DNA of 64,000 nt from Lingula anatina (Eukaryota > Animalia > Brachiopoda): contig CM120647.1 in the NCBI GenBank assembly GCA_051362555.1, forward strand, positions 5,766,001 through 5,830,000, written 5' to 3'. Every line of letters starts with the position of its first letter. Within the stretch, counting starts at the first letter, position 1. The position numbers and the translations under genes were made by a program. The notes beneath the pieces were generated by a model, which was not told where the DNA came from, did no database searches, and worked only from the letters and a program-made list of their open reading frames with translations. Below are positions 1 through 64,000 of this stretch, piece by piece.

Positions 1-1081
1 CAAAGACATTGGGGTCTGTTCTTAAAGACCAAACAGTACAGTACCTGTGTCTTCACTAGTTTCCTTCACAGCAGGGGGTCGTGGGTAGGTCATTCCACCG
101 AAAAAAATTAGATTCACTGTGATATTGATGATACAAGTTCATTTTGTGCTGAGACATGATAAAGGTGGCGCCACTTTCTCGATGTTGTGCGTTAACTATC
201 ACACTGCATTTTTCTTCTAAATGGCAGCTGGACCCTCTTCAAGAACGACACGTTAAACCATAATTTTTGTTTATCAGTTTTTGGGAGAGGTGGGGGATCT
301 TTTACTACAGCTTTTATGGATGTGATTTGTGTCTCTTTCTTGAAAGAAGTTCACATGCCCTTAAATTGTTTTCCAGGTTCTAGCTCTAATTTTATTTCCA
401 AACAGAAGTCATTTGGAAATAACCCCCATGATTGCTAGTCATAGGTAAAAAAAAGGAAGTACATTAAAAAAATTAGTGTACATTATCCAATGTCGAGGGG
501 AAAAACCAAACACAAATATTTGCTAATGTTTCACTTTTTTAATATTTATCTTTTTCAGAAACTAACAACAGTGTACTTTCTGGCAAGAAAAAAACTAACG
601 TTCAGTTATAAATATTTCGTTAATAATCCATTTTTTGGCCAGGGGAGAAATCTCATCAATTCATGATGATGGGATTTACTGAGCAATTGTCATGTGATGT
701 TTTTTTTTTTTTTTTTTATTTATTTATTTATTTATTTTTTTTTTTAACATAAAGATGGTGTGACATAATCACCACAACTGTGGAACCAATAGCAGATGAT
801 GTAAAAACACGGAGAAGAAGTATACTGTCTAATGTCAAACAGAATGACACCAAACGTGTCATGAACTGGGAAGTCTAATGTTACAAAAAAAATTTTTTTT
901 TTAATATTCATGCCGATGTGCTGTCATTGTTTCATAGAAGTGAGATGTCATTTCATACTTGGCTGGAAAAACCATCCAGTGTTGGGTCTCTGAAGACATC
1001 TATTTTAAATTTATTTAGTAAAGGATGATTTTAAAATGTATACTACACCATTCATTTTTATTTACTTAAATTTATTCCCAG

Positions 1082-4000
1082 GTACAAGTGTACATGTTAT
1101 ATAGAGGGAAGGAAAATGGGCTATGCTGAAAACCTGGTCAAGGCACATGCCAAGCAGAAGGCTTGTTTTGAAGCCCTGGAGTATCTGTACAAGAACAACT
1201 GGACTATCATGGTGAGTTGTGTTACTGTCACATCCAACACATTTCACTGTCTCACCTAACACAATTCCACTTTCACACCCAACACATTTTACTGTCTCTC
1301 CTTACACATTTCCACTTTCACACCCAACACATTTTACCGTCTCTCCTAACACATTTCCACTGTCACACCCAACACATTTGACTGTCTCTCTTAATGCAAT
1401 TTCACTTTCACACCCAACACATTTTACTGTCAAACTTAACACAATTTCATCCCACCCAACAAATTTTACTTTCATATCTAACATATTTTACCGTCCTTCC
1501 TAACACATTTCCACTGTCATGTCTTAAATATTTCACTGTCTCTCCTAACACATTTTCACTGTAACAATAGAGGCTGTCCGGGTTCTCAACGAGAAGACCA
1601 AGTTTCCCCGTGATTTTACGAGATCTGCCTTGAGGTGGGGTTAAAATATGGAGACCACAAGGAAGTAGAGCAGCGATTTCTTTACTTGAAAAATAGCTGA
1701 ACTTACACATTATTTTTAGCTACAGGCTTGTTCTTTTTTCACTTTATAAAGAAAAAGTTTTGATATAATATGTACATACAACTGACATGTTGAATTTGCC
1801 AAGCTAAGAGCCGATGACGCTTGCAAAGCAAAATTTGCCCGGAGGACGTACTACGCAGCAAAGGTCGCGTTAAACAGGCTACATCACCAGATGCTTGTGG
1901 TACAGGAAAATGACATTAGTTACCATGCCCGTTGATACGCATGCCTTTTAGATGAAAGTGGCTAGGATTGAATGAGAATCGGACGGATGATGCCCCGGCA
2001 GCTTCCAATTATATTGTTATCCATCTTTTTCATTTTTAAATTGTCAATTTATATTACTGTCTTTGGGATTTTAAAGAGATGCTTGTCTAAACATGCCAGT
2101 GGATGCAAAATAGACATATTAAAGATATTGTTCATTTTTGATTGTCCTTCATTGACTGGTCATTTCATGAGGTCCGTTTGAACAACAAAAGCTTTATAAC
2201 TGCAACTAATTTTTCTTTATAAATGTTTTACTATTAAACTATATTTATAAAGAAGTAAAATAAAATCATTTGACATTTCATTTACTGATGGATGGCATAT
2301 CAGAACATTAGACTTGCCTGCATCTTTGTTTTAATTTCACTAAATTTATAGTAACTAATTCAAAAGGCTCGAGTTTGATCATAAAGTTAATTATCTTCAT
2401 TTATTTACTTATGAAAATGATGCTATAGAAACTAATGGATAGCATTCACAAAATGTAAGTTTCATTGTGATCAGATCCGACTTAAATGACAGGAAAGATG
2501 ACAAAAGAAAGTATTAAAATGGACAACATATAAGTTGAAATTTTCACAAAATCATTGCATTTTATTGACAGTTATACACAAATGCAACAAATAAACACAT
2601 CACAGGCGAACTTGTATTTGTGATCTGAGTAAATGATATGAAAAACAGGTGTCATATAGTTATTTAAAAAAGTCACTACAGTAACATAACAATGATACTA
2701 GCAAGAAAAATAATTTTCTTCATTAAATCACTAGTGCAGTACAATACATAGGCCTATATATATATATTCATAAAACCAAATATTTCATTTTAAAGTAATA
2801 AAGAAAATGCCTGATACTGTAAGTGACACCTAGACAAAAATGCCATCTGTTAATTGACTCCTGATATAATTAAGTAAACAACATAATAACTAAGGACATA
2901 AGAGATTAATATACACTGAGCAATCTTCAACATCTGATTATCCTGACCACATGATTCTCACAGTTCTTGCCTGGTTCAATAACATGTGCTGTGTCTGTCA
3001 TGCTCTAAAATAAATAAAAAATAACTCACTTAGTTTTCTGAAATATATAGGCCTATCATTATGTGGTAAACGTTGTTGTAAAATACCAACTCTAATTTCT
3101 ACCTTACTTGCAATTATCATAACTGACCACCCGGCATGGAATGTTACAAATGCAACTGAACATTGTGTATGCTTAATAGGTGTGGAAGGTTCACCAGTAT
3201 TTCATAATCAGGTACACGTTATATGGAGATAGGAATGGTACAAGCAAATTTGTCTGATATAGTTACCGTAAAAGACTATTAATCACAAGTACTAGGGCTG
3301 TATTACATTAATAAACCATGGTTTCCTGTAAACTACACACAAAACTTACTTATTAATATGCCCCTCGACCGTTGATGATACGGTCTATACGGTGATGACA
3401 TGGAGCCAGTGACGTGCCGGGTGCGAGTTGTCTGCAGTTGGTCCCTTTCTCTCTACAAAATACTGCGACCTGATCTGTACTTTAAATATGTCGGCACTTA
3501 GTCCTTTTAATCTAATCAAGCCCAACTTCTCTTTCTTCACTTCACTTCTCTCGCCAGTCGTGTCCGTCATCCATGGTCATTTTCCTGGTTTTCTCGCTTA
3601 ACTTTAACTGCAATGCACCCTACGACACAACATTAGCAATTCGCCATTGCGTTGCTCTATCTCAAATTACATGACAACGCCAAATTTTACTCAATGCAAT
3701 CCTATAACATAGACTTGTGCCCGACCGCGAGAGAAGTTTCAATGACAGATTTTAACCCCACCTCTCGTAAAATCTCGCTCCAATCCAGGTCTCGTTTGAC
3801 GTCATCTGCTGCGCAGATGTTCAAAATAGGCTATCCCGGACATTCCCTATTGACTCCTTTTCTGCAGAACAAGCACATTTGTACAGTCACACCAAACACA
3901 TTTTGCTGTCAAACCCAGCACATATCTACTTGCCACGACTTACACATTTTTTTCGTCACACTGATACAATTCACTGTATTTAGCCTGCAAAAATGACAGC

Positions 4001-4291
4001 AGACCTTGTGCGTAACAAACTTTTGGGAGTAGTGATATTTATCTGTTATGTGCCAGATCAAAATATATAAGTCTGAATCTGAAAGACAAAACTTGTCTCA
4101 ATTGTTGTAGATCAAGAGCACTAACCCTAACGACCTCTGTGTGCTGAGGAGGAGTGACGTCTTGAACTGGGTCCCCACAATGCCTCAGTCTGTGCCAGCA
4201 GATGGCGCCAGGAGTGGCTCCAGTGCGGCCATGAACATGATGGCCAAGATGGGCTGGACGGGAGGAGGGCTCGGGTCCTCCGAGAATAAAG

Positions 4292-4337
<46 letters not shown>

Positions 4338-4921
4338 AAAGATTTAAGATATCAAAAATTTTTTAAAAATTGGAACCAGTTCTTATAACAAGCTGATCTG
4401 CATGTAAATTTTTAGATTCCACTAATTATAATGATTTCAAAATTTCTATTTATTTCCTCTTTTGTCGGGACATTCACTGTCATAAAGGCAATAGATTTCA
4501 ATCTGTCTAAACTAAAACTCCAAAATCCATTACAGGTTTGCCCAGTGCAATCGAAGTTGCTCCGTCAAACACCTTTTCAAAGAGAGGCGTGGGGAACACC
4601 ATCTACGACCGCGTCTCCAGTGATTTGATCAGCAAACTTGAGGAGCTGCTGGAGTTTTACGCACAGTGCAACACGATCGACGAAATCGTGTTTCCTGGCA
4701 TCGAGTTCTCCGCCGAAGAAAAGAAAGCCGTTATCCAGATCGGCCAGAAATACGGCCTGAAAACGTGTGGCACGGAGTACAACAAGATGAATTATGTGCT
4801 AGTGGGCAGAAAATTCACGGGGTCCGACCTGGTGAAGTTTCTGGAACTTCATGGAAACTGTAGCAATAAATATATGTTGGTGAAACCTGATACCTTTCAA
4901 GTGGAGATGAATATACCCTGA
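1082..4921 (+). CDS. NKRF: NF-kappa-B-repressing factor (NKRF)-like protein, 3' part; exons 1082-1211, 4111-4291, 4536-4921; 5' exons not resolved
   Basis: Phase-consistent splicing (cccag|G...ATG|gtgagt; tgtag|ATC...AAAG|gtgtga; tacag|GT) gives YKCTCYIEGRKMGYAENLVKAHAKQKACFEALEYL (dsRBM end), MMAKMGWTGGGLGSSENKGLPSAIEV..KRGVG (G-patch) and FSAEEKKAVIQIGQKYGLKT..YVLVGRK..YMLVKP (R3H-like C-terminus as recalled for NKRF). AATAAA at 5305-5310. Confidence 0.82.
1222..1562. repeat. Intronic minisatellite, ~45-bp unit built of two ~22-23-bp subunits (cactgtcacacccaacacattt-like)
   Basis: Directly visible repeated units. They explain the spurious ORF 1219..1503 (LSHPTHFTVSPNTFP repeats). Degenerate related copies lie near 3875-3980. 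Confidence 0.9.
4295..4330. repeat. (GA)n microsatellite
   Basis: gagaga run immediately after the splice donor. Confidence 0.95.
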
Positions 4922-6272
4922 AAATGATTCTTGGAAGTTTTGAAAAAAAAAAACTTCTTTCTTGGAAATTTTGAAATACTGTTTAATATTACAGGATAAA
5001 AGTGGGATATAGCAACAGGAAATGGTTCTTTGGAATTTTGAAGAAACTTGCTACTTTCACCGCGCAAAAATTGTAAATGGTTGACTCCTGAAACGTTGGA
5101 AATGACCACGATTTTTGGAAATTACGCATCGAATTACATGTAACAACTTTCATATGTAAGATGTGAATTCGAAAAAATAATCACTGGAAAAAATAACTTG
5201 CAAACATTATTTCAGACGTAAGGACAATTGGTAACAGTAGTTTTAGAAAAATGTTACACTCTCTTGATAATTCATCGGCTTATGTATGAAGCATTTAAAT
5301 GTTGAATAAAAGTAGAAGAGATGATGCTTAGCACGGTAGGAGTTGCGCTTTATTTGATATTTTCTTAATTAACGTGACGTCCGATGTAGCTTTAAAAACC
5401 TGAAAAATATGTCACACCAATATTCCCCTCTTGAAATAAGAATTTTGACTAGATCATAGTTCATAGTTCTAACCCGTACCAAAGGGCACTGTTTGCTCTT
5501 CAGAAAACCAGAAAATTTTCAAGGCCTATGGACAGGCCCCAAACCCCACACCCAGGGAGCGATGGTCGGCTTCGCATCCGAGGGCTGTCGTTCCTCCCCC
5601 CCCCCCTCCCCTTCAAAGAATCCTGGATTCTCCCCTGTTAACAGTCTGATTGGTAAATAATTCAGTCAACAACATGAATAAAGAGTCCAAGCGTGTTTTT
5701 CAGTAGTCGTACTAGAACACACCTAGAAACTGTATTCGGTCCTTGTTATATGTACGCATTCGTATGAACCATAACGTTTTATCAAGGGATTGATCACATG
5801 AAAGACCCGTTGAAAACCTGGTACAAGTTGTTATAAAACTATGAGAAATTCAAAATGATGTGATTCATTCAGGTTCATCATTGACGTCTCGCGACTTTGT
5901 TCTCGTTAAAAACCAAACTTCTGATTCCATGAATGGCGAACGTGGGCTTGATGCTGCAACTTTAATTTTTAGTCAGCAGGCCAATTTCCCTAACTGAGCA
6001 AAAAATGTATCGTAGCATGGCAGTTGACCTTATCGATTTCTTTTTGTTGTGTGTATGTAAAGAAAGCCCCCCGATGCTGATTTTTCAGAATAATTTTCAC
6101 ATAGGGGAAACGTGTAACAGGAATGGTAGTCCTAGGAATGGAAGTCCGGGCTCCATATGATTAGTACAGGTTAGGGTTCATTGGAGTATTGGGGTTAGTA
6201 TATGGACGAATGTCACCTGTACAAAATAATGTGTTGTAGTCCCAGTTAAACACTTCTGGTCTTGTTGAGTAT

Positions 6273-6440
6273 CAGGGGCAGATTTAGGCCGTCTTTTGGG
6301 TCTTCCGGAAGACGGTCAGATTTTCAAGTTTACATTGACGGGTATCTAATTTTTTCTGTCGGAAGACGGTCAAAAATGGAGGATGGATCAACAAATATAT
6401 TATGAAACACTGTCAGAAAATATCTCTGGATCCGCCCCTG
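6273..6440. mobile_element. MITE, 168 bp, CAGGGGC(A/G)GAT terminal inverted repeats, 5-bp TSD AGTAT
   Basis: agtat|caggggcagat...atccgcccctg|agtat; inverted related copy at ~10258-10420. Confidence 0.8.
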
Positions 6441-7212
6441 AGTATCGTATGTGACATCGAATATTTGCACGTTTTTGAGCATATGAAGGTATCTCCGCCG
6501 GGTTTATTGAACATTCGTGAACAGTTTCAGTAACAACCTCTCACCTAAAATGAGCTGTACCTGTTGTCATTTGCATAACAACGTTCATCGTGCTGTCTTC
6601 CCGCTTCTTCTTCCTGCTCACTTGGCAGTTGGACAGTCGGGTGTGGACGCAACAGTATGTGTGGAGCAGTCAGAAGGTCGAGCTTTTATAAGGCGTGGAA
6701 GCAAATGTATGTTTGTGAGTATCACTATTTCTTCATCAACCACAGCCATTAAATTCTAAAGGCGCAGAAGAATATGAAAATATTCACGACAAATATTTAT
6801 GACATGAATCCTTCTACTACATTTCCCTTGTTACTTGTATGTCACTCAGTATGGTAGAAATTATTGCTTACTGTGCACTGGGACTAAATGTCCGGGATTC
6901 ATCTGACTTTGTATGATAACCTAAGTTTGCTTGAAATCCTCTGCACTTTGTAACCCTCTGTTTGAAAATGTTGTGTGCCACGGCCTTGACAATTGATTTT
7001 GAGTATTTTGACCTAATTCAAAATGTAGTGTGTGTTTAAATGTTAGTATCACCACATAAATTAATTAATAAAGTAATTGGATGATGCTTGTCACCGCTCT
7101 GAGCTTCTCATCCAAAGATTTCGAGTGCTCATTACACAATGATTAACAGATACACGTTACACAGCCGTCTCCAAAGGAATGGATATGAAGACTTTGAATG
7201 AACTACCAGCCA

Positions 7213-7213
<1 letters not shown>

Positions 7214-7255
<42 letters not shown>
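7214..7255. repeat. poly(A) tract
   Basis: ~42 consecutive A. Confidence 0.95.
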
Positions 7256-7257
<2 letters not shown>

Positions 7258-9021
7258 ATCGAAAACTATGGGCATCGTTTTGGTCAAATTCAACATGATT
7301 TACATAAATATCAACGATGTGGTATTAATACGTTATAACCCAGACATGCTATATACCAGTACTGTCTGATCTTTCACGATCGAACTTCTATGGATTTTTA
7401 TCAGTATGTCCAGAATTTCCAACACTATGGGGCCATGGTTTTAATATCATAAAAAAAAAAAAAACATCTTTACAATGATCGACTACCGTGGAATATCCGC
7501 ACAGGTCAAACGATAAACGTTGAATGATGAATACACAAAAGCCGTTTCTAATTGATAACGATGTGAATGCGTGGTGAGCGTGGCTGATGACAACATGAGC
7601 GGTTAAATTTCCACCTCTCACTCGTGTTAAGATTAATCTTGAACACCTGGTTCTATTTGAATAAGGAAACGGGATCTCACTTCTATTTGGAGTAACATTT
7701 GGTAACTAGACCTAAAATATTATTAAGATAACAGTTATCATTTCTGGAAATCTTTGTTGTTTTTGCAACTGGTGAGTTATGTTTATTCAAAGTAGCAGTA
7801 GCTGTTTGTTCATAAACGCAAATAAACAAAGAAGGATAAAAAGTCAAGGGCAAGTTCTAGACGAAAGGTAGGAGTGAAAAGGGGAGAGGGTCAAATTAAA
7901 AATCAGTTTCTCAGAATATTTAGATATGTCACCACTGTAATTCATAATGATAATGCTGATGATAATAATTTTTATTTACATGAATACTATTTGCTTATAG
8001 TAAAATCAACCACATGCTCAACAGAATACAGTTGTAAAGTGGAATGTCGAATTGCCAGATAAAGTAAACCTTCCAATGTTGAAAAAATGTAAATTGTAAT
8101 TGTAAAATACTATTAGGATAATAAAATATAATCAGACTCTCTTCCTTTTTCTTAAAAAAAGCCTAGCAAGGAATTCGAACGCGTAACCATTTGTATTCCC
8201 TTTCTTATGTCTTGAAAAAGAAGGAAATCAACACCCATGGGCTTCGGAGAACACATGCAGATATCTCAATTCTTCTGAATATTCTTCTTCATGAAAGCGC
8301 TGCATGTCTCTTTCGCAGCTAAGAACGGCAGAGGTATGCTGATGATAATGAGATTTTTTATTATTTGTTTAGCTTTCAGTTATAGATATCATTGATCCAT
8401 ATTTGCAGACTCACTGTGCTAGAGAGAAATTGCTAGAGAGAAATTACTGTAAGTGACCTACTGGTACACGTAGAAAAGAGACAATATATGGAATATTTTG
8501 GCCCGTGGCCAGAACAGTTCGAAAGGGCCCCCTTTTGCTGGAAAAAGTTCCCCTCTGGGTAAAATCATATTTAGGTACACGAAGATTTCATGTTAAAAGG
8601 ACAACTTTTTCAGGAAAAGACCCCCCCCCCTCCTTTTTTGAAATTGCTAGCGGGCCTGGTATTCCACGTCAGATGACAGGGTTGATTACCTGGTGATCTT
8701 TGAACTGTGGAGTAGGATATTAAATAGAGGATATTTTACTGTAATCATGGCGAGCAAGTAAACTGAGGGTCTGATCGGACGTTTACCTCAGCAAGGACAA
8801 GGGTACCTTGCACGTTAGGCCGAAAACTGTGTCAAGTGCAACGTGTGATGTCATGTTATGGAAATTAAAAAAATTAGCAGGTCTTCGTCTCCTCTTAAAT
8901 TCACGGGAATGAGATTTTTCCAACTATCGGCAGATTTGCGACATTTTGGGAATCAAAACAATCATTGGCCTAGGCGGCACCCTGGAGCCCACGTCATATT
9001 TTCCGTTTTTTTTTTACTATA

Positions 9022-9207
9022 ACCCATTTACACTGGACGGCGTCCTTTCTGCGTCCTTTGTGCAACCATGAATCTGCCGTCGCTGTTGTCGTAAAAGGGA
9101 GGCACAAGCATCCCTTGGTTGCTGAATAAATTATCAATGATCGGCCTGCTTCACTCTCAAACGGGTCCGTACTACGGGACGCAGAGCGGACGCCTTCCAA
9201 TAGGGCT
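9022..9207. mobile_element. Short dispersed element (MITE-like); inverted copy at ~29912-30104
   Basis: aacccatttacactggacggcgtccttt...gaggcacaagcatc matches the reverse complement of 29995-30107; TAA/TTA at the ends. Confidence 0.55.
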
Positions 9208-10077
9208 TAAGAAGCAGTTTCGTCTCTGCAGTCAGGGTAGTCCAATACCATTGTTTCATCACAGCTAGTATGAGACGACCTTGAGACGCCTACTGCGCAA
9301 AAGAATCGCCATAAAAGGAAATGTGTCCAAAGCGTCATCTGAGGACGCAGAAACGACTTTGACCTTGGTATATTATGTCACAGATTGAACTGAATTTCAG
9401 GTAACTCCATTTCTGAGCTTTCATCAGTAAGTTTTTATCAACCACGAAAGATTGAATTTCGTCGCCTCACGAAGGCGCCTGAAAACTCGAACAAGTCGAA
9501 AATTTGAGTTGGCTTATCTTTGCTTACATTATACATAGGGCATAAAGTTACATGATCCATGTTGCGTTGAATTAAGATTTGCTATTATTGCTCATTCTTA
9601 TTTGGCTTAAAGTGTTTCGATAACATCTATCATTTTTGGAAATCTGTCGAAAATAATTCTGAATAGAAATCTCAGAAACAAGAAAACCCGTTGGAAATAA
9701 TTATCCCTTACGTTATGAAAATCAGCTTGGTTGGACCATTTTTCCCAAATTTGTGCTTTTTTTTTTGCTTTTTTTCAGCAGTAATGCAATACAGATTGCA
9801 CAAAGTTGAGTGACGGTTGATTTACTGTCTCCAAACTTACAGGAGTGATCAACAGAAGTAAAATATCGGTCGATTTCGAAAACAAGCCTGATATGATTAT
9901 TTTTCTTTAAGAAATGCTTTATTTTGTGAAATATTAAAATTTCAGATGTTGGCATTTTCAAGGGGTGACTTTGGACTTCCATGGGCTTGAACACGTAGCT
10001 GGTCACGTTTTCTAAATATATACTGTATGTTACCAGCAGCGTATAATTAAAAACTGGCGGTGATTATGCTGTTAAGC

Positions 10078-10255
10078 ACATTCTAAAAACAGTGTTCAGC
10101 ATTTAGACACATGCAACACACGTTTAGCACCTTAACACATTTAGAAATATGTGTAAAAGCTTCTCACAGAAGAAAATGCTAGACGTGTTTGGCAGCGTTA
10201 CACGTTTAGTTATGTGTTTTGCTTCACCGGTATATGACTCTATAACAAGTTCGTG
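10078..10255. mobile_element. Partial inverted copy of the MITE at 18073-18337
   Basis: aaaaacagtgttcagcattt...ctctataacaagt matches the reverse complement of ~18155-18337; abuts the CAGGGG-type MITE. Confidence 0.6.
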
Positions 10256-10257
10256 AT

Positions 10258-10420
10258 GGGGCGGATCCAGAGATATTTTCTGACAGACTTCCAAATTATC
10301 TTTGTTGATATATCCCCTATATTTGACCGTCTTCCGACTGGAAAATTTAGATACCCGTGAATGCAAATTGAAAATCTGACCGTCTTCCGGAAGACCCAGA
10401 AGACGGCTTCAATCCGCCCC
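10258..10420. mobile_element. Second, inverted copy of the 6273-6440 MITE
   Basis: ggggcggatccagagatattttctgacag...ccgtcttccggaagaccc...atccgcccc is the reverse complement of 6273-6440. Confidence 0.75.
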
Positions 10421-10559
10421 AAGCCTTTTTGACATCACCTAGTAACAAATAAACAAAACCACCTGAAGAAAGAATGTAACCGGTCGGGGCAAAATAGTTG
10501 CTGTTCTTTTTTCTTTTTATTATATATAATATATACTCGAACAGGAAAAACGCTTTTAC

Positions 10560-10564
<5 letters not shown>

Positions 10565-10634
<70 letters not shown>
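10565..10634. repeat. (TA)n microsatellite
   Basis: Long perfect TA run; source of the YIYIYI ORFs. Confidence 0.97.
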
Positions 10635-10639
<5 letters not shown>

Positions 10640-12580
10640 AGAATATAAAATATATATATAAGAAAGCATCAGCCATAACACCGACAGGATGAACCCACGC
10701 TCGGTTGTCACCTTGATTGGATACGGTAATGTGCCAAGCATTTCGACGGGCCCAGTCAATCCGACCATAAAAATTATTTTATAAAATTAATTTTTCTGGG
10801 CTCAAACATTTAGTCCATACGTCAAAATCATGCGACAGAATTTTTTTCTTGTTCCGATTGTTCGACCACATCGTCGGCAAGACTCGGTAAATTTTCAAGC
10901 CAGTGAAATAGATGCTGCATGTCTCGGCCCTTTGTCAATTGTTGTACTTTCAATAGCTTTTGTCAATGAGGAAGAAACAATTTATTGAAGATCTAATCTG
11001 GAAGCAAGACGTACCTGTCATTTCCTTTGTCCCCTATAACAATAATAGTGCTTATAGACATACAATTTGTGCTAATTTAGCAGACTTGCCCTCGCTGGCT
11101 GATTCGTCATGCCCGTAACTTGGGGAGGGGGGGGGGGATGTCTGTTCTGGATGAAACCAAATGTCGACAGTGGGTAGGATATGTAGTAAACATCTTCATA
11201 TAGACCATACATAGCGTATTAAAATAGCGTATAAAAATGTTGGGAAGAATAAGCAATTTGTTTTCAAGTTTGATTGAAATATATATGCAGGGGAAACGTT
11301 CTTGAAGTCAATGCCGCGAGATCCTACATTTACTACAGTCGACTGAAAGATCAGTGAGATCGACCGCCTAGACTTGTTGGCGCCAAATACCACGCGCTGT
11401 CAAAATCTGACGAACGCGTGTAGCTATATTCACCGTCATGGATAACTGTTCTGTCAACAATAAAAATGACGTCTACCTTATTAGAAAAAAAAAACCCAGT
11501 AACTTATGTGGCAGTGAAAAGCGGAGCTACACAGAGAGTTCCACTGAATATTTACGTTACCTGTGAGTCACTATTTCCCCAGATGCATGAAACGTTGATA
11601 TTATTTAGCGTAATCCGTGAAGAACTCCATTCCTGTGACCCCCTCCCCCACAATGGGACCGTCTTCATTAACATGTGGTTTGCGCTAGGTATGCTGGAGC
11701 AGACCAGATAAGACCAGTCTCTCATTTCTGCGTTTGCTCAATTCTCACGTCAAATTATAAATGCATCTGTTTTGTGTAAATTATGGCAATTAAATGCTTA
11801 TTTTACGTTCGGGTTGTATCAGTGGGGTTTTCAATATGCACCGTGGCTTGTGCACAGCGAGTGTATATATGTAAGAAAATCGGAAGAGTGCCAACAAGAT
11901 ACGTCTATCGGCACAGGTTGGCTCCGTAGATTGCATTTTCTCAATATGTTGTAAACGATTGTCGTAAAATCCCTATATGATTTTAAAACCGGGTGCATAA
12001 ATTTGAAAACCACCTAGAACAACCTTATACTGCCACATTAATCTAATACAATGCAAAAAAGCCCTATCAAAAGATGTTAAACATTCAAACCGAATGTCGT
12101 AAAGTGCCCATATACCCCCATAGAGACAATAAAATAGAGTACTCTAAAGTAAGAGTACAGTTTACTATCCAATCAAGGTGACAGCAGAGCGTGGATGAGC
12201 CCGCAGTCGTCCTACAAAATTTGTTCTGGGGTATGATACTACGAAATGCAATCTGACACACACCTTGAAAACGGGTAGTGTGGTGCGATATACCGGTTAA
12301 TTCAGGATCCTTAGGTGCCGAGTCTGGTAGTTGGGTAGGCCTGATACTGTTCTTATGGGGGAAAGGCGGAGAATGGATGCCTCCAACCCGCCTCAACCCT
12401 CCTCAACCACTTTGTTTTCAAAGAAAATTGTTGTAAATTCAGTATTGGCACCGGTGATTTATAGCTATGCTGTTAATTTCTAAAACTTTTTACATGTGAA
12501 AAAACATCGGTACACGGGTTATGCAGCATTGGCAGCTAGTGAACACCCTGTAGAATGATTGACGCTAAGCAGCTGGGTTT

Positions 12581-12653
12581 GATTGGTTTGTCAGACTGTC
12601 CACGTGACCTAAAGTATCTACATATACCATGTCTGTCGTCTGCATAGCCATTC
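12581..12653 (+). promoter_or_regulatory. Putative core promoter of defensin-like gene A: inverted CCAAT, CACGTGAC E-box, TATA-like, Inr-like
   Basis: ATTGG 12582, CACGTGAC 12601, CATATA 12621, GCCATTC 12647; same order conserved upstream of gene B. Confidence 0.55.
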
Positions 12654-12667
12654 TTCTTGCCGTGAAG

Positions 12668-13250
12668 ATGAAGTTTCTTACCAGTGTTGCGCTGTTCGTG
12701 ATAATTTTGTCGATTTTGCTGCTTGAAGTCGAGAGTAGCACAACGGCTGGATTAGGGGCAGCTCTAAGCATTTCCCATTCATACACTGTCATTACTCATT
12801 CTGACCATATAACCAAAAGAAAAGGTTAGTAATTTTTCTCTACAGAAGCTACAGGTGCACGCGAACCAATATTCTTGGTGCGAATGTCATATCTCCATTT
12901 TTGAAAAATATTTAACGGATTTCTTGGAGTTTCCATTGGTCACCTGTCTCATTTATTTGTTATTGCTATTTGTTTGTTTTATATTTGCTATATATTAATA
13001 ATGATATAAGGTAGTTATAAAAAACAGTTGATTAGGTTCCGCAATAATTTTTTAACATAATTCATTAGTTTTCATGTATTTTGAACCGTTTATGTCTATT
13101 GTAGCTATACAGAAGGGGCAGACGGTATATCTTGGGAAGAAAGGCGGAAAATGCCACTTCAAAAAATGCTGGACGGCGTGCTATGATCTGCTCGGAAGGG
13201 GTGGGCAATGTTCCTCCGACCAAGAAGTGTGCGTCTGTTTCAATGAGTGA
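12668..13250 (+). CDS. Secreted CS-alpha-beta defensin-like peptide A (100 aa); coding exons 12668-12824 and 13105-13250; 3'UTR exon from 13470
   Basis: MKFLTSVALFVIILSILLLEVES signal peptide; phase-1 intron (aaag|gttagt...ttgtag|ct); exon 2 AIQKGQTVYLGKKGGKCHFKKCWTACYDLLGRGGQCSSDQEVCVCFNE* = C-x4-C-x3-C-x9-C-x6-C-x-C with GxC gamma-core; AATAAA 13560-13565. Confidence 0.88.
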
Positions 13251-16200
13251 AACTTCAGTAAGTTTAAAAATTGTTAATCTCTTACTTTTTTAAGTTCGGA
13301 GAAAATCCAATTTGATAAGCATAAATTTATTTATTTATCAATTTATTTATTTGCTGCATTGTTTAACGTTGTAAAGGTTAAACTCGCATTGCTTACCTGC
13401 AAACTAATATATATCATACGGTTTACTTGATAATTCCTAACAAGCTTATATGTACTTTTTTTACTTTAGGCACTAGTGTGGCTGCAATAAGAGAGTGACC
13501 ACATAAAGCTTTCGTATTTTGTCTTCATTTCGAATTAAGTGTGAAAAATTAATGATGAAAATAAATTGCAGCCGAAAAATAGAAAAAAGCCAGTTATTTT
13601 TGTTGATACTGCTAAAGTTTGAAATCTTAAACATAGAAATGAGGTCTTATTTATTATTCAAGAATTCATCACGTTGGATTTGGTGTTTATTTTTCATCCT
13701 TCTTGCAAATTTTCATTCATGTTGTTTATCTAATTCTGTTCATAATACCGCGAGTTACGTTACATAATCAGCGGCTTGAAGTAAAAATATATATTTAAGG
13801 CAAAACAGTAGTTTGTTCCAATCCCTGCGAGTGTGTCTAGAAACCCTTCAAACCACCCCTTTTTTTGGTCGGAGGTGGTATTCGGGGCTAACTCGTTGTC
13901 GGACCTAGGAGTGCAGCACTGGTGGTCGAAGACCGGTAAAATTCTGTATGTCGGCCGGAATTTAAAGTAAACTTAGGCTATTCACGGTGACATTCGGGTA
14001 GCGACGAAATACCTAAGTGCTGCACATGTATGTCAGCGACATGCACTTGGGAAATTCGTCGGACACCAGGCTATATGATATAAATAAATAAAAGAACAAT
14101 TTTCAGAATTAACTCGTGTGAATATAAAGTACACGCACTTATTCAAAGTATACAACAGCTGCACCGATTGATTTTCAAAGCAATAATAGCCCCCTTGACG
14201 GCGGAGTTCAAACAGGACGAATAAACTTATTATACAACCCTCATCCGCCTTGAGTTTCATGAAAGTGTGCAATAAATCTCCGAAAATTTATTCACCTCTG
14301 TTAGAATACATTTTGGGCGTTTATTCTCTATTCAGCATTTGCAAGGATTGAAAATATCGATGACTATGCGCGTTTTTGTCATGCGTTTTCCATCACTCAA
14401 CTCTCATTCTCCCTGAAATACGAGATAGAGGGGGTACAAACACATGTTACAACCAAGAAATATCCAACTACAAATGCAAGCTGTTTTAAGACACGTGTTA
14501 TTCAATGAAGTTTTCTGAACTTTGTGCTTTCATTTAGATAAAATAAGCGGTGCAAAAGTGACGGGAGTTCTTTAAAAGTTCTTTAAAAGTTAGAATTCCC
14601 ATTACATCATGTAAATTGTTTTTCTCTCTGAACTGCTGGCAAAAGTTTTGTTAAAAATGCGTGACAAATGAGAGTGCTGTTGAAAACTTACAAAAGATAT
14701 AAAGTCGCAGCTTAATTTGAACGCAAAGGCAATCAGTGGAAAAGCGCGCTGGAACTGAGTACTTTTTAACTGCTGATTCAAGCTCAGATATCGATGTTGA
14801 AAAAGATCTGACACCCAGAATCCGGACTTAAGATATACTGAAGTGCAAATACTAACTTTTAACTGCATTAAGTCTGGCTGACATTCAAGCACATGCAGCT
14901 GTACTTGCAGTAATTTGTCGGTGCTCATCAGTTTACCTGTTTGTCTTTATTCTATTTTACATTTTCTTTGTGCTATCTTTCATTTTCTTTATTTTTTTCT
15001 TCAATGCGTTTTTTTTTACTCAAAAAAGTTTAAATAAGTTATCAATTGCATGTCATATAAAGCGTGTTTCCTGATCATGTTTTTTTGGGTCTAGACTGAA
15101 TGTATATCCTTTACGCAACCCCAGTATTTCTTTTTTAATCTTAGAACCAAAAATGGGCGGGATATTCCCACTGGCTAGTAACTAATTTTCAGCGGCAAAT
15201 AAAATCACGCAGAAGAACCTTCTCTTAATTAGCAATGAATTAATACCCTAAACTTATGTTACTACATATATCTTTGCAGCTTTCAAAATATCAATTTTGC
15301 ATGTACTTTAATTATAATTCTGCCTCCCTGCCTCTGCCTTCATTCAGATATAATTTCTTTTTTCCCAATTCTGAGTGTAGACAACTCTCTGCGATGCCCT
15401 TTACCCCAATCCAAATATTTTTTTATCTCGTTTTCCATTATTCCATTTATTCAAATCCTGCAGAGAGAGCAAAGTCGATCCCGCTTGCGCACAATCACCT
15501 TCAATAATATCACGTCAAATACAATCGCAACAGGAACTAAATTTCACACTGTCACACCTACCGCAATGAGAATAAATTAACCTCAGGTTTACTAAATTGA
15601 TTGGCTAGATTTTTTGACTGCCAGGCCTTTATCCCTATACATTTTGGACAGAAATCACAAATTGAAGTACTTTCATTTGAAAGGCCTCATCGTTTGTAAT
15701 GTCCGAACCAGGGGGAAAAACACAAAGCTTTGCCGGATATTAAAAGCGTACAGTACAAAGTTTGAATTTTTGGTGCGAGTTGGCTAGCCAACCAGAGGAG
15801 CAAAGGGGTTGGAGGGGGGGGGGGGGGGTTCACGTGACAGCTCTTCAACTTGGACTCGTCCTTGATATCATTCCATTCCCAACTGATTTTTCTTATTTCG
15901 ATCATTCTGCAATAATAGGTTATTTCATTTGTGATACTGGGACAGTGGGGGTTCTTTTGGCTCAATCAACTAATCTGACACTCTTCAGAGTTTAGAGATA
16001 GGAAAGAAAACAACGCAACGTGGTAAAACTCGATCACCCCTGCTCACAATCACCTATAGCAATACCAAGCCCAAAACAATCCAAAAGTAACACAATTGCA
16101 TTCACACTGTCTCAACTAACGCAATTTGGACGAACTGACCTCCTCTGAAACGCAGTAAATTAACATCCTTTTCTCCTGCAAAATTGATTGCACTAAAAGT

Positions 16201-16479
16201 GGTTACAGTATTATCTTTGGTGAGTTACATTAATTTTGGGAGTAGAAAGGGAATCCCCGAAACTAAAAGTGGGAAGGGGGGGGGGGGGGTGGGCGCAGGG
16301 TCCATTGCGAGTGCACCCCTAAACAAGATCCTCCATTTATACATGTATATAAAATCTATTGTATATTCACCATTCATTCTATGAAATTACATGTTTCCAT
16401 ACTTTTCATACTTTTTATATCATTTAGAAATTCAGAAGCAAACATTATCTTGAGGTCAATCATAATGGTACATCTGCAG

Positions 16480-16760
16480 TTTCGAAGCAAACGCATTTAC
16501 AAATATGTGTGAGATGAAGAAATTTGACCCAAAGCACATTAACAACCTACTGATAAAAACTGCCGATTAAAGTCATTTTCTCATATTTTATTATCTTAAA
16601 AGATTTAAATCTTAAAGATTTTGCAGAATTTTAGGTGCTCCCCTTTTCTGCGAAAATGGCATTAATAAGTTTTTTAAATCAGTAGCTTGCGTATGTGTTT
16701 GAAGTAAAGTTAATCATCTCACCCAAATTCGGGAACTCAAATTCGTTTATTTCGGCCTGG
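16480..16760. repeat. Degenerate inverted repeat (old foldback/MITE-like element)
   Basis: Paired segments gtgagatga/tcatctcac and ctactgataaaaact/agttttttaaatcagtag around a centre near 16600-16640. Confidence 0.35.
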
Positions 16761-17609
16761 TCAGAAATTCAGAAACCAATAGTCTTTCTGACATTTCGGA
16801 GGGAGATATCGACACAAGGTACTTTTACACGAGGGGTTTTTATCATTTAGGGCCCTAACTGTGTGAAATAAGCAACCTTGCAGGATATGTTAACACAAAA
16901 ATATGGACATTTTATTAACACGCAAAGATCATGAGGTTAAATTACGTATTCCAACACTAAAAAACGACTTTAAATTTTCTTAACTAAATGTAGAAATATG
17001 AAATGTTAATGAATTCAAGGTATTTGACCTTATTACGGGAATTTATTTTCCCCGGTTAATCGTGTTGATATCTGATTAGCAAATTAAATCTAAATATTTA
17101 ATTATTTCTTTGAAACTATTATATCTAGTAGATGTTTAAGCCTATTAAAACACCTCGAATGTACTTAGTTCTATTTAAATGTTCAAATGCATACATAGTC
17201 AGATTCTGTTTATTTTAGCTTCACACTGTTATTGTTGATATAGGAGGCGATGGGCGTATCGAAGGACTAAAGGACTATCTTAATTGCCTCTGGAAGATTC
17301 CCTAGTTGATCAAATTATAAAGAGAAGGAGAAGTTTCGATTAATATGAGTGGGTCGTGTTGGAATCTCACTCCGCTTGTTAATTCATTTGAACATTTGTA
17401 AAAGAAACTAAGCGGGGCAATTGGACGGTAACAAGATCTGAATTAAACTCAAGACTCAGTTTATCAATGCTGTTCATCTTCAAGGTGTGTTTGTCACAAT
17501 TAAAGAATCAGAGAATCAAAACAACGGTAGACGAAGAATGCAAATCTGATCAGGTTTCCGAACCACACGGCTAAATCTGGAAAAGGAAATTCCGTTGTCA
17601 GTTCTCTAA

Positions 17610-17850
17610 GATTGGGTTCCCATACTCAGATCGATCCATCTGGATCGACCTAACTCTCTGGGGTACACTCTAAATTGCTATCAGCTCAAGAGGCTTAACT
17701 CTGTCACGCCTACCGAATCAGCTAGGGGTAAAGATAATTACCTCTTAACAGTTTTACTACTCGTGACAGACGTTTTAAGCCGTTTAGTTTGACAGCAATT
17801 TAGTGAGACTCCCCAGGGAGATTGATCCAAATATATGTGGGAATGGTCCC
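17610..17850. mobile_element. Harbinger/Tourist-like MITE, inverted relative of 35089-35303
   Basis: Shared motifs gatcgacctaactc, gagactcccc and terminal ttcccata/tgggaat; TAA/TTA flanks. Confidence 0.55.
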
Positions 17851-18072
17851 TTATACATACCCAGTAGGTGCAGTTAAAAGATACGAATTTTCCGTTCTGA
17901 AATGCTCGGGCCAAATCGAATATTCCTCGGGAAAATAGATAACTTATCATACTCACGAATCATCGATCGACGCGTCCATACACTTGGATTCTATGTTTTA
18001 AACCATTTAGAAGTAGATTATTATAATATTTTTTTTATCACTGACCAGTCCCGTATATTTCGGAAGGACGTA

Positions 18073-18337
18073 CACTGTAAAAACAGTGTTTAGCACTTAA
18101 ACACATTTCTTAGCGCCTGTTTTGTCTCAGTGCTTAGCCAATGTGCTTAGCTTGTGATAGACTTGTTATAGAATCATATGCCGTGAAGCTAAACACATAG
18201 CTAAACGTGTTACACTGCCAACGTGTCTAGCTTCTGTGAAACGCTTAAAAAGCTATACGTGCTTATTTCTAAATGCGTATAGGTGCCCAACGTGTGTTGT
18301 ATGTATTTAAATGCTAAACAAAGTTGTTTATACAGTG
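18073..18337. mobile_element. MITE with CACTGTA(A/T)AAACA terminal inverted repeats, flanked by TA
   Basis: ta|cactgtaaaaacagtgtttagcac...atgctaaacaaagttgtttatacagtg|ta. Confidence 0.7.
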
Positions 18338-18929
18338 TACACGAATCGACATTAGGTTTGTTTTATCCGAGGGATTTGACTGTTTAAAAGCTCTGAATTT
18401 GGAAAAATAAGTAGCCTTCAAGGATAACGTTGGCAGATTATATACCTATATTTTCAAATGTGGATAGTATAGCATAAAGAAGTCGGTTAAGGATAATAAA
18501 GGTACAGATCCATAGTTTTGTCAAGCAGAAAGGGGCTCCTTTTCAAACGTGTATAGTATACCTTTGAGAAAAATTGGTCAGTTACCTGTATAAAACTTTA
18601 AATGGCCACCTGTCTTTCTAAGCTTTGTCGTAGACTTTTTGGGAAAATTGAGATGAATTTTTTTATAACTTAAATTTGAAGAATACATATGTTAGGTGTG
18701 TAGATAACGCTTGCATAGATTTGCTGATTCTTTCATCGTACCAGTACATTCTATTTTCATCGTGCCAAAACACTTCGTGGAAAAGATTAAGTCAGTCGGT
18801 AACTGAGGAATTGGAAATTGAGCGTTGGAATTTCTTAGATATTTTTTGCGAAAAATGTGAATAGGTAAAAAAAAAAAAAATCAGTCGGTGTACGTGTAAC
18901 GCAGGCATGGAGATTTAAAGGAATGCCAT

Positions 18930-19133
18930 CGCCCACTGAAATGAAGGACACGCTATTCCATTTGCATTGATTGACCAGTGTTGCACGTGACTCGAGAGTG
19001 GAACAGGTCAACGCCCACTAAAATGATTGATGGACTTCACTTGCTTTCTATTGGTTAGTCAATGGTGCCACGTGACTCAAAGGTGGAGCTTCCAAGCCTT
19101 TATATGTCACGTTCGCCGCACGGAGAGCCATTC
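18930..19133 (+). promoter_or_regulatory. Putative promoter of defensin-like gene B with a locally duplicated E-box module
   Basis: CACGTGACTC at 18984 and 19069, ATTGG 19050, TTTATA 19099, GCCATTC 19127; cgcccact.aaatga repeated at ~18930 and ~19012. Confidence 0.55.
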
Positions 19134-19147
19134 TTCTTGTTATCAAG

Positions 19148-19995
19148 ATGAACTCTCTCAAAGTTGTTGCGCTGTTTGTGGTGATTTTGTCGGTTTTGTT
19201 GCTCGAAGTGGAGAGCAGTCAAACGGCTGGACTAGGGTCCTATGTGAGCATTGTCTATATCAGAAATAATAAATTGAGCGACTTCGATGACAAAAAAGGT
19301 AAGTTATTTTTTCCTATAGACATTTATGCTGTAGTAAGCGCACGGCAGAGTTATACAATATTTTTTCATTTTTAAGAATTCATTGTTGATGAGGCTCACT
19401 AGTATTTTAGAAACACAACCACTAGGAGGGTGAATTGCATATTATATTGTGTAATGTGTTTAATTCTTGGGTTTTCTAGTAAGGAATTGCTCGTGAACAA
19501 GAGTCCCCCCCCCCCCAAAAAAAAAAATTAGAAAGCCTCCTTGAATTTTTCTTGCTAGAGTGCTTATAACGAGTTTCACAAGGGACTACTTGCAACCAAC
19601 ACAGTCACTGATTTGTATAAGTTGGTGCACTATTTCTAAATTTGTTTTTTACTTACAGTCTTTTATAAATTAACGAATATACTGACTATTTGATAATGTT
19701 CTAATTATCGTACAGGAAAATGAATTAGTATTGTATAGTTACAGTTTTGCTGAATCGGATTCGAATAAAATGTCTTCATGATCGTTGACTAGTCTTGCGT
19801 ATCCTAGGACATTTCACGGTTAATGTTCGTCGTATTTTATGTATTATAGTTGGAGCAAAACAGCAAGTCGTGCACCTTGGAAAGAAAGGCGGGAAATGCC
19901 GCGAGAGAAAATGTTGGAGGGCTTGTTATTACTTGCTGCAACGGGGAGGACAGTGTTCCGATGACAGAAAAATGTGCGCCTGTTTCGAAGAGTGA
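19148..19995 (+). CDS. Secreted CS-alpha-beta defensin-like peptide B (98 aa); coding exons 19148-19298 and 19850-19995; 3'UTR exon from 20344
   Basis: MNSLKVVALFVVILSVLLLEVES signal peptide; phase-1 intron (aaag|gtaagt...ttatag|tt); VGAKQQVVHLGKKGGKCRERKCWRACYYLLQRGGQCSDDRKMCACFEE*; same Cys spacing and exon structure as gene A; AATAAA 20438-20443. Confidence 0.88.
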
Positions 19996-22416
19996 AACAA
20001 CAGTAAGTTGTTCACCTTTGGATTTCTTCTTTTAATCCATCACTGGATATCTTCTTTTAATTCTAGGTTCCTTTTAATTAATTGAATTGTTTATTTATGC
20101 ACCCGTATGCAGTCATGGATTTATTTTATTTGAAAATTATTAGCTATATTGTTTGTTTTGCATTTATTTATATGACGATTAACATTTTAATTAAGCACTC
20201 GAAGGTTTTCTATAATTTTATTCGTATTTATTTATTCAGTGTGACAAAAGATTTAACGCGCATTCTATTCCTCAACAATACATCAAATTATCTAATTGAT
20301 AATTCCTTAGGGGCTAATTTGTTGCGTTTTTTATTCTTTCTAGGTATGCTACGGCTGCAGCAAAGAGACCGACGGCGGAAAATATTCAAATTTTTTTCTT
20401 CAATTCTAAATTTACTGTGAAAATTGATCAATGAAAAAATAAAATGCAGCCAAAAATAGCTCATTCTTGTCGTTAAATACTGCAAACACGGCCAGGCTTT
20501 TTCAATCATTGAAAAATTGAAAGTTTGTGAAAATTATATCTAATTAGGAACTTAATAAGTTAATGAGTTGGGACTGTTGTTTTTAGATAATGTCTTTCTT
20601 TATTTCAAGATTCCATTCATATGTTACTGTTTATCTTTTGCGTTACCAAGTGAGCGACATAAATATGTCCCAATAGCTCGATCTTCCAATGTTTTTATTG
20701 AATGGGAATGTGCTTGAAAACATATTTTTCGTCTATCAAGTGCTTTCAAACGAGTTTTAACTCTTAAAACCCAGGGAAGGTTTGATAAATTTAATTATTC
20801 AGAACATAACGTCACCCTCTTTTTTTTCTTATGAACTGACATTTACAAAATCGGAAAGGCAAGCATAATCGTCATTTGAATTAGTTTTCTTTTCTACACA
20901 TATTGCACGTTTTAAATGGGATTTGTTTACTTTTAAGAATTAAAATTCTCATACGATTACCTACGAAACTGAGTCGAGAAGACAAAAATGATACGCGTGG
21001 AAGCAGATTAAATTATATCCATGTATATGTATGCTGATTCTGGTCTCCCTTGTTGAAAATGCATCCTTACATTAAGATATGATCTGGTCCACTTCGGAGA
21101 CTCTTTCCATATCGAGCGATACAGTTTTCCGTAACGCACCAGTTTGACAGGCCCTTGCATGTACTTTCTGTATGGTTGGTTGTGTGGTGGTAAACAAACC
21201 AATGCACCAATCAAAATTATTCTGTAGACAGATTGCGTGTTGAGCATTTACTCCTTTCAGGAGACCCTTTTATGATATTTAAGCCAAACTATTCTCTCAG
21301 AATCAAGCATGAAAATATAGCATACATGTGCCTTTCGATGCGAAAAAGGGTCATGTAGTTTGCAGAATTTTTTTCTTGATCGTGTTTACGTGCAGCACAA
21401 CGGTGGGCAATATAATCTTCTCTAACGCAATCTTCTCCAGCGCAATACTTTCTAACACAATCGCTTCAACGCGATGGATTCGCACATGAGACGTAATTGA
21501 TGCGTAGAATCTTGACTGTCTAAATCAGCCACATTCAGATCTATTACAAAAAGATTAATTTTTTTCTCAATTCCCATTGTGTGGCATTGTAAGTAAACAA
21601 CATTTTTAGCCTGTGGAGGCCGTCTTGTGCACTACTCAAAGAGCCGGATTCAAGATCTTGTCTAAACTTTTAGACCACGTTTTGAGTCCATTTTGTAAAT
21701 CAGCAGTTGATTAATCGAATGAAACCGTACTCCCATTATGTAACACGACATACATGGCTGTTGTTTCAAAATAATATTTACTTTATTTAAAGGTACATAC
21801 GAACCGAGCATCGGTGGAGCGTGGATTCCAAGTAACACATGTAAACCACATCTACTAGATTCTCATATGGTTCAAATAAATTCGACATGCCAAGGGATAA
21901 ACTGAATAGATCACTCGATCAGCCATAAAAGACCTTTAGACTGCTCCTTTCTTTAAATTTTTGGTTGTAAATTTAACCTACTTTCGTGACCTACATGTAC
22001 TTTCCTGCCCCATTGACATACAGCTTAGAATGCCAGCAGAAAAATCCGTTCAAACATCATTTTTCTCTTAGTTATACTACTTGAAACTATATGCTGGCAT
22101 TTGGTTGATTTTTGTGACAAAAAATTGACTTTGTATGCATCTTTAAGCAAGCTTCTGTGAAAGTATCAGGAACTACAATTAACTAACTTTCTGTCTTAAA
22201 GTTCAGGCCAAAATTCGGGGTAAAATTCTCTTACGAAACTGCCGTGACCAAACAAAATGCTTGTCTGTTGGCGTATAAATTCCCTCGGAGTCGAAAGTCA
22301 GAATTTCGAATCTAGGTTGTTGCGTGATCCGGCACATCCTCGTTTCACATAATGCCCAACGGGTAAGTTTGTAGTTCATTACTTTATAAAATGTCTTAAA
22401 CATCAAATACAGAATG

Positions 22417-25400
22417 TCAGTTGTCATTTCCTGGATCAAACCCGTTGAACCTAAAAGTCGGCCCCGCATTTGGACCAATATCAGGGTTTCCCCCATGTAT
22501 CAAAGGAGTCTGAACAAGTTTTTGCCCTTGGACATACAAGGCATGCATCAAACCGATGCAGTTTCTCAGTTCAGTTGGAAAACCGTTGAAGCATTTCTGA
22601 AGACAATACAAGAGTCCAGAGTACATTCGGGTAAACACGTCCGCCATCATCACAGCCATGGAATTGTTCTCTAATTTGCCGACCGTAGGATTCGGCACCA
22701 TCGGCCAGACGCCTTCACTACTAAACGCAATCCTTGGCCCTGAATATGAGTAGACCGTTTTACATTTCACTGGCGTTTCGGTCTGAGGAGAGAAGATATT
22801 TTCATAATCAGTGGGTGAGTACTTGCCCTTTCTTTTGCAACGCTTTTGGTTATTATCTACCGCCTCCGTGCTTTCTGGACTTACCAACGAGCGTTTGCAC
22901 TTGTCACTCGAATATGACCTCTTTGCGCATGCTCTGTCTTCATCAAGACAAGACCCCCTCGATATCCTAACCTCCCTACCGTAAACAATCTCCGCAAACT
23001 TGAAGTAGTGTGACAGATCGTGGGGGCGGTAAACTGGCGTACATACGTCACTTCCTTCCCCTTGTTCTGTTATAATATCAATGGCTTTTAATGCCGAATG
23101 AAGATCTACTATAGCAAAAGGAAACAACGAAGCGTCTCTCCCGTACCAAAAGGTTGCGTTAATTTGTGTTGACACATTCCCAGTAAAAATTGGCGCAACT
23201 TGAGTTTTACTCAGCGTGATCAGTAATTCTTTGATGCGGTTATAGAAAGTGGAAATCGCTCCTCTTGTATCTCTATAAGAACAGAGGTGCCGACAGCCTG
23301 TAGTGGTACTGGCTGAACAAGCCTGTTGGAAAAAGCCATCTCCACTCACGTGTAACTTGCATTCAGCACAAAGCAACTGGGATGGTTTCTCGATCTCCAT
23401 GAATATAGTTTCAATGTACTCTCGGCTCAGTTTCTGCAGCGAGACAACCAGATCTGGACGTACTCCCCCCGGTAGCTTACTGGGATAGAGCGGGGCATTT
23501 AATGTGGAGGCGATGGATGGGGACCCGCCAATCGCATTCAGCAGATTCCCCACTAGGGCCATGTGAAGCATCTCCTGGACCACAACACTTCTGATCCGCC
23601 GCCCTATCTCCACGTTGAACCCCTCTTTTATGGACATCAGTGCGGTCAGGTACGGTGGAATAGTGCTCAGTTCAAGTTCCAGAGCTTGCTGGAGTAGGCT
23701 GCGGAGATTCTCGATAGTTGGCGCAGGCTGACCTAGTACTGGGTTTTCAAGCCAGCCCAACATCATCTTTCTTTTACGCTTTGACAAATCCCGCGTTGTC
23801 GGCATGTGATGGGGATCATCGATGGGCAAAGACAGAACAGCCTTCATCTTATCCTTGTTCTCCAACACGCTGTGAAAATCAGTGAGATGAACAAAAGACC
23901 GCATAACGGGAAACAGATTGTGATAGGGCTCCAGTGTAGGTAACACGTGGTCGTACCACGTGGGCGTGTCGGGCACGTGGTAGATTTGAAACACACGTGC
24001 TCCAAAATGAAACAGCGCTGCGTCAGATATGCCTCCATAACTCATGTTGATAAAGAGAAGATAAAGCTGTGAGCCCTGAAGTTCTACAACATGAGGATAC
24101 GGGGCTCCCTCCATGGGATCATACGCCATCAGCGGGATATTTGCCAACCCGCCATTCTCTGTGACCACAAACGGCGGGAAGGACAAGGCAGACTGGGGAG
24201 TGCTGAAACCCGTGGTGCAGGGCCCGCATATCTGCATGGGGCAGTGTTCCCCACCATAGTTCAGGCTTAACTCAACACCAGGCTGCGGGTCGCCAAATTT
24301 GCTTGCGAACAAGTGAAAAGACCACGCTTCTCCTGGCTCCTTTCTGTAAGTATTGGTGATCATAGCTCCAACCGTTAACCCGTGGTGTCTCTCCACCAAT
24401 ACCGGTTTTTGGCAGACCAAAGTTCCATTTTCTTTCTTGTATTTAAATATTACAAGCGGAGAGACATGCAATTGTTCTTTAATGGCCTTTCCTGACAGAG
24501 TTTCAGTTAAATTCAGAGTTACCACCCCAGCTGTTCTTTCATACCAATACTCGGTGGTGTAGTTAATTTCACCGGCGTACACGACCTGCGAGTTACAGTC
24601 CACCTCAGAGTTTTCACCCAAAGCAGGCCGAAAACCAACGTACAACCTCCCCAGTGTCTGGGTATTAAAGCTACCACTGAATGAACTCCGGAAGCTATTC
24701 CCTACGTCGATGGTAAGCAAATTCATGGCATGGTCAATTGTGAAAGGGGCGTGGCAGAAGGGTCCAGTGCATTCACTATCACCCGCCTGGAGTTGTCTGG
24801 TAAATCTCATGAAAGGGATGGAGTCATTGGGATGGTGAGGTCCTATCGTCCCAACGAGTCTCCCTAAGCGAAACTTATCACTGGCAACCCTGCTGTCGTA
24901 TTGGTCCAGATTAAACTTAACGGCAAGGGCCAGCGGGTTGGTCTCCCTCAACTCGTCAAGAAATCGGGACTCAAAATCAGGATCCCCGTCCATCCACGTG
25001 AGGTTCGTAAGGACCGATTTAAACTGGGCCCCGGCACTGAAGGTGGAGAGGTTGGGCGTCTCGATGCACCGCAGCCACATCTGCTGCACTGGGGTCGGCG
25101 TGAGGGCGGCACGGATGATCTGGCCTACCTGCAGCTTCATGCCGTGGATGTTGGACAGGGTGTCGCAGGTGGGGCTGATGTCGACCAGTTTAGCAGGTGC
25201 ACGATCGAACCAGTCTAGATTTTAGATTAAAAAAAAAAAGACAAAAGAGGGTAAAACCAGAAGTAGCTGTATAAGAATTAAAGTACATGTACCTGAAGTA
25301 AGAGGAAGCGAAGCAGAAGGCAAATAAGGAATAGCACCAGTAGCATTACAACACATTGCAGTAGTAGTAGTGGTGGCAGTAGTAGTAGCAGCAGCAGCAT

Positions 25401-25438
25401 GCGAAGGAAGTGATGGTAGAAGAAGTAGCAGCTAGTGT

Positions 25439-25469
<31 letters not shown>

Positions 25470-28110
25470 AAGATGTCCTTGTATTTGTTATAGTAGTAAT
25501 AGTAGTAGCGGTAGTACTAGTAATAGTACAGTTGTGGGGTAGGGACATGTAGTGCTGTGTATTATATAGCTACAGTGATAAAAGCTTTACCAGCAGTGCC
25601 AGTAGTAGCGGTTGAAGAAGTGTATTTGATCCGTTAATTAGAACTGAATCTTCTAAATTTGCATACATCAGATATGTATATATTTGTACGTTTTAATTAT
25701 TCAAATATACTTAGACATGACATGTTGCATGGCAGTTTAAGAGAAGTTCATTTAAAATGCAAATCAAGATTTAATTTAAATGTATCTACAATTAAGTTAA
25801 TGTACATAGGCATGGCATGTTTCATGTCAGTTATGAAAGCTAATTTGAAATGCAAATTAAGATAGAGTATAAAGGCAGTGACTGAGCCACAGAGACAGGG
25901 GGACTTACAGACTGAGAGAGTTAGAGATAGTTATAGATACGGTAGAAGAGACCTGAGTCTTCAGGCGCTTGAATAAACCATGTAACAGAAAACTATCCCT
26001 GCCTGTCTCAGTTGTCTTAATTATTGGTGAAAAAGTAACTCAAAGAACAGGTGTATAACCACCGACTGGTTATTACAATTTGCCCTCCCTCTGCCCTAGA
26101 TATTCTACTAAAATTGTCCTCGTCTTTTATCCTATATTCGCGACCAACGCGAGGTAACATGTTTTTATCCTTCCACTCCCTCCCACCGGTAGTAATGTGT
26201 AACTGTGGACCCATAGTCCAAGTTACAATGGATTATAACAAGGGTGTTGAGTAACGCATTTTTCAAATATTGTTCTGTACGTCATGTGAACGGACTACGA
26301 TTCAACGCCGAAGGTACACAGTACAACAACAATAACAACAACAACAACAAAAAAAAAAAAAAAATTATAATAATAATAGTCATTTCCAGAAATCAGTGCC
26401 TACCTTCCACGGACTGCCCCAGTATTTCGTCATCCTGGGACGTACATGTTCCGTCCATATAACACACTCCCGACACATAAGCGTTGTAGAACATAAAGTT
26501 CCCCGTTCCCTGGAAAGAATTCAGAGATTTAATCCTACAGGTTAGGGTTAGCCTGACGTAAATGGGTCAAAACCTGGGCCGAGGCTTACCTGTGCAAATA
26601 AACGGGAACCGGTCTCTCCATTATGGAAGGGGAGGGGGCTGTTTCGCCGACCTCAAAGTGGCCAAAATAGAAAAAAATAAAATTGAGCCCATTTATTTTT
26701 TAACCGACGGCCGGTTGATCATGTGGTTATATTGATTACATAAACTTGTGTCAAACAAAAAAATATGATAAAATCACTACAGTGCCTGTACATAAAAAGG
26801 AAATGAGAAATTAATTTATTTCGCACTTACTACACTGTTAAACCCCTCACTGTCGGCTTGAATTCTTGGCCCGCGATTCCGGGTCATGTTGTGGTTGATA
26901 AGTCTATTATTCGCCGTCATCGGGTCCGAGTGAAAATACCCCGTGAAATGAAGACGAGGAAATCCGAGATAGGAATGTTTCAGCCCTGAATAGATAAATA
27001 AACATAATTATTGATTTGAAAAGACGGACAATTTGTCTACTTATTCTCTGCTTCTAATTTGTCCGCTCATAAAAAAAGAAAACTACATTATCTAGGTAAT
27101 GTATGCTATATTACAAATGTGTAAATTCCATGTATAACACTGTCGCTCTGTTTGCGCTTGTAAGTTATAGAAATATTTGACATAAATATTTTAGAATAAA
27201 TGGAGTAGAGTTTAAGATATTGATAAATATGAGAGGTTTTATGAATACACCTTTAATCTCTTAATCCAACTTTAAAATTGAGGATTTGAGATAAATCAAC
27301 CAAGCTTGTAATATATAGCAATAGGAAACGTTATCTTACAGAGTGCTCTAAAATGTTTTCCTTGTAACTGCCCATTGCTGATATATTTTGCATCTATATA
27401 TGTAGATGTTTACTCAAAAAGGCGCAATTAAAATAATCTGTATTAAATTAACATTAGAACAATAACAAAATAACATAGCGTAAAAGAAAGCTGATATAAA
27501 CAATGAGCAGTGAAGGGGCGAGTATATTTTTGGGACACCCTATAGTGACAATATAGACGGTCATATATATTTAAGAGCTCGGTTTAAAAGATGAATGAAA
27601 AAACTAATGAATTAAATAAGTGAAATTAAATAAATGAAATCAGTTAAAAAGAAATGGAATATAATGAAATACATAAAAATTGCACAGCATATGTGTAAGA
27701 CAGTTTAAAAGGATTTTAAAAAAGTTGTCCCACAAGTATGAATTCCTTAGATTGTCTGTCTTGATATTTGGGACTATTGACTAAAATTAATATGCAACAG
27801 GGCCTGTTACACAAAACAGCTTCTGTTCGACAATCTTTGTTCAGCGTCACTTCTAGAGAAAATTCATAAAAAAACCTAAATATAAATAGTCTACAATGTG
27901 CTCTGAAATATTACCCATGTGTTTATTTTCATACAATAGACAGTTTTTCATTTACACTAATGAGTCATCATGGGCGAAGGTGAACTGAAGTTACAAATAT
28001 GAAAAAGAAGAGCATGAAAACTTACTTTCATTCGTCCTTGAATTAGAAGCGGCAGGTACGATCCCGAGTTGTCCACATATTAATAATACCATGAAAAGAA
28101 ATGTCACCAT
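22417..28110 (-). CDS. Secreted VioB/RebD/StaD-like protein with C-terminal ferritin-like domain, 1047 aa; coding exons 28110-28026, 26985-26831, 26509-26404, 25214-22417
   Basis: Four GT-AG exons join in frame (85+155+106+2798 = 3144 nt): MVTFLFMVLLICGQLGIVPAASNSRTNER-LKHSYLGFPRLHFTGYFHSDPMTANN..-GTGNFMFYNAYVSGV..-DWFDRAPAKLVDISP..(907-aa ORF). Family motifs: PRLHF, GRLVGTIGP, HMPTTRDLS, LQQALELELSTIPPYL, QEMLHMALVGNLL, EIEKP, EQGEG, SHYFKF. An acceptor at 28116-28117 implies an upstream non-coding exon. Confidence 0.85.
25360..25530. repeat. (AGT)n/(AGC)n low-complexity tract in the VioB-like gene intron
   Basis: Imperfect agtagtagt runs. Confidence 0.9.
25680..26077 (+). mobile_element. 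Possible solo-LTR-like insertion in the intron
   Basis: TATAAAGG at ~25868, AATAAA at ~25972, ends ...TATTACA; 5' boundary and TSD not resolved. Confidence 0.3.
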
Positions 28111-28822
28111 TTTGTCTGTTGGAGGACAGATCGTTTATTGAATTTTAAAATAAACCTGCTTGACGCTTCAAACAGGGTGTCGACTGTCTTCTTCCGGTCG
28201 TTTGCAGTTCACAAGTCGTGATGATATCAGATAATTTCCGAGAAACATTTGATACGAAGTTCGATAAAATGTCGACAAAACATTCTATTAACATATAAAT
28301 AAACCCAGTAAAGGAAGACCGCCATTGTTTTGATAACGTTCTAATTCTAGGAAATGTGTGAAATTTGACGCTGATAATGCTGTGTAGACTGGTAAACAAA
28401 ACGCGTAAGGTGAATACTGGTACGTCGAGCGGAAAAAATTCACCATGAATTCTGTCTACCGCTAGTGGTGGGGGCGTACACTGTACGGCATTGGATGAAA
28501 TAAATAAAACGTAGGGGTCATCGATAGAAAATCGCCTGATTTCCTCTCGTCATGCTTCTTAGACTTTTATCCAAGAGGCGAGAGAGCGAAGGGGGGGGGG
28601 GGGGTTACAGGTACATTTTTGCCATGAGCTATGTTTAAATAGAAACATTTTTGTCTAAGACGAGGCGTACATTCTATTCACCACAGTGTTATAGCTGACC
28701 ACATTACAGCTAGCACAATTAAACAGCACATAAAGTTAGCGAGGGCGTTCCCATAAATCCATCTTTGTAGCTGAATCGATCTAGCTCTGCATTCTGTGTA
28801 AGCTGCTTTAATGTCTGGCACG

Positions 28823-28898
28823 CCTACTCAAGCTGCTAGGGGATACTTACCGATAGTCATCCTACTCAAGCTGCTAGGGGATACTTAACGATAGTCAA
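28823..28898. repeat. Tandem duplication of ~38 bp (cctactcaagctgctaggggatactta.cgatagtca)
   Basis: Two adjacent near-identical copies upstream of the VioB-like gene. Confidence 0.9.
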
Positions 28899-30107
28899 TT
28901 ACCACCTAGTTACCCAAATTCTAAGACTGCGTTCCCATTATTTTATCGTACTGGCTGGATTTATTTTGTAGAGTGTTACAGTGGTTACTCATCTGCCTTT
29001 AAAACATACAGCGCAATCGATGCTAAGGATAAGAGAACGTTACAAATTTGTGTTGTCTACAGTCTACATACTTGCAGTTTATCGTCAGTAAAGGCAACAA
29101 AGCGTTGTCTTCACTATAAATTGAGACACTGCTCGAGGAGGTTTATCATTCTGTGGGTTAAGGTTATTGTCACCCCTCGCCCAAGACTCCTTATTTACTG
29201 CCTTACATACATTCTTTTGGCTAGTAGACAAATTAACATTTACACATATGTCATCTTATGGATGACGCCATAATTGCCATATTGGGGTAAAAGCTGAAAA
29301 AAAAAACGGTTTCTCAAAATTCTCTTTTACCTGAGCACCCACGATCACCATTTTAACGCCAATTTAATGACACGATTTAGTACTTCAAAACCCTGCCAGC
29401 GATTTTTCTTAGAAGTTCAGATTTTATCGTTCAGAAAACAAAATAATGCCTTTTTTGTGTGTTTTCTTATTGTTTTAAATCAGCCCAAAAATAGATGCAT
29501 AATTGAATTATTAGATGCAGAAAAACTTCATATTCGATAATCGGTTGATAATAAAGGGTTACATTATCCTTATTTAAGTAGGGTATAGTTTCTGATCAGT
29601 TTACCACATTACAATTTTTCTCTCCGTTTTTGATAGGGAGTTCAGCATGGTTTTTGTTTCCTACCGTCGAGTATTGAGGTTTTCCATCAATCTTTCTTGA
29701 GGCAGTGTTTGCACCTTCCTCTTGTAGCTGGGGTTTGGAGTGTCTGCCCTTTGCAATAGCCAACTCATGGCTACGACTGCGTTCCCATAAACCCATCGTA
29801 CCAGCTGGATGGTTCTAACTCTGCAGAGATTCTCGCTGAAGTGCATTCCGTTTTATCAACACCCTTTGTCATTTGTTTAGATAAAGAGATATAGCAAGCA
29901 GTGATCAGGTAAAGCCCCCTTTCTGCGTCCCGAAGTACGGCCCTGTCTAAGAGTAAATTAAATACTGTACGTGCCGACAACTGGCCATCATTAAGCATTC
30001 ATTCTGCAACGGAAGCGATGCTTGTGCCTCCTACGACCACAAAAATGCCAGTTTCATGGTCGCAAAAAGGGGACGCAAAAAGGACGCCCCCAGTGTAAAA
30101 GGGGTTA

Positions 30108-31048
30108 TTGGCCAGTCACAAATCAGTTGCGATGCGTCGGGGATGGGTAAAACCCGGGAAATTTGAACAAAATCTTGAGACTGTTCTCACGATTTTGCAC
30201 CCGTCGGAGGCGCTCTCCGGACGCCTGCGGGTTGTCGCAGATTTTTTAGACATCGCCACACCCGTCGCGGTCCCCAACTTTGAACTTAAAAATCATAAGA
30301 TTGCTCGCAAGATTTTTCACCCATTTTGGGCATCCCAGACACAATCTCCGATGACCTACGATGCCCTCCGATTAATCGGAGGCGTCCTCCGAATAATCTG
30401 AGGCTAGTCGTAAGATTCTGTGTGGGATTGGAAAATCAGGTTGAGATTCAATGTCTGCGAGTAGTATCCGGCGCCCTCCGACTGAATCGGAGGCGCCCTG
30501 CGACGATTCGTACGCTTTATGTGATCGTCTCCGACGAATCGTTTGAGACGCTCTTGCTGCAGGAGGATGTGACAGAAGATTTTGAAGATGTCAAGGGGAG
30601 GACCAAGGGGAGGAGGCAGGGGAGGAGGCAGAGGAGGAGCCTCTGGGGCGGAATCAGCGCCAGCTTCTCTGCAGAGTTGAAGTGACTGTTCTATGTACAA
30701 CCAGATGAGGGATACCACGCTACAGTACAGTGTACAGAGAGAAATACAGATGACCGAGGTCAGAAAACCCTCCTTTTCCCCCACATATACCCAGGGGGAA
30801 AAAATTACAAGAAAAGACGCTGGCAGATATCATCTCCGATCGCCTCCGATGCAATCGGAGGCGATCGGAGGCTAATCCCACGATTTTTCGACAAAACCGG
30901 ATCAAAATCCTTGAAAAAATCTCAGACAATGTGACTGCTCCACTTTTATAAGGATTATTGCTAGGATTGTTCAAGGATTCTTTTTTTTCTACGACGACCC
31001 TCGGCCAAAACTAATCCCCGACAGATCGCCGACATTGTGACTGGGCCA
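30108..31048. mobile_element. Non-autonomous PIF/Harbinger-like DNA transposon, ~940 bp, TTA TSD
   Basis: tta|ttggccagtcacaa..gcgatgcgtcggggat ... atccccgacagatcgcc..ttgtgactgggcca|tta; internal ctccga-N-tcggag palindromes. Confidence 0.7.
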
Positions 31049-31059
31049 TTATGTGATCA

Positions 31060-31415
31060 GTGGGCGAACCTGAAAAATGTACTATGCCAAGCAGACCATC
31101 GCTAACAATTGCGTGATGTACAGTGCTGCAACCCTGCCTGTTATTACCAGGGAATTGCTCAGTGTTCTACGGTTTAGGATTTTCAATCTGAATAAAATGC
31201 GTAGGTTTATCAAAGTTCTCCCTTGGAAGTAGGTAATGGTGTCTAAGATTTTCTTAGTTTAAAGGGAGATTCCACTTGAAATAGTTTTATTTGGTATCAG
31301 TACAGAGGACAAATTCTCGATGTCCGTAGTGTCTTGCAAATTCCTGGTCCTGGAATTAAAGTCTCCCATCAGACAAACTGAGCCGAGAGTTTCAAATGTA
31401 ACAATATTATCTTTT
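31060..31415 (-). mobile_element. Degraded LINE fragment (AP-endonuclease region)
   Basis: GSVCLMGDFNSRT motif typical of non-LTR retrotransposon APE domains; broken frame. Confidence 0.6.
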
Positions 31416-31556
31416 TTTCCATAAGCATGTTTGTATTTCATACGACTACACGGGTCGTTTACTACTTATCTCATTAGTATTCATTCATTTATTTATTTGT
31501 ATTTAGAAACATCATGTATTCGGAGTCCATTTTTGGCTACTACTTAGTCAAATCAC

Positions 31557-33458
31557 TCATAATTCGAAGAATTTAATATCACCGCCACTTTCCGCAACGA
31601 CCAGTTGTCCTAGATGGTTTATTACAACATCTGTTGGCTTGTAAAGTCCATTTTCCTTGCTTAAAAGAAGCCGCTTGAATTCCCCATCTGGCGAAACCAG
31701 GTGTAGGCGATGGTTGGCGAGGTCTGTTAGAATGATGTCACCACTATCCAAGCAGCATGTGCCGCACGGGGTGTCCACCTGTTCGTCTCCATCACCCTTG
31801 GAACCATATCTGTATTTAAGCTGGAGAGTGGAATCGTAGACACGGATGTAGTCATCTTGATCTGAGACTATGATGTCATCATTCACATTACAGTGGATAT
31901 ATTTGAAATATTCCCCCTCTGAGTCCGGTGTCGTCTGCAGGACTTTTCCATCCTTGTGGTGCACAGTCAGAGTATTAAAACTGGCTACAACATATTGACC
32001 CTTGCTGTTGACCGCTACTGCTTGAGGTGACTCACAGTGGAAAGTTCTCACGTGGTCCCCTGTCTTGGTGAATACAATGATTTCATTTGACCCCTGACAT
32101 CCGGTGACAATGTTACCGTCATCATCAGTGGCAATCCCACCAAACACCTCCTTTTCTGCTGCTCTTTGATTAGGAATTGTTCCCTGTAGGGCAAAGTTGT
32201 TATCGTAAATGTGGATTCTATTCCGTGCCCTGTCCTCATTACACCAAATACCAATTAGGATGTCACCATTTGTATCAGTGGTCACATGACTGATCATCTC
32301 CTCAGGACAGTCGGCCAAGTCTACTTTGAATGATGTCACCAATCTTCCACTGGAAGCAGGAATCACGTCTCCAAGGCAACTGTTGATACTGGTAACGCAC
32401 TCCTCCATGCCGTTGGTGATAAGCTGTAGCTGGGTCATGGCTGCAGGAAGGGCCGGTATGTCAATAGTCTGAACGCTCTCGACGCTTTGCTCACAGGCAG
32501 AGACCATTTGCAGGACATCCATAGCGTTCCCGTGGTTAATGAGCTTTCCCGAGAAGGCTACAACGTCGCCCAGTCGGTTTTGGTTGGCGGTTGCAGTTGC
32601 AATTAAATCATTTAAAATATCTAATTTGGCATTCGACTTGGCGTCTATTTCTTCCAGAATATCATTGGCACGTTGACGGGCCGTCGTAATAACTAGCTCT
32701 AACTGCTTCTTAACTTGAGTCTTTGCCTTTTTTCTTCCTTCTTCTACTGACGCTTTCTGGTCTTCAGCAGCGGTCTTGAACTGATCGTAGAGTAGACCTT
32801 TCTTCTGTGTAGATTTTACGCGAAATTCTAGTTTTTCCTTGCGTTTGTCAGCAGCAGTGTTTATTCTTAGGCAATCGTGACCCTGGTGTTCTAAAACCAT
32901 GCAGCCGACGCAGACGAACTTTTTACAAAGTGGACAGTAGATTTCTACGGGGTCCTTGTTGTTGTGGTCACAAAGGGTATTTTGTCGGGCACGCATCTCT
33001 TTCACGTATTCGTCGCTGTCAAATTGGTCGAGAGGAAACAATTTGTGGTCACGGCAGAACTTATGAAGGACATGGTCTGAAGAACAATCTCCACACATAC
33101 TTTCCTCGCAGTCCAAACAGCGTTTTGTTGCCGTGGGTGGATTGAGGACATTTTTCAAACAACATATCGCGCATTTCTTGGCAGCCTTGGCTTGTTCTAC
33201 TTGACCAAGTGTGTGTGATATGCTGACCAGAAGATGGTTTGTTTGTAAACCATTTACACCGCCCCCAGGGAGGTCACATTGACGCCTACAGATAGGACAA
33301 GGGAAGCCAGACTGACCTTGGACATTTTTGTCCAAATAGTCTTGGAGGCAATGCTGGCAAAACGTATGTGTACAGCCGAGGACCTTGGGGTCCTTGAACT
33401 TTCCAAGGCATATGCTGCACGTTAAGAAATCTTCCGTTAGGATCTTGGACAGAGACAT
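31557..33458 (-). CDS. TRIM-NHL protein copy 1 (RING, two B-boxes, coiled coil, NHL beta-propeller), 633 aa
   Basis: CSIC..CTHTFCQHC..CPIC RING; CAIC..CLDC..CGDC..H B-box1; CDH..C..C..CVGC..H..H B-box2; NHL repeats (PCGTC..GDIILTDLANHRLHLVSPDGEF). Start placed at MSLSK by alignment with the paralogs. Confidence 0.93.
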   Translation of the reverse strand: MSLSKILTEDFLTCSICLGKFKDPKVLGCTHTFCQHCLQDYLDKNVQGQSGFPCPICRRQCDLPGGGVNGLQTNHLLVSISHTLGQVEQAKAAKKCAICCLKNVLNPPTATKRCLDCEESMCGDCSSDHVLHKFCRDHKLFPLDQFDSDEYVKEMRARQNTLCDHNNKDPVEIYCPLCKKFVCVGCMVLEHQGHDCLRINTAADKRKEKLEFRVKSTQKKGLLYDQFKTAAEDQKASVEEGRKKAKTQVKKQLELVITTARQRANDILEEIDAKSNAKLDILNDLIATATANQNRLGDVVAFSGKLINHGNAMDVLQMVSACEQSVESVQTIDIPALPAAMTQLQLITNGMEECVTSINSCLGDVIPASSGRLVTSFKVDLADCPEEMISHVTTDTNGDILIGIWCNEDRARNRIHIYDNNFALQGTIPNQRAAEKEVFGGIATDDDGNIVTGCQGSNEIIVFTKTGDHVRTFHCESPQAVAVNSKGQYVVASFNTLTVHHKDGKVLQTTPDSEGEYFKYIHCNVNDDIIVSDQDDYIRVYDSTLQLKYRYGSKGDGDEQVDTPCGTCCLDSGDIILTDLANHRLHLVSPDGEFKRLLLSKENGLYKPTDVVINHLGQLVVAESGGDIKFFEL

Positions 33459-35088
33459 GACTCTAAGGACCAGTATCTTAAAAAAAAGAGAAATTAAATT
33501 AGTCAATTAAATGCTAAAGTATATGGTGGTGGAGGTAGACGTCGTAATAATCATATTTCTGTAAAATAGGGAATCGACAAATGTAATGTGGAAAAAGTAG
33601 TTGTGAGAATCGAATATAGTTATTATTTTACATGCGTAATTCTATGATATTCATTCCTGTACAAATTCCAAAGAAAAGTACACACCGGTAGCTCACTTAC
33701 ATATATTGAAAAGATAATTTATAAAACCAGGCATGTCACGCATGCTTAATGACCCCAACGAATGCAATCCAACTATCCGAACTGATATATCAAAATATAC
33801 ACTTTGGGAGCTCGTTATCTAGCTTTAAAATGAGCTATACAAATTAGACTATATGCCATGTACTATAATATATTGAGGGCAATGTTTGGCTTGTTATATT
33901 GTAATCTGGGAGGGGAAAAAGGGTACCAAAGAGGTTAAGGGAGGATCACGTGTCCGGTGTACCCAACCCAACCTCCCTTCACCCTCGGGTACGCTACTGT
34001 AAAATTCCCTTGCATGGTTTGGTTTGGTTCATCAAATATTTTACAAGAGACTTGACTTCAGAGTGTTTCTATACCTTTTACCGCTGTGGATGCCTACAGT
34101 AACATTTTTTATACAGGCAAGATCTCAATATCACCCTGTCTTAGATGTTTATGCATTTCACTGAGATAAGCAATGCAGCTTTTAAAAGTATTTAAACATG
34201 CAATAACCTTTCGTGAAAGTAATTGTTAAAGGAGTTTTCAATAATATTTTGACTAATAGACAATGTTTTACACTAAATTCTAAGTATGACAAAAAGCAGT
34301 ATGCGAGCCTATGAAAATATAACCTTTGCGGATTTTAGAACTTTGCTGCCATTCTCTCAAACAAAAAACCCTGGTATATCTTAAAGTCCAAAGAACCACC
34401 ACAGGTTATGTCTACTACCCTGTTAATAAAACACTTCATATTACCCTTCTGGCATATTTGTATACAGTTGTTTTCTAAACGAGCACCCTTTATATCGAGT
34501 AACATTAAAGAAAGTAGTACCTCTTCTCCGCAACACAAATTCCCTTTTTGAAAAGTATATATTAGAAATGTTTACTTTGCTTGGCTGTGCGTGCATATAA
34601 ACCTTACCCTTTCGTTGCAGTAGGCGTAAGCAGACAAATTTATGTTTTGCTATGGGACTAAAACAACATGTATGACACTTTCATTTAAAAAAGCCAGGAC
34701 TTATTTTGTTAAAAATATTGCTGGGGATCCTGCCTATTTCTTTCAATATTGACGAGTTGCTGTGATTGTTAACATACAGATATAGTTCTACAAGCAACAC
34801 GGCCATGAAAGAGCTAGGGTTGAGTAGCTTACAAATAAAGAATACAGGTGAGCGTTTTATTTTTTTCAATACCCTGGGTTCAATGCAGCGTAAGAAATAG
34901 AACACCCATGTTTACCGTCGGCATGAGGCCTGGGAGAGAAATCAAAAGTTTTTCTGTTCTTTTTTCTGAGCCACTCCAGTTAATAAAACGCTCAATTTCA
35001 GTTTAGACTAAAGTATGTCTCTTGTTGGTTGAAGACGCGTAGTTGAAAATGTGAAGTATACTTTTATCTAAAACAAGATGGAATCTAA

Positions 35089-35303
35089 GGCTCTATTCCC
35101 ATAGATTTTAGATCGATCTATCCCCGCGGGGAGTCTCACTAGATTACTTTCAGATAATCCGACTTAAATGTCCGTCCCGCCTACTACAAACTGTAAGGGG
35201 GTAATTAACTTTCGTGTCCGCCCGGTTGACAGCTATTTAGCGTGAACCCCCAGGGAGTTAGGTCGATCTAAAGTAGGTCGATCTAATCTATGGAAATGGG
35301 GTG
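35089..35303. mobile_element. Harbinger/Tourist-like MITE, TAA TSD
   Basis: Present in the copy-1 intron (gaatctaa[...]taaaagagtcac) and absent at the paralogous site ~49097 (gattctaaaagagtcac). Confidence 0.8.
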
Positions 35304-35486
35304 TAAAAGAGTCACGCAGAATCGACTGAGCCGTTGAAATGGCGCCGCTGATTTCCTTTAATACCTAGCACATGTGTTTGTTACACATTTTACGCAATTA
35401 CACCAATGTAGATATATTTCATATGCGAGAAGGCAGTTTAAATATAACCTTTATGTATAAGAAATGAAATATAATTTCCCCCTTAC

Positions 35487-35566
35487 CTTTCACATGGGAC
35501 TTTGACGACATTCGCGTCTCTGTTCAACTGGCAGCTGTGGCTTTTCTAACGACCTAGATTATAAAA
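35487..35566 (-). promoter_or_regulatory. Putative TATA promoter and non-coding first exon of TRIM copy 1
   Basis: Minus strand TTTATAAT (35566-35558), CCAGTT Inr-like ~30 nt downstream, donor AAAG|GTAAGG at 35486; conserved upstream of copy 3. Confidence 0.55.
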
Positions 35567-37648
35567 TGACGAACAGGTGACCCTGAGGTAAACAGAACAC
35601 GTCACTCCCATCCGATCTCATTCGTCGATGAGTTATCCTCGTTCCGATAGTGAGCCTCGTTTCAAATCCTAACACTATGGCTCCGCACGCGGCAGCAATA
35701 TTCGCTAGGCGAGAACGTGATGAAACATTATTGCTTCACCGCTCGCTTCACAAAATATTTAATGATCTTAAAATTTTGTATTATTACATGAACTGTCGTA
35801 TGATTACCTACAGAAGGAATTGAGAAGCGTGTTTTCTGAATGCGTGTGACATACATGACAAAACTCAACAAATAACTAATGTGCAATGTGTGAGTCAAGT
35901 CACATCTACCGCAATACATCATCATGGCCGTAGTGGTATCACCGTCTCCGGATCTTAAAGCTTTTAAAAAGTCTCCTCACACGTACCATCGGGTATAATG
36001 TCAAACGTACCGTAATCAATTAACTTTTTAACATTCTGCTGGGGGAGCTTACTGAAGATGCTCTTAGATGCGATGTAGTTCGCTCATACAAATCTGTCAT
36101 AATTATATCGAATCCGTAATCGGGAACCAATATCTTTCTGAGTCGGTTAAGAGGCCCCATGAGTAACTGTTTACGTATTTAAATTCTTCCGTATACCTAT
36201 GGTCCCTGTACAAATTTGGCAAAAACTCGCACACGATTTCGTAGAGTAATTTTTGTGATATTCGGAGAGAATTGAAGTAGCAAGCAATGAAAATGGCCGA
36301 GGGATACTACAGCCAGACGCAAAGGGCACGTGAGGCGGTATTGGGTTTAAGTCCATATTTGGTCTTACGTAAATGAAATAGACTTTTCAAGCGAAACTGT
36401 GAGGATACTCCAGGTGGGGTAGAAAAATTTATGACAAAAACCGCAAGGGGTCTCTTAGAAGAGATTTTGGAAATTTGTTGAAAGGGACTGTCTAGCAAAC
36501 GATCCCAAGACATTTTCCGCGCTCTTTGTCCTTTTTCTGCATGAACCAGAAAAATTCAAATCAGAATCAGAAATTAATCGTAGCCGAGTTAGGAAAGCGC
36601 TATCAACATTGTGTATCCACAGGAACTGTTTTCTATTTACTAAACCGTCTCACGAAATCTAATCTTCCACATGCTGATTTACCCCTCCTTTAAATACGCA
36701 ACATGACCCCCAGAAAGTTATCGATACCTGCGTTGCTCACGATGAAATTCTCCGCTTTGGGAAATCTGCGTCAGGGGAGACGTATGTGGCAGAGGCGAAA
36801 ACTGTGCTCCTGGTCGGAAATCTGCGTTCAGACAGAAATCTTAACTACGACCGAAATCTTTGCTCGGATAGAAATATGTGCCAGGATCAGGGATACTTAT
36901 TCCGCGCAATTGAACGGAACTACAGCTTTTCCATCCTTTACTTTAAACCCGATTAATTTACACACAGACAACAATTGCAAATATTCAGATTGAGAATGCA
37001 ACAATATATTAATATATGAAAAATGTTATATTATTTAATTAATGAGATATAGATTGATTAAACAATTAACATTTCAATTAAATTTTCCCATTCGTACAAT
37101 TTATAACAAACGCCTCTCTGTCCTCTCAGAATGATACATGCATTGCAACAGTGTAAATACATAAATAAAATAATTTTAAACATCAATACAGTAGATTATT
37201 TTACAGGGGAAACAATTCTCTAAAACTGAAAAAAAAAATAATACAGGAGTGATACTTGTAACAGTATAAACCTTGACATATTCAGAATCCAGTCGCTTTG
37301 ACATATTTCTTCTTTCCCAAAAATTACAGATGCTAATTTTTTTCAGTCATTTCCAGTATAACCAGGTAACAATTAATGTTTGTATTACAACAATATGCGT
37401 GGTGCACAAATACAGATTTACAATATTCTGTGACATCATATGCCTGTTTAGTTACAGATAACAATTTTCGCCCTTAAAGGATATGCAACCAATGGGCCGA
37501 GGAATTATACTGAAACAAAACGTTTATGGTCCACGTCTCATAAGTTTTACACGAGGCCGGCTGACATTACATTGTAAGTAAGAATCGATTTAGTCTTTTG
37601 TATTATCAATCATATAATCGGTGTCCATTGTTAGTTTGATATCATGAG

Positions 37649-39550
37649 TCATAACTGGAAAACTTTAATCCCACCTCTCTCTTCCCCGACTACCAGTTGT
37701 CCAAAACGATTCAGTACTACATCTACAGGAACGCGAATTCCATCTTCTTTGCTTAAAAGAATCTGCTTGAATTCCCCATCTGGTGACACCAGGTGTAGAC
37801 GGTAGTTGCCGGGGTCTGTTACAATTATGTCTCCATTATCCAAGCAGCACGTGCCGCACGGTCTGCCCACCTGTCCATCCCCAGCACCCTGGGTACCATA
37901 TCTGTATTTGAGCTGGAGAGTGGAATCGTAGACACGGATGTGATGAGATGCTGGATCTGAGACTATGGCGCCATCATTCACGTCACAGTGGATGTGTTTA
38001 GTATATTTACCCCCTGGGTCTGGTGCCGTCTGCAGGACCTTGCCATCCTTGTGGTGCACAGTCAGGGTATTGAAACCGGCTACAACATAGTGACCCTTGC
38101 TGTTGACCGCTACTGCATGTGGTGACTTACTGTGGAATGTTCTGACTTGGTCCCCTGTTTTGGTGAAGGCAATGATTTCATTTGATCCCTGACATCTAGT
38201 GACGATGTGACTGTCATCATCAATGGCAATACCGGCAAAGGATTCCTTTTCTGCTGCTCTTGGGTTAGGAATCGTGTCTTGTAGGACAAAGTTGTTATCG
38301 TAGATATTGATCCTGTTTCGTGCCTTATCCTTACAAAAAATACTAATGAGGATGTCGCAATTCGCATCAGTGGTCAAGCGACTGATCACTTCCTCGGGAC
38401 ACTTGCTCAGTTCTTCTTTGAATGATGTCACCAATCTTCCACTGGCAGCGGGAACCACGTCTCCAAGGCAACTGTTGATATTGGTAACGCACTCCTCCAT
38501 GTCTTTGGTGATAAGCTGGAGCCTGGTCATGGCTGCAGGCAGGGTCGGGATGTCGATAGTCTGAACGCTATCGACGCTTTGCTCACAGACTGGGGCCATT
38601 TGCAGAACATCCATATCGTTCCCGTGGTTTATGAGCTTTCTCGAGAAGTCAACAACGTCGTCCAGTCGGTTTTGGTTGGCGGTTGCAGTTTCAATTAATT
38701 CATTTAAAGTATCTAATTTAGCATTCGACTTGGCGTCTATGTCTTCCAGAAGATTATCGCCACGTTGACTGGCCAGCTGAATTATTAGCTCTAACTGCTT
38801 CTTAACTTGAGACTTTGCTGTCTTTCTTCCTTCTTCTACTGATGCTTTCTGGTCCTCAGCAGCGGTCTTGAACTGATCGAAGAGAAGACTTTTCTTCTCG
38901 ATGGGCTTCACGTGAAATTTTAGTTTTTCCTTGCGTTTGTCAGCAGCAATGTTGATTCTTAGGCAATTGTGCCCCTGGTGTTCTAAAACCATACAACCAA
39001 CGCAGATGAACTTTTTACACACTGGACAGAAGATTTCTACGGGGTCCTTGTTGTTGTGGTCACAAAGGGTGTTTTGTCGGGCACGCAGCTCTGTCACGTA
39101 ATCGTCACTGTCAAACTGGTCGACAGGAAACAGTTTGTGGTCGCGATTGAACTTATGAAGCAGATGGTCTGAAGAACAAGCTTCACACATACTTTCCTTG
39201 CAGTCCAAACAACGTTTTGTTGCCGTGGGTGGATTGAGGACATTTTTCAGACAACACACTTTACATTTCTTAGCAGCCTTGGCTTTTTCTACTTGATTAA
39301 GTGTGTGTGATATGCTGACCAGAAGATGATTTGTTTGTAAACCACTTACGCCGCCTACAGGGAGGTCACAATGACCCATACAGATAGGACAAGGGAAGCC
39401 AGGCTGACCTTTGAAGTTTTTGTCCAAATGGTCTTGGAGGCAATGCTGGCAAAACGTATGTGCACAGCCGAGGACCTTGGGGACTTTGTATTTTTCAAGG
39501 CATATGCTGCACGTTAGGAAATCTTCCGTTAGGATCTTCGACAGAGACAT
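37649..39550 (-). CDS. TRIM-NHL protein copy 2, 633 aa
   Basis: Intact ORF with the same domains; acceptor ttaag| 18 nt upstream of the ATG. Confidence 0.94.
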   Translation of the reverse strand: MSLSKILTEDFLTCSICLEKYKVPKVLGCAHTFCQHCLQDHLDKNFKGQPGFPCPICMGHCDLPVGGVSGLQTNHLLVSISHTLNQVEKAKAAKKCKVCCLKNVLNPPTATKRCLDCKESMCEACSSDHLLHKFNRDHKLFPVDQFDSDDYVTELRARQNTLCDHNNKDPVEIFCPVCKKFICVGCMVLEHQGHNCLRINIAADKRKEKLKFHVKPIEKKSLLFDQFKTAAEDQKASVEEGRKTAKSQVKKQLELIIQLASQRGDNLLEDIDAKSNAKLDTLNELIETATANQNRLDDVVDFSRKLINHGNDMDVLQMAPVCEQSVDSVQTIDIPTLPAAMTRLQLITKDMEECVTNINSCLGDVVPAASGRLVTSFKEELSKCPEEVISRLTTDANCDILISIFCKDKARNRINIYDNNFVLQDTIPNPRAAEKESFAGIAIDDDSHIVTRCQGSNEIIAFTKTGDQVRTFHSKSPHAVAVNSKGHYVVAGFNTLTVHHKDGKVLQTAPDPGGKYTKHIHCDVNDGAIVSDPASHHIRVYDSTLQLKYRYGTQGAGDGQVGRPCGTCCLDNGDIIVTDPGNYRLHLVSPDGEFKQILLSKEDGIRVPVDVVLNRFGQLVVGEERGGIKVFQL

Positions 39551-40822
39551 GTCTTATAGCTCCAACACCTTAATGTAAAAAAAGAAAGACATCCAATAAT
39601 TGTTGAAGGTTTGGACATAAATCTATACCATTAAGCTTTATCTAAATACATGCAGTGCAAGAAATGCGACTAAACGTTTTAATGAAATAAAAAGTCCTTG
39701 CATTTGAAAAAATGCAACCTCTTCATTACATGTGGAGGACCCCGTGAGGGCGATTGTAAGAAATTAATGAAACATAGATAAGAGTGGAAAATATCAATGC
39801 AGTACCTCTAGAATTTCATTTTATGGAATTAATAAAAAGAGGGAGAGAGAGAGTTGCCATATTACTTTTCATCGCCCAGATGATGAGTGCTGTAAGGTGT
39901 ATAAGCAAAACAGAATATATGACAAACATAAAGCTAAGTTAATAACATGAAAATGGATAGAATGGCGGAAGTGAAATTTATGCTCTACAAAAAACTCATT
40001 TAATTGAATATAATTTAAACTTTAGAAAGTGAATTATGACATTTATAAAAGTCGAGAATGGGATTAAACTTCTGACAAATTAGAGGTAACCAAAATATTA
40101 CAGGGTAGGTATATGACGAGTGAATGCTGCAATCCGAACTCTGTGCCAAAAGTCATTTTAAGTGCCCTATAAAGACACAAACTGCAGCTAACACCAACCA
40201 AGGTCATTTTCAGACACATAACATTCCCAATATAATATATTACGATATATTAAGAGTCAAATTTACCTGTACTTTCACCAGTTATACATGTATTTCTCTT
40301 CGTGACAGGTACACGTCCCCAGTCGCCATTTAGGTGTGTTGTCTCTCTTGACACGTACACCTGGTCAGGTGAGGTGTTCAATGTTCAAGGAGACGTTAGA
40401 GACAATGTAATCAGCAATATGACACTTAATATTTGTACAATACAGACATGGTTACATATTTTATCACTGTTATCTGACTGAATTCAATTGTGTGCACTGA
40501 TACAACTGTCCTAGTAGCAGTAATGTATAAAAAAGATTTAATACAGCAGGTGACATATAGATATATTACAGTGGCCCGCGTTGGGACATTAACCTTGATG
40601 TTGTATTGTGAATTTCGATACTTGAGATGATATAATTGAGATTATTGAAATTTAGCATATATCTTTAGTCTTACCGGTGGCAGTTATGATGTACACAGTC
40701 TAATTAATATATTGCTGGTTACATGTATGAATTATATGATGAACAATAGGAAGAGTACAGGGACTCGGGATGTCTCAACAACCGCAATCAATGCAGCATC
40801 CCCTCCACCGCATTATACCTTA

Positions 40823-41469
40823 TACCCCCGGCACATAATAGGTGGAATGAGCAAGAATGCCGTTGGAAAGACAATTCTTTGTGCGTTACTGGATATTCGA
40901 AGAGCATTCTCAAGATTCCGAGTGCATTCCAAATATTTTTACCCATTCTTGACGCCGGCCCGAATGTTTGCTCGCGTTAAAAACTTTCGAAGTGCATTCC
41001 AAGAGGAAAATTATGGAATGGCAATTGAATAGTATTCTAACTGCACTATGACTGCATTCTAAATATTCTCACGACATTCCGACAGCATTTGAAACATTCT
41101 GATCACTTTCGAGGGAGAACCGAAATGGCAAGACACTTCAAATTCTGCTAGAATGAGCCAGGATGCAACTTGAATGCATCTCGATCCTATTTCAGCGGCA
41201 TACGAGGAGTATTCTAAATATTCTGACAGCATTATTGATATTCCTAGTTTTCCGACTACATTCGAGCTGCATTTGAGAGCTAATACAGCCAAAATGTGCA
41301 CAAATCATCCAGGCGGATTCAAGCGCATTCTGAGTATTCCAACAGCATTCTTCCAAGAATTTATGTAAATTTGAAATTTCTTCCCGAATATAGTACGAAT
41401 TTTTAAATTTAGTCATTCCGACTGGTTCTGCTTGATTCCTGCTAATTCCGAATAAGTGTGACGGGGGCT
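40823..41469. mobile_element. PIF/Harbinger-like non-autonomous element, TTA TSD, GAATGC/GCATTC-rich
   Basis: tta|tacccccggcaca...gtgtgacgggggct|tta; empty paralogous site (accttagtctacag) at ~62521. Confidence 0.8.
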
Positions 41470-42192
41470 TTAGTTTGCAGATGATCGTTGTGCACAGTGT
41501 GACTTGTTCCTGACTGAGGTGGAAACGATACTCAAACAAAAGCAGCATTTTACTTAGCCCAGAGTGTGAATACCTAGGTGACGATATATCATTTTTACGA
41601 AATCAGTTCTAGAACGTTAAGAGACATGTTAAGGTTAAACAGAGAGGACAGGGTGTCAACATTTTCAGTAATAGCAAAGGTGCACTTTATGAGCGGTTAG
41701 TCATAAGTTCTGTGGCTGTCTGGGCGATACGCAATTATGAAATTTCTATTCTTTCCAACCAATAACCTTATGTTTAAAACCATATGTTGCGTTTGTTATT
41801 TTCCAAAAAATAAATGAATAAATAAAAATTAAAATAATAAATAAAAATGAATTAAATAAAAACATAACAAATGGAAACAAACTGCAGTAAAATTCTAATT
41901 ACGAGAAGCGGATAACGACCGAGACTTAATTGTCGGGTTTACAAAATGTTCGCGATCACATGGTTGGTGAAAGTGTCACACTCCGATGCGAAGGTCCTAT
42001 ATCAAGTATGCATATAACCAGGAAGAAATCGTTAACGGTTAAAATGACAAGAAGTGTTAAGAAGCACAACACGTGTTCACATGAATTCCGATAACCATAT
42101 CAACTTCTTTTTTTCTTTTAAGAGTAATGAATGGCAGTGCAGTTACACAAGTAAAATATTGCAGTAATACTGTCTTCATAAATATCCATTAC

Positions 42193-42285
42193 CTGTTTGT
42201 GTGTGTTCTACATCTACCCCACTTGTTATTTTATTCGTAACTACTAATTACTTAGTAACTAGTAAGTTAAATCTCCCTTTTATAC
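42193..42285 (-). promoter_or_regulatory. Putative TATA promoter and non-coding first exon of TRIM copy 2
   Basis: Minus strand TATAAAAG at 42284, donor ACAG|GTAATG at 42192; conserved upstream of copy 4. Confidence 0.55.
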
Positions 42286-42905
42286 AACCAAGACTGATAG
42301 TGGACTTAACACTGTGCCACAACAAATGTGAAAGCCCAACGCACAAAATGCATTCTTAAATCCCTTTCTTAAAAATAAAAACTTTAAGAAAAGTATTTCG
42401 CGATGCTTGATCATTTCAAAAATAGGGGTGCCTTCCCTAGCCCTTTAATTAAACCAATTTTCTTTATAAAATTAATCAAAACTAACAATTCGGAAAATTT
42501 AAATCAGAATAGGAAACAACATGTATAACGCAGTAGGGTTTTGGAAGCAATTCGACTATCAACAGTACATCCACACTGTTTTCTATTTAGTAACTCGCCT
42601 CACTAACTCTGATCCTTTAAGTTCTGATTCTCCCCTTCTTCAAATACACGACAGGTGTTTCAAAAAGCTAGCGAGACCCGAGCTGCCCACCCGGAAATTG
42701 TCCGCTATGTCGGCGTCGGGAAAATGCGCCGGGGGAGTCGCTTGCGCCAGGACAGAAATCTGTGCCAGGACAGAAATTCCGCGCATCCAACAGGAACTGT
42801 AGTTCTCCAACCAGCTAACTAAAGACGGACTCGGACACAATACCCGCACTTTGAACCTGCTTCCGGTAGACTTAATTTACACACCGACAAGCCTACAACA
42901 CTTCC

Positions 42906-44062
42906 CATGGCCAGAAATGTGCAGCATATACGCGATACGCGAGGGCGCAACAGTAGGGCTTCACGTGACTCAACTAACCAATCACAGCACAAGAATGGCA
43001 TCGCACACAGACTCTGTGATAAGTGCTCAGCCCATTGTCAAGTAGTGTTAGTTCATGGTAACAAGCGTCTGATATGTGCAGAGAAGTTTATTATTATAAT
43101 ATATATTGTTCTTTTTGTTACATTATTAAATCTAACTCTGTACCCGAGTAAGTAACTATACTGTACCAAGTCAGGTACTGATGATGTACAGAGGTCATAT
43201 ATTCCAGAATTAGCCATTACCACTGATTTATAACTTTCATTTTTGTTTAATATGTTATTCATGAAAGAGTTCATGAAAGATTATTTTAATTTGTTAAATC
43301 GTGATCTTATTCTTTTTATATTCAAATAATTGAATACTGTGGGTAAAATTGGTCTTCCACTTCTTATTTGCATTTTTCCTTTACTACAAGATTATTTTGG
43401 AACAGTTGCAGCATTAAAAATTTAAATAAATAGCAATCTGAAAGAAGAATTTTGCATAATTATTAAATGATGATAGGAATTTTGGATTAAGAGATTAGTT
43501 AAATACTGAGTAGTGATATGGTCAGTCAATTTATGTAGAATCTGATAACATGATTGAAAATACTGATTGAATTCTTGGCCTTGCACTGGGCAGTTTTACA
43601 TTTGTGCCAAGTGCTCTTTTTGGACTCCATTGTACAGTGGTAAAAAATCTTCAATTGCCATGAAATTTTTTAATCAGACTCTGTATGTTACCGCTATCAG
43701 CTGGTGCTATCGGCAACGAATTAATTTCCCTTTGTTTCTGAGTGAATCTACCGTCTAAAATCACTATAACTGAAAATATTTGCGTTTTGCTGAGGGTAGT
43801 CTAGACAATATACGGCAAACTTCTTAGTACGTGTGTACAACAGAATTTTTTTAAAAACCCTAGCGATATTTGGTCAGGAGTTGCTTGAAGCATAGCACAG
43901 CGTTGCTGTCTATCGGCATCAGGCCGTTAGTTTGTCAGTTCTCACGAATTACCCACGAATCGCGAACCAATTCATTTTCCCATGGCAATCTAGCAACTCA
44001 TTAAAAATGCACGCATGCGCAGTGGGCTAGGCGTGACGTCATGTAGTGCATTTCTGGGGATG
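42906..44062. mobile_element. TIR-bounded insertion (~1.16 kb), probable non-autonomous DNA transposon
   Basis: Ends catggccagaaatg / catttctggggatg; absent from the paralogous interval (cacttccttagaatga at ~57040). Confidence 0.65.
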
Positions 44063-44536
44063 CTTAGAATGACAAAGGTAATTGTACAAGAAGAGCATAT
44101 ATACAGAAATTAAACAACTAATTAATTCTCCCCAGCAACCGTAAAAAATACTTCGAGTACTGATTGAATATGAGTACCCCACATGACAAACCCCAAAAAT
44201 GATATCAGTAAACAATGTGAACATTTTTATATTTTGCAATACTCCAATTAAATTTTTATCTTGGAATCTCAGTAATCAAAATAATAAACGTATCCACATC
44301 TTTATAAAACTAACAATCCAAATATTGATGTCATCTTTTACTTCAAAGGGACATTCACTGAGGCACTGTTCTGGAGATATGCGACAGGAAATGTGCGAAA
44401 GCTGTCAAATTTATAAACCCCGTTGCTCTGTCATATATCTTCTTTCGCAAAAATAACAGGTTCGCATTTTTCAGTCATTATTTACAAGCATTTACAAACA
44501 TGTTGTCGATGTCCATTGTTCGTTTGGTATCATCAG

Positions 44537-46435
44537 TCATAATTCGAAAGTTCTGATTTCGCCACTCAGTTCCCCAACTACCAGTTGTCCGAGATGATTT
44601 ATTACGATATCTTTGGGAAAGCAAATTCCATCTTCTTTGCTTAAAAGAATCTGCTTGAATGCCCCATCTGGTGACACCAGATGTAGACGATGGTTGCCGA
44701 CGTCTGTTACAATTATGTCTCCATTATCCAAGCAGCACGTGCCGCACGGTCTGCCCACCCGTCCATCCCCAGCACCCTGGGTACCATATCTGGATTTGAG
44801 CTGGAGATTGGAATTGTATACACGGATGCCATCATCTCCTGTGATAATCACGTCGTCATTCACGTTACAGTGGATGTATTTCAAATATTCCTCCTCTGGG
44901 TCTGGTGTTGTCTGCAAGACCTTGCCATCTTTGTGGTGCACAGTCAGAGTATTAAGACCGGCTACAACATAATGACCCTTGCTGTTGACCGCTACTGCTT
45001 CTGGTAACTCACTGTGGAATGTTCTGACGTGGTCCCCTGTCTTGCTGAAGACAATGATTTCATTTGACTCCCGACAATAAGTGACAATGTTACCGTCATC
45101 ATCAATGGCAATCCCACCAAACACACCCTTTTCTGTTGCTCTTGGATTAGGAATTGTTCCCTGTAGGGAAAAGGTGTTATCGTAAATGTGGATTCTATTC
45201 CGTGCCTTGTCCTCATTACACCAAATACCAATAAGGATGCTACCATTTGTATCAGTGGTCACATGACTGATCATCTCCTTAGGACACGTAGTCAATTCTT
45301 CTTTGAATGATGTCACCAATCTTCCACTGGCAGCGGGAACCACGTCTCCTAGGTAACTGTTGATATTGGTTACGCATTCCTCCATGTCATTGGTGATAAG
45401 CTGTAGCTGGGTCACGGCTGCGGGCAGGGTTGGAATGTCGATAGTCTGAACGCTGTCGAAGCTTTGCTCACAGGCAGAGGCCATTTGCAGGACATCCATA
45501 TCATTCCCATGGTTTATAAGCTTTCTCGAGAAGTCTACAACGTCGATCAGTCGGTTTTGGTTGGTGATTGCAGTTCCAATTAAACCATTTAAAATCTCCA
45601 ATTTGGCATTCGATTTGGCGTCTATTTCTTCCAGGTGGTTATCGGCACATTGGTTGACCATCTTAATTATTAGTTCTAACTGCTTCTTAACTTGAATCTT
45701 TGCCTTCTTTCTTCCATTTTCTACTGACGCTTTCTGGTCTTCAACAACGATTTTGAACTGATCGAAGAGTAAACTTTTCTTCTCGATTGGTTTCACGCGG
45801 AGTTCTAGTTTTTCCTTGTGTTTGTCAGCAGCAATGTTGATTCTTAGGCAATCGTGACTCTGGTGTTCTAAAACCATACAACCGACGCAGACGAACTTCG
45901 TACACACTGGACAGTAGATTTCTACAGGGTCCTTGTTGTTGTGGTCACAAAGGGTGTTTTGTCGGGCACGCATCTCTGTCACGTATTCGTCACTGTCAAA
46001 TTGGTCGACAGGAAACAATTTGTGGTCACGATTTAACTTATGAAGCACATGGTCCGAAGAACAATCTCCACACATACTTTCTGCACAGTCCAAACAACGT
46101 TTTGTTCCCGTGGGTGGATTGCGTACATTTTTCAGATAACACACTTCACATTTCTTAGCAGCCTTGGCCTGTTCTACTTGATCAAGTGTGTGTGATATGC
46201 TGACCAGAAGATGGTTTGTTTGTAACCCGCTTACACCGCCTCCAGAAAGGTCACATTGGCGCCTACAGAGAGGACAATGGAAGCGAGGCTGGCCTTGGAA
46301 ATTTTTGTCCAAATGGTCTTGGAGGCAATGCTGGCAAAACGTATGTGTACAGCCGAGGACCTTGGGGTCTTTGAACTTTCCAAGGCATATGCTGCACGTT
46401 AGGAAATCTTCCGTTAGGATCTTGGACAGAGACAT
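44537..46435 (-). CDS. TRIM-NHL protein copy 3, 632 aa
   Basis: Intact ORF with the same domains; acceptor tacag| just upstream of the ATG. Confidence 0.94.
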   Translation of the reverse strand: MSLSKILTEDFLTCSICLGKFKDPKVLGCTHTFCQHCLQDHLDKNFQGQPRFHCPLCRRQCDLSGGGVSGLQTNHLLVSISHTLDQVEQAKAAKKCEVCYLKNVRNPPTGTKRCLDCAESMCGDCSSDHVLHKLNRDHKLFPVDQFDSDEYVTEMRARQNTLCDHNNKDPVEIYCPVCTKFVCVGCMVLEHQSHDCLRINIAADKHKEKLELRVKPIEKKSLLFDQFKIVVEDQKASVENGRKKAKIQVKKQLELIIKMVNQCADNHLEEIDAKSNAKLEILNGLIGTAITNQNRLIDVVDFSRKLINHGNDMDVLQMASACEQSFDSVQTIDIPTLPAAVTQLQLITNDMEECVTNINSYLGDVVPAASGRLVTSFKEELTTCPKEMISHVTTDTNGSILIGIWCNEDKARNRIHIYDNTFSLQGTIPNPRATEKGVFGGIAIDDDGNIVTYCRESNEIIVFSKTGDHVRTFHSELPEAVAVNSKGHYVVAGLNTLTVHHKDGKVLQTTPDPEEEYLKYIHCNVNDDVIITGDDGIRVYNSNLQLKSRYGTQGAGDGRVGRPCGTCCLDNGDIIVTDVGNHRLHLVSPDGAFKQILLSKEDGICFPKDIVINHLGQLVVGELSGEIRTFEL

Positions 46436-47549
46436 GACGCTAAGGACCTGTATTAAAAAAAAAAAGAAATGAAAGAACTCTATTATATGATAAAATCTTT
46501 TGTGATGGAGGTAGACGTCATGATAATTAAATTTGTGTAAAATAGGGAATGTAATGTGCTAAAAATAGTTGTGATAATCGCATAAAGTTATAATTTAACA
46601 CACGCAATTCTATAACATTCTTTTCTGTTCAAATTCAAAATTTTTAGAATTAAAAATACCCTTAAAAGTATACCCCGGTAGCTCATTCACCTGTATTGAA
46701 GAGATAATGTATAAAATCGGGCGTGTCACGCATGCGAAATGACTTGAGCAAAAAAAACAATCGCATTATCTGAATTTATAAATATATATCAAAATATACA
46801 CGTTGGAAGCTCGTTATATAGTTATAAAAATGCAACCTTTTTCAGGATATTAATGAGCTGTGCGGTCAGATGGTCTGGGAAACGTATTCTGTATATTCTA
46901 GTTGATTCTGCAAATCAGTCAACATGACCTCAGTATTGTGTAGCATAACCATTTTACTTTCTGAGCTCGAGTATCAAGTCCACCAATTATACTCCGACCA
47001 AAATGGAAAAAATCAGTAAACAATATTATTTAATATAATATATTGAGGGCACAGGGATAAATACTCTGCAAGGTTTCGCTTGTTTTATTGTAATCTGGGA
47101 GGGGAAAAGGGATACCTACAAAGTTCAGGGAGGATCACGTGTCTGGTGCACCCAATCCCAACTCCCTCCACCCTCGGGTCCGCTACTATAAAATTCCATT
47201 AGCATAGTTTGATTTGGTTTTATCAAACATTTTACATGAGACTTGAGTTAAGAGTGTTTGTGAACCTTTTACCACTGTGGCTGCCTACAACAACATTTTT
47301 TATAAAGGCAAGATCTCATGATCACCCTGGGTTAGATGTTAATGCATTTCACTGAGACAAACAATGCAGCGTTTTAAATGCAATTAAATATGTAATTACT
47401 TTTGTAAGAGTAAATGCATTAAATCATTCAAATTTTCAATCAAATTTTGACTAATAGACTAATTTTCCCACTTGATTCGAAGTAAGACAAAAAACGTATG
47501 CTTTTGTACAACAAGCCTGAGAAAATGTATAAAATATATAATCTTTGCG

Positions 47550-49100
47550 GATTTTCGAACTTTGCTGCCATTCTGTCAATCAAAACACCCTGGTGTATCT
47601 AAAGTTCAAAGAACCATCAAAGATTATGTCCACTAACTTGTAAATAAAACACTTCATACAAACCTTTTCGTCTTATATTTGTATACGGTAATGTTTTTTA
47701 AACAAGCACCTTTTATATCGAATGATATTTAAAAAGTAGTACCTCTTCTACGCAACACAAATACATTTTTTGAAAAGAACATATAAGAAGTTGTTTTACT
47801 TGGTTGTGCTCATAAATTTACCTTGACTTGACAGTAGACACATGCAGACAAATATAAGTCTTGATAAGGGACTAAAAACTACTTGCATGAGGACGGCTAA
47901 TCTCATTTTCTTTTTAAAAAAATATTGCCCGATATTCTATTACGGCCCAATCGTTGAGTTGCTATAGTTGTTGACAAACAAGTATAGGTCTACATGCAAC
48001 ATAGCCATAAAAAGTGCTAGGGTTGAGTAAGGTACAAATATAGTTTACAGGTGAGAATTTTTTCTTTTTGAATACCCTAGGTTTAATTCAGCGAAAGAAA
48101 TAATCACCAATTGTTGCCTTCGACAATCGGCCTGGGAAAGAAATCAATTTTTTCATTTCATTTTTTCCTTAAGAAATTTCAGTCAATAAAACGTTCAATG
48201 TCAGTCTTGATTAAAGTATGTATCTTGTTGGTTGAATACGTGAAGTTGAAAATGTGAAGTATACTTTTACCTGAAACAGGATGGAATTTAAAAGGAAAAA
48301 AAAGTAAAAAAATATTACGTAATATAAGATATTGAGGGGACAGGGATAAATACCCTGCAAGGTTTCGCTTATTGCCGTTTTCGAACTTTGCTGCCATTCT
48401 GTCAATCAAAACACCCTGGTGTATCTTAAGTTGAAAGAACCATCACAGATTATGTCCACTAACTTGTAAATAAAACACTTCATACAAACCTTTTCGTCTT
48501 ATATTTGTATACGGTAATGTTTTTTAAACAAGCACCCTTTATATCGATTGTTATTAAAAAGTAGTACCTCTTCTACGCAACACAAATACTTTTTTGAAAA
48601 GAACATATAAGAAATAGTTGTTCTACTTGGCTGTGCTCATACATTTACATTGACTTGACAGTAGGCACATGCAGACAAATATAAGTCTTGCTAAGGGAGT
48701 AAAAACTACTTGTATGAGGACGGCTGATCTCATTTTTCAAAAAATGTTGCCCGGTCGATATTCTATTACGGCCCAATCGTTGAGTTGCTATAGTTGTTGA
48801 CAAACAAATTTAGGTCTACATGCAACATAGCCATAGAAAGAGCTAGGGTTGGGTAAGGTGGAAAAATTGATTACAGGTGAGCATTTTTATTTTTGAATAC
48901 CCTGAGTTCAATACAGCGTAAGAAATAATCAGCAATCGTTACCTTCGACAAAAGAAATCAGTGTTTTCTTTTTATTTTTTTCTTAAGACATTTCAGTCAA
49001 TAAAACGTTCAATATCAGTATAGATTGAAGTATGTCTCTTGTTGATTAAATACGTGCAGTTGAAAATGAGAAATGTTTTTACCTAAAATCAGATGGATTC
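47550..49100. repeat. Local tandem duplication (~740 bp) in the copy-3 5' intron
   Basis: ttttcgaactttgctgccattctgtcaatcaaaacaccctgg... at 47552 and 48378; single copy at 34332-35085 in copy 1. Confidence 0.9.
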
Positions 49101-49282
49101 TAAAAGAGTCACACGAAATCTACTAAGCCGTTGAAATGGCGCCCCTGATTTCTTTAATAATTAGCACATGTGTTTGTTACACATTTTACGCAATAACACC
49201 AATGTAGATATATTTCATATGCGAGAAGGCAGTTTAAATATAACCTTTAAGTATAAGAAATGAAATATAATTTCCCCCTTAC

Positions 49283-49362
49283 CTTTCACATGGGACTTTG
49301 ACGACATTCACGTCTCTGTTCAACTGGCAGCTGTGGCTTTCCTAACGACCTAGATTATAAAA
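49283..49362 (-). promoter_or_regulatory. Putative TATA promoter and non-coding first exon of TRIM copy 3
   Basis: Near-identical to 35487-35566. Confidence 0.55.
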
Positions 49363-51297
49363 TGACGAACAGGTAACCCTGAGGTAAACAGAACACGTCA
49401 CTCCCATCCGATCTCATTCGTCGATGAGTGATCTGTAAGGAACGATACATTTCCGATTATGAGCCTCGTTTCAAATCCTAACAGTATGGCTTCGCACGTG
49501 GCAGCAATATTCGCTAGGCGAGAACGTGATGAAGCATTATCACTTCACTGCTCGCTTCACAAAGTATTAAATGATCTTAAAATTTGTATTATCACATGAA
49601 TTGTCGTATGATTATCTACCAAAGGAATTGAGAAGCGTGTTTTCTGAATGCGGGTGAAATATGACAAAACTCAACAAATAACTAATGTGCAATGTGTGAG
49701 TCAAGTCACATCTACTGCAATACACCATCATGGCCGTAGTTGTACCACCGTCTCCGGATCATAAAGCTTGTAAAAAGTCTCCTCACACGTACCATCGGGT
49801 ATAATGTATACCGTAACCAATTAACTGTTTAACATTCCGCTAAAGGAGCTTACTGAAGATGCTCTTAGATGCGATGTAGTTCGCTCATACAAATCTGTCA
49901 TAATTATATCGAATCGGTAATCGGGAACCAAGATCTTTCTGAGTCGGTTAAGAGGTCCCACGAGTAACTTTTTACGTATTTAAATTCCGCCGTATACCTA
50001 TGGCCCCTGTACAAATTTGGCAAAAACTTGCACACGATTTCGTAGAGTAATTTTTGTGATATTCGGAGAGAATTGAAGAAGCAAGCAAAGAAAACGGCCG
50101 AGGGACACTATTTGGTCTTACGTTAATGACATAGACTTTTCAAGCGAAACTGTGAGGATAGAACAATTTATGACAAAAACCGCAAGGGGTCCCTTAGAAG
50201 AGATTGGGGAAATTTGTTGAAAGGGACTGTCTAGCAAACGATCCCAAGACATTTTCCGCGCTCTTTGTCCTTTTTCTGCATGAACCAGAAAAATTCAAAT
50301 CAGAATCAGAAATTAATCGTAGCTGATTTACCCCTCCTTTAAATACGCAACAGGACCCCCCAGAAAGTTATCGATACCTGCGTTGCTCACGATGAAATTC
50401 TCCGCTTTTGGAAATCTGCGTCAGGGGGGACGTATGTGGCAGAGGAGAAAACTGTGCTCCTGGACAGAAATCTGCGTTCAGACAGAAATCTTAACTACGA
50501 CCGAAATCTTTGCTCGGATAGAAATATGTGCCAGGATCAGGGATACTTATTCCGCGCAATTGAACGGAACTACAACTTTTCCATCCTTTACTTTAAACCC
50601 GATTAATTTACACACAGACAACAATTACAAATATTCAGATTGAGAATGCAACAATACATTAATATATGAAAAATGTAATATTGATAATTTAATTAATGAG
50701 ATATAGATTGATTAAACAATTAACTTTTCAATTAAATTTTCCCATTCGTACAATTTATAACAAACGCCTCTCTGTCCTCTCAGAATGATACATGCATTGC
50801 AACAGTGTAAATACATAAATAAAATAATTTTAAACATCAATACAGTAGATTATTTTACAGGGGAAACAATTCTCTAAAACTGAAAAAAATTATAGAGGAG
50901 TGATACTTGTAACAGTATAAACATTGACATATTCAGAATCCAGTTGCTTTGACAGATTTCTTCTTTCCCAAAAATTACAGATGCTAATTTTTTTCAGTCA
51001 TTTCCAGTATAAACAGGTAACAATTAATGTTTGTATTACAACAATATGCGTGATGCACAAATGCAGCTACCCAATATTCTGTGATATCATATGCCTGTTT
51101 AGTCACAGATAACAATTCTGACCCTTAAAGGATATGCAACCAATGGGCCGAGGAATTTTATTGAAACAAAACGTTTATGGTCCACGTCACGTAAGTTCTA
51201 CACGGCTGGCTGACATTGCATTGTAAGTAAGAATTGTTTTAGTCTTTTGTATTATCAATCATATAATCGGTGTCCATTGTTAGTTTGATATCATCAG

Positions 51298-53199
51298 TCA
51301 TAACTGGAAAACTTTAATCCCACCTCTCTCTTCCCCGACAACCAGTTGTCCAAAACGATTCAGTACTACATCTACAGGAACGCGAATTCCATCTTCTTTG
51401 CTTAAAAGAATCTGCTTGAATTCCCCATCTGGTGACACCAGGTGTAGACGGTAGTTGCCAGGGTCTGTTACAATTATGTCTCCATTATCCAAGCAGCACG
51501 TGCCGCACGGTCTGCCCACCTGTCCATCCCCAGCACCCTGGGTACCATATCTATATTTGAGCTGGAGAGTGGAATCGTAGACACGGATGTGATGAGATGC
51601 TGGATCTGAGACTATGGCACCATCATTCACGTCACAGTGGATGTGTTTGGTATATTTACCCCCTGGGTCTGGTGCTGTCTGCAGGACCTTGCCATTCTTG
51701 TGGTGCACAGTCAGGGTATTGAAACCGGCTACAACGTAATGACCCTTGCTGTTGACCGCTACTGCATGTGGTGACTTACTGTGGAATGATCTGACTTGGT
51801 CCCCTGTCTTGGTGTAGACAATGATTTCATTTGATCCCTGACATCTAGTGACGATGTTACCGTCATCATCAATGGCAATCCCGGCAAAGGAGTCCTTTTC
51901 TGCTGCTCTTGGGTTAGGAATCTTGTCTTGTAGAACAAAGTTGTTATCGTAGATATTGATCCTGTTTCGTGCCTTATCCTTACAAAAAATACTAATGAGG
52001 ATGTCGCAATTCGCATCAGTGGTCAAGCGACTGATCACTTCCTCGGGACACTTGCTCAGTTCTTCTTTGAATGATGTCACCAATCTTCCACTGGCAGCGG
52101 GAACCACCTCTCCAAGGCAACTGTTGATATTGGTAACGCACTCCTCCATGTCTTTGGTGATAAGCTGGAGCCTGGTCATGGCTGCAGGCAGGGTCGGGAT
52201 GTCGATAGTCTGAACGCTCTCGACGCTTCGCTCGCAGACAGAGGTCATTTGCAGAACATCCATATCGTTCCCGTGGTTTATGAGCTTTCTCGAGAAGTCT
52301 ACAATGTCGTCCAGTCGGTTTTGGTTGGCGGTTGCAGTTTCAATTAATTCATTTAAAGTATCTAATTTAGCATTCGATTTGGTGTCTATTTCTTTCAGAA
52401 GATTATCGGCACGTTGACTGGCCAGCTGAATTATTAGCTTTAACTGCTTCTTAACTTGAGACTTTGCTGTCTTTCTTCCTTCTTCTACTGATGCTTTCTG
52501 GTCTTCAGCAGCGGTTTTGAACTGATCGAAGAGAAGACTTTTCTTCTCGATGGGCTTCACGTGGAATTTTAGTTTTTCCTTGCGTTTGTCAGCAGCAATG
52601 TTGATTCTTAGGCAATTGTGCCCCTGGTGTTCTAAAACCATACAACCAACGCAGATGAACTTTTTACACACTGGACAGAAGATTTCTACGGGGTCCTTGT
52701 TGTTGTGGTCACAAAGGGTGTTTTGTCGGGCACGCAGCTCTATCACGTATTCGTCACTGTCAAACTGGTCGACAGGAAACAATTTGTGGCCACGATTTAA
52801 CTTATGAAGCAGATGGTCTGAAGAACAATCTCCACACATACTTTCCTTGCAGTCCAAACAACGTTTTGTTGCCGTGGGTGGATTGCGGACATTTTTCAGA
52901 CAACACACTTGGCATTTCTTAGCAGCCTTGGCTTTTTCTACTTGATTAAGTGTGTGTGATATGCTGACCAGAAGATGATTTGTTTGTAAACCACTAACAC
53001 CGCCCCCGGGGAGGACACATTGACCCCTACAGATAGGACAAGGGAAGTCAGGCTGACCTTTGAAGTTTTTGTCCAAATGGTCTTGGAGGCAATGCTGGCA
53101 AAACGTATGTGCACAGCCGAGGACCTTGGGGACTTTGTATTTTTCAAGGCATATGCTGCACGTTAGGAAATCTTCCGCTAGGATCTTCGACAGAGACAT
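51298..53199 (-). CDS. TRIM-NHL protein copy 4, 633 aa (recent duplicate of copy 2)
   Basis: Intact ORF; C-terminal NHL region almost identical to copy 2. Confidence 0.94.
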   Translation of the reverse strand: MSLSKILAEDFLTCSICLEKYKVPKVLGCAHTFCQHCLQDHLDKNFKGQPDFPCPICRGQCVLPGGGVSGLQTNHLLVSISHTLNQVEKAKAAKKCQVCCLKNVRNPPTATKRCLDCKESMCGDCSSDHLLHKLNRGHKLFPVDQFDSDEYVIELRARQNTLCDHNNKDPVEIFCPVCKKFICVGCMVLEHQGHNCLRINIAADKRKEKLKFHVKPIEKKSLLFDQFKTAAEDQKASVEEGRKTAKSQVKKQLKLIIQLASQRADNLLKEIDTKSNAKLDTLNELIETATANQNRLDDIVDFSRKLINHGNDMDVLQMTSVCERSVESVQTIDIPTLPAAMTRLQLITKDMEECVTNINSCLGEVVPAASGRLVTSFKEELSKCPEEVISRLTTDANCDILISIFCKDKARNRINIYDNNFVLQDKIPNPRAAEKDSFAGIAIDDDGNIVTRCQGSNEIIVYTKTGDQVRSFHSKSPHAVAVNSKGHYVVAGFNTLTVHHKNGKVLQTAPDPGGKYTKHIHCDVNDGAIVSDPASHHIRVYDSTLQLKYRYGTQGAGDGQVGRPCGTCCLDNGDIIVTDPGNYRLHLVSPDGEFKQILLSKEDGIRVPVDVVLNRFGQLVVGEERGGIKVFQL

Positions 53200-54485
53200 G
53201 TCTTATAGCTCCAACACCTTAATGTAAAAAAAGAAAGACATCCAATAATTGTTGAAGGTTTGGACATAAATCTATACCATTAAGCTTTATCTAAATACAT
53301 GCAGTGCAAGAAATGCGACTAAATGTTTTAATGAAATAAGAAGTCCTTACATTTGAAAAAATTCAACTTTTTCATTACGTGTGGAGGACCCCGTGAGGGC
53401 GGTTGTAAGAAATTAATGAAACATAGATAAGAGTGGAAAATTTGGTGTGCGGAATATCAATGCAGCACCTCTAGAATTTCATTTTATGGAATTACTAAAA
53501 AGAGGGAGAGAGAGAGTTGCCATATTACTTTTCATCGCCCAGATAATGAGTGCTGTAAGGTGTATAAGCAAAACAGAATATAGGACAAACATAAATCTAA
53601 GTTAATAACATGAAAATGGATAGAATGGCGGAAGTGAAATTTATGCTCTACAAAAAACTCATTTAATTGAATATAATTTAAACTTTAGAAAGTGAATTAT
53701 GACATTTATAAAAGTCGAGAATGGGATTAAACTTCTGACAAATTAGAGGTAACCAAAATATTACAGGGTAGGTATATGACGAGTGAATGCTGCAATCCGA
53801 ACTCTGTGCCAAAAGTCATTTTAAGTGCCCTATAAAGACACAAACTGCAGCTAACACCAACCAAGGTCATTTTCAGACACATAACATTCCCAATATAATA
53901 TATTACGATATATTAAGAGTCAAATTTACCTGTACTTTCACCAGTTATACATGTATTTCTCTTCGTGACAGGTACACGTCCCCAGTCGCCATTTAGGTGT
54001 GTTGTCTCTCTTGACACGTACACCTGGTCAGGTGAGGTGTTCAATGTTCAAGGAGACGTTAGAGACAATGTAATCAGCAATATGACACTTAATATTTGTA
54101 CAATACAGACATGGTTACATATTTTATCACTGTTATCTGACTGAATTCAATTGTGTGCACTGATACAACTGTCCTAGTAGCAGTAATGTATAAAAAAGAT
54201 TTAATACAGCAGGTGACATATAGATATATTACAGTTGCCCGCACTTGGACATTAACCTTTATGTTGTATTGTGAATTTCGATACTTGAGATGATATAATT
54301 GAGATTATTGAAATTTAGCATATATCTTTTGTCTTACCGGTGGCAGTTATGGTGTACACAGACTAATTAATATATTGCTGGTTACATGTATGAATTATAT
54401 GATGAACAATAGGAAGAGTACAGGGACTCGGGATGTCTCAACAACCGCAATCAATGCAGCATCCCCTCCACCGCATTATACCTTA

Positions 54486-55131
54486 TACCCCCGTCACATA
54501 ATAGGTGGAATGAGCATGAATGCCGTTGGAAAGACAATTATTTGTGCGTTACTGGATATTCGAAGAGCATTCTAAAGATTCCGAGTGCATTCCAAATATT
54601 TTTACCCATTCTTGACGCCGGCCGAATGTTTACTCGTGTTAAAAACTTTCGAAGTGCATTCCAAGATGAAAATTATGGAATGGCAATTGAATAGTATTCT
54701 AACTGCACTATGACTGCATTCTAAATATTCTCACAACATTCCGACAGCATTCGAAACATTCTGATCACTTTCGAGGGAGAACCGAAATGGCAAGACACCT
54801 CAAATTCTGCTAGAATGAGCCAGGATGCAACTTGAATGCATCTCGATCCTATTTCAGCGGCATACGAGGAGTATTCTAAATATTCTGACAGCATTATTGA
54901 TATTCCTAGTTTTCCGACTACATTCGAGCTGCATTTGAGAGCTAATACAGCCAAAATGTGCACAAATCATCCAGGCGGATTCAAGCGCATTCTGAGTATT
55001 CCAACAGCATTCTTACAAGAATTTATGTAAATTTGAAATTTCTTCCCGAATATAGTACGAATTTTAAAATTTAGTCATTCTGGCTGGTTCTGCTTGATTC
55101 CTGCTGATTCCGAATAAGTGTGACGGGGACT
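54486..55131. mobile_element. Duplicated copy of the Harbinger-like element at 40823-41469
   Basis: Same position and TTA flanks; inserted before the segmental duplication. Confidence 0.8.
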
Positions 55132-55232
55132 TTAGTTTGCAGATGATCGTGGTGCATATAGTGTGACTTGTTCCTGACTGAGGTGGAAACGATACTCAAA
55201 CAAAAGCAGCATTTTACTTAGCCCAGAGTGTG

Positions 55233-55688
55233 CAGGGCCGTAGCCTCCGGGGGGGCAAGGGGGGCAGCTGCCCCCCCTGGGATTTGAGGTGCAAAAAAAA
55301 TCGCAAAGGTAAAAAAAAAATAATTGCAAAGTTGGTATCAATTCTGTGAGAAAATGCACTCATGGCCACTGGACAATCATTCAACAATCTGTTTACAAAG
55401 GTGTACTGTTTTTAGCCAACTCAGTTCATGCCAAAAAGCTCACCCTCCCTTAGGGAGCTATCCCCCAGGCTGAACTTATGGCAAAATGAACCCACAATTT
55501 CTGACTTCTGATTGAGCAATAAATAACAGTTTAAATGCACCAGAATGCAGTATTATAAATACAGTTTTTAAAAATTTTCTACACCGTGGGAGGGGGACAC
55601 ACCCTCCCACACCCTCCCCCCTCGGGGGCTTCGCCCCCTCGTGTCCGCTTACTGCCCCCCCTGGCATTTTGCTCAGGCTACGGCCCTG
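55233..55688. mobile_element. Young MITE, 456 bp, perfect 14-bp TIR CAGGGCCGTAGCCT, 5-bp TSD GTGTG
   Basis: gtgtg|cagggccgtagcct...aggctacggccctg|gtgtg; empty site agagtgtgaatacc at ~41561. Confidence 0.92.
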
Positions 55689-56337
55689 GTGTGAATACCT
55701 AGGTGACGATATATCATTTTTACGAAACCAGTTCTAGAACGTTAAGAGACAGGTTAAGGTTAAACAGAGAGGACAGGGTGTCAACATTTTCAGTAATAGC
55801 AAAGATGCACTTTATGAGCGGTTAGTCGTAAGTTCTGTGGCTGTCTGGGCGATACGCGATAATGAAATTTCTATGATCCAACCGGTAACCTTATGTTTAA
55901 AACCATATGTTGCGTTAGTTATTTTCCAATAAATAAATAAATAAATAAATTAATTAATTAATTAAAATTAAAATTAAAATAATAAATAAAAATGAATGAA
56001 ATAAAAACATAACAAATGGAAACAAACTGCAGTAAAATTCTACTTACGAGAAGCGGATAACGACCGAGACTTAATTGTCGGGTTTACAAAATGTTCGCGA
56101 TCACATGGTTGGTGAAAGTGTCACACTCCGATGCGAAGGTTCTATATCAAGTATGCATATAACCAGGAAGAAATCGTTAACGGTTAAAATGACAAGAAGT
56201 GTTAAGAAGCACAACACGTGTTCACATGAATTCCGATAACCATATCAACTTCTTTTTTTCTTTTAAGAGTAATGAATGGCAGTGCAGTTACACAAGTAAA
56301 ATACTGCAGTAATACTGTCTTCATAAATATCCATTAC

Positions 56338-56430
56338 CTGTTTGTGTGTGTTCTACATCTACCCCACTTGTTATTTTATTCGTAACTACTAACTACTTAG
56401 TAACTAGCAAGTTAAATCTTCCTTTTATAC
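56338..56430 (-). promoter_or_regulatory. Putative TATA promoter and non-coding first exon of TRIM copy 4
   Basis: Near-identical to 42193-42285. Confidence 0.55.
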
Positions 56431-57084
56431 AATCAAGACCGATAGTGGACTTAACACTGTGCCACGACAAATGTGATAGCCCAACGCACAAAATGCATTC
56501 TTAAATCCTTTCTTAAAAACAAAAACTTTAAGAAAAGTATTTCGCGACGCTTGATCATTTCAAAAATAGGGGTGCCTTCCCTAGCTCTTTTATCAAAACA
56601 ATTTTCTTTCTAAAATTAATCACAACTAACAATGCAGAAAAATTCAAATCAGAATTGGAAATTATAACGCAGCAGGGTTTTGAAAGCATTTTCACTATCG
56701 ACAGTACATCCACACTATTTTCTATTTAGTAACTCGCCTCAGTAACTCTGATCCTTTAAGTTCTGATTCTCCCCTTCTTTTAAATACGCGACAGGTGTTT
56801 CAAAAAGCTAGCGATACCCGAGCTGCCCACCCGGAAATTGTCCGCTCTGTCGGCGTCTGGAAAATGCGCCGGGGAGGTCGCTTGCCCCAGGACAGAAATC
56901 TGTGCCAGGACAGAAATTCTGCGCATCCAACAGGAACTGTAGTTCTCCAACCAGCTAACCAAAGACGGACTCGGACACAATACCCGCACTTTGAACCTGC
57001 TTCCGGTAGACTTAATTTACACACCGACAAGCCTACAACACTTCCTTAGAATGATTAAGGTAATTGTACAAGAAGAGCATATAT

Positions 57085-58206
57085 CATAATTAATTTTATT
57101 TTCGTATAAAGGCATTTGCCCAGATTACAAATGTAAATGGTTCATATAACGTAACTATTGCGCATGCGGAGAGCTCATGTACGTGCACTATCCGTTGCAA
57201 AAAAGATTCTCTTTTTCTAAAGGCATAATAAACATAATTAATCAGGTAAATCATCAAATCTCTGTCATTGGAAGACATGTCTAAACCTTTGGATATTTGG
57301 TTGACAGGTGTACCTGTTTGGTATATATTTTGTTCTTAAGTCCCTGTACATCTCACATGTTAACAAAAAGTGATATTCGTTTTCTATTTCATCCTTACAT
57401 AGTGTGCATACCGTTGTCATGTCTACCTTTTTCAATCATAAGATTATGGTCCACACCTGAGCCTGGCGAAAGCAGCTAAGTGCGCTTTCAGGAGATTCAA
57501 CAATAAATAATTTTCTTTTTGAAATACAGATTTAAATGTACAATACAAATTTAATTTAGACGAGTTCTGTAACTGGCCGTTCCATTCTTGAATGTAGCAA
57601 TCTTTCATTCTTGTCTTAAAAATTTCTAAAAAATATATCTCATTCTAAACACCCTGATTGTACCATACAAACCCAAAACCATATCTAAAAAGTATTTCTT
57701 TAATTTTAGTCGCCCATGTAATGCGACCAGCCTGATCTAATACCAACATAATCTTGTAGCACGCTTTTGGATATCTGCTTTCTTCCATTCTCAGTAATTT
57801 AAGCCAGAATTTGACACACCGACTGAAGTAAGTTATAAACAATGGGAACCTACCACAGTCTCCCAAGACCGCTATTGTTGAAGTTGTTGATCCCACTCCA
57901 AGAATCCTTTTACAGAAAGCAAGTTGTACCTTTTCTATATTGTCATACACTTGGTATCCCCAAACTTCTGCACCGTAAAATAAAATTAGCGCGATCATTT
58001 TATCAAATATCATAAATGCAATATCAGACCTAACCCTCCCAGTGTTATATTCAAGTTTATCAATCATAATCATTGCCTTTCTTGCTTTCAGACTTAAACT
58101 AGTGGTGGCTTTTGTCCAAACGAGCCTTGGCGTTATAGTTAGACCCAGATATTTGTAGTGGGTTACAACTTCAACCGGTTGTCCACCAAAGTACCACATT
58201 TCATAT
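57085..58206 (-). mobile_element. 5'-truncated non-LTR retrotransposon (LINE), ~1.12 kb, 18-bp TSD
   Basis: ORF 57645-58199 has the RT C-terminal YKYLG motif; downstream HNLMIEKGRH motif; TSD TACAAGAAGAGCATATAT at 57067-57084 and 58207-58224; empty site at ~44085. Confidence 0.9.
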
Positions 58207-58671
58207 TACAAGAAGAGCATATATACAGAAATTAAACAAATAATTAATTCTCCCCAGCAACCGTAAAATATACTTCGAGTTCTGATTGAATATGAGTACC
58301 GCACATGACAAACCCCAAAAATAATATCAGTAAACAATGTGAACATTTTCATATTTCACAATACTTCAATTAAACTTTTATCTTGGAATCTCAGTTATCA
58401 AAATAATAAATGTATCCTCATCTTTATAAAACTAACAAACCAAATATTGATGTCATCTTTTACTTCAAAGGGACATTCACTGAGGCACTGTTCTGGATAT
58501 ATGCGACAGGAAATGTGCGAAAGCTGTCAAATTTATAAACCCCGTTGCTCTGTCATATATCTTCTTTCGCAAAAATAACAGGTTCGCATTTTTCAGTCAT
58601 TATTTACGAACATGTAAAAATTCCATTTACAAACATGTTGTCGATGTCCATTGTTCGTTTGGTATCATCAG

Positions 58672-60570
58672 TCATAATTCGAAGATTCTGATCTTGCCAC
58701 TCAGTTCCCCAACTACCAGTTGTCCCAGACGATTTATTACGATATCGTTGGGAAAGCAAAGTCCATCTTCTTCTCTTAAAAGAAATTGCTTGAATTTCCC
58801 ATCTGGTGACACCAGGTGTAGACGATTGTTGCAGAGGTCTGTTAGAATTATGTCTCCGTTATCCAAGCAGCATGTGCCACACGGGGTGTTCACCTGTCCG
58901 TCTCCATCACCCTGGGTACCATATCTGTAATTTACCTGGAGATTGGAATTGTATACACGGATGCCATCATCTCCTGTGATAATCACGTCGTCATTCACGT
59001 TACAGTGGATGTATTTCAAATATTCCTCCTCTGGGTCTGGTGTTGTCTGCAAGACCTTGCCATCTTTGTGGTGCACAGTCAGAGTATTAAGACCGGCTAC
59101 AACATAATGACCCTTGCTGTTGATCGCTACTGCTTCTGGTAACTCACTGTGGAATGTTCTGACGTGGTCCCCTGTCTTGGTGAAGACAATGATTTCATTT
59201 GACTCCCGACAATAAGTTACAATGTTACCGTCATCATCAATGACAGACCCACCAAGCACATCCTTTTCTGTTGCTCTTGGATTAGAAATTGTTCCCTGTA
59301 GGACAAAGTTGTTATCGTAGATGTGGATTCTATTCCGTGCCTTCTCCTCATCACACCAAATACCAATAAGGATGTCACCATTTGTATCAGTGGTCACATG
59401 ACTGATCATCTCTTCAGGACAGTCGGCCAAGTCTACTTTGAATGATGTCACCAATCTTCCACTCGTAGCGTGAACCAAGCGTCCAAGGCAACTGTTGATA
59501 TTGGCAACGCACTCCTCCATGTCGTTGGTGAGAAGCTGCATCTGGGTCATGACTGCAGGCAGGGTCGGGATGTCGATAGCCTGAACGCTCTCGATGCTTT
59601 GCTCACAGGCAGAGGCCATTTGCAGGACATCCATAGCGATCCCATGGTTAATGAGCTTTCTCTAGTAGGCTACAACGTCGTCCAGTCGGTTTTGGTTGGC
59701 GGTTGCAGTTGAAATAAAATTATTTAAAATATCTAATTTGGCATTCGACTTGGCGTCTATTTCTTCCAGAATATCATTGGCAAGTTGACGGGCCGTCGTA
59801 ATTACTAGCTCTAACTGCTTCTCAACTTGAGTCTTTGCCTTTTTTCTTCCTTCTTCTACTGACGCTTTCTGGTCTTCAGCAGCGGTCTTGAACTGATCGT
59901 AGAGTAGACCTTTCTTCTGTGTAGATTTTACGCGAAATTCTAGTTTTTCCTTGCGTATGTCAGCAGCAATGTTTATTCTTAGGCAATCGTGACCCTGATG
60001 TTCTAAAACCATGCAGCCGAGGCAGACGAACTTTTTACAAACTGGACAGTAGATTTCTACGGGGTCCTTGTTGTTGTGGTCACAAAGGGTATTTTGTCGG
60101 GCACGCATCTCTTTCACGTATTCGTCACTGTCAAACTGGTCGACAGGAAACAATTTGTGGTCACGACAGACCTTATGAAGCACATGGTCTGAAGAACAAT
60201 CTCCACACATACTTTCCTCGCAGTCCAAACAGCGTTTTGTTGCCGTGGGTGGATTGGGGACATTTTTCAAACAACATATCGCACATTTCTTGGTATCCTT
60301 GGCTTGTTCTACTTGACCAAGTGTGTGAGATATGCTGACCAGAAGATGATTTGTTTGTAAACCACTAACACCGCCCCCAGGGAGCTCACAATGACCCCTG
60401 CAAATAGGACAAGGGAAGACAGGCTGACCTTTGAAGTTTCTGTCCAAATGGTCTTGGAGGCAATGCTGGCAAAACGTATGTGTACAGCCGAGGACCTTGG
60501 GGTCTTCGAACTTTCCAAGGCATATACGGCACGTTAGGAAATTTTCCGTTAGGATCTTGGACAGAGACAT
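58672..60570 (-). pseudogene. TRIM-NHL copy 5 with in-frame TAG at codon 303 (pseudogene or truncated RBCC protein)
   Basis: 1899-nt frame equal in length to copy 3; paralog TTC TCG (FS) is TAC TAG at 59667-59662; the remainder stays in frame. Confidence 0.88.
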
Positions 60571-62020
60571 GTCCTATAGTTCCAACACCTTAATGTAAAG
60601 AAATGAAACACATCGAATAATTGATGAAGTTTTGGTATTAGATGTCAATTTATACCATTAAGTTACATCTAAATACATGCAGTGTAAGATATACGACTAA
60701 TATAACATGCAATGTTTTAATAAAATAAGAACTCTTTACATATGAAAGAAAAGGAGGACCCCGTAAGGGTGATTTTGACAATAAAAATCAGCTAAGAAAG
60801 GAATATCTTGGTGGTGTTGAATAACAACAAGGTACTTCAGGTATTTCATTTTATGGAATTAAGAGAGGGATAGAAAGGTTTGTCACATTACTTTTTAATT
60901 ACCCAGATGATAATGAGTGCAGTAATATTTATACACAAGAAAAAGATGAATATTAAGTCCGGTCGATGGCAGGACACGCGAAACAGAATATAGCACAAAC
61001 ACAAGGCGAAACTAAAAAAATTAAAAAAAAGGAAAGGAAGGCTGAAATGAAATTGAAAGTAAAAAAAAAAAGATAGACAAGTGATTGAATATTATTTAAA
61101 ATGTATAAAGTGAATTGTTAAACAAATGAAAAACGAGAATCTATTTATATCAGCCGTTGTCTCCTCGTCACGTTTGTCTCCTTAACTACAATAATCTGTT
61201 GACAACTGACAGCAGTGAAAAGATAGTGGCCGTAGTTTGAATTTGGTAATAACTGATAAAAGTAAATTTGAAGGCATTTTAGACATCGGCTGTTTTCGTA
61301 AAGCTTCGGCAAGGGTGACAGGTATCGGATATTGTCAGTCACAACAGATTTGATCGTAAAGTTTGCTTGCCGAGTGGTAACGTCTGTGGGTGTAAAGCAC
61401 AGCAGAGTGGGTGCGAATCCCACTCCTCACCGAATTTTTTTATTTAAATATTATTATTATTATTATTGTTATTATTATCAACTACTACTCTTATCATGGT
61501 TCAATGATTAATATGACGGGTATCAGCCGGTTGGTAAAATTTCTGAAAAGCTAGGGGTTACCGAATTATGACGATTGCATTCTGCAATCCAAACTCGGTG
61601 CCAAAAGTCATTTTCAGTGCACTGCAAAGCCACAAACTGCAGCAAACCCCAACCAAGGTCATTCTCAGATACATTACATTCCCAATATAGTATATTACGA
61701 CATATAAGGAGTGAGTTTTACCTGTACTTTCTCCAGTTATATTTCTCTTGGTGGCAGGTACACGCTCCCAGTCGCCATTTAGGTTTTTTGTCTCTCTTGA
61801 CACGTACACCTGGTCAGGTGAGACGTTTAACGTCCAAGGAGATTTTAAAGTCACCTTAATCAGCAATATGGCGCTATCTCTATGTACACAACAGACATGG
61901 TGACACAATTTATCGCCGTTATCTGACTGAAATCAATCGTGTGCACTGATACGACTGACCTGGTAGAAGTAGCGTATAAAATATATTGAAGATAGATATT
62001 TAACAGTGGCCCGCACTGGA

Positions 62021-62220
62021 TCCACAGCTAAATGGCTACTGGCGGCCATCTTGGATTTGGCCTGTTTCCGGTACAAACGGACACTTTTTCAAGCCGGAAA
62101 CAAGCAGAAATGAAAAATTCAGGTTCTAAACTACAAGAATCAATCATAAAACCTTTGCCTGACGGGGGGTGCAGCCAAATCCTTAAATAAGGCCTTTTTT
62201 TCAATTTGGCTCATGGACTA
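62021..62220. mobile_element. Probable MITE remnant in the copy-5 upstream intron
   Basis: Absent from the paralogous positions (~40575, ~54240); ends tccacagctaaat / atttggctcatggacta. Confidence 0.4.
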
Positions 62221-64000
62221 AAAGTTGTATTGTGGATTTAGTAAGCATTTTTTGATATTTGAGTTGTTTGAGTTATTTGTACTGTGAGATTTAACAATCA
62301 TGCATTCACTTAACGTTAGTAGTATTGTGGGTGGATTTAGACCGACAAACCTTCAAATGGATGCATTAATGGGCACATGCATGTGTTACATATGTATATG
62401 TTCTAGGTTTGGTTTATAATCGAAAGCTATAGATATAGTACAGAAACTAGGGATGTCGCAAAAAATGCAATCACGTCTCAACAACCGCAATCAATGTAGT
62501 GTCTCCCCCCACCCTATTACACCTTAGTCTACAGCTACCGTAGGTGATTTTGGTGTGCACAGTGACCTGTTCCTGACTGAGAAGAAACGGTGCACATACA
62601 AAAACAAAATGTCACGTAGCCCAGAGTGTGAAAACCCAGACGACGATATATAATATTCAGTCCTAGAACGCTAAGAGACAGGTTAAGGTTAAATAGAAGG
62701 GGCAGAGTGCCAAGATTTTCAGTAATAGCTAAGGTGAAATTAATATGCGGGAGTCATTAGTACTGTGGCTGCCTGGGTGATATAAGATTATGAACTTTCC
62801 CTGCAGCGGCACAGTAATTAAATCTCGTCTCAATGCGACCGGCCGAGGGACGACGCGTGTGGAGGAGTGTGAGAGGCGAAGAGACCATTACAGGATTAAA
62901 CGGTCTTCCTTTCATTTAGGTCCGCCATATTTAGGCCGTGGACCAGCTAGCACTCGGTTCCTCTCATTCTGAATGGTCCCTTAGTAGATTGATTTCCTCT
63001 TTTACTGAAGTGAACTTATTTAAACGTAAAGCTGACAGCATTAAATGAATGACACTATTACACTAAGGGGCAGGCAGTATTATCGTAAAGCTATATTGTT
63101 TGCTTGTGAATCAACTGTTGTAGTGGCCTATTTGTATTTAAACGTCGTATGTAATTCCTTTTGATTTCTCAAACACCCCATATCCTTTATTCTCAAATGG
63201 TTTCCTTGGTTTACACAAGCACAGTAATGCAGGCGGTCGTTAACAATCAGTTGGGAGGTTGAGAGAGACACAAAGGGAGAACAGATCATGGACCATGTAG
63301 TTTCAGACCTTATATATCTGAATATCTGATACATTAACATAAAAAGGTAACGTTTTTTCTCAACTCTACGCGAGAATCTCAGACCAACTGGCAGCAGGCG
63401 GCATTCCACAAACTGGAAGACAAGAAACAACGGTTTGAAAAGAAACTACAAGAAAATATCTAGTACATAAATCCTATCAATTGAAAATCTTTAAGTTATA
63501 ATAATCATTTACTTCGAAACGGGATTAATTCTTGATTGATTAAATCCTATATATGCAAAAATATTCATGAATCATAGGATTACAATGATAGCAATTACTT
63601 ACTTCGGAAAAAATAATTAATGAAACAGACACTTTGTCACAAGAACTAAATGCCAACGGGCCGTTTGGTGATGGAAGACCTTTGAATGATTCTCACTCGG
63701 GGTAGTAATTGGGAGAACGGTGTGGATTGAGATGGGGGGAGAAGCAGATTATTTACAGGTACCTTGTCTCTTTTCAAGGTGCCTTATGACCTGTGGCCAT
63801 TCAGCCTGAAGATGCCCTCATGACGAGTGAAACGTAGCGAAACTGTTTCTTTATTCAGGTTTGCTCTTAAGTAAGTGATTATCATTATTAAAACGCTAGT
63901 TGATAGTTATCACTAGGACCATGAACAAGCTTTTATAAATATAATTTTATTACCTGTTGATGTATTTATACGATCATTTTATATCAAATTATTATTTGAA

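Follow-up and report, generated by a model that had tools for sequence, protein, structure and literature searches.

A likely secreted animal homologue of the bacterial VioB/RebD/StaD enzymes in the brachiopod Lingula anatina

Within the window, by which we mean the whole 64,000-nucleotide stretch of Lingula anatina contig CM120647.1 that was analysed, lies an intron-containing gene whose product is likely a secreted member of an animal protein family, sister to rather than orthologous with VioB, RebD and StaD. The structure of the gene, its homology over the whole length, the conserved residues, the distribution of the family and its tree are established; the protein is further predicted to be a haem and di-iron oxidase that would couple small aromatic molecules extracellularly, a reading to which we assign a probability of about one half. 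The animal family is apparently unstudied: a search of titles and the opening parts of abstracts, with subscription journals outside its coverage, found no paper on an animal member, and UniProt automatically names some members 'iminophenyl-pyruvate dimer synthase domain-containing'. A mention of PF12902 in schistosomes was set aside; the domain is treated there as an ordinary ferritin.

The gene lies on the minus strand, and its four exons encode 1047 codons plus a stop (Table 1), separated by GT..AG introns of 1040, 321 and 1189 bases in phases 1, 0 and 1. A family profile with all Lingula rows left out matched exons 4, 2 and 3 collinearly (E 5e-239, 5e-9 and 4e-8, respectively), with the next-best of the 2140 stop-to-stop segments of the window at E 1.1. 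The RefSeq Lingula anatina protein XP_013410453.1 (716 aa), which has the same exon 1 N-terminus, shows no difference from our model upstream of residue 190 and hence uses the same three junctions; the first 115 residues of the model are identical to it. A second RefSeq protein, XP_013383910.1 (1050 aa), is 91% identical over its full length, and RefSeq Lingula loci of this gene family number two. The preliminary description had taken a 907-aa open reading frame, here the portion from Met141 onward, to be only the last exon of a real animal gene with three upstream exons spliced in frame; the collinear matches, the introns and the RefSeq models bear this out. Animal TRIM-NHL genes neighbour the gene in the window. 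We discarded a possible extra exon ending at 26590, with a strong-looking donor, since the family profile can do without it and the region belongs to a transcribed repeat.

Expression of the gene is low in the RNA runs examined. Eight of nine runs were used; depth over exon 4 was low in five of the eight and zero in three, and no junction-spanning reads reached the 3-read listing threshold in these eight runs, each sampled at 6–30%; because the depth is so shallow, this is not evidence against splicing. In run X6, five of eight non-synonymous read variants match both RefSeq copies, so the reads may derive from an allele or a paralogue. The possible polyadenylation signal sits at the edge of a transcribed repeat.

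Table 1 Features of the gene and its predicted product in the window.
Feature	Position	Strand	Remarks
Possible polyadenylation signal AATAAA (putative)	21782..21787	-	Sole one within 1.1 kb past the stop
Exon 4	22417..25214	-	Residues 116-1047 and stop; open frame
Ferritin-like module	22450..23718	-	PF12902 at residues 623-859, plus C-terminal helix pair
Cys- and Lys-rich insertion in ferritin-like module	22780..22947	-	Low confidence
Helical domain, predicted cytochrome-c-like fold	23719..23991	-	Without CxxCH; model pLDDT 88
Met586, proposed haem ligand	23803-23805	-	Invariant; cytochrome-c-like domain
Met553, proposed haem ligand	23902-23904	-	Invariant; cytochrome-c-like domain
Ig-like domain	23986..24390	-	About residues 391-525; intimin-type and other Ig folds
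Rest of N-terminal long-stranded beta domain and second beta-sandwich	24391..25214	-	To about residue 245; about 255-390
Exon 3	26404..26509	-	Residues 81-116; portion of N-terminal beta domain; AG/GT ends
Exon 2	26831..26985	-	Residues 29-80; conserved family start; AG/GT ends
Exon 1	28026..28110	-	Residues 1-28: start codon and predicted signal peptide; GT donor, phase 1

The domain order is predicted to run from a beta domain through Ig-like domains and a cytochrome-c-like helical domain to a ferritin-like bundle; the boundaries of the beta domains come from secondary structure in the AlphaFold2 model of the 91%-identical protein P0121. The N-terminal beta region is a candidate for substrate binding; whole-model searches matched its first domain, which they barely probe, to no solved fold, and an ESM Atlas search with residues 36-260 gave no usable match. 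In VIA-align the Ig-like domain aligned to Ig folds, the intimin type among them (Z 9.9-10.1, rmsd 2.2-2.4, 92-98 aligned residues). The ferritin-like domain suggested earlier is present by Pfam profile (PF12902, 182.6 bits against a cut-off of 22.3, E 1e-53), and the module superposes on 3hl1 (Z 27-28.5, rmsd 2.4, 254-262 aligned). Its Cys- and Lys-rich insertion has a pLDDT below 50 (P0121 residues 875-930, AlphaFold2 model) and is the most variable segment among the Lingula copies. A complex prediction combining residues 400-612, the ferritin module, haem and iron, run without alignments, returned no verdict (score 0.00).

Homology to VioB, RebD and StaD, which the preliminary description had proposed from shared motifs, extends along the whole length of the protein. 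An hhalign comparison of the family alignment with one of VioB/RebD-like proteins gave a probability of 100 (E 1.6e-53, 808 columns, 21% identity), starting at the N-terminus and with the same domain order; by hmmsearch all 18 VioB/RebD-like proteins match, with segments in order (E 1e-27 to 1e-42), and the VioB motifs named in that description were found in VioB proteins fetched from genomes. The expected match to VioB profiles stands beyond the ferritin domain in the hhalign comparison but fails for the VioB equivalog TIGR04492, where exon 4 scored 17.9 bits and seven relatives at most 20.3 against a cut-off of 1250. Identity to VioB/RebD is 22-24%, compared with 38% to bacteria of a sister clade, and the family has 87 columns with at least 90% conservation, only 44 of which are common to VioB/RebD; the Lingula protein itself departs at six of the conserved columns, including Asp129Ser and Arg488Tyr. 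Judged by its sequence, the gene product is a homologue and not a VioB, and its suggested membership of an uncharacterised VioB-like sister clade is supported.

Eight residues emerge as candidate cofactor ligands. Met553 and Met586 are both invariant in 69/69 fragments, and Glu630, Glu663, His666, Glu724, Glu835 and His851 of the ferritin-like module are candidate di-iron ligands, matching all six residues of the E..ExxH..E..E..H set of PF12902. Among 351 fetched proteins of at least 800 aa, these are kept in 345 (M553), 349 (M586), 345 (E630), 346 (E663), 347 (H666), 345 (E724), 339 (E835) and 343 (H851), and each is present in 18/18 VioB/RebD-like proteins. No other near-invariant His or Cys column lies outside the ferritin module, the best being His41 (191/351).

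The hypothesis of a cytochrome-c-like fold for the helical domain was set down ahead of the fold test. In VIA, c-type cytochrome domains made up seven of the top eight rows and 13 of 50 overall, the best with a low Z of 5.9 (rmsd 3.1), while Foldseek returned nothing and Pfam and PDB sequence searches no cytochrome. An hhalign comparison with a planctomycete cytochrome-c alignment, a family picked by eye, gave P 0.001 and a probability of 21% (score 22.8, whereas 40 column shuffles reached at most 14.8 and the reversed sequence 8.7); in this alignment Met586 falls on the distal Met, and Met553 lies no more than one residue from the His of CxxCH. The CxxCH haem attachment motif is missing and residues 449-730 contain no Cys; with a Met at about the His position, any haem would be non-covalent and Met/Met-ligated. 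A second invariant pair in the ferritin-like module, Met664 and Met1005, is a candidate alternative or additional haem site; Met664 occupies the haem-Met position of bacterioferritin, where the Met of the E-M-x-H helix binds haem. VioB uses haem b, and its structure, in 2021, and its haem ligands were described as unsolved (PMC9705886); no VioB, RebD or StaD chain appeared among the PDB sequence matches. Since the eight residues are kept in all VioB/RebD-like proteins compared, they amount to a testable haem-site proposal for the VioB family.

The Lingula protein is likely secreted, as had been suggested. Residues 2-18 form its most hydrophobic stretch, and by a heuristic such an N-terminal stretch occurs in 30/38 animal proteins versus 0/74 bacterial ones, the latter beginning at the conserved family start encoded by exon 2. 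Animal members are also richer in Cys (1.7% versus 0.65%) and in sequons (observed/expected 1.07 versus 0.70), and octocoral, amphioxus and tunicate members carry fused fn3, EGF, Kazal, F5/8C, TSP1 and LDLa domains.

Gene neighbourhoods suggest that the substrate differs from that of VioB. A VioA/RebO-type oxidase adjoins none of 80 bacterial sister-clade loci, compared with 10/10 VioB loci, and ebo/thallusin genes adjoin 16 of the 80, from about five lineages (64 are without ebo); given the lack of a VioA-type neighbour and the frequent ebo/thallusin genes, the substrate is probably a different one. The main text of the thallusin preprint (bioRxiv 10.64898/2026.05.21.724671) mentions no ferritin-like or VioB-like gene; the preprint describes thallusin, the ebo product, as an Fe(III) carrier. 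Secondary-metabolite genes are frequent neighbours in the sister clade: besides the ebo genes, some actinomycete loci have adjacent P450, aminotransferase-methyltransferase or adenylation genes. Of 79 bacterial loci, 40 consist of one fused gene, in many cases with no biosynthetic genes next to it. No FAD tryptophan oxidase gene (VioA/RebO/StaO) was found in the window among open reading frames of at least 120 aa; a VioA query matched FAD-binding N-termini only, in three of five sister-clade genomes. A recurrent exported protein beside split bacterial pairs contained no CxxCH in the nine open reading frames checked.

Relatives of the protein occur in sponges, cnidarians (corals), an annelid, hemichordates (acorn worms), amphioxus and tunicates; the family reaches seven or more animal phyla or subphyla. 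The 17 animal rows, three of them labelled by means of an earlier tree, form one clade (support 100/99) that roughly tracks animal phylogeny (Cnidaria plus Bilateria 97/91; Bilateria 99/96), with the Lingula sequence nested among bilaterian ones; demosponge-type sequences are highly expanded and diverged. A tree placing Lingula outside the animals was rejected (p-AU 0.019, for a group named after the tree was seen). A first tree, from which split bacterial genes were left out, placed the root of the long VioB branch within the animals; when rooted on VioB, the animal clade falls among bacterial groups with sister-group support of 84/42, and four possibly eukaryotic rows fall among bacteria. 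Word-limited searches returned no unicellular animal relative by name among their matches and do not fix the direction or date of transfer. Taken together, the wide spread, the single animal clade and the AU rejection imply that any transfer from bacteria was single and took place at or before the origin of animals; most likely, bacteria would have passed the family to animals a single time, ahead of the split between sponges and other animals, and many lineages would have lost it later.

If the protein acts as we predict, exon 1 would route it into the secretory pathway, and a non-covalent haem would sit between Met553 and Met586; fully ligated in this way, it would serve as an electron carrier. 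Four Glu and two His of the ferritin-like bundle may bind two irons, from which electrons would pass to O2 or H2O2, while an oxidisable aromatic substrate could bind the N-terminal beta region. This substrate may be an aryl-pyruvate or its imine, an indole or a phenol, and is probably not the tryptophan imine supplied by a VioA partner; each molecule would lose one electron and then dimerise, as in VioB. We know of no such metabolite from Lingula.

Other explanations deserve consideration. The preliminary description had invoked a horizontal acquisition, and a recent Lingula-specific bacterial transfer or contaminant might be read from the 38% identity to the best bacterial proteins, about the level seen with coral or annelid (35-37%), and from the one long exon holding most of the coding sequence; three spliceosomal introns, TRIM-NHL neighbours, two RefSeq loci, the nesting among bilaterian sequences and the AU result largely refute it, leaving it very improbable. 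A more serious contender, if a somewhat unlikely one, is that the protein handles peroxide or iron outside the cell, as a catalase/peroxidase or ferroxidase-like enzyme with the same haem and di-iron centres and no coupling product. The only solved module is ferritin-like, resembling Dps, bacterioferritin, rubrerythrin and Mn catalase; catalase activity is known for VioB itself (PMC9705886), fungal PF12902 genes adjoin H2O2-producing LodA-type oxidases (PMC4417212), thallusin carries iron, and many fused bacterial genes stand without biosynthetic neighbours. However, a 600-residue N-terminal half in register with VioB exceeds what detoxification needs, and the demosponge expansion and divergence would better fit substrate diversification.

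A matrix cross-linking (tanning) oxidase, coupling Tyr, DOPA or Trp side chains of proteins in tunic, shell periostracum, tube or sponge skeleton, would accord with secretion, with matrix-type fusions (TSP1 in 3/3 tunicate proteins scanned, fn3/EGF in octocoral) and with sessile or burrowing hosts that have tough matrices, yet no matrix-type domain was found in the scanned proteins of Lingula, coral, hemichordate and sponge, and bacterial members lack signal peptides; we regard it as quite unlikely. Clearly improbable, too, is a functional VioB/StaD equivalent that turns indole-3-pyruvate imine into chromopyrrolic-acid or bisindole pigments in the animal: all eight candidate residues are common, IPA-imine coupling is the sole known reaction of the fold family (PMC10851217), and ascidians and sponges yield reported indolocarbazoles and related bisindoles (PMC12842986), but the TIGR04492 score, the low identity, the long separate branch and the missing VioA/RebO-like neighbour point elsewhere.

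Should the predicted oxidase couple aromatic imines or pyruvates, it would be the first known case of an animal encoding this chemistry, which is otherwise on record from bacteria alone, and the phyla that hold the family are the very ones that yield marine pyrrole and bisindole alkaloids. Oxidative dimerisation of aryl-pyruvates has served as a biomimetic route to lamellarin cores (PMC4278223). A joint proposal, which we consider speculative and unlikely to hold in full, is that a secreted animal VioB-type coupling enzyme predates the divergence of sponges, that it is the missing host enzyme for marine 3,4-diaryl-pyrrole and bisindole alkaloids (lamellarin-, lukianol- and fascaplysin-type, usually credited to symbionts), and that the whole VioB/RebD/StaD class has a CxxCH-less cytochrome-c fold with a Met/Met haem wired to a di-iron centre. 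Whatever the substrate, this is a conserved, predicted secreted metalloenzyme family dating to the origin of animals and without a described function, and the Met/Met haem proposal is testable in VioB, which is in wide use and offers a colour read-out.

Among known systems, bacterioferritin shares the E-M-x-H helix with its Met and the di-iron ligand set; the Lingula protein differs in its large insertions, extra helix pair and three or four further fused domains, and gives no indication of cage formation. Class I c-type cytochrome domains (PccH, diheme cytochrome c, planctomycete PSCyt1) resemble the helical domain in predicted fold, a weak match, and in the placement of the distal Met-Pro motif and C-terminal helix; they carry CxxCH, whereas the Lingula protein has a Met near the His position. 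Caulobacter CC_0557 (PDB 3HL1, PF12902) has the same fold as the C-terminal 430 residues but is a stand-alone protein of 317 aa, without the N-terminal half and with no assigned function. With VioB, RebD and StaD the Lingula protein shares domain order and the eight candidate haem and iron ligands; those enzymes are cytosolic and without signal peptide, whereas it has a hydrophobic N-terminal exon (by heuristic) with a predicted signal peptide, introns and more Cys, half of its clade's conserved positions differ (21-24% identity), and its bacterial sister genes lack a VioA/RebO oxidase partner. Those sister genes, either fused (about 900 aa) or split into an N-terminal and a ferritin-like half and often beside ebo genes, start at the conserved motif without a signal peptide; at 33-38% identity, with clade-specific motifs in common, they are the closest to the Lingula protein in the tree.

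The DNA of the window is animal, with a GC content of about 37% and a cluster of TRIM-NHL genes at 31.5–60.6 kb, and the four minus-strand exons that the preliminary description assembled into a VioB-like gene do combine, once GT..AG introns are removed, into a frame of 1047 codons. The top protein match of this model, RefSeq XP_013410453.1 (P0001; Lingula anatina, a brachiopod; 716 aa, 96.5% identity), shows zero differences from it before residue 190, and XP_013383910.1 (P0121), a full-length copy in the same protein cluster, is 91% identical to it. A profile built without Lingula recovered exons 2, 3 and 4 in order and matched nothing else among 2140 window segments; the GC3 of the gene (0.54, against 0.47–0.49 in four TRIM genes) is unremarkable. 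Of nine RNA runs eight were analysed; depth over exon 4 was low in five of these and zero in the other three, and in runs X6 and X5 the first mate of every exon-4 read lay on the plus strand, which is consistent with a minus-strand transcript if the library is stranded. No splice junction was listed from the reads of these eight runs, so the putative junctions are supported by RefSeq agreement and homology rather than by reads. At 14 positions between residues 190 and 677 the two RefSeq copies share a residue and the window protein has another; these differences may reflect a third paralogous copy or divergence between populations.

Other features of the window, with positions and strand
Feature	Position	Strand	Remark
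Tandem cluster of five single-exon TRIM-NHL-type genes	31557–60573	minus	RING, B-box, NHL
TRIM-NHL copy	58672–60573	minus	in-frame stop near 59662
Highly transcribed dispersed repeat directly behind the VioB-like gene	21787–22146		reads 90–95% alike, loose ends; single copy in window
Transcribed repeat in intron 2	26520–26700		donor-like site at 26590
Transcribed repeat in intron 3	25730–26080
ORF without Pfam match	57645–58205	minus	presumably a decayed LINE reverse-transcriptase tail
136-aa ORF without Pfam match	4511–4921	plus	presumably exon-like

For comparison with the bacterial bisindole-coupling enzymes VioB, RebD and StaD, we drew 18 proteins from 10 VioB loci above the profile cut-off and 12 RebD/StaD-like loci. 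The family alignment of 101 rows matched a second alignment, made from 13 of these 18 proteins, at a probability of 100, with 21% identity across 808 columns; the homology to VioB therefore extends outside the ferritin domain, as had been proposed. AlphaFold2 modelling of the 91%-identical copy (pLDDT 81, pTM 0.76) predicted, in order, a long-stranded beta domain, a beta sandwich, an Ig-like domain (fold match at Z about 10), a small helical domain and the ferritin-like module, which in this predicted model overlays PDB 3HL1 with Z 27–28.5. Four Glu and two His of the module are conserved in 339–347 of the 351 long proteins retrieved and in 18/18 VioB/RebD-like proteins; by comparison with the ferritin superfamily we take them for candidate di-iron ligands. 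RebD, according to Howard-Jones and Walsh in 2005, reportedly needs non-haem iron too.

Outside the ferritin module, Met553 and Met586 of the helical domain are the only near-invariant possible haem ligands. The idea of a cytochrome c was set down beforehand from the conservation pattern, and residues 524–614 were then folded alone (pLDDT 88). A search of this fold against 48,161 chains returned c-type cytochrome domains in seven of the top eight and 13 of 50 rows, although Z values were low, the best match being PccH (Z 5.9, rmsd 3.1, 80 aligned); these counts include FoxE and a B chain of sulfite dehydrogenase, which we take to be such domains. Foldseek found nothing with the helical domain. 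Aligned by hhalign with 30 planctomycete cytochrome-c domains, it reached P 0.001 across 71 columns and scored higher than 40/40 shuffles; in this alignment Met553 falls next to the His of CxxCH and Met586 coincides with the distal Met. Met664 and Met1005 form another invariant pair and would be an alternative haem site; the pair is also present in 11/11 ferritin-half proteins checked, and one divergent ferritin-half paralogue apart from those 11 likewise retains it. In P0246, from Sanderia malayensis, both Met of the cytochrome-like domain are kept and most candidate di-iron ligands are lost.

Named animal members come from sponges (the homoscleromorphs Oscarella and Corticium, the demosponge Dysidea), cnidarians (the stony corals Oculina, Montipora and Porites, the octocoral Dendronephthya, the jellyfish Sanderia), an annelid (Dimorphilus), hemichordates (Saccoglossus, Ptychodera, Glandiceps) and chordates (the amphioxus Branchiostoma; the tunicates Ciona, Styela and Clavelina). 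More than 100 metagenome proteins cluster with Dysidea, which suggests that the family expanded in demosponges. Vertebrates, arthropods, nematodes, molluscs and echinoderms are missing from the named matches of our word-limited searches, which do not prove absence. By a hydropathy threshold of our own choosing, a hydrophobic stretch marks the N-terminus of 30 of the 38 named animal proteins and of none of the 74 bacterial ones, and most of the animal proteins lacking it look to us like truncated or extended models. In animal members Cys is commoner than in bacterial ones and N-glycosylation sequons are not depleted; fn3, EGF, Kazal, F5/8C, LDLa or TSP1 domains occur in octocoral, amphioxus and tunicate members, and the Lingula model contains no second hydrophobic segment or ER-retention motif. 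Judged from such sequence features, the animal family, an old one with the Lingula gene as one member, is probably secreted.

We reconstructed a phylogeny in IQ-TREE (LG+C20 PMSF, 724 columns) from 40 of 60 aligned rows, 20 being omitted to shorten the run. The 17 animal rows, 14 of them the model or source-labelled and three labelled from an earlier tree, form a single clade (100/99), within which sponges (89/75), Cnidaria+Bilateria (97/91) and Bilateria (99/96) are recovered and Lingula pairs with Dimorphilus (89/89); FastTree on all 60 rows agrees. Forcing Lingula outside this clade, a group named after inspection of the tree, was rejected (p-AU 0.019), and the gene is not a transfer into the Lingula lineage alone. 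We read the pattern as vertical inheritance from early animals onwards, with numerous losses. A single ancient bacterial transfer would be the simplest origin; in an earlier tree that lacked the split genes of bacteria, the long VioB branch rooted inside animals, so the root position is sensitive to sampling. Two pairs of proteins that are possibly eukaryotic group with bacteria in the tree and may derive from transfers of their own. Six Logan proteins with N-terminal extensions (P0205, P0184, P0327, P0204, P0244 and P0234, the last ending in an OTU domain) are placed among bacterial members, and possibly represent other eukaryotes with separate transfers.

Neighbourhoods of the sister clade, an uncharacterised bacterial VioB-like group, were examined in the best 80 of 593 bacterial loci, ranked by similarity to a single Undibacterium protein; of these 80, 53 are at least 15 kb. 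Among the 79 with matches, 40 have single fused genes and 24 adjacent half genes. In none of these best 80 was a gene like VioA or RebO, the oxidase partners of VioB and RebD, found, and the same queries match 10/10 VioB loci and 5/12 RebD-like loci (short flanks), partly by construction. Sixteen of the 80, from about five lineages, have at least three ebo genes no more than 8 kb away. Beside split VioB-like pairs stands an exported, conserved protein that is about 350 aa long and has no Pfam match (L035:11276-12421, L055, L060, L063, L067, L077, L079, L080); small glyoxalase-like and DedA/VTT genes recur there too. Two loci hold a further pair of half genes in the opposite order (L035:12761-15657, L055:12837-15724) that branches, on a long branch, between VioB and the sister clade. 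The ebo core is reported from 4,405 of 124,295 genomes, with thallusin, made from a cyclitol and aspartate, as product (bioRxiv 10.64898/2026.05.21.724671), and an ebo variant affects Pseudomonas indole products (PMC12904256); the available text of these two sources and of PMC5133447 does not mention a VioB-like gene.

The best-supported mechanism, to which we give a probability of about 0.5, is that of an oxidase with haem and di-iron centres whose substrates are small aromatic molecules. Its main rival, peroxide or iron handling, we consider rather unlikely. Published accounts of VioB itself give haem b as its cofactor, report catalase activity and list its structure as unsolved (PMC9705886; PMC12710047). 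The bacterial context points, weakly, to small-molecule oxidation with a substrate other than VioA-made tryptophan imine. A link to marine alkaloids is a hypothesis drawn from chemistry and host range (PMC4278223, PMC12842986). Our literature searches turned up no study of the animal VioB-like family.

Against TIGR04492, the NCBIfam profile for VioB, the Lingula protein scores 17.9 bits, compared with a cut-off of 1250, and a Pfam scan gives PF12902, the ferritin-like module, as its sole match. The uncharacterised bacterial group is sizeable: at 50% identity, with E up to 1e-30, it comprises 2353 clusters, often of half-length proteins. The Lingula protein is 38% identical to it, compared with 22–24% to VioB/RebD. 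The Lingula gene is a real, whole-length relative of VioB, but it is not VioB.
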